Assembly (NCBI GenBank): GCA_023265135.1
Contig: JAHFUM010000004.1
Location: 83,036 to 92,411, forward strand
From: Nitrosarchaeum sp.
GTDB taxonomy: Archaea; Thermoproteota; Nitrososphaeria; Nitrososphaerales; Nitrosopumilaceae
Length of the DNA: 9,376 bases
Direction of reading: 5' to 3'
Shown: piece after piece, positions 1-9,376 of the stretch
Layout: the number at the start of each line of letters is the position of its first letter
Numbering within the stretch: position 1 is the first letter of the stretch
Position numbers and translations under genes: made by a program
The notes under the pieces: model-generated
The model's database searches: none
Told to the model about the DNA's origin: nothing
Seen by the model: the letters and a program-made list of their open reading frames with translations, nothing else

Positions 1-327
1 TTTCAAATAAATAAGAACTTGGGTCATTCAAAAAATAGAGAATTATCAGACATGCAAAAATGAAGAATCTTTTAGAGATACTCGAGAAACAGATTCACAT
101 GGTGTTCGACTAGAGCCCAACAAGAGATCGCCCTGTTTCTCGGTGGTAATATATGGTATTTTTGACTAAAAAGGAACGCGTATAATTTGTTAGACAAGCG
201 ATTAACAATTGTTACCAGATAGTGCCATGGCAGTCTTTGAGAATAATTTTAGAATATTTAACTGAAATAGAGTGACCATACCCTTTGAGGAATTTTACGT
301 TGTAATGGTTTTGTTTACCTCTAAGTG

Positions 328-774
328 TCATAAAACACTCTTGGTAAATGTTAAAGATGATTGTTCAAATCCAATACTTTTGTAAAACTTGTGAGAGTCC
401 TTTCTTTGATTTCCTGACTCTAATCTTATTCTGTAACAATCTTTCTTTTTGGCAAGATCTATGCAATAATGCATCAATTTTTTACCAATGCCTAAACTCC
501 TGAGTTGTTTTGTCACTATTAATTCAGGAATGTACATCTCAAGTTTTGCACGATTTAGTCGCCTCAGAAGAATTATGCTTACGAATCCTACAATTTTTGA
601 ATCTTGCTTTGCAACTAAAATTGTTTTTTGTGAGTCTGAAAAATAATCCTTAATCTTATTTTTGAATATTTTGATTTCTTTTTCATCTATTGGTATTGGT
701 CTGTCAAGATCGTAAAGAAGTTCAAGAATAAATGGAATGTCTTTGTCAGTTGCTTTTACTATTGAAATTTCCAT
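328..774 (-). CDS. GNAT-family N-acetyltransferase
   Basis: 148-aa ORF with the GNAT acetyl-CoA motif A (ELIVTKQLRSLGIGKKLM, i.e. Q/R-x-x-G-x-G) and the C-terminal SHKFYKSIGFE motif. Size is typical of single-domain GNATs. Confidence 0.85.
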   Translation of the reverse strand: MEISIVKATDKDIPFILELLYDLDRPIPIDEKEIKIFKNKIKDYFSDSQKTILVAKQDSKIVGFVSIILLRRLNRAKLEMYIPELIVTKQLRSLGIGKKLMHYCIDLAKKKDCYRIRLESGNQRKDSHKFYKSIGFEQSSLTFTKSVL

Positions 775-797
775 GTATAGTAAATTGCATATAGAAT

Positions 798-810
798 TTT
801 AAACACTTTT
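798..810 (-). promoter_or_regulatory. TATA-like TTTAAA with upstream A-rich BRE-like stretch for the GNAT gene
   Basis: On the minus strand, AAAAGTG-TTTAAA reads from 810 down to 798. The first T of TTTAAA (803) is 29 nt from the A of the ATG (774), the same geometry as the + strand cassettes but without their extended sequence. Confidence 0.45.
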
Positions 811-840
811 CCTAAATCCTTAAGTTAATACAAAAATTAG
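809..840 (+). promoter_or_regulatory. Promoter cassette copy 1 (BRE/TATA-like, CTTAAG 819-824)
   Basis: ttcctaaatccttaagttaatacaaaaattag lies directly before ATG 841. CTTAAG is 22 nt from ATG 841 and 28 nt from the in-frame ATG 847. Confidence 0.6.
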
Positions 841-1254
841 ATGGTTATGGGGAATGCAGGTCTTGGAATAACTGTAGTATTCTTTTGGGCTTTGGCCACT
901 TTTTTATTTATTACGGGTGAATATGGATATTGGTTCATAGTTGGGATTATAGGATTAGTATCATCATTTATTTACGCTGGTCAAAGTTCTCTCAAAAAAG
1001 AAGAAAAAAAATACATTTTAAGTTCACTTCCACAATACTCTAGTTCTGCATCTCCTGTATCTGAATATGATTTACAAAATAATTTTACAAATTTTTCATG
1101 GCGCGAAATGGAAGAACTGACAGGAAAATTATTTGAGAAAAAAGGGTATTCAGTTGAAGTCACTAAATCTACAGGAGATTTTGGGTTGATGTTTATGCCA
1201 AAAAAGCAATGCGATTCCAATTACAGAAAATACGATAGGAATTACAAGTTCTGA
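841..1254 (+). CDS. 2-TM membrane protein with the N-terminal part of an Mrr-like (Mrr_cat, PD-(D/E)xK) restriction endonuclease domain; probably truncated or frameshifted
   Basis: Two hydrophobic helices (GLGITVVFFWALATFLFITG, YWFIVGIIGLVSSFIYAG) are followed by FSWREMEELTGKLFEKKGYSVEVTKSTGDFG, which matches the start of Mrr_cat (..FE.lv..ll...GY.vevt..sgDgG). The expected G-(I/V)-D continuation (VDVYAKK) appears only in the -1 frame from nt 1185. The ORF stops about 23 codons later and lacks the rest of the domain. The true start may be ATG 847. Confidence 0.5.
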   Translation: MVMGNAGLGITVVFFWALATFLFITGEYGYWFIVGIIGLVSSFIYAGQSSLKKEEKKYILSSLPQYSSSASPVSEYDLQNNFTNFSWREMEELTGKLFEKKGYSVEVTKSTGDFGLMFMPKKQCDSNYRKYDRNYKF

Positions 1255-1332
1255 TTGATATGCCACACTAACTTTGTATGATCTTATTTTCTTAAGCTTT
1301 ACGTCAACACTGCATGTCTTCCCTCATAATTC

Positions 1333-1380
1333 GGGGGGATACCATTTTTATTCTCTGTCAATAAAAAATAGAATGCCCCC
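1333..1380. terminator. Possible bidirectional termination region between convergent genes
   Basis: A G6 run (1333-1338) and a C5 run (1376-1380) flank an inner ATTCT/AGAAT inverted repeat. There is a T5 tract on + (1345-1349) and a T6 tract on - (complement of A6 at 1363-1368). Archaeal termination typically uses oligo-T tracts. Confidence 0.3.
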
Positions 1381-1398
1381 AAAATAGGCAGTAAAACA

Positions 1399-1413
1399 TG
1401 ACGCTTGTCGTAA
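1399..1413 (+). repeat. Left copy of a 15-nt direct repeat, tgacgcttGtcgtaa
   Basis: 14 of 15 nt are identical to 2477-2491, in the same orientation. Each copy is followed by a (G/T)TTAAG-containing cassette-like sequence. Confidence 0.7.
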
Positions 1414-1445
1414 AAGTTAAGAAAACAATAGATTAGAAAAATTAA
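1414..1445 (+). promoter_or_regulatory. Orphan, degenerate promoter-cassette copy (GTTAAG 1416-1421) with no downstream + strand ORF
   Basis: aaagttaagaaaacaatagattagaaaaatt aligns with small indels to the cassette core (cTTAAGttcatACAAaatTTAGAAAAtc). The position 29 nt downstream has no start codon and runs antisense into the 3' end of the minus-strand protease gene. Confidence 0.4.
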
Positions 1446-1458
1446 ATTTTACAGTAAA

Positions 1459-2319
1459 TCAATAAAGTTTGTTAATACCTGCAATGTCGCCAGTATTCAG
1501 ATCACGTTTCTTAGTTTCACCATTAGACGCATATGCATACATGGTTTCCTCAGTGCAGCTATTACTTGGATGTCCCATTCCTGCTGCATGGCCTATTTCA
1601 TGAGTTGCAATATTTTGCAAGTCCATCTTGCCTGATTCCCCGCTATTGCTCCAGCTAAAGTCTTTAGTATCGTAAATTTGATCCCATTCTACAATTTGTC
1701 TCTGTGATGGGGAACCTGAAGTACTCCAAACCCAAGTGGCAGCAATTACACCATTGCTTGCAATATCGCCAAATGCAACCTCGTTAACACCATTCACGGA
1801 ATTACCAATAGAACTAGCATCGACTACAATATTACTGTCATATGATCCAAAGATAGCATTTCCAGCAGGATCTGCAATTTCCCATTGACTAGCTGCAGTT
1901 TGTAAAATATCAGTGGCACCAGTTACAGGTATACCATCTGTTGAAACTCCCCAATTTTCTTCGGATTTCCATTTAGCGCCATTTGAAATGTAAGAGTAAC
2001 ATGTTGTGCCTCCTCCACTTTTAGCTCCATGTCCAGAAACATCAGAAGGTTTTGCAAGTTCTTTATCTGAAAATACATACAAAGTTCCTTGCAGGATTTG
2101 ACCATCATGGACTTTGTAGCCTAAATCATATACTCCATCTCCAATTTTTTTGGCATTTTCTGGAATGGAAACTACTGTCATTTCTTTTGCTTTAGAGTTT
2201 GCATTTTCATTTGGGGCAGCCATAGCCTGAGTTACAACTGTACCAATAAACAAAACTCCAATTATTGCAAAGACGATTATCTTATTGTTCACTATGACAA
2301 GAATATCCAATTTTGCCAT
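1459..2319 (-). CDS. Secreted zinc metalloprotease, metzincin clan, matrixin-like (MEROPS M10-like)
   Basis: N-terminal signal peptide (IIVFAIIGVLFIGTVVTQAMA/AP). Extended zinc motif HEIGHAAGMGH (HExxHxxGxxH) with the Met-turn TMYAY downstream. C-terminal DIAGINKLY resembles the D-D-I-x-G-I-Q-x-L-Y end of matrixin catalytic domains. Confidence 0.85.
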   Translation of the reverse strand: MAKLDILVIVNNKIIVFAIIGVLFIGTVVTQAMAAPNENANSKAKEMTVVSIPENAKKIGDGVYDLGYKVHDGQILQGTLYVFSDKELAKPSDVSGHGAKSGGGTTCYSYISNGAKWKSEENWGVSTDGIPVTGATDILQTAASQWEIADPAGNAIFGSYDSNIVVDASSIGNSVNGVNEVAFGDIASNGVIAATWVWSTSGSPSQRQIVEWDQIYDTKDFSWSNSGESGKMDLQNIATHEIGHAAGMGHPSNSCTEETMYAYASNGETKKRDLNTGDIAGINKLY

Positions 2320-2476
2320 AAAAGTATTGCTGTTTTGCTATTAGTGTGTCACAATTATTTTATGACAGAATAGCGAGTCTAGTTTGGGTTATATTTGTCA
2401 CATTTGCAGATTATATCTCAAGTCATCTTTTATCTAGATTATATGATTTGAATTGGAATGAATTACGTTTAGAAAC

Positions 2477-2491
2477 TGACGCTTATCGTAA
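2477..2491 (+). repeat. Right copy of the 15-nt direct repeat, tgacgcttAtcgtaa
   Basis: Pairs with 1399-1413. It is followed by cggcttttaagcaaaatat, a cassette-like remnant lacking the TTCATA segment. Confidence 0.7.
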
Positions 2492-2512
2492 CGGCTTTTA
2501 AGCAAAATATGA

Positions 2513-2549
2513 TCAAGTTAATTTATCAGTTATGAAATTATGATCTTAC
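2513..2549 (+). promoter_or_regulatory. Probable TATA-like promoter of the PH/SHOCT gene
   Basis: tcaagttaatttatc contains the A/T hexamer ATTTAT at 2521-2526, 29 nt before TTG 2550, which is the same leaderless geometry. It has only weak resemblance to the cassette (caagttaat vs ttaagttaat). Confidence 0.35.
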
Positions 2550-3107
2550 TTGTTTGGAAAGAAAAAAGATGAGGAACGTGAATATTCTTTTGACTTGTCA
2601 GAATTTTCTGAAAAAGAACAAGATGAAATAAAACGAGTAAAAACCCTCTTAGAAGTATCTGAAATTATCAAAACTGTAGCACGTCAAAGTAGAATTATGC
2701 CTGGAGGTTCTATTATTACTCCAAACATAATCTTTGCAACAAATAAAAGACTAATTCTAAGAAACCCCAATACTCTGGGATTACGAGCTGGAGTAGAATC
2801 AATCCCATATAGCCAAATAAATAAAGTTCATCTTGACAAAGGAGCATTTACATCTGAATTAGTCATGGATGTTGGCCAGTATCAATCAGGGGATAACAAA
2901 CAAACAATTTCAGCCATTCCAAAAAAGAAAGCAGCAGAAATTTTATCAATAATTAATGAACATGTGCGTAATTCTCAGGATCAAAGTAATGTAACAGTAC
3001 AAGAAAAAGTAGAAGATGATCCTCTAGTTATGTTGAAAAAGAGACTAGTCAAAGGAGAAATATCTGTTGAAGAATATGCAAAATTAAAATCAACACTTGA
3101 AAGTTGA
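2550..3107 (+). CDS. Bacterial-type PH-like (bPH) domain protein with C-terminal SHOCT domain
   Basis: The core ITPNIIFATNKRLILRNPNTLGLRAGVESIPYSQINKVHLDKGAFTSELVM fits the bPH pattern (TnkRli.....es.iPy..I..v....g.....l.i). The C-terminal DPLVMLKKRLVKGEISVEEYAKLKSTL fits the SHOCT pattern. It uses a TTG start and has no signal peptide. Confidence 0.75.
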   Translation: MFGKKKDEEREYSFDLSEFSEKEQDEIKRVKTLLEVSEIIKTVARQSRIMPGGSIITPNIIFATNKRLILRNPNTLGLRAGVESIPYSQINKVHLDKGAFTSELVMDVGQYQSGDNKQTISAIPKKKAAEILSIINEHVRNSQDQSNVTVQEKVEDDPLVMLKKRLVKGEISVEEYAKLKSTLES

Positions 3108-3141
3108 AAAGTCTTAAGTGGATACAAAAGTTAAAAGAATA
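3108..3141 (+). promoter_or_regulatory. Promoter cassette copy (CTTAAG 3113-3118), partly diverged
   Basis: aaagtcttaagtggatacaaaagttaaaagaata. CTTAAG is exactly 29 nt before the in-frame GTG 3142. Confidence 0.55.
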
Positions 3142-4413
3142 GTGAAAATTCAGATTTTGTTGATACTGGTTATTCTAATCAGTGTAATCTCAATCAATAA
3201 TGCATTTGCAGATAGAAATTGCAAAACGGATTATGTGTGTGTCCTTCCTGGAGATTTTTTAAAATATGCGTCACATCCAACGGTGGGTTATAGTTTCGAA
3301 GATGGTTCAGGATGCTGCATAGGTAATCTTACTTATGCATTTGAGGATTTTATAGACATCAATCACATTAAAGTAAATTTAAAATTCGATAGTGAAGATG
3401 GATCACATCATTATTCCCAAAAAAGAGTAATGGATATTTCAACTGGCCTATTAGGATCTCCAGAAAAGATAACTGAACCGATCTTTGAACACATGTTATT
3501 TGGGAATGAAATACCACATATTCTTTATTCCATTAGCCCAACCTTGTTAACATATGACAAAACGTTAGCAAGAAACGAAGGAGTGGTGGATATTACAATC
3601 GAGGAAGGGAATTGGGGTGCAGATAGAAAAACAATCTTTCTAAAAAGCCCTGGCCAAACCAATACAAATGGTTTTGATGAACCTGCTCTTTTTTCGGGAT
3701 ATGAAATTAATGTTTTCTTTGATAAAGAAACACACGTGATAGTTTATTCAGCTAAAATAGATCATCAAACTTCTGCCACATATTACGATAGTCATTATGC
3801 TTTAGTCGAGACCAATGTTTTTGGGTCTAACAATAATAGTGGGGAATCATCAAAAACAGCAGTTCCACAATTAAGCACCAATAAAATCACAATTCCATCA
3901 TCTGGTAAATCTGAGGAAATAATTCTATACGGTAATGTTGCTAATCATAAAAGAGGCACTCCTTTGGCTATCACTTTAATTAATCCTGATGATACTGTGC
4001 AAACTTTTGCTGCAGTTCTAACTGATAATGGTGATTATCGAACTGCCTTCTCAATAAATGCAGATTCACCATCTGGAGTTTATAAAATTCAATTGTTTCA
4101 CAACGGAGCCAATGTTGGAACAGTTTCATTTATTGCTTCTAAAAATATTCCTGATTGGATTAAAAACAATGCAAAGTGGTGGTCAGGTGGACAAATAAAA
4201 GATTCAGAATTTCTTAAAGGAATTGAATATTTGGTTCAAAAAAATATTATTCATATTAATAAAAATACTCAAGAATCAGACAATCAGAGCAAAAATATTC
4301 CTGATTGGATTAAAAACAATGCAAAGTGGTGGTCTGAAGGGCTAATCACCGAAGATGATTTTCTCAAAGGAATTGAATTTCTGGTACACCAAGGAATAAT
4401 CATAGTAAATTAG
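3142..4413 (+). CDS. Secreted protein of unknown function with a central beta-rich region and two C-terminal W-rich 40-aa modules
   Basis: The ORF is open from GTG 3118, but that codon overlaps the CTTAAG core. GTG 3142 lies at the canonical 29-nt spacing and gives a clean signal peptide, (M)KIQILLILVILISVISINNAFA/DRN. The C-terminus carries KNIPDWIKNNAKWWS..(D/E)FLKGIE(Y/F)LV...II twice. Confidence 0.75.
   Translation: MKIQILLILVILISVISINNAFADRNCKTDYVCVLPGDFLKYASHPTVGYSFEDGSGCCIGNLTYAFEDFIDINHIKVNLKFDSEDGSHHYSQKRVMDISTGLLGSPEKITEPIFEHMLFGNEIPHILYSISPTLLTYDKTLARNEGVVDITIEEGNWGADRKTIFLKSPGQTNTNGFDEPALFSGYEINVFFDKETHVIVYSAKIDHQTSATYYDSHYALVETNVFGSNNNSGESSKTAVPQLSTNKITIPSSGKSEEIILYGNVANHKRGTPLAITLINPDDTVQTFAAVLTDNGDYRTAFSINADSPSGVYKIQLFHNGANVGTVSFIASKNIPDWIKNNAKWWSGGQIKDSEFLKGIEYLVQKNIIHINKNTQESDNQSKNIPDWIKNNAKWWSEGLITEDDFLKGIEFLVHQGIIIVN
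4141..4413 (+). repeat. Intragenic 150-bp-period duplication encoding the W-rich module
   Basis: 4141-4184 and 4291-4334 are identical over 44 nt. The rest of the two modules is clearly related but much more diverged. Confidence 0.85.
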
Positions 4414-4425
4414 ATTTCAAACTAT

Positions 4426-4464
4426 TTCCTAAAACCTTAAGTTCATACAATATTTAGAAAACAT
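4426..4464 (+). promoter_or_regulatory. Promoter cassette copy (CTTAAG 4436-4441)
   Basis: ttcctaaaaccttaagttcatacaatatttagaaaacat. CTTAAG is 29 nt before ATG 4465. Confidence 0.65.
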
Positions 4465-4662
4465 ATGAAAATCTGGATCAAAGTAATAATTGCAGGCATC
4501 ATAATTTTCTTTATAGGTGTCTTTTACATAACTGCCGCAGGCGGTGCAATGTTTATGGCCGGTTTTCCAGGTTTAATAATTTCATTAATCGGAGGTGTAG
4601 TGTTTGTGGTTGGTGTTTTAGCTGGATTACAACGCGGTTACAGACGTATGATGGGAGAATAA
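4465..4662 (+). CDS. Small (65 aa) two-helix membrane protein, unknown function
   Basis: Two hydrophobic, Gly-rich spans (IKVIIAGIIIFFIGVFYITAAGG and FPGLIISLIGGVVFVVGVLAGL) with a basic tail RGYRRMMGE. It has its own cassette at canonical spacing. Confidence 0.6.
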   Translation: MKIWIKVIIAGIIIFFIGVFYITAAGGAMFMAGFPGLIISLIGGVVFVVGVLAGLQRGYRRMMGE

Positions 4663-4675
4663 CTCTAAAATTTGT

Positions 4676-4722
4676 TCTCCTAAAAACTTAAGTTCATACA
4701 AAATTAAGAGAATTTCAGATTA
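4676..4722 (+). promoter_or_regulatory. Promoter cassette copy (CTTAAG 4687-4692), long-spacer variant
   Basis: tctcctaaaaacttaagttcatacaaaattaagagaatttcagatta. CTTAAG is 36 nt before ATG 4723, and no alternative in-frame start exists because of a TAA at 4705-4707. Confidence 0.6.
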
Positions 4723-5106
4723 ATGAAAACTATCATAATTATCATATTAGCCATCATAGTCAGTCTAGTGATTATAGGAGGAGGATTAGGAGCCTTTATT
4801 TCAAATGTTGGGGAAGGTACAGAAAAAATAAAACAAAATGAGCAAGTACAAGAAATAACAAGTAAAATTTCATCTAAACTCAATCCAGATAAAGTTGTAA
4901 AGTCTGAAAGCGCTGTCATTCAAGATAAGCCTGTAGAGACTCAAGCAAGTCAAAATAACTGTGATTCATCATATCCTGATGTTTGTATTGCTCCATATCC
5001 ACCAGACTTGGATTGTGGGGAAATTTCGTACAAAAACTTTAGAGTATTATCACCAGACCCACACAGATTTGATGGAGATCATGATGGAATAGGTTGTGAA
5101 AAATAA
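4723..5106 (+). CDS. Membrane-anchored protein with C-terminal Excalibur-type calcium-binding domain
   Basis: N-terminal anchor (TIIIIILAIIVSLVIIGGGLGAFI). The C-terminal CDSSYPDVCIAPYPPDLDCGEISYKNFRVLSPDPHRFDGDHDGIGCE contains the Excalibur signature DxDxDGxxCE and the commonly associated PPDLDCGDI..F.V...DPH..D block. Confidence 0.75.
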   Translation: MKTIIIIILAIIVSLVIIGGGLGAFISNVGEGTEKIKQNEQVQEITSKISSKLNPDKVVKSESAVIQDKPVETQASQNNCDSSYPDVCIAPYPPDLDCGEISYKNFRVLSPDPHRFDGDHDGIGCEK

Positions 5107-5112
5107 CTCTAT

Positions 5113-5150
5113 TTCTAAATCCTTAAGTTTTTAAAAAATTTAGAAAATCA
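5113..5150 (+). promoter_or_regulatory. Promoter cassette copy (CTTAAG 5122-5127) with perfect 8-bp dyad arms
   Basis: ttctaaatccttaagtttttaaaaaatttagaaaatca. TTCTAAAT (5113-5120) and ATTTAGAA (5138-5145) are exact reverse complements. CTTAAG is 29 nt before TTG 5151. Confidence 0.65.
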
Positions 5151-5801
5151 TTGAAAAAAATTCTGTTTGTACCTTTGGGGTTGTTTTTGGTTGGCGTAGT
5201 TGCATCCTTGTATCTTAGTGGTATCTTTGAATTTAACCAAGAAAATTTAAACAAATCAATTCAAATTTCAAATCCATTACAAATGTATAAAATTGATAGC
5301 ACGTGTGAACTCGCATTTGCGATTCAAACTAATCATGAAACTGGATATAATGGAGCATTACACCTAGATAAAACTCGATTTGAAAATGATCTAAAGGAGA
5401 TAAGCCAAGAAAAACAGAAGATGTTAGAAGAACATGATAGTCTTTGGGGTTATACAGCAGAAGGCAAACAAGCAATTGCAAATATTTGGGAAAAATTATA
5501 TGAATTACAAATTGATAATATAATGACTTACAATTCAATACACCCAAAATTAAGAGATTCTGTTAAATCAGTCGTAGAAAACATGTTTCAAGCACAACCA
5601 AAATCAACAGAAGAGCAAATCACTGCGATGAATGTTATATTTTTAATTCAATCTGAACCGTACAAAGAGGATCCTGAATGTGGTAAAAAATTTCATGAAC
5701 GTTTTGGAAATGAAACATTCAAAATGCTGAAACAAATTTTTGGCGAAGATAGAGCAACGATTGAATATGATAAAATAAAGAAAATTATCTACGGTAATTG
5801 A
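5151..5801 (+). CDS. N-terminally anchored, predominantly helical protein of unknown function
   Basis: 216-aa ORF. The TTG start at canonical cassette spacing gives the signal/anchor (M)KKILFVPLGLFLVGVVASLYLSG, and the first in-frame ATG would delete it. I recognise no family. Confidence 0.65.
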   Translation: MKKILFVPLGLFLVGVVASLYLSGIFEFNQENLNKSIQISNPLQMYKIDSTCELAFAIQTNHETGYNGALHLDKTRFENDLKEISQEKQKMLEEHDSLWGYTAEGKQAIANIWEKLYELQIDNIMTYNSIHPKLRDSVKSVVENMFQAQPKSTEEQITAMNVIFLIQSEPYKEDPECGKKFHERFGNETFKMLKQIFGEDRATIEYDKIKKIIYGN

Positions 5802-5895
5802 TTTTTAATCTATTTGTTTTCTAAAAATAAGGAGTTTCGATGGAGAGATATGTCTCATACATCACTTTAGTGCTAAATTAAAAATAAAGACTTTA

Positions 5896-5934
5896 TTCCT
5901 AAATCCTTAAGTTCATACAAAATTCAACAAACCC
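5896..5934 (+). promoter_or_regulatory. Promoter cassette copy (CTTAAG 5906-5911)
   Basis: ttcctaaatccttaagttcatacaaaattcaacaaaccc. CTTAAG is 29 nt before ATG 5935. The TTTAGAAAA right arm is not conserved in this copy. Confidence 0.65.
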
Positions 5935-6375
5935 ATGAGTTCTAAACAGACTGCAAATAAGGCTCTACAAATTTTAGTAAAATCAAATAAAGGATTTCAC
6001 CTTGTCTCAAAAAAGGAACATGGAGTATTGCTTGTTGCATTTGCACGGTATAATAAAGTGCTCTATGGACAAGCCTATGATTTAATCAAATGCAAGAAAA
6101 AAATTAATTTTGAAAATGAAAAAGAAGTAGTTGACAATTTACGCCATATCACAATATACGAAATAAAATCCACGAACAGAAAAGACATGTCTAAGGATTT
6201 CAAGAATTATTTTTTTGATTTAACTACAGCAGAACTCCTAGTTGCACAAAACCTTGGAAAGCAGTTCAAATTTGCTTTTGTAAATACAACCACAAAACAA
6301 TTCATCGAATTATCCTTAGAAGAAGTATTTGCAAAATCTAAAAAACTATACCCTAAAATGGCAATTAGATTCTAA
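5935..6375 (+). CDS. Small cytoplasmic protein with a possible PD-(D/E)xK nuclease-like fold (DUF3883/Mrr-like pattern)
   Basis: 146 aa with no hydrophobic N-terminus. The pattern AYDLI ... ITIYEIKST ... FFDLTTAELLVAQNLGKQFKFAFVN resembles GyDi...iEVKst...f.lt.nE...a...g..y.ly.V of restriction-endonuclease-like domains. The family call is tentative. Confidence 0.6.
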   Translation: MSSKQTANKALQILVKSNKGFHLVSKKEHGVLLVAFARYNKVLYGQAYDLIKCKKKINFENEKEVVDNLRHITIYEIKSTNRKDMSKDFKNYFFDLTTAELLVAQNLGKQFKFAFVNTTTKQFIELSLEEVFAKSKKLYPKMAIRF

Positions 6376-6383
6376 ATTCTTTT

Positions 6384-6421
6384 TGTGTAAATCCTTAAGT
6401 TTTTAGAATATTAAACAAACT
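6384..6421 (+). promoter_or_regulatory. Promoter cassette copy (CTTAAG 6394-6399)
   Basis: tgtgtaaatccttaagtttttagaatattaaacaaact. CTTAAG is 28 nt before ATG 6422. A distal perfect inverted repeat, ATTCTAAA (6369-6376, including the upstream stop codon) and TTTAGAAT (6402-6409), is also present. Confidence 0.6.
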
Positions 6422-7450
6422 ATGCGTAAAGCACCTGCAATAGGAATAACCATCCTGTTAATAATTCTAATTTTTGGAGTACTGCTTGCATATTCGTATA
6501 CTCAGCTTTCAGTCACTCTTGATGATGTAAGATTTCATAGTATAGATTGGGCATCACTTTCATGGTCTACTTTGTTGAAGTTAGGTCTTAGTACATTAAC
6601 AGGAAATTGGTTGGGGGCAGCATTTGAGTTAATTGATGGGGTGAATCTAAATTTCATATTTGGATTAACAAACAATGGTCTTCTTCCAGTCTATATCCCT
6701 GATCTATCGTATGATATTTTGATAAATGACGTAAACATGGGAAGAGGCCACAGTGATGTCAATATTACAATCAATCCAGGACAAACACAACAAATCACAA
6801 CATTTCAAAATATCAAAAAAGATAGTTTGAGTCCAGCAGTATATTCAATTGTAAGTACAAAAGGCATATTGGATATTAAAGTAAAAGGAACAGCATACTT
6901 TCAATTCTTTGGTCTAAGTGTTCCAATTCCATTTGAATCATCAAAACAAATTTCAATTTACGATGAAATCAAAAATAAATTAAATTCTCAAATTCAAAAG
7001 AATAAACAGGAGCAAAAAAATTCTGTAATTTCTACTGTTGGAAAGTCACTCTCTAGTGCAATAAATTCAATCGCAAATGAATTGTTTGGATCTAAAGACT
7101 TGAATCTTTCATTGAAAGGACAAACAATAGTAGATTCAACTTTCAAAATAAGTCCAGGAACATATCGCTCTGTCTATTTTACATTAAGTTGTACTGCAAA
7201 TGTTCAAGGCGGTTTTATTGCAAGTGCTGTACTTGGTGATGATATTGTTGTCTATATTCTTGATGAGAGTGCATTCAACCAGTATGAAAGCGGACAAAAT
7301 ACATCTACATATTACAACAGCAACAAGGTAGAATCTGGAGTATTTGATGTAACTTTATCTCCAGGAAAATATCATATCGTAATGTCAAATACCTATTCAA
7401 CTTTTTCCACTAAAACAGTGCAATTACAGGCAGCTACTTCATGTATATGA
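6422..7450 (+). CDS. Membrane-anchored LEA_2/WHy-like (LEA14/NDR1-HIN1 type) domain protein with a C-terminal beta-sandwich-like domain
   Basis: N-terminal anchor (AIGITILLIILIFGVLLAY). FIFGLTNNGLLPVYIPDLSYDILINDVNMGRGHSDVNITINPGQTQQITT fits the LEA_2 pattern (l.v.NpN.f.l.i..l.ydl.lng..lg.g......i.a.g...v). The C-terminal 110 aa end in PGKYHIVMSNTYSTFSTKTVQL, reminiscent of the GOLD/emp24 G.Y.fcf.N..s....k.v motif (weak). Confidence 0.7.
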   Translation: MRKAPAIGITILLIILIFGVLLAYSYTQLSVTLDDVRFHSIDWASLSWSTLLKLGLSTLTGNWLGAAFELIDGVNLNFIFGLTNNGLLPVYIPDLSYDILINDVNMGRGHSDVNITINPGQTQQITTFQNIKKDSLSPAVYSIVSTKGILDIKVKGTAYFQFFGLSVPIPFESSKQISIYDEIKNKLNSQIQKNKQEQKNSVISTVGKSLSSAINSIANELFGSKDLNLSLKGQTIVDSTFKISPGTYRSVYFTLSCTANVQGGFIASAVLGDDIVVYILDESAFNQYESGQNTSTYYNSNKVESGVFDVTLSPGKYHIVMSNTYSTFSTKTVQLQAATSCI

Positions 7451-7526
7451 TTTGGAAAAAAACACAGAACAAACTAGAAATAAAATATTAGAATTTGCTG
7501 GGATTAAAAGCATATTCTAAATTCTA

Positions 7527-7565
7527 TTCCTAAATACTTAAGTTCATAGAATATTTAGAAAATCA
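7527..7565 (+). promoter_or_regulatory. Promoter cassette copy (CTTAAG 7537-7542)
   Basis: ttcctaaatacttaagttcatagaatatttagaaaatca. The arms TCCTAAATA (7528-7536) and TATTTAGAA (7552-7560) are complementary at 8 of 9 positions. CTTAAG is 29 nt before TTG 7566. Confidence 0.65.
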
Positions 7566-9194
7566 TTGAAGATTGTTTTAATTTTATTTTCAATATCCGT
7601 GTTTATTATTCCATTAAGTGTTTATGGGGACATTCCAGATATAGCATACAAAGATCATGCGTATTCAATGAAGACGTATTACTATGATTTAAAAAATGAT
7701 TTAAAAAATGGGATAACAACTGCGGAAAAGGCATTATCTGCTGCATCTTTTGAAAACTCTGAGGCTAAAAAAAAGATAGATGGAGCTTGGGGAATTAGAT
7801 CTATGGCTTGGGTATCTAATGGGAAAATTGAATCTAATTTGGGACAAACAGAAGAGTCTCTAAGTAACAAACACTATAAAAATTCGTACGATAAACTATT
7901 GCAAATTGACAAGAATGCATATTCACTAAAAGATAATCTTTATGCAACACTAAAGGAAATAAAAAATGCTCAAGGGTTAGAAAAAAAATATCAGGAAAGC
8001 AAAAAAACATGCATATTATTTTGGTGTTATGGAGACACAGATACATACAGTAAGGTTGACTCGAACATTCAAGATTTAGAATCAAAATTAAAAATAATTG
8101 AGAGCAAACTAGTACAAATAAAATCTGAGAAAAACAATGTAATTCAATCGATTCAAAAATATGAAATTACACAAAAAGATCTTCAACTTAAAAAATCAGA
8201 GACTCTAAGAAAACAAGAGAAATATAAGGCAGACCAGGAATTACGTGATCAAAAATACAAAGATGAACTTGCGCGTAAAAGATTAGAAGAACAAAATCAA
8301 AAAGAAAATCAGCGTCTTTTAGATCAGAACAATATTGAAATTGAAAAACAAGATATAATCAAAGAAGCTGAGTGGAGTCCTTTAATTCGAGGATTGATCA
8401 AAGGCCAGTTGAATTATTACGTGAATGAACTTCCTAGTTATTCAAGCTCAGATGTTAAGTCAAGTGTAGAATCATTGGCAAGTTTTATGGATGGCAAAAC
8501 ACCCCAAGGTGTAAGACTTAATCGTGTGTATAGTAGCGATTCAGCAGATCTTACATTTGATTGGGCAAAAGATTATCAAGAAGGAGCCATAGGAAGACAG
8601 ATTGGAAAATATTTGCTCATAGGCCTTGGAACAAATGGTTGTGATGGAAGTTGGAAACCATTTAACGCCAATACAGTTTACAAGATAATGTGGCACGAAA
8701 TGGGACATGCAATGGGATTTGCTCATTCCAAAGACAGCACAAACATTATGTACGAACTTGGAACTGGTAATGATTTTAGCATTGATTATGATAAGACCAT
8801 TAATCTAAAAGATGGATATGCAATATCTATTCCATTCTGTGATGGTGCAGGACAATATTCTTACGAAATTGAAAGCGATAGTAAATACACAGGATTTTCT
8901 GTCTATGCTGTACCGCCAACTATCCATTTTCAGGACATTGTAGATGGACATCCTGATAAAATATATCCTTGTGATGGCGGTAAAGGTTTTACACGTTTTT
9001 CATCTACTTGTTCAGTTGAAGATGGGGCGTATCTCTATATCGAGAATCCGTTAGATACTATTGTAACTTCAATGAATATTCATGTAAAAATTTATGATTT
9101 AACTGATGAAAGTCCAAAGAATATGGAATGGGATTCATCATATCAATACTTCCCATCGGAACATCTTGATTATGTCAGAAATCTATTTCGATAA
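7566..9194 (+). CDS. Secreted multidomain metzincin: signal peptide, helical N-domain, K/E/Q-rich coiled coil, matrixin-like zinc protease domain, C-terminal beta-rich domain
   Basis: The TTG start gives the signal peptide (M)KIVLILFSISVFIIPLSVYG/D. Residues around 170-260 are heptad-like and charged (KLKIIESKLVQIKSEKNN...RKRLEEQNQKENQRLLDQ). The zinc motif HEMGHAMGFAH (HExxHxxGxxH) is followed by the Met-turn NIMY. Confidence 0.8.
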   Translation: MKIVLILFSISVFIIPLSVYGDIPDIAYKDHAYSMKTYYYDLKNDLKNGITTAEKALSAASFENSEAKKKIDGAWGIRSMAWVSNGKIESNLGQTEESLSNKHYKNSYDKLLQIDKNAYSLKDNLYATLKEIKNAQGLEKKYQESKKTCILFWCYGDTDTYSKVDSNIQDLESKLKIIESKLVQIKSEKNNVIQSIQKYEITQKDLQLKKSETLRKQEKYKADQELRDQKYKDELARKRLEEQNQKENQRLLDQNNIEIEKQDIIKEAEWSPLIRGLIKGQLNYYVNELPSYSSSDVKSSVESLASFMDGKTPQGVRLNRVYSSDSADLTFDWAKDYQEGAIGRQIGKYLLIGLGTNGCDGSWKPFNANTVYKIMWHEMGHAMGFAHSKDSTNIMYELGTGNDFSIDYDKTINLKDGYAISIPFCDGAGQYSYEIESDSKYTGFSVYAVPPTIHFQDIVDGHPDKIYPCDGGKGFTRFSSTCSVEDGAYLYIENPLDTIVTSMNIHVKIYDLTDESPKNMEWDSSYQYFPSEHLDYVRNLFR

Positions 9195-9207
9195 AATATA
9201 CAATATC

Positions 9208-9376
9208 TATTCTATTCATAAATAATATAATAAAAAATATGATATTCTATTCATAAATAATATAATAAAAAATATGATATTCTATTCATAAATAATATAA
9301 TAAAAAATATGATATTCTATTCATAAATAATATAATAAAAAATATGATATTCTATTCATAAATAATATAATAAAAA
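9208..9376. repeat. Perfect 35-bp tandem repeat, 4 full copies plus 29 nt, truncated by the window end
   Basis: The unit tattctattcataaataatataataaaaaatatga occurs at 9208, 9243, 9278, 9313 and 9348 (partial). All copies are identical and contiguous with no spacers. A degenerate partial copy lies at 9195-9207. Confidence 0.95.

Follow-up and report, generated by a model that had tools for sequence, protein, structure and literature searches.

Several described systems resemble in part the sequence reported here. Promoter classes served by alternative TFB/TBP paralogues include those of the Halobacterium TFB/TBP pairs and of Sulfolobus TFB3, and the Vibrio cholerae superintegron repeats provide a further comparable case among cassette arrays. 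In the amo genes, TATA/BRE elements lie 23–24 nt before the start codons, leaderless transcripts have been suggested, and conserved bases specific to individual lineages, flanking the basal elements, have been pointed out as candidate regulatory sites (Bartossek et al. 2012, PMC3379541). Putative mobile promoters have been described in bacteria, mostly as pairs with at least 80% identity over at least 50 nt in the −150 to −50 region (Nijveen, Matus-Garcia and van Passel 2012, PMC3575422). Integron attC arrays, reported also from archaeal MAGs, hold short, unrelated accessory ORFs in co-oriented tandem (Ghaly et al. 2022, PMC9668308), while Correia, ERIC and REPIN repeats are short, dispersed and intergenic, have inverted ends and can supply promoters (cited in PMC3575422).

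The window analysed here, a 9,376-nt stretch of Nitrosarchaeum sp. DNA, carries copies of a CTTAAG-centred, promoter-like sequence of about 45 bases. Related ammonia-oxidising archaea have it in front of hundreds of accessory genes that are unrelated to one another. As in the amoA, amoC and amoX promoters, an A/T-rich element stands at a fixed distance (23–29 nt) before the start, an A-rich BRE position lies just upstream, Shine–Dalgarno motifs are lacking and each gene appears to have its own promoter; unlike them, the motif conserves about 40 contiguous positions across hundreds of non-homologous genes rather than among the orthologues of one gene, and its TATA slot holds the palindrome CTTAAG instead of a T/A-only hexamer (PMC3379541). 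With the putative mobile promoters it shares closely similar sequence upstream of unrelated genes within and between genomes and the lack of a tie to a known mobile element, but it resembles an archaeal 40-nt core promoter abutting the start, present in hundreds of copies and in arrays (PMC3575422). A gene subset sharing a distinctive core promoter in an archaeon with several TFB paralogues also recalls the TFB/TBP-paralogue classes, although the known ones differ by short BRE-proximal motifs and not by 40 conserved bases.

The motif reads tTtTcCTAAATCCTTAAGTTaATAcAAAATTTAGAAAATta, followed by the start codon; positive offsets below are counted from the C of CTTAAG, and −29 from the start codon. 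A sequence-only reading had placed eight copies before eight plus-strand genes, and the coordinates of all eight hexamers and starts were confirmed, all on the plus strand. Copy 1 (807–846; CTTAAG 819–824; 44.1 bits) precedes a predicted ATG at 847 (+28), has one extra A, and lacks the AAAATTA tail; the generic TTTAAA promoter of a divergent GNAT gene adjoins it back to back. Copy 2 (3106–3141; CTTAAG 3113–3118; GTG 3142, with an A before it) is only partial: it keeps CTTAAG and the 3′ half, with the 3′ end of a bPH/SHOCT gene in place of the 5′ half, and scores 9.7 bits against 35–49 bits for the seven strong copies. Two of the strong copies are 5 (5105–5150; CTTAAG 5122–5127; TTG 5151, with an A before it; 48.8 bits) and 6 (5894–5934; CTTAAG 5906–5911; ATG 5935; 46.3 bits). 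The motif extends beyond the roughly 40 nt proposed, several copies having an extra upstream box TTAGATTCTAAAYTCT at 4411–4422, 4663–4671, 6365–6380 and 7514–7525; these are copies 3 (4411–4464; CTTAAG 4436–4441; ATG 4465; 44.5 bits), 4 (4663–4722; CTTAAG 4687–4692; ATG 4723; 43.0 bits), 7 (6365–6421; CTTAAG 6394–6399; ATG 6422, +28; 34.7 bits) and 8 (7514–7565; CTTAAG 7537–7542; TTG 7566, with an A before it; 48.3 bits). In many cases the gene before the motif ends within this box, its stop codon included.

The distance from the C to the start is 29 nt in five of the eight copies (3113/3142, 4436/4465, 5122/5151, 5906/5935 and 7537/7566), 28 nt in two (6394/6422 and 819/847) and 36 nt in copy 4 (4687/4723), where a 7-nt insertion shifts the ATG to +36; were transcription still to begin at +28/29, the mRNA of the gene behind it would have a short leader. 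Read directly, the sequence before the eight starts holds no Shine–Dalgarno-like element. CTTAAG occurs nine times in the window, once at 1291 and otherwise always as part of the motif; a 33-nt consensus allowing up to three mismatches has four matches in the window versus none in 200 shuffles, and a repeat finder reports a single family of seven copies, 51 nt long and 65–86% identical.

The eight genes behind these copies, likewise on the plus strand, encode a membrane protein with a truncated Mrr_cat nuclease domain, of which only the first third is present (847–1254); a secreted protein with two C-terminal IPDWIKNNAKWW modules (3142–4413), whose TAG stop (4411–4413) falls in the upstream box of copy 3; a two-helix membrane protein of 65 aa (4465–4662); a membrane-anchored protein with an Excalibur-like C-terminus (4723–5106); a 216-aa protein with a signal or anchor, matching no Pfam family (5151–5801); a 146-aa protein without a signal, matching no Pfam and no PHROG family (5935–6375), whose TAA stop falls in the upstream box of copy 7; a membrane-anchored LEA_2 protein (6422–7450), conserved across Nitrosopumilaceae, with weaker or generic promoters at its orthologues; and a secreted matrixin-like (M10) metalloprotease (7566–9194). 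Seven of the eight proteins have the hydrophobic N-terminus attributed to them, and such segments are enriched among driven genes in the loci fetched for the motif (41 of 68, 60%, versus 148 of 669 neighbours, 22%; p=2e-10). The idea of one functional toolkit fails: the driven genes are heterogeneous, including nucleases, a toxin–antitoxin pair, RHH and zinc-ribbon mini-proteins and TPR proteins, and have no common pathway, which would be odd for a classical regulon.

In 215 motif-less genes from related Nitrosopumilaceae DNA, the most frequent position of TATA-like hexamers, relative to the start codon, is −29. The fixed spacing of 28–29 nt thus characterises the lineage at large rather than this cassette (see also PMC3379541). 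Since CTTAAG occupies exactly this ordinary TATA slot, the BRE/TATA, leaderless reading appears reasonable, and from this geometry we infer both promoter function and leaderless mRNAs; the C and G at the ends of the hexamer, foreign to generic TATA hexamers, speak against that reading. The conserved flanks do exceed generic promoter grammar, as had been proposed: generic promoters are unconserved at −23 to −1 and at −45 to −30 except for an A at −34, whereas the motif conserves C+12 and G+21.

The motif is not confined to this locus but dispersed over many genomes. In loci fetched because they contain it, a position weight matrix scan found 81 sites against one in the reversed-sequence null (324 kb), and at least 185 distinct sites reach 20 bits or more, with information confined to −12 to +28 and the upstream box present in only about 41% of copies, at a variable spacing of −15 to −32. 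A metagenome scan gave at least 120 stretches with the motif pattern. The extended form occurs almost only in Nitrosarchaeum-like genomes, and the strict pattern, almost restricted to Nitrosopumilaceae, has 0–13 matches per genome; together with the negative results that follow, this argues against a generic promoter of the lineage. No site of 15 bits or more was present in 42 kb of loci fetched via the LEA_2 gene, no CTTAAG in about 8 kb downstream of the array in assembly L002, and the motif was not found in viral contigs. Copies are intergenic and located in co-oriented arrays, with 40 of 42 multi-site loci co-oriented. Among the 185 sites, start codons lie at +29 in 75 cases, at +28 in 21 and at +30 in 20; ATG starts occur at +28/+29 and TTG starts only at +29 or later, 47 of 51 with an A before them, a pattern that fits a fixed purine start site. 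At 59 of the 185 strong sites, about a third, no clear ORF of at least 20 aa is present at +26 to +32; these include decayed cassettes, and others among them may drive something different.

Gene content between copies varies among close relatives, with junctions at the motif, as the sequence-only reading had anticipated. Strain variant L180 is 98% identical over the 146-aa cassette and the LEA_2 start and differs in its genes to the other side, homology stopping at the edges of the motif and giving way to unrelated sequence. The 3′ end of the Excalibur-like gene is 85% identical to L180 before homology ends at +29 of copy 5, the 216-aa cassette is absent there, and identity resumes about 18 nt before the CTTAAG of copy 6. 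Homology to L095 and L070 begins at the CTTAAG of copy 2. Overall, breakpoints fall in 51% of motif-bearing intergenic gaps versus 30% of those without the motif (p=0.002, odds ratio 2.4), a modest enrichment that could simply reflect flexible genes happening to carry the motif promoter.

Judging from these sequences, we consider it probable that the motif represents a leaderless promoter class dedicated to flexible genes and specific to this lineage, and that its copies also set the limits of cassette turnover and may mediate it. The observations concern conservation, position, distribution, gene content and strain-level junctions; from them we infer the transcription start, the factor, co-regulation and the recombination mechanism. 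The repeat would be a high-information core promoter specific to the lineage, comprising a T-rich stretch and a BRE-like CCTAAAT, a non-canonical TATA element CTTAAGTT filling the normal −29 slot, a conserved stretch ATAcAAAATTTAGAAAAT, made up of A and T only, where the strands have to separate, and a putative initiating purine at +28/+29, either the A of ATG or the A immediately 5′ of TTG/GTG. Transcription of each gene probably starts from the copy in front of it, and the predicted users are flexible accessory genes of Nitrosarchaeum-like ammonia oxidisers, mostly for secreted or membrane proteins but also for nucleases and tiny proteins. Because the same 40 bases recur before unrelated genes in different genomes, while ordinary promoters keep only the TATA, a dedicated trans-acting factor most likely maintains the conservation. 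Candidates are a TFB/TBP paralogue, of which there are many, or a regulator recognising three TYCTAAAY boxes, two direct upstream and one inverted at +16 to +24. In one MAG, two genes for TFB paralogues are located 2–4.5 kb or less from motif sites. Since all units begin with a shared sequence, motif copies also provide the junctions for gain, loss or replacement of promoter-plus-gene units, with homologous recombination as the probable mechanism.

It is unlikely that the motif is instead just the best form of the lineage's basal promoter, strong, constitutive and recognised by ordinary TBP, TFB and RNA polymerase with no dedicated factor, which genes needing high expression keep close to consensus. 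Its geometry is indeed that of generic promoters, including the A at the generic BRE position −34, the A/T-only melting region, as read from the sequence, would favour strong initiation, and weaker variants (TTTAAG, CTTAAT, CTTATG and N. koreense forms) grade into ordinary promoters. However, tRNA synthetases, glutamine synthetase and GTPases in the same loci lack the motif, the driven genes are accessory rather than an expected highly expressed core, and neither the hexamer nor C+12 and G+21 has a generic counterpart.

A recombination site of an integron-like system, at which a recombinase inserts or excises promoter-plus-gene cassettes, perhaps with crossover in the near-invariant CCTAAATCCTTAAGTT block, seems still less probable. 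As in attC arrays, a conserved repeat separates co-oriented, tightly packed, short unrelated ORFs of strain-variable content (PMC9668308); this content (toxin–antitoxin pair, nucleases, secreted proteins, tiny ORFs) is typical of cassettes, a crossover between −12 and +8 is compatible with all junctions at the motif edges, tyrosine integrases outnumber every other family next to the arrays (4 of 140 neighbours), and the consensus stops translation in all six frames. Yet the motif sits promoter-like at the gene 5′ end, integron cassettes being mostly promoterless, and lacks the defining attC fold: no single-strand hairpin was found, folding being no better than in shuffles (z 0.8 to −1.1), and its two arms do not covary. 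No IntI lies beside the array and no integrase in the window or its 21 kb of known flanks, the L103 array stands between core genes without one, mosaic variants within the motif argue against a single fixed crossover point, and single copies precede conserved genes such as LEA_2, decaying gradually across genera.

We give very little weight to a MITE-like miniature element with an outward promoter, spread by transposition in the manner of Correia or REPIN. The motif is dispersed, multi-copy and intergenic, with short inverted termini TTCCTAAAT...ATTTAGAAA, and there are solo copies without a gene (for example at L180 7978) and a tandemly amplified derivative at the window end (9208–9376). Unlike the Correia, ERIC and REPIN repeats (cited in PMC3575422), it always faces the same way at a constant distance from the start codon and has no hairpin or associated transposase; neither target-site duplications nor empty sites were seen, the element is only about 40 bp long, its upstream box varies in spacing, and its consensus is stable across genera without families of near-identical recent copies. 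That it is an RNA-level element transcribed from elsewhere, a conserved 5′ UTR or the 3′ end signal of the upstream gene, is scarcely credible: the preceding stop codon often lies within or just before the motif and the T-rich stretch before the BRE-like box could aid termination, but no Rfam family matches, folding and compensatory changes give no sign of structure, CTTAAG sits exactly at the generic TATA position, the upstream box, a possible alternative promoter, is missing from most copies, and the window copies, on direct reading, seldom hold a run of five or more Ts.

The derivative at 9196–9376 on the plus strand consists of at least 4.8 tandem repeats of a 35-nt unit, TATTCTATTCATAAATAATATAAT..., and reaches the end of the window. 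In alignment the unit corresponds to the motif's 5′ half, ATATAA standing where the motif has CTTAAG, and it is present in about two copies in L002.

The hexamer CTTAAG occurs nine times in the window (G+C content 32% over 9376 nt), and eight of these occurrences, at 819, 3113, 4436, 4687, 5122, 5906, 6394 and 7537, lie on the plus strand, each followed by the start codon that the sequence-only reading had assigned to it. The distances noted there also hold: 29 nt from the C of CTTAAG to the start in five copies and 28 nt in two (6394, and 819 with ATG 847), the copy at 4687 standing at 36 nt with a 7-nt insertion. A 33-nt consensus with up to three mismatches gives four matches in the window and none in 200 shuffles, and a repeat finder gathers seven copies of 51 nt into one group at 65–86% identity. 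The copy at 3113 is partial, consisting of CTTAAG and the 3′ half only, and scores 9.7 bits versus 35–49 bits for the others. Several copies carry an extra upstream box, TTAGATTCTAAAYTCT, within which the stop codon of the preceding gene often falls (TAG 4411-4413, TAA 6373-6375); at two other copies the stop codon stands immediately 5′ of the box (TAA 4660-4662, TAA 5104-5106). No Shine-Dalgarno-like sequence precedes the starts in the window, as had been noted.

The genes directly behind these copies, hereafter driven genes, encode a membrane protein whose Mrr nuclease domain is truncated, a secreted protein ending in two modules rich in tryptophan, a membrane protein of 65 aa, a protein of the Excalibur type, two proteins without known family, a LEA_2 protein and a matrixin-like protease; seven of the eight have a hydrophobic N-terminus, in agreement with the initial count. 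The first of them stops after the first third of the Mrr_cat nuclease domain, and the next 200 nt contain a 35-nt imperfect inverted repeat (1273-1307 / 1405-1439) and two terminator-like hairpins, with a weak reverse-strand likeness to the motif near 1262-1296; the region as a whole (841-1458) looks like an old rearrangement scar between convergent genes. The tryptophan-rich module of about 33 aa (IPxWIKNNAKWW..DxDFxxGIxxL; 4141-4238 and 4291-4388), also present in L004, L027, L039 and L052, occurs as C-terminal repeats in many secreted proteins of the group, including matrixin-like proteases; it matches no Pfam family and may serve in cell-surface anchoring or binding.

Judged from sequence, a dedicated promoter class would be the simplest account that fits all of these observations. 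The 29-nt spacing proved not to be specific to the cassette: in 45 motif-bearing loci from reference genomes, TATA-like hexamers of 215 crudely called genes without a nearby CTTAAG peak sharply at -29 over a flat background (32 matches, with 20 at -30 and 22 at -28). The 29-nt geometry is therefore the ordinary promoter-to-start distance of the lineage, of which the window offers two ordinary cases, the GNAT gene and the bPH/SHOCT gene. It agrees with the amo genes, where TATA/BRE elements lie 23–24 nt 5′ of the start codons and leaderless transcripts have been suggested (PMC3379541). CTTAAG, beginning at -28/-29 from the start codon, occupies the place of an archaeal TATA element relative to a predicted transcription start, and TAAA at -35 to -32 corresponds to an A-rich BRE. 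Apart from A enrichment at -34, ordinary promoters of the lineage have no base preference at -23 to -1 or -45 to -30, while in the motif conservation extends from -12 to +28, counted from the C of CTTAAG, and takes in positions left free in the search pattern (C-7, T+18, T+19, A+20, G+21 and the A run at +22 to +25). The proposal that the extended sequence goes beyond basic promoter grammar was thus borne out.

Mechanistically, CTTAAGTT would occupy the TATA slot and CCTAAAT the BRE slot, the conserved A/T-only region would lie over the melting zone, and initiation would take place at +28/29. Start codons 3′ of the sites are found at +29 in 75 cases, at +28 in 21 and at +30 in 20. ATG is used as a start at +28 or +29. 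TTG is used at +29 or beyond, with none at +28, and is preceded by A in 47 of 51 sites. This pattern fits initiation at a purine at +28/+29, in which case the mRNA would be leaderless at ATG starts and would have a single-A leader at TTG starts. TTG opens 56% of driven genes of at least 100 aa versus 28% of ordinary TATA-bearing genes, and TTG or GTG commonly stands directly at the predicted transcription start at many loci, in the window at 5151, 7566 and 3142. UUG mRNAs that are leaderless or have a one-base leader would be unusual and raise the question of their translation. In L095 (6046-6100) and L070 (6322-6376), the orthologue of window gene 3142 has CTG at +29 where the window has GTG; the signal-peptide frame is open through this CTG, which is either a non-canonical start or one recently lost.

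The sequence-only reading would have been refuted had the extended motif been the generic promoter of the lineage, and the distribution of the motif argues otherwise. A 40-bit pattern matching seven window copies was scanned against 185,579 species genomes and found 54 stretches, about 45 of them in Nitrosopumilaceae, the remainder being chance bacterial matches without downstream conservation. Genomes contain 0–3 matches, with 13 in one metagenome-assembled genome (MAG), CAYYXT01. Since matches are so sparse, and since 42 kb of loci fetched via the LEA_2 gene contain no site of at least 15 bits and about 8 kb 3′ of the array in L002, the contig continuing the window, contain no CTTAAG at all, the motif is not a generic lineage promoter. 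A metagenome scan added at least 120 stretches, and the relatives matched by the motif pattern and by the LEA_2 protein belong to Nitrosarchaeum, other Nitrosopumilaceae and Nitrosotenuis. These matches point to an AT-rich ammonia oxidiser of the Nitrosarchaeum type as the source of the window, whose proteins have exact counterparts in ENA metagenome assemblies. A position weight matrix at 8 bits or more gives 81 sites in 324 kb versus one in the reversed-sequence control; all loci together contain 185 distinct sites of at least 20 bits, it being noted that all statistics come from loci fetched for carrying the motif and from crude ORF calls. All sites share one strand in 40 of 42 metagenome loci with at least two sites, and in L103 seven sites are packed into 4.7 kb flanked by core genes. 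Only 2 of 185 sites are intragenic versus 53% of random positions, a comparison that is uninformative because the consensus has stop codons in all six frames; upstream ORFs commonly terminate within 36 nt of CTTAAG, some on the TAA of the motif itself.

The driven genes do not form the single toolkit that had been proposed. The 70 non-redundant driven proteins match 71 different Pfam families, most commonly pentapeptide repeats, zinc ribbons, matrixin, CAP, SHOCT, staphylococcal nuclease and HNH, with NERD, TPR, DUF4344 and more; a RelE-type toxin-antitoxin pair, an Mrr enzyme and small RHH, coiled-coil and zinc-ribbon proteins also occur. The functional coherence expected of regulon targets was not found among these 70 proteins. 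What did hold is the extracytoplasmic bias: a hydrophobic N-terminal segment is present in 41 of 68 driven proteins of at least 100 aa versus 148 of 669 others from the same loci (odds ratio 5.3, p = 2e-10), the sole feature common to the driven set. Foreign composition was rejected, as G+C is 33.4% in driven genes versus 33.9% in their neighbours and GC3 is only slightly lower. About one third of strong sites lack a clear ORF of at least 20 aa at +26 to +32; among them are genes with frameshifts, very short ORFs and solo copies. At L035 (6765-6830), L016 (near 71) and L091 (near 1084) a strong motif without a start codon is followed by GTTTGGTATCGGAGGTTCGAACACCTCC, which has a perfect 6-bp stem, and may drive a small non-coding RNA. 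At no fewer than nine loci, including L026 (1906-1971), L140 (3465-3530), L068, L080, L110 and L118, the motif directly precedes the coding sequence of a conserved, lysine-rich peptide of 22 aa, MSKTSNKAKKRTKARDNAKSKK; in L026, L140, L080, L068 and L110 this coding sequence adjoins a conserved 37-aa zinc-ribbon gene with a degenerate CTTATG form of the motif.

Bases that ordinary promoters do not need are nevertheless kept before unrelated genes in several genera, which suggests that something beyond the basal requirement reads them. Candidate readers are a TFB or TBP paralogue, or a regulator of the three TYCTAAAY boxes. An operator-like motif with three such boxes does stand upstream of many genes (185 distinct sites); an extra upstream box of the TCTAAA type is found in about 41% of sites at a variable distance (mode -21). 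A small RHH protein was rejected as universal regulator, its gene lying behind copies in only about 10 of about 170 loci. TFB (TFIIB) paralogue genes are found in L024 (3684-4628, minus strand) and L015 (1243-2157, plus strand), two related genes of MAG CAYYXT01, which has the most copies; lying 2–4.5 kb from motif sites, they are tentative candidates for a dedicated initiation factor.

The proposed promoter class is attached to a flexible gene pool rich in secreted and membrane proteins, and, as had been anticipated, gene content between cassettes (a motif copy plus its driven gene) differs among relatives while the motif stays. The clearest case is L180, a 46.7-kb contig that shares its sample with the contig continuing the window. 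Identity to window 5888-6447 (copy 6, a 146-aa gene, copy 7 and the LEA_2 start) reaches 98.2%, and the two are unrelated upstream of about -18 of copy 6. A second stretch of L180 matches the 3′ end of the Excalibur-type gene and copy 5 at 85% identity, and there homology stops at +29. Between these two anchors, with junctions at the motif edges, the window has one cassette with a 216-aa gene; in L180 the interval is filled by a zinc-ribbon gene, a solo motif, an AlbA_2 gene in inverted orientation and a cassette of 122 aa. At this junction both assemblies from the sample break. L007 and L026 are about 93% identical over 630 nt up to the motif and then continue with different genes, one MAG contains the RHH cassette in three or more places with differing neighbours, and the partial window copy at 3113 shares its 3′ half and gene with L095 and L070, its 5′ half being replaced by the 3′ end of a different gene. 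Among site pairs, 15 share gene and motif without the upstream flank, 8 show the reverse and 20 share both; 28 of 42 alignments covering the downstream gene begin at -12 to -5. The LEA_2 gene is kept across the family and its promoter is not: a 71%-identical orthologue retains CTTAAG at -29 with only 9.6 bits, and the N. koreense orthologue has an ordinary TTTTAA box next to neighbours with decayed forms such as ATTCTAAATTCTCTAAATGTTTAAGT. In the course of evolution one and the same gene can thus acquire or lose the motif.

Since all units begin with the same 5′ sequence, the motif copies are natural points of junction where a promoter together with its gene can be gained, lost or replaced, and they may be substrates of such exchange. 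A more far-reaching reading, which we consider improbable, would have the motif serve as promoter and exchange site alike in an archaeal gene-cassette system, whose units are captured, lost and reordered at the near-invariant CCTAAATCCTTAAGTT core. Exchange would then depend on a site-specific recombinase that has escaped recognition, or on recombination at short homology adapted to the motif, and Nitrosarchaeum-like ammonia oxidisers would then own an integron-like platform in which cassettes arrive expression-ready as leaderless mRNAs. A homology breakpoint falls in 35 of 68 intergenic gaps with the motif versus 86 of 282 without it (p = 0.002, odds ratio 2.4), an enrichment that is real but modest and for which the use of this promoter by flexible genes could suffice; the 8-fold excess relative to sequence coverage was discounted because breakpoints fall in intergenic DNA anyway. 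Variants within the motif are sometimes mosaic (L007, L081, L107), which is evidence against one fixed crossover point.

An integron-like site-specific system is possible but unlikely. Integrons, in archaea too, are known to form cassette arrays that have one repeat in common (PMC9668308), and the motif arrays resemble them in being co-oriented with unrelated cassette content. Integron cassettes, however, are mostly promoterless, whereas the repeat described here is itself promoter-like, so these cassettes are not. The arms CTAAAT and ATTTAG, 17 nt apart, do resemble an inverted repeat, but bases paired between them are no commoner than column frequencies predict (185 sites), and single-strand folding gives minimum free energies of -2.1 to -5.4 kcal/mol, not above shuffles in stability (z 0.77 to -1.1). 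Without covariation, fold or an Rfam match, a folded attC-type site and a structured RNA are both excluded. No IntI lies next to the array, and no integrase was found in the window or in 21 kb of known flanks (L002, L180). Generic Phage_integrase genes adjoin some other arrays: in L135 an integrase is directly followed by two co-oriented motif-driven genes, and in L070 and L095 an integrase-bearing element, whose own core genes lack the motif, lies 5′ of three motif-driven genes. Among 140 non-redundant neighbouring ORFs of multi-site loci, tyrosine integrase is the commonest family with four members, next to two TFB paralogues and many core genes, and no tRNA integration targets were found in L002, L103, L095 or L007. 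The lack of a hairpin and of an adjacent integrase, together with the mosaic variants and the gradual decay of the motif on conserved genes, makes such a system unlikely.

A MITE fits poorly. The motif does contain a 9-nt imperfect inverted repeat, and the junction alignments described above show neither target-site duplications nor clean empty sites. An RNA element fits poorly too; a known RNA family was rejected, since an Rfam search at E up to 1 gives only a chance miRNA match elsewhere in the window. Viral origin was likewise rejected, given zero matches of the strict pattern among IMG/VR viral contigs and the absence of the motif from the core genes of the L070 and L135 elements that bear an integrase, as was a reading as bacterial sigma-70 promoters or intrinsic terminators, whose counts do not exceed shuffle expectation.

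Ammonia-oxidising archaea are abundant, difficult to manipulate and rich in TFB paralogues, and to our knowledge almost nothing is known of their transcription control. With hundreds of accessory genes behind it, this putative 40-base promoter offers genetic tools a candidate that may be strong or regulated; it is also a bait for the factor reading it and a metagenome marker of a flexible, largely secreted gene pool. If its copies also mediate cassette exchange, archaea would have a new way of building and rearranging their repertoires of surface proteins and exoenzymes. Promoter reuse as such is an established idea, and the motif resembles putative mobile promoters in that similar upstream sequence precedes non-homologous genes within and between genomes; the published definition (at least 50 nt, at least 80% identity, within -150 to -50) does not cover it as written (PMC3575422). 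Geometry, promoter reuse and shared-repeat arrays are therefore familiar elements; the 40-base CTTAAG-box class, its Nitrosarchaeum-like distribution and its coincidence with cassette junctions are apparently undescribed, no account of them appearing in the literature searched, where PMC3379541 is the only Nitrosopumilus promoter or TSS study.

Several minor observations concern the surrounding DNA. The window ends in a perfect 35-nt tandem repeat (9196-9376, at least 4.8 copies, reaching the window end), whose unit can be aligned with the 5′ half of the motif, ATATAA standing where the motif has CTTAAG. Another assembly of the region has about two copies (L002 2885-2965), and the copy number is either variable or collapsed in assembly. 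Beyond the repeat lie a gene for a protein-primed DNA polymerase and other element-like genes; L002 3188-11144 also encodes a DUF4062/AAA protein and large ORFs without known family, and no Cas1, integrase or motif copy was found in it. This stretch may be a casposon-like or other self-replicating element. Outside the motif, CTTAAG is not depleted (126 observed versus 92.5 expected), so avoidance of the hexamer was rejected and a link to restriction-modification is unlikely. GAATTC occurs at about half of its fourth-order Markov expectation in about 1.0 Mb of Nitrosopumilaceae loci (328 observed versus 630 expected), other palindromes being near expectation in the same loci, and its scarcity may reflect avoidance of an EcoRI-type restriction site. 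Finally, L023 and L027, labelled Nanoarchaeota MAG H43-bin135_1, and L043 and L056, labelled Nitrososphaeraceae, carry the motif together with typical Nitrosopumilaceae secreted proteins; since L027 aligns to the window in the same way as the Hainich groundwater contig L162, this suggests that these contigs were placed in wrong genome bins.

Follow-up and report, generated by a model that had tools for sequence, protein, structure and literature searches.

A 35-nt tandem array of variable copy number at the cargo/core junction of a thaumarchaeal family-1 casposon

The window, i.e. the whole 9,376-nt stretch of DNA analysed here, ends in a tandem array of a 35-nt unit that is a genuine minisatellite with variable copy number. 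From position 1370 on, the window is the left part of a family-1 casposon of ~18.3 kb from a Nitrosopumilales-type archaeon, and the array lies ~7.8 kb inside this element, between variable cargo and conserved core. Compared across mobile elements, the unit emerges as a discrete and strongly conserved cis-element, in which the 5' half of a cassette found ahead of cargo genes (at the position expected of BRE and TATA box) is fused to an A-rich tail. Such units may buffer transcription between two convergent modules of the casposon.

Variable copy number of the array

Tandem Repeats Finder (period 35, score 338) delimits 4.83 head-to-tail copies of TATTCTATTCATAAATAATATAATAAAAAATATGA at 100% identity, and an exact search recovers four full units plus a 29-nt partial unit that runs up to the last window base (0 expected, 200 shuffles), which confirms the perfect array of at least 4.8 copies reported in the preliminary description. 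It starts 13 nt past the stop codon (9192–9194) of the 542-aa ORF (Table 1). We reached a 23,675-bp ENA contig (ERZ27279942 k141_8178559; L001, L010, L012 and L083 are views of it) via the 342-aa protein of the window. This contig agrees with window 6307–9271 at every base (2,965 identical flanking bases), yet contains only 1.83 copies, leaving the repeat between ...ATAATAAAAA and TAAAATTAAAAACG. Its 64-nt array is shorter than k = 141 and is spanned by single k-mers, which rules out collapse as the origin of the short allele. Logan k = 31 unitigs of SRR14366796 have identical flanks and end 30 nt into the array, both from the left (L011) and from the right (L013). A de Bruijn simulation yields these stops only when the reads contain 2.83 copies or more; with 1.83 copies, the assembly would pass through the array. 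The contig and the simulated stops together imply at least two alleles, one of 1.83 copies and one of at least 2.83 to 4.83 copies.

Across assemblies with identical flanks, copy number is therefore 1.83, at least 2.83 and at least 4.83, bearing out the variation that had been suspected. Head-to-tail units with unequal copy number in otherwise identical alleles define a variable-number tandem repeat (minisatellite). Recent expansion, proposed earlier from the perfect identity of the copies, is borne out by that identity together with the unequal copy number between assemblies; the perfect window copies, set against the diverged units of a related casposon (L081, below), suggest that a single unit was recently amplified in place, through slippage or unequal exchange. 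That an assembler made or collapsed the extra copies, named beforehand as a refutation, is scarcely credible: the array does reach the window edge, and tandem repeats break short-read assemblies (the Logan contigs and the contig of another relative, L084, end inside the array), but independent unitigs from raw reads require at least 2.83 copies, the 1.83-copy allele is real as well, and related elements from other samples contain 2 to 4 units. The window end is not a k = 141 unitig break, for which simulation predicts a stop 140 nt into the array (169 nt observed); the cut is probably arbitrary. The downstream core proteins are also encoded on a 113-kb NCBI contig.

Table 1. Features of the window, in window coordinates
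Feature	Position	Strand	Remark
Seventh cassette copy, inside the neighbouring left element	802–852		
TIR of the neighbouring casposon-like element on the left	1297–1344	-	tandem integration
Casposon target / target-site duplication (TSD)	1345–1369	.	13-bp core ATTCTCTGTCAAT at 1350–1362; repeated at the other casposon end
Left terminal inverted repeat (TIR) of the array-bearing casposon	1370–1416	+	AGAATGCCCCC...CTTGTCGTAAAAG; partner TIR L012 9456–9501
Cassette upstream of the 65-aa gene	4419–4469	+	
Cassette upstream of the 127-aa gene	4670–4720	+	
Cassette upstream of the 216-aa gene	5105–5155	+	
Cassette upstream of the 146-aa gene	5889–5939	+	
Cassette upstream of the 342-aa gene	6377–6427	+	
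Promoter-type cassette upstream of the 542-aa gene	7520–7570	+	5' half AATTCTATTCCTAAATA (7520–7536), homologue of the array unit
Last cargo gene, 542-aa secreted matrixin-like (Peptidase_M10) protein	7566–9194	+	convergent with the 299-aa core gene past the window
Degenerate lead-in AATATACAATATC, from the stop codon to the first full unit	9195–9207	+	partly like the unit end
Tandem array of TATTCTATTCATAAATAATATAATAAAAAATATGA, 4.83 perfect copies	9208–9376	+	cut by the window end; sequence, Tandem Repeats Finder

The casposon and its cargo/core junction

All of the family-1 casposon features that we tested are present in the array-bearing element. The two TIRs have AGAATGCCCCC...TGACGCTTGTCGTAAA in common and align with those of five related casposons (L006, L007, L008 and L014 among them), and these TIR-bearing relatives sit in Nitrosotalea and Thaumarchaeota MAGs. 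TTTTTATTCTCTGTCAATAAAAA occurs as a TSD at both ends, with a core that reads ATTGACAGAGAAT, i.e. A1, A11 and T13 after TTT. The right end lies directly past a 157-aa gene and reads, in successive blocks, ...GGGGGGATTTCCC, TTTTTATTGACAGAGAATAAAAAT and AGAATGCCCCCTATTTG...CTTGTCGTAAAG, an architecture like that at window 1297–1416. The blocks of TIR plus TSD are at window 1345–1416 and at L012 9431–9501, the latter about 10 kb past the window. The TIR end (TTCTA) and the 13-bp duplication fit the rules that passages of one study give for the N. koreensis family-1 casposase (TTT leader, 13-bp duplication with A1, A11 and T13; PMC8464041).

Gene content is of the same type. Past the array, the ENA contig continues with a 223-nt AT-rich spacer, a convergent 299-aa gene, a 125-aa gene and a 624-aa protein-primed PolB (pPolB), followed in order by a DUF4062/STAND NTPase, 746-aa and 363-aa genes, a 362-aa Cas1 and the 157-aa gene. 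PolB matches PF03175 (DNA_pol_B_2, E = 2.5e-24), and its relatives in Nitrosotalea and Thaumarchaeota MAGs are 61–78% identical. The Cas1 (PF01867) lacks extra domains, and its closest named matches are the Cas1 proteins of Nitrosarchaeum, Nitrosotenuis and Nitrosopumilus. The 125-aa gene, a putative terminal protein, abuts polB in L001, L014, L081, L082 and L005–L007; conserved small genes directly upstream of polB are a family-1 trait according to passages of two casposon papers (PMC4046053, PMC6563490). Gene order agrees with that of the bona fide casposon in L007, a textbook case that lies integrated at the guaA 3' end and has a direct repeat of 20 nt. The array casposon carries as cargo the genes for two matrixin-like proteases, a bPH/SHOCT protein, a LEA_2 protein and small membrane proteins.

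Three casposons form a tandem row here, namely the left element (window 1–1344), the array casposon and a complete-looking right one with its own Cas1 and pPolB; tandem integration is known for NitNF5-C1/C2 from passages of the 2019 paper (PMC6563490). Window 1297–1416 is a head-to-head junction of two casposon ends around the 25-nt target/TSD. Defence-type or accessory genes occur in the array casposon (the DUF4062/STAND NTPase and its 746-aa partner, L012 1–9455 region) and in relatives (GmrSD_N and DNA methylases in L081, TIR/NACHT-pentapeptide proteins in L082), and the adjacent second casposon (L012 12218–16250 region) encodes PAPS-reductase-like, ParB_N, PIN and other genes. Inside the 431-aa gene, a 98-nt direct repeat (window 4141–4238 and 4291–4388, 83% identical, 150 nt apart) encodes a duplicated C-terminal module, NIPDWIKNNAKWWS.G.I...FLKGIE.LV.

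The element adds a new member to the family-1 casposons already known. It resembles the thaumarchaeal, pPolB-encoding NitAR1-C1 and NitNF5-C1/C2, as passages of three papers describe them (PMC4046053, PMC6563490, PMC8464041), in its compact Cas1, its protein-primed PolB and the small gene before polB, in the TTCTA TIR end, the 13-bp TSD (A1, A11, T13; TTT leader) and tandem integration at one target, and in variable cargo that includes defence-type genes. It differs from them in lying at the large end of the size range (~18.3 kb) and in its 8-kb cargo of secreted proteins with a common promoter cassette.

Neither as a casposon terminus nor as a TIR can the array be understood, given the true TIR/TSD blocks at both ends of the element. 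An internal degenerate TIR or target in the spacer, and a likeness of unit and TSD, were also considered and rejected, as local alignments scored 22–29, within the range of shuffles (mean 21–24, maximum 34). The boundary role once proposed for the array therefore changes: what it marks is the border between cargo and core modules, and the edges of the island are the TIR/TSD blocks at 1345–1416 and ~10 kb past the window.

At this border transcription units converge. A 3'-3' junction was found in all five unit-bearing contexts (L001, L002, L003, L081 and L084), and no co-directional ORF follows the array in any of them. Extension past the window edge identifies the convergent 299-aa gene beyond the 223-nt spacer as the downstream partner. 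An ordinary or phase-variable promoter for a downstream gene, as first suggested, is thus not supported, given five convergent junctions out of five and what comes next, the spacer and the 3' end of the 299-aa gene. L001 and L081 show no conservation in the sequence just past the last unit, so that no conserved transcript start is evident there. Each 35-nt unit reads TTTTTT (T6) on the minus strand, and a minus-strand gene ends about 20 to 470 nt upstream in all five contexts. Archaeal oligo-T terminators consist of at least five T on the coding strand downstream of a gene; on the minus strand, the units would qualify as such by their sequence. In L001, a transcript from about 26 nt past the last TATA-like box would almost at once meet T6.

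The spacer itself contains many T-runs on both strands and a terminator-like hairpin. At L001 2966–3187 it is a conserved AT-rich stretch with short AAAAC-N4-GTTTT palindromes that persist in L081 with other loops; the bidirectional terminator-like hairpin (GCATC-TTTTT-GATGC) is confined to L001 and lacks conservation in L081. A non-coding RNA in the spacer was rejected on the absence of an Rfam match, folding z-scores of only -1.7 and -2.3 and the unconserved L001 hairpin. The last codons of the 299-aa gene (FINNKKI) consist of an inverted unit core, TTCATAAATAATAAAAAAATA, so that copies of the motif bracket the spacer in inverted orientation. The 299-aa protein has no match in Pfam or the PDB, and its AlphaFold model is unreliable (pLDDT 40).

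Conservation of the unit and homology to the cargo cassettes

The array recurs in relatives. In L081, a related casposon from another sample (Cas1 81% identical), four 34-nt units occupy the homologous place, next to a homologous 302-aa gene and a homologous spacer. The cargo beyond differs, with a GmrSD-like gene (GmrSD_N) in L081 versus the Peptidase_M10 protease in the array casposon. A third relative, L084 (303-aa protein, 76% identical), has the same unit; its contig ends in the array, and the cargo side is not seen. Between L001 and L081, 41 consecutive array columns are identical, compared with 69% identity in the 299-aa gene, 67% in pPolB and 68% in the aligned spacer. At 68% per-site identity, such a run has a probability of about 1e-7.

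Outside these casposons, the exact 29-nt unit core occurs in tandem in two JGI metagenome contigs, L002 and L003, with unrelated genes. In L003, 2.7 units follow a distant Cas1 gene, on which the gene of a degraded Cas4-like nuclease converges. L002 encodes a DNA methylase and contains about two units together with about eight copies of an 11-nt sub-repeat. By BLASTN, the array is the sole sequence common to L002/L003 and the casposons; by BLASTP, the proteins in common are only the distant Cas1 (28–48%, short stretches) and a methyltransferase fragment.

Several details of these contigs deserve record. The 11-nt sub-repeat of L002 (TATAATAAAAA, opposite strand TTTTTATTATA; 1850–1984, ~8 copies) lies beside one unit copy, with more degenerate unit-like copies 150–250 nt further on (2093–2190). 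In L003, the Cas4-like PD-(D/E)xK nuclease gene (928–1475) converges on the Cas1 gene and seems frameshifted, with only ORF pieces of 31–53 aa left. The L003 Cas1 has a long C-terminal extension and is ~30–35% identical to family-1 casposases, and this Cas1 may come from another kind of Cas1 element.

Searches with the 35-mer gave 0 matches in GTDB genome contigs, and the 29-mer and the degenerate core gave 0 in IMG/VR; the 21-mer and the 16-mer cassette pattern returned isolated single matches only, which we treated as chance. With its core absent from GTDB representative genomes and IMG/VR, the unit is not a common satellite, and the refutation that the preliminary description had envisaged (a genome-wide satellite) does not apply.

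The first half of the unit is homologous to a sequence ahead of the cargo genes. Seven cassettes of ~51 nt, TTCCTAAATCCTTAAGTTCATACAAAATTTAGAAA, occupy most of the short gaps between cargo genes (Table 1); searches of the casposon core and of related loci detected no further copy. The CTTAAG of the cassettes is flanked by a CTAAAT...ATTTAG inverted repeat; it starts 29 nt ahead of the start codon in four cassettes and 22, 28 and 36 nt ahead in the other three. The reported match of ATTCTATTCATAAATA to window 7521–7536 at 15 of 16 positions is correct. In L081, units 1 and 2 have C for A, so that AATTCTATTCCTAAATA equals window 7520–7536 at 17 of 17 positions (0 expected, shuffles), a match that argues for homology between the first half of the unit and the 5' half of the cassette, not chance.

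An archaeal core promoter has a TATA-like octamer about 26 nt upstream of the transcription start, with a BRE before it. In the 29-nt cassettes, CTAAATA, to which CATAAATA of the unit is homologous, starts about -36 from the start codon. The 299-aa gene has a canonical TTTAAATA that starts at -35 and is conserved in L084. This like spacing would place the cassette 5' half at the expected TATA position, with the BRE presumably upstream. The idea of an amplified BRE/TATA module accordingly stands in part: homology to the cassette 5' half holds and a TATA position is plausible, while a promoter for a downstream gene is not supported. Our literature search found nothing usable on a thaumarchaeal promoter consensus. 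The remainder of the unit, ATATAATAAAAAATAT, is not in the cassette and is equally conserved; it is A-rich, with T6 on the opposite strand. The unit has no significant secondary structure (folding z-scores -0.25 and -0.83) and no Rfam match.

Candidate roles of the array and comparison with known systems

Four readings of the array were ranked, and the first of them is a variable minisatellite at the cargo/core junction that would serve as orphan promoter and, on the opposite strand, as terminator, and so as a buffer or insulator. We give it about an even chance, a grade that includes its well-supported descriptive part; the functional step is one we infer from sequence features. Shifts in copy number would arise when perfect units slip during replication or recombine unequally. 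Each unit would be an orphan core-promoter module (a candidate TBP/TFB site) aimed into the spacer and, on the opposite strand, an oligo-T terminator for transcription leaving the core. Jointly, the units could then keep transcription of the two convergent modules apart, as a buffer or insulator. The unit, common to several mobile elements, would also be the point where cargo differs between relatives. Several observations count against the buffer: the lack of a co-directional gene in all five contexts weighs on its promoter part, extra terminators are not obviously needed beside a spacer already rich in T-runs and with a hairpin, and a terminator role leaves the perfect conservation of the non-T positions unexplained. 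The missing structure and Rfam match of the unit were likewise counted against it, as were the lack of conservation past the last unit and the T6 run that an L001 transcript would meet so early.

A neutral origin is unlikely, if the best of the other readings. The array would then descend from a former cargo cassette that lost its gene and of which only the decayed front half is left, a functionless sequence that grows and shrinks by slippage. Perfect window copies, which indicate very recent expansion, are in keeping with this, as are the slippage-prone AT-rich DNA, the lack of a downstream gene and a unit whose length and phase vary by locus (35, 34 and 29 nt, and the 11-nt sub-repeat). It is hard to reconcile, however, with the 41-nt identity between L001 and L081 in the midst of genes and spacer at 67–69% (~1e-7 at 68% per-site identity), and with a core kept at one position in three casposons and found also in two unrelated elements. 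If the array is only a slippage-prone remnant, the lesson is a smaller one, that such arrays break short-read assemblies of casposons.

The units may instead be iterons, binding sites for a DNA-binding protein of the element or the host (e.g. the 299-aa protein) with a role in replication, segregation or regulation; we consider this somewhat less likely still. The core is conserved over 26–41 nt, more than a TATA box needs, and the array is linked to the 299-aa gene and spacer in all three casposons. Compact casposons have short CATAAAT-type repeats just inside the left TIR (L008), and other repeat clusters follow the homologous gene at the same place in L014, L082 and L005. Against such a role, L002 and L003 have the unit without detectable homologues of the casposon core except the distant Cas1, no Rep-type gene lies nearby, and the 299-aa protein offers neither a domain or structure match nor a usable model.

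Quite improbable, in our estimate, is a recombination joint, in which unit and cassette 5' halves would provide homology for swaps of promoter plus gene among co-resident elements, with the array as a landing pad at the edge of the conserved core. On this account, to which we assign equally low odds when stated in full, the unit would be a dedicated cis-element of thaumarchaeal mobile elements, both promoter-type module and joint for cassette capture or exchange at the core edge. Homology between L001 and L081 stops inside the array, with unrelated cargo beyond; a related sequence stands ahead of every cargo gene, and the cassette also occurs in the neighbouring element (window 802). The unit is, moreover, the only sequence that the casposons have in common with L002 or L003. 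Yet the comparison of cargo-side junctions covers just two (the contig of L084 stops inside the array), no site-specific recombinase was identified, and the unit fails the family-1 casposase target rules given in passages of PMC8464041, with a TSD likeness not above shuffles. In function, a joint of this kind would resemble the attachment site of an integron, except that no site-specific recombinase would be dedicated to it. Were capture or exchange real, array copy number could tune the frequency of exchange or the insulation of cargo from core.

The array is a tandem repeat of a known general kind, and three systems invite comparison. Bacterial contingency (phase-variation) loci have copy-number-variable tandem repeats of 1–7-nt units in or near promoters. 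The array is like them in its perfect head-to-tail units, its unequal copy number between near-identical genomes and its core-promoter sequence, but its unit is 35 nt long (a whole BRE/TATA module), no switchable gene lies downstream, and it belongs to an archaeon and sits inside a transposon. Protein-primed replicons have sub-terminal repeats or protein-binding arrays (phi29 p6 sites, factor sites in adenovirus ITRs, linear plasmids). Replication by a protein-primed PolB and the short repeats just inside the TIR of compact relatives are points of likeness; here, in contrast, the array is ~7.8 kb from the nearest TIR, and the unit also occurs in elements without pPolB. CRISPR repeat arrays, which are related by evolution to the target duplications of casposons, likewise consist of direct repeats of similar length (35 nt here), in this case within an element that encodes a Cas1 homologue. 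The units here nevertheless abut without spacers and are neither palindromic nor structured, and a CRISPR array was rejected for lack of unique spacers between them.

Casposons are thought to be the source of the CRISPR adaptation machinery. To our knowledge, almost nothing is known of their non-coding DNA beyond TIRs and target site. The locus offers a handle on two questions, how convergent casposon modules are transcribed and how cargo is acquired, and the live polymorphism in an environmental casposon, along with the tandem row of three, is a sign of recent activity. A term search of the 2014 casposon paper found neither 'tandem repeat' nor 'non-coding', and no such array is mentioned in passages of the 2019 and 2021 papers (PMC4046053, PMC6563490, PMC8464041). 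Within the scope of these passages, a conserved, copy-number-variable promoter-type array at a casposon cargo/core junction, common to other mobile elements, was not found described. What makes it notable is the conserved cis-element and where this lies, more than the repeat as such.

Short-repeat clusters of other kinds take the place of array and spacer in further family-1 casposons (L014 8656–8890, L082 11120–11317 and L005 1100–1620), made of TTACAG/GTAACAG repeats, of CATTTAG/CTAAATG in both orientations or of GCGC-containing repeats. Family-1 casposons in general may have a repeat-rich non-coding block beside the gene that precedes the 125-aa/pPolB pair. In L008, three copies of TTTACGCATAAAT lie next to the TIR (3277–3340).
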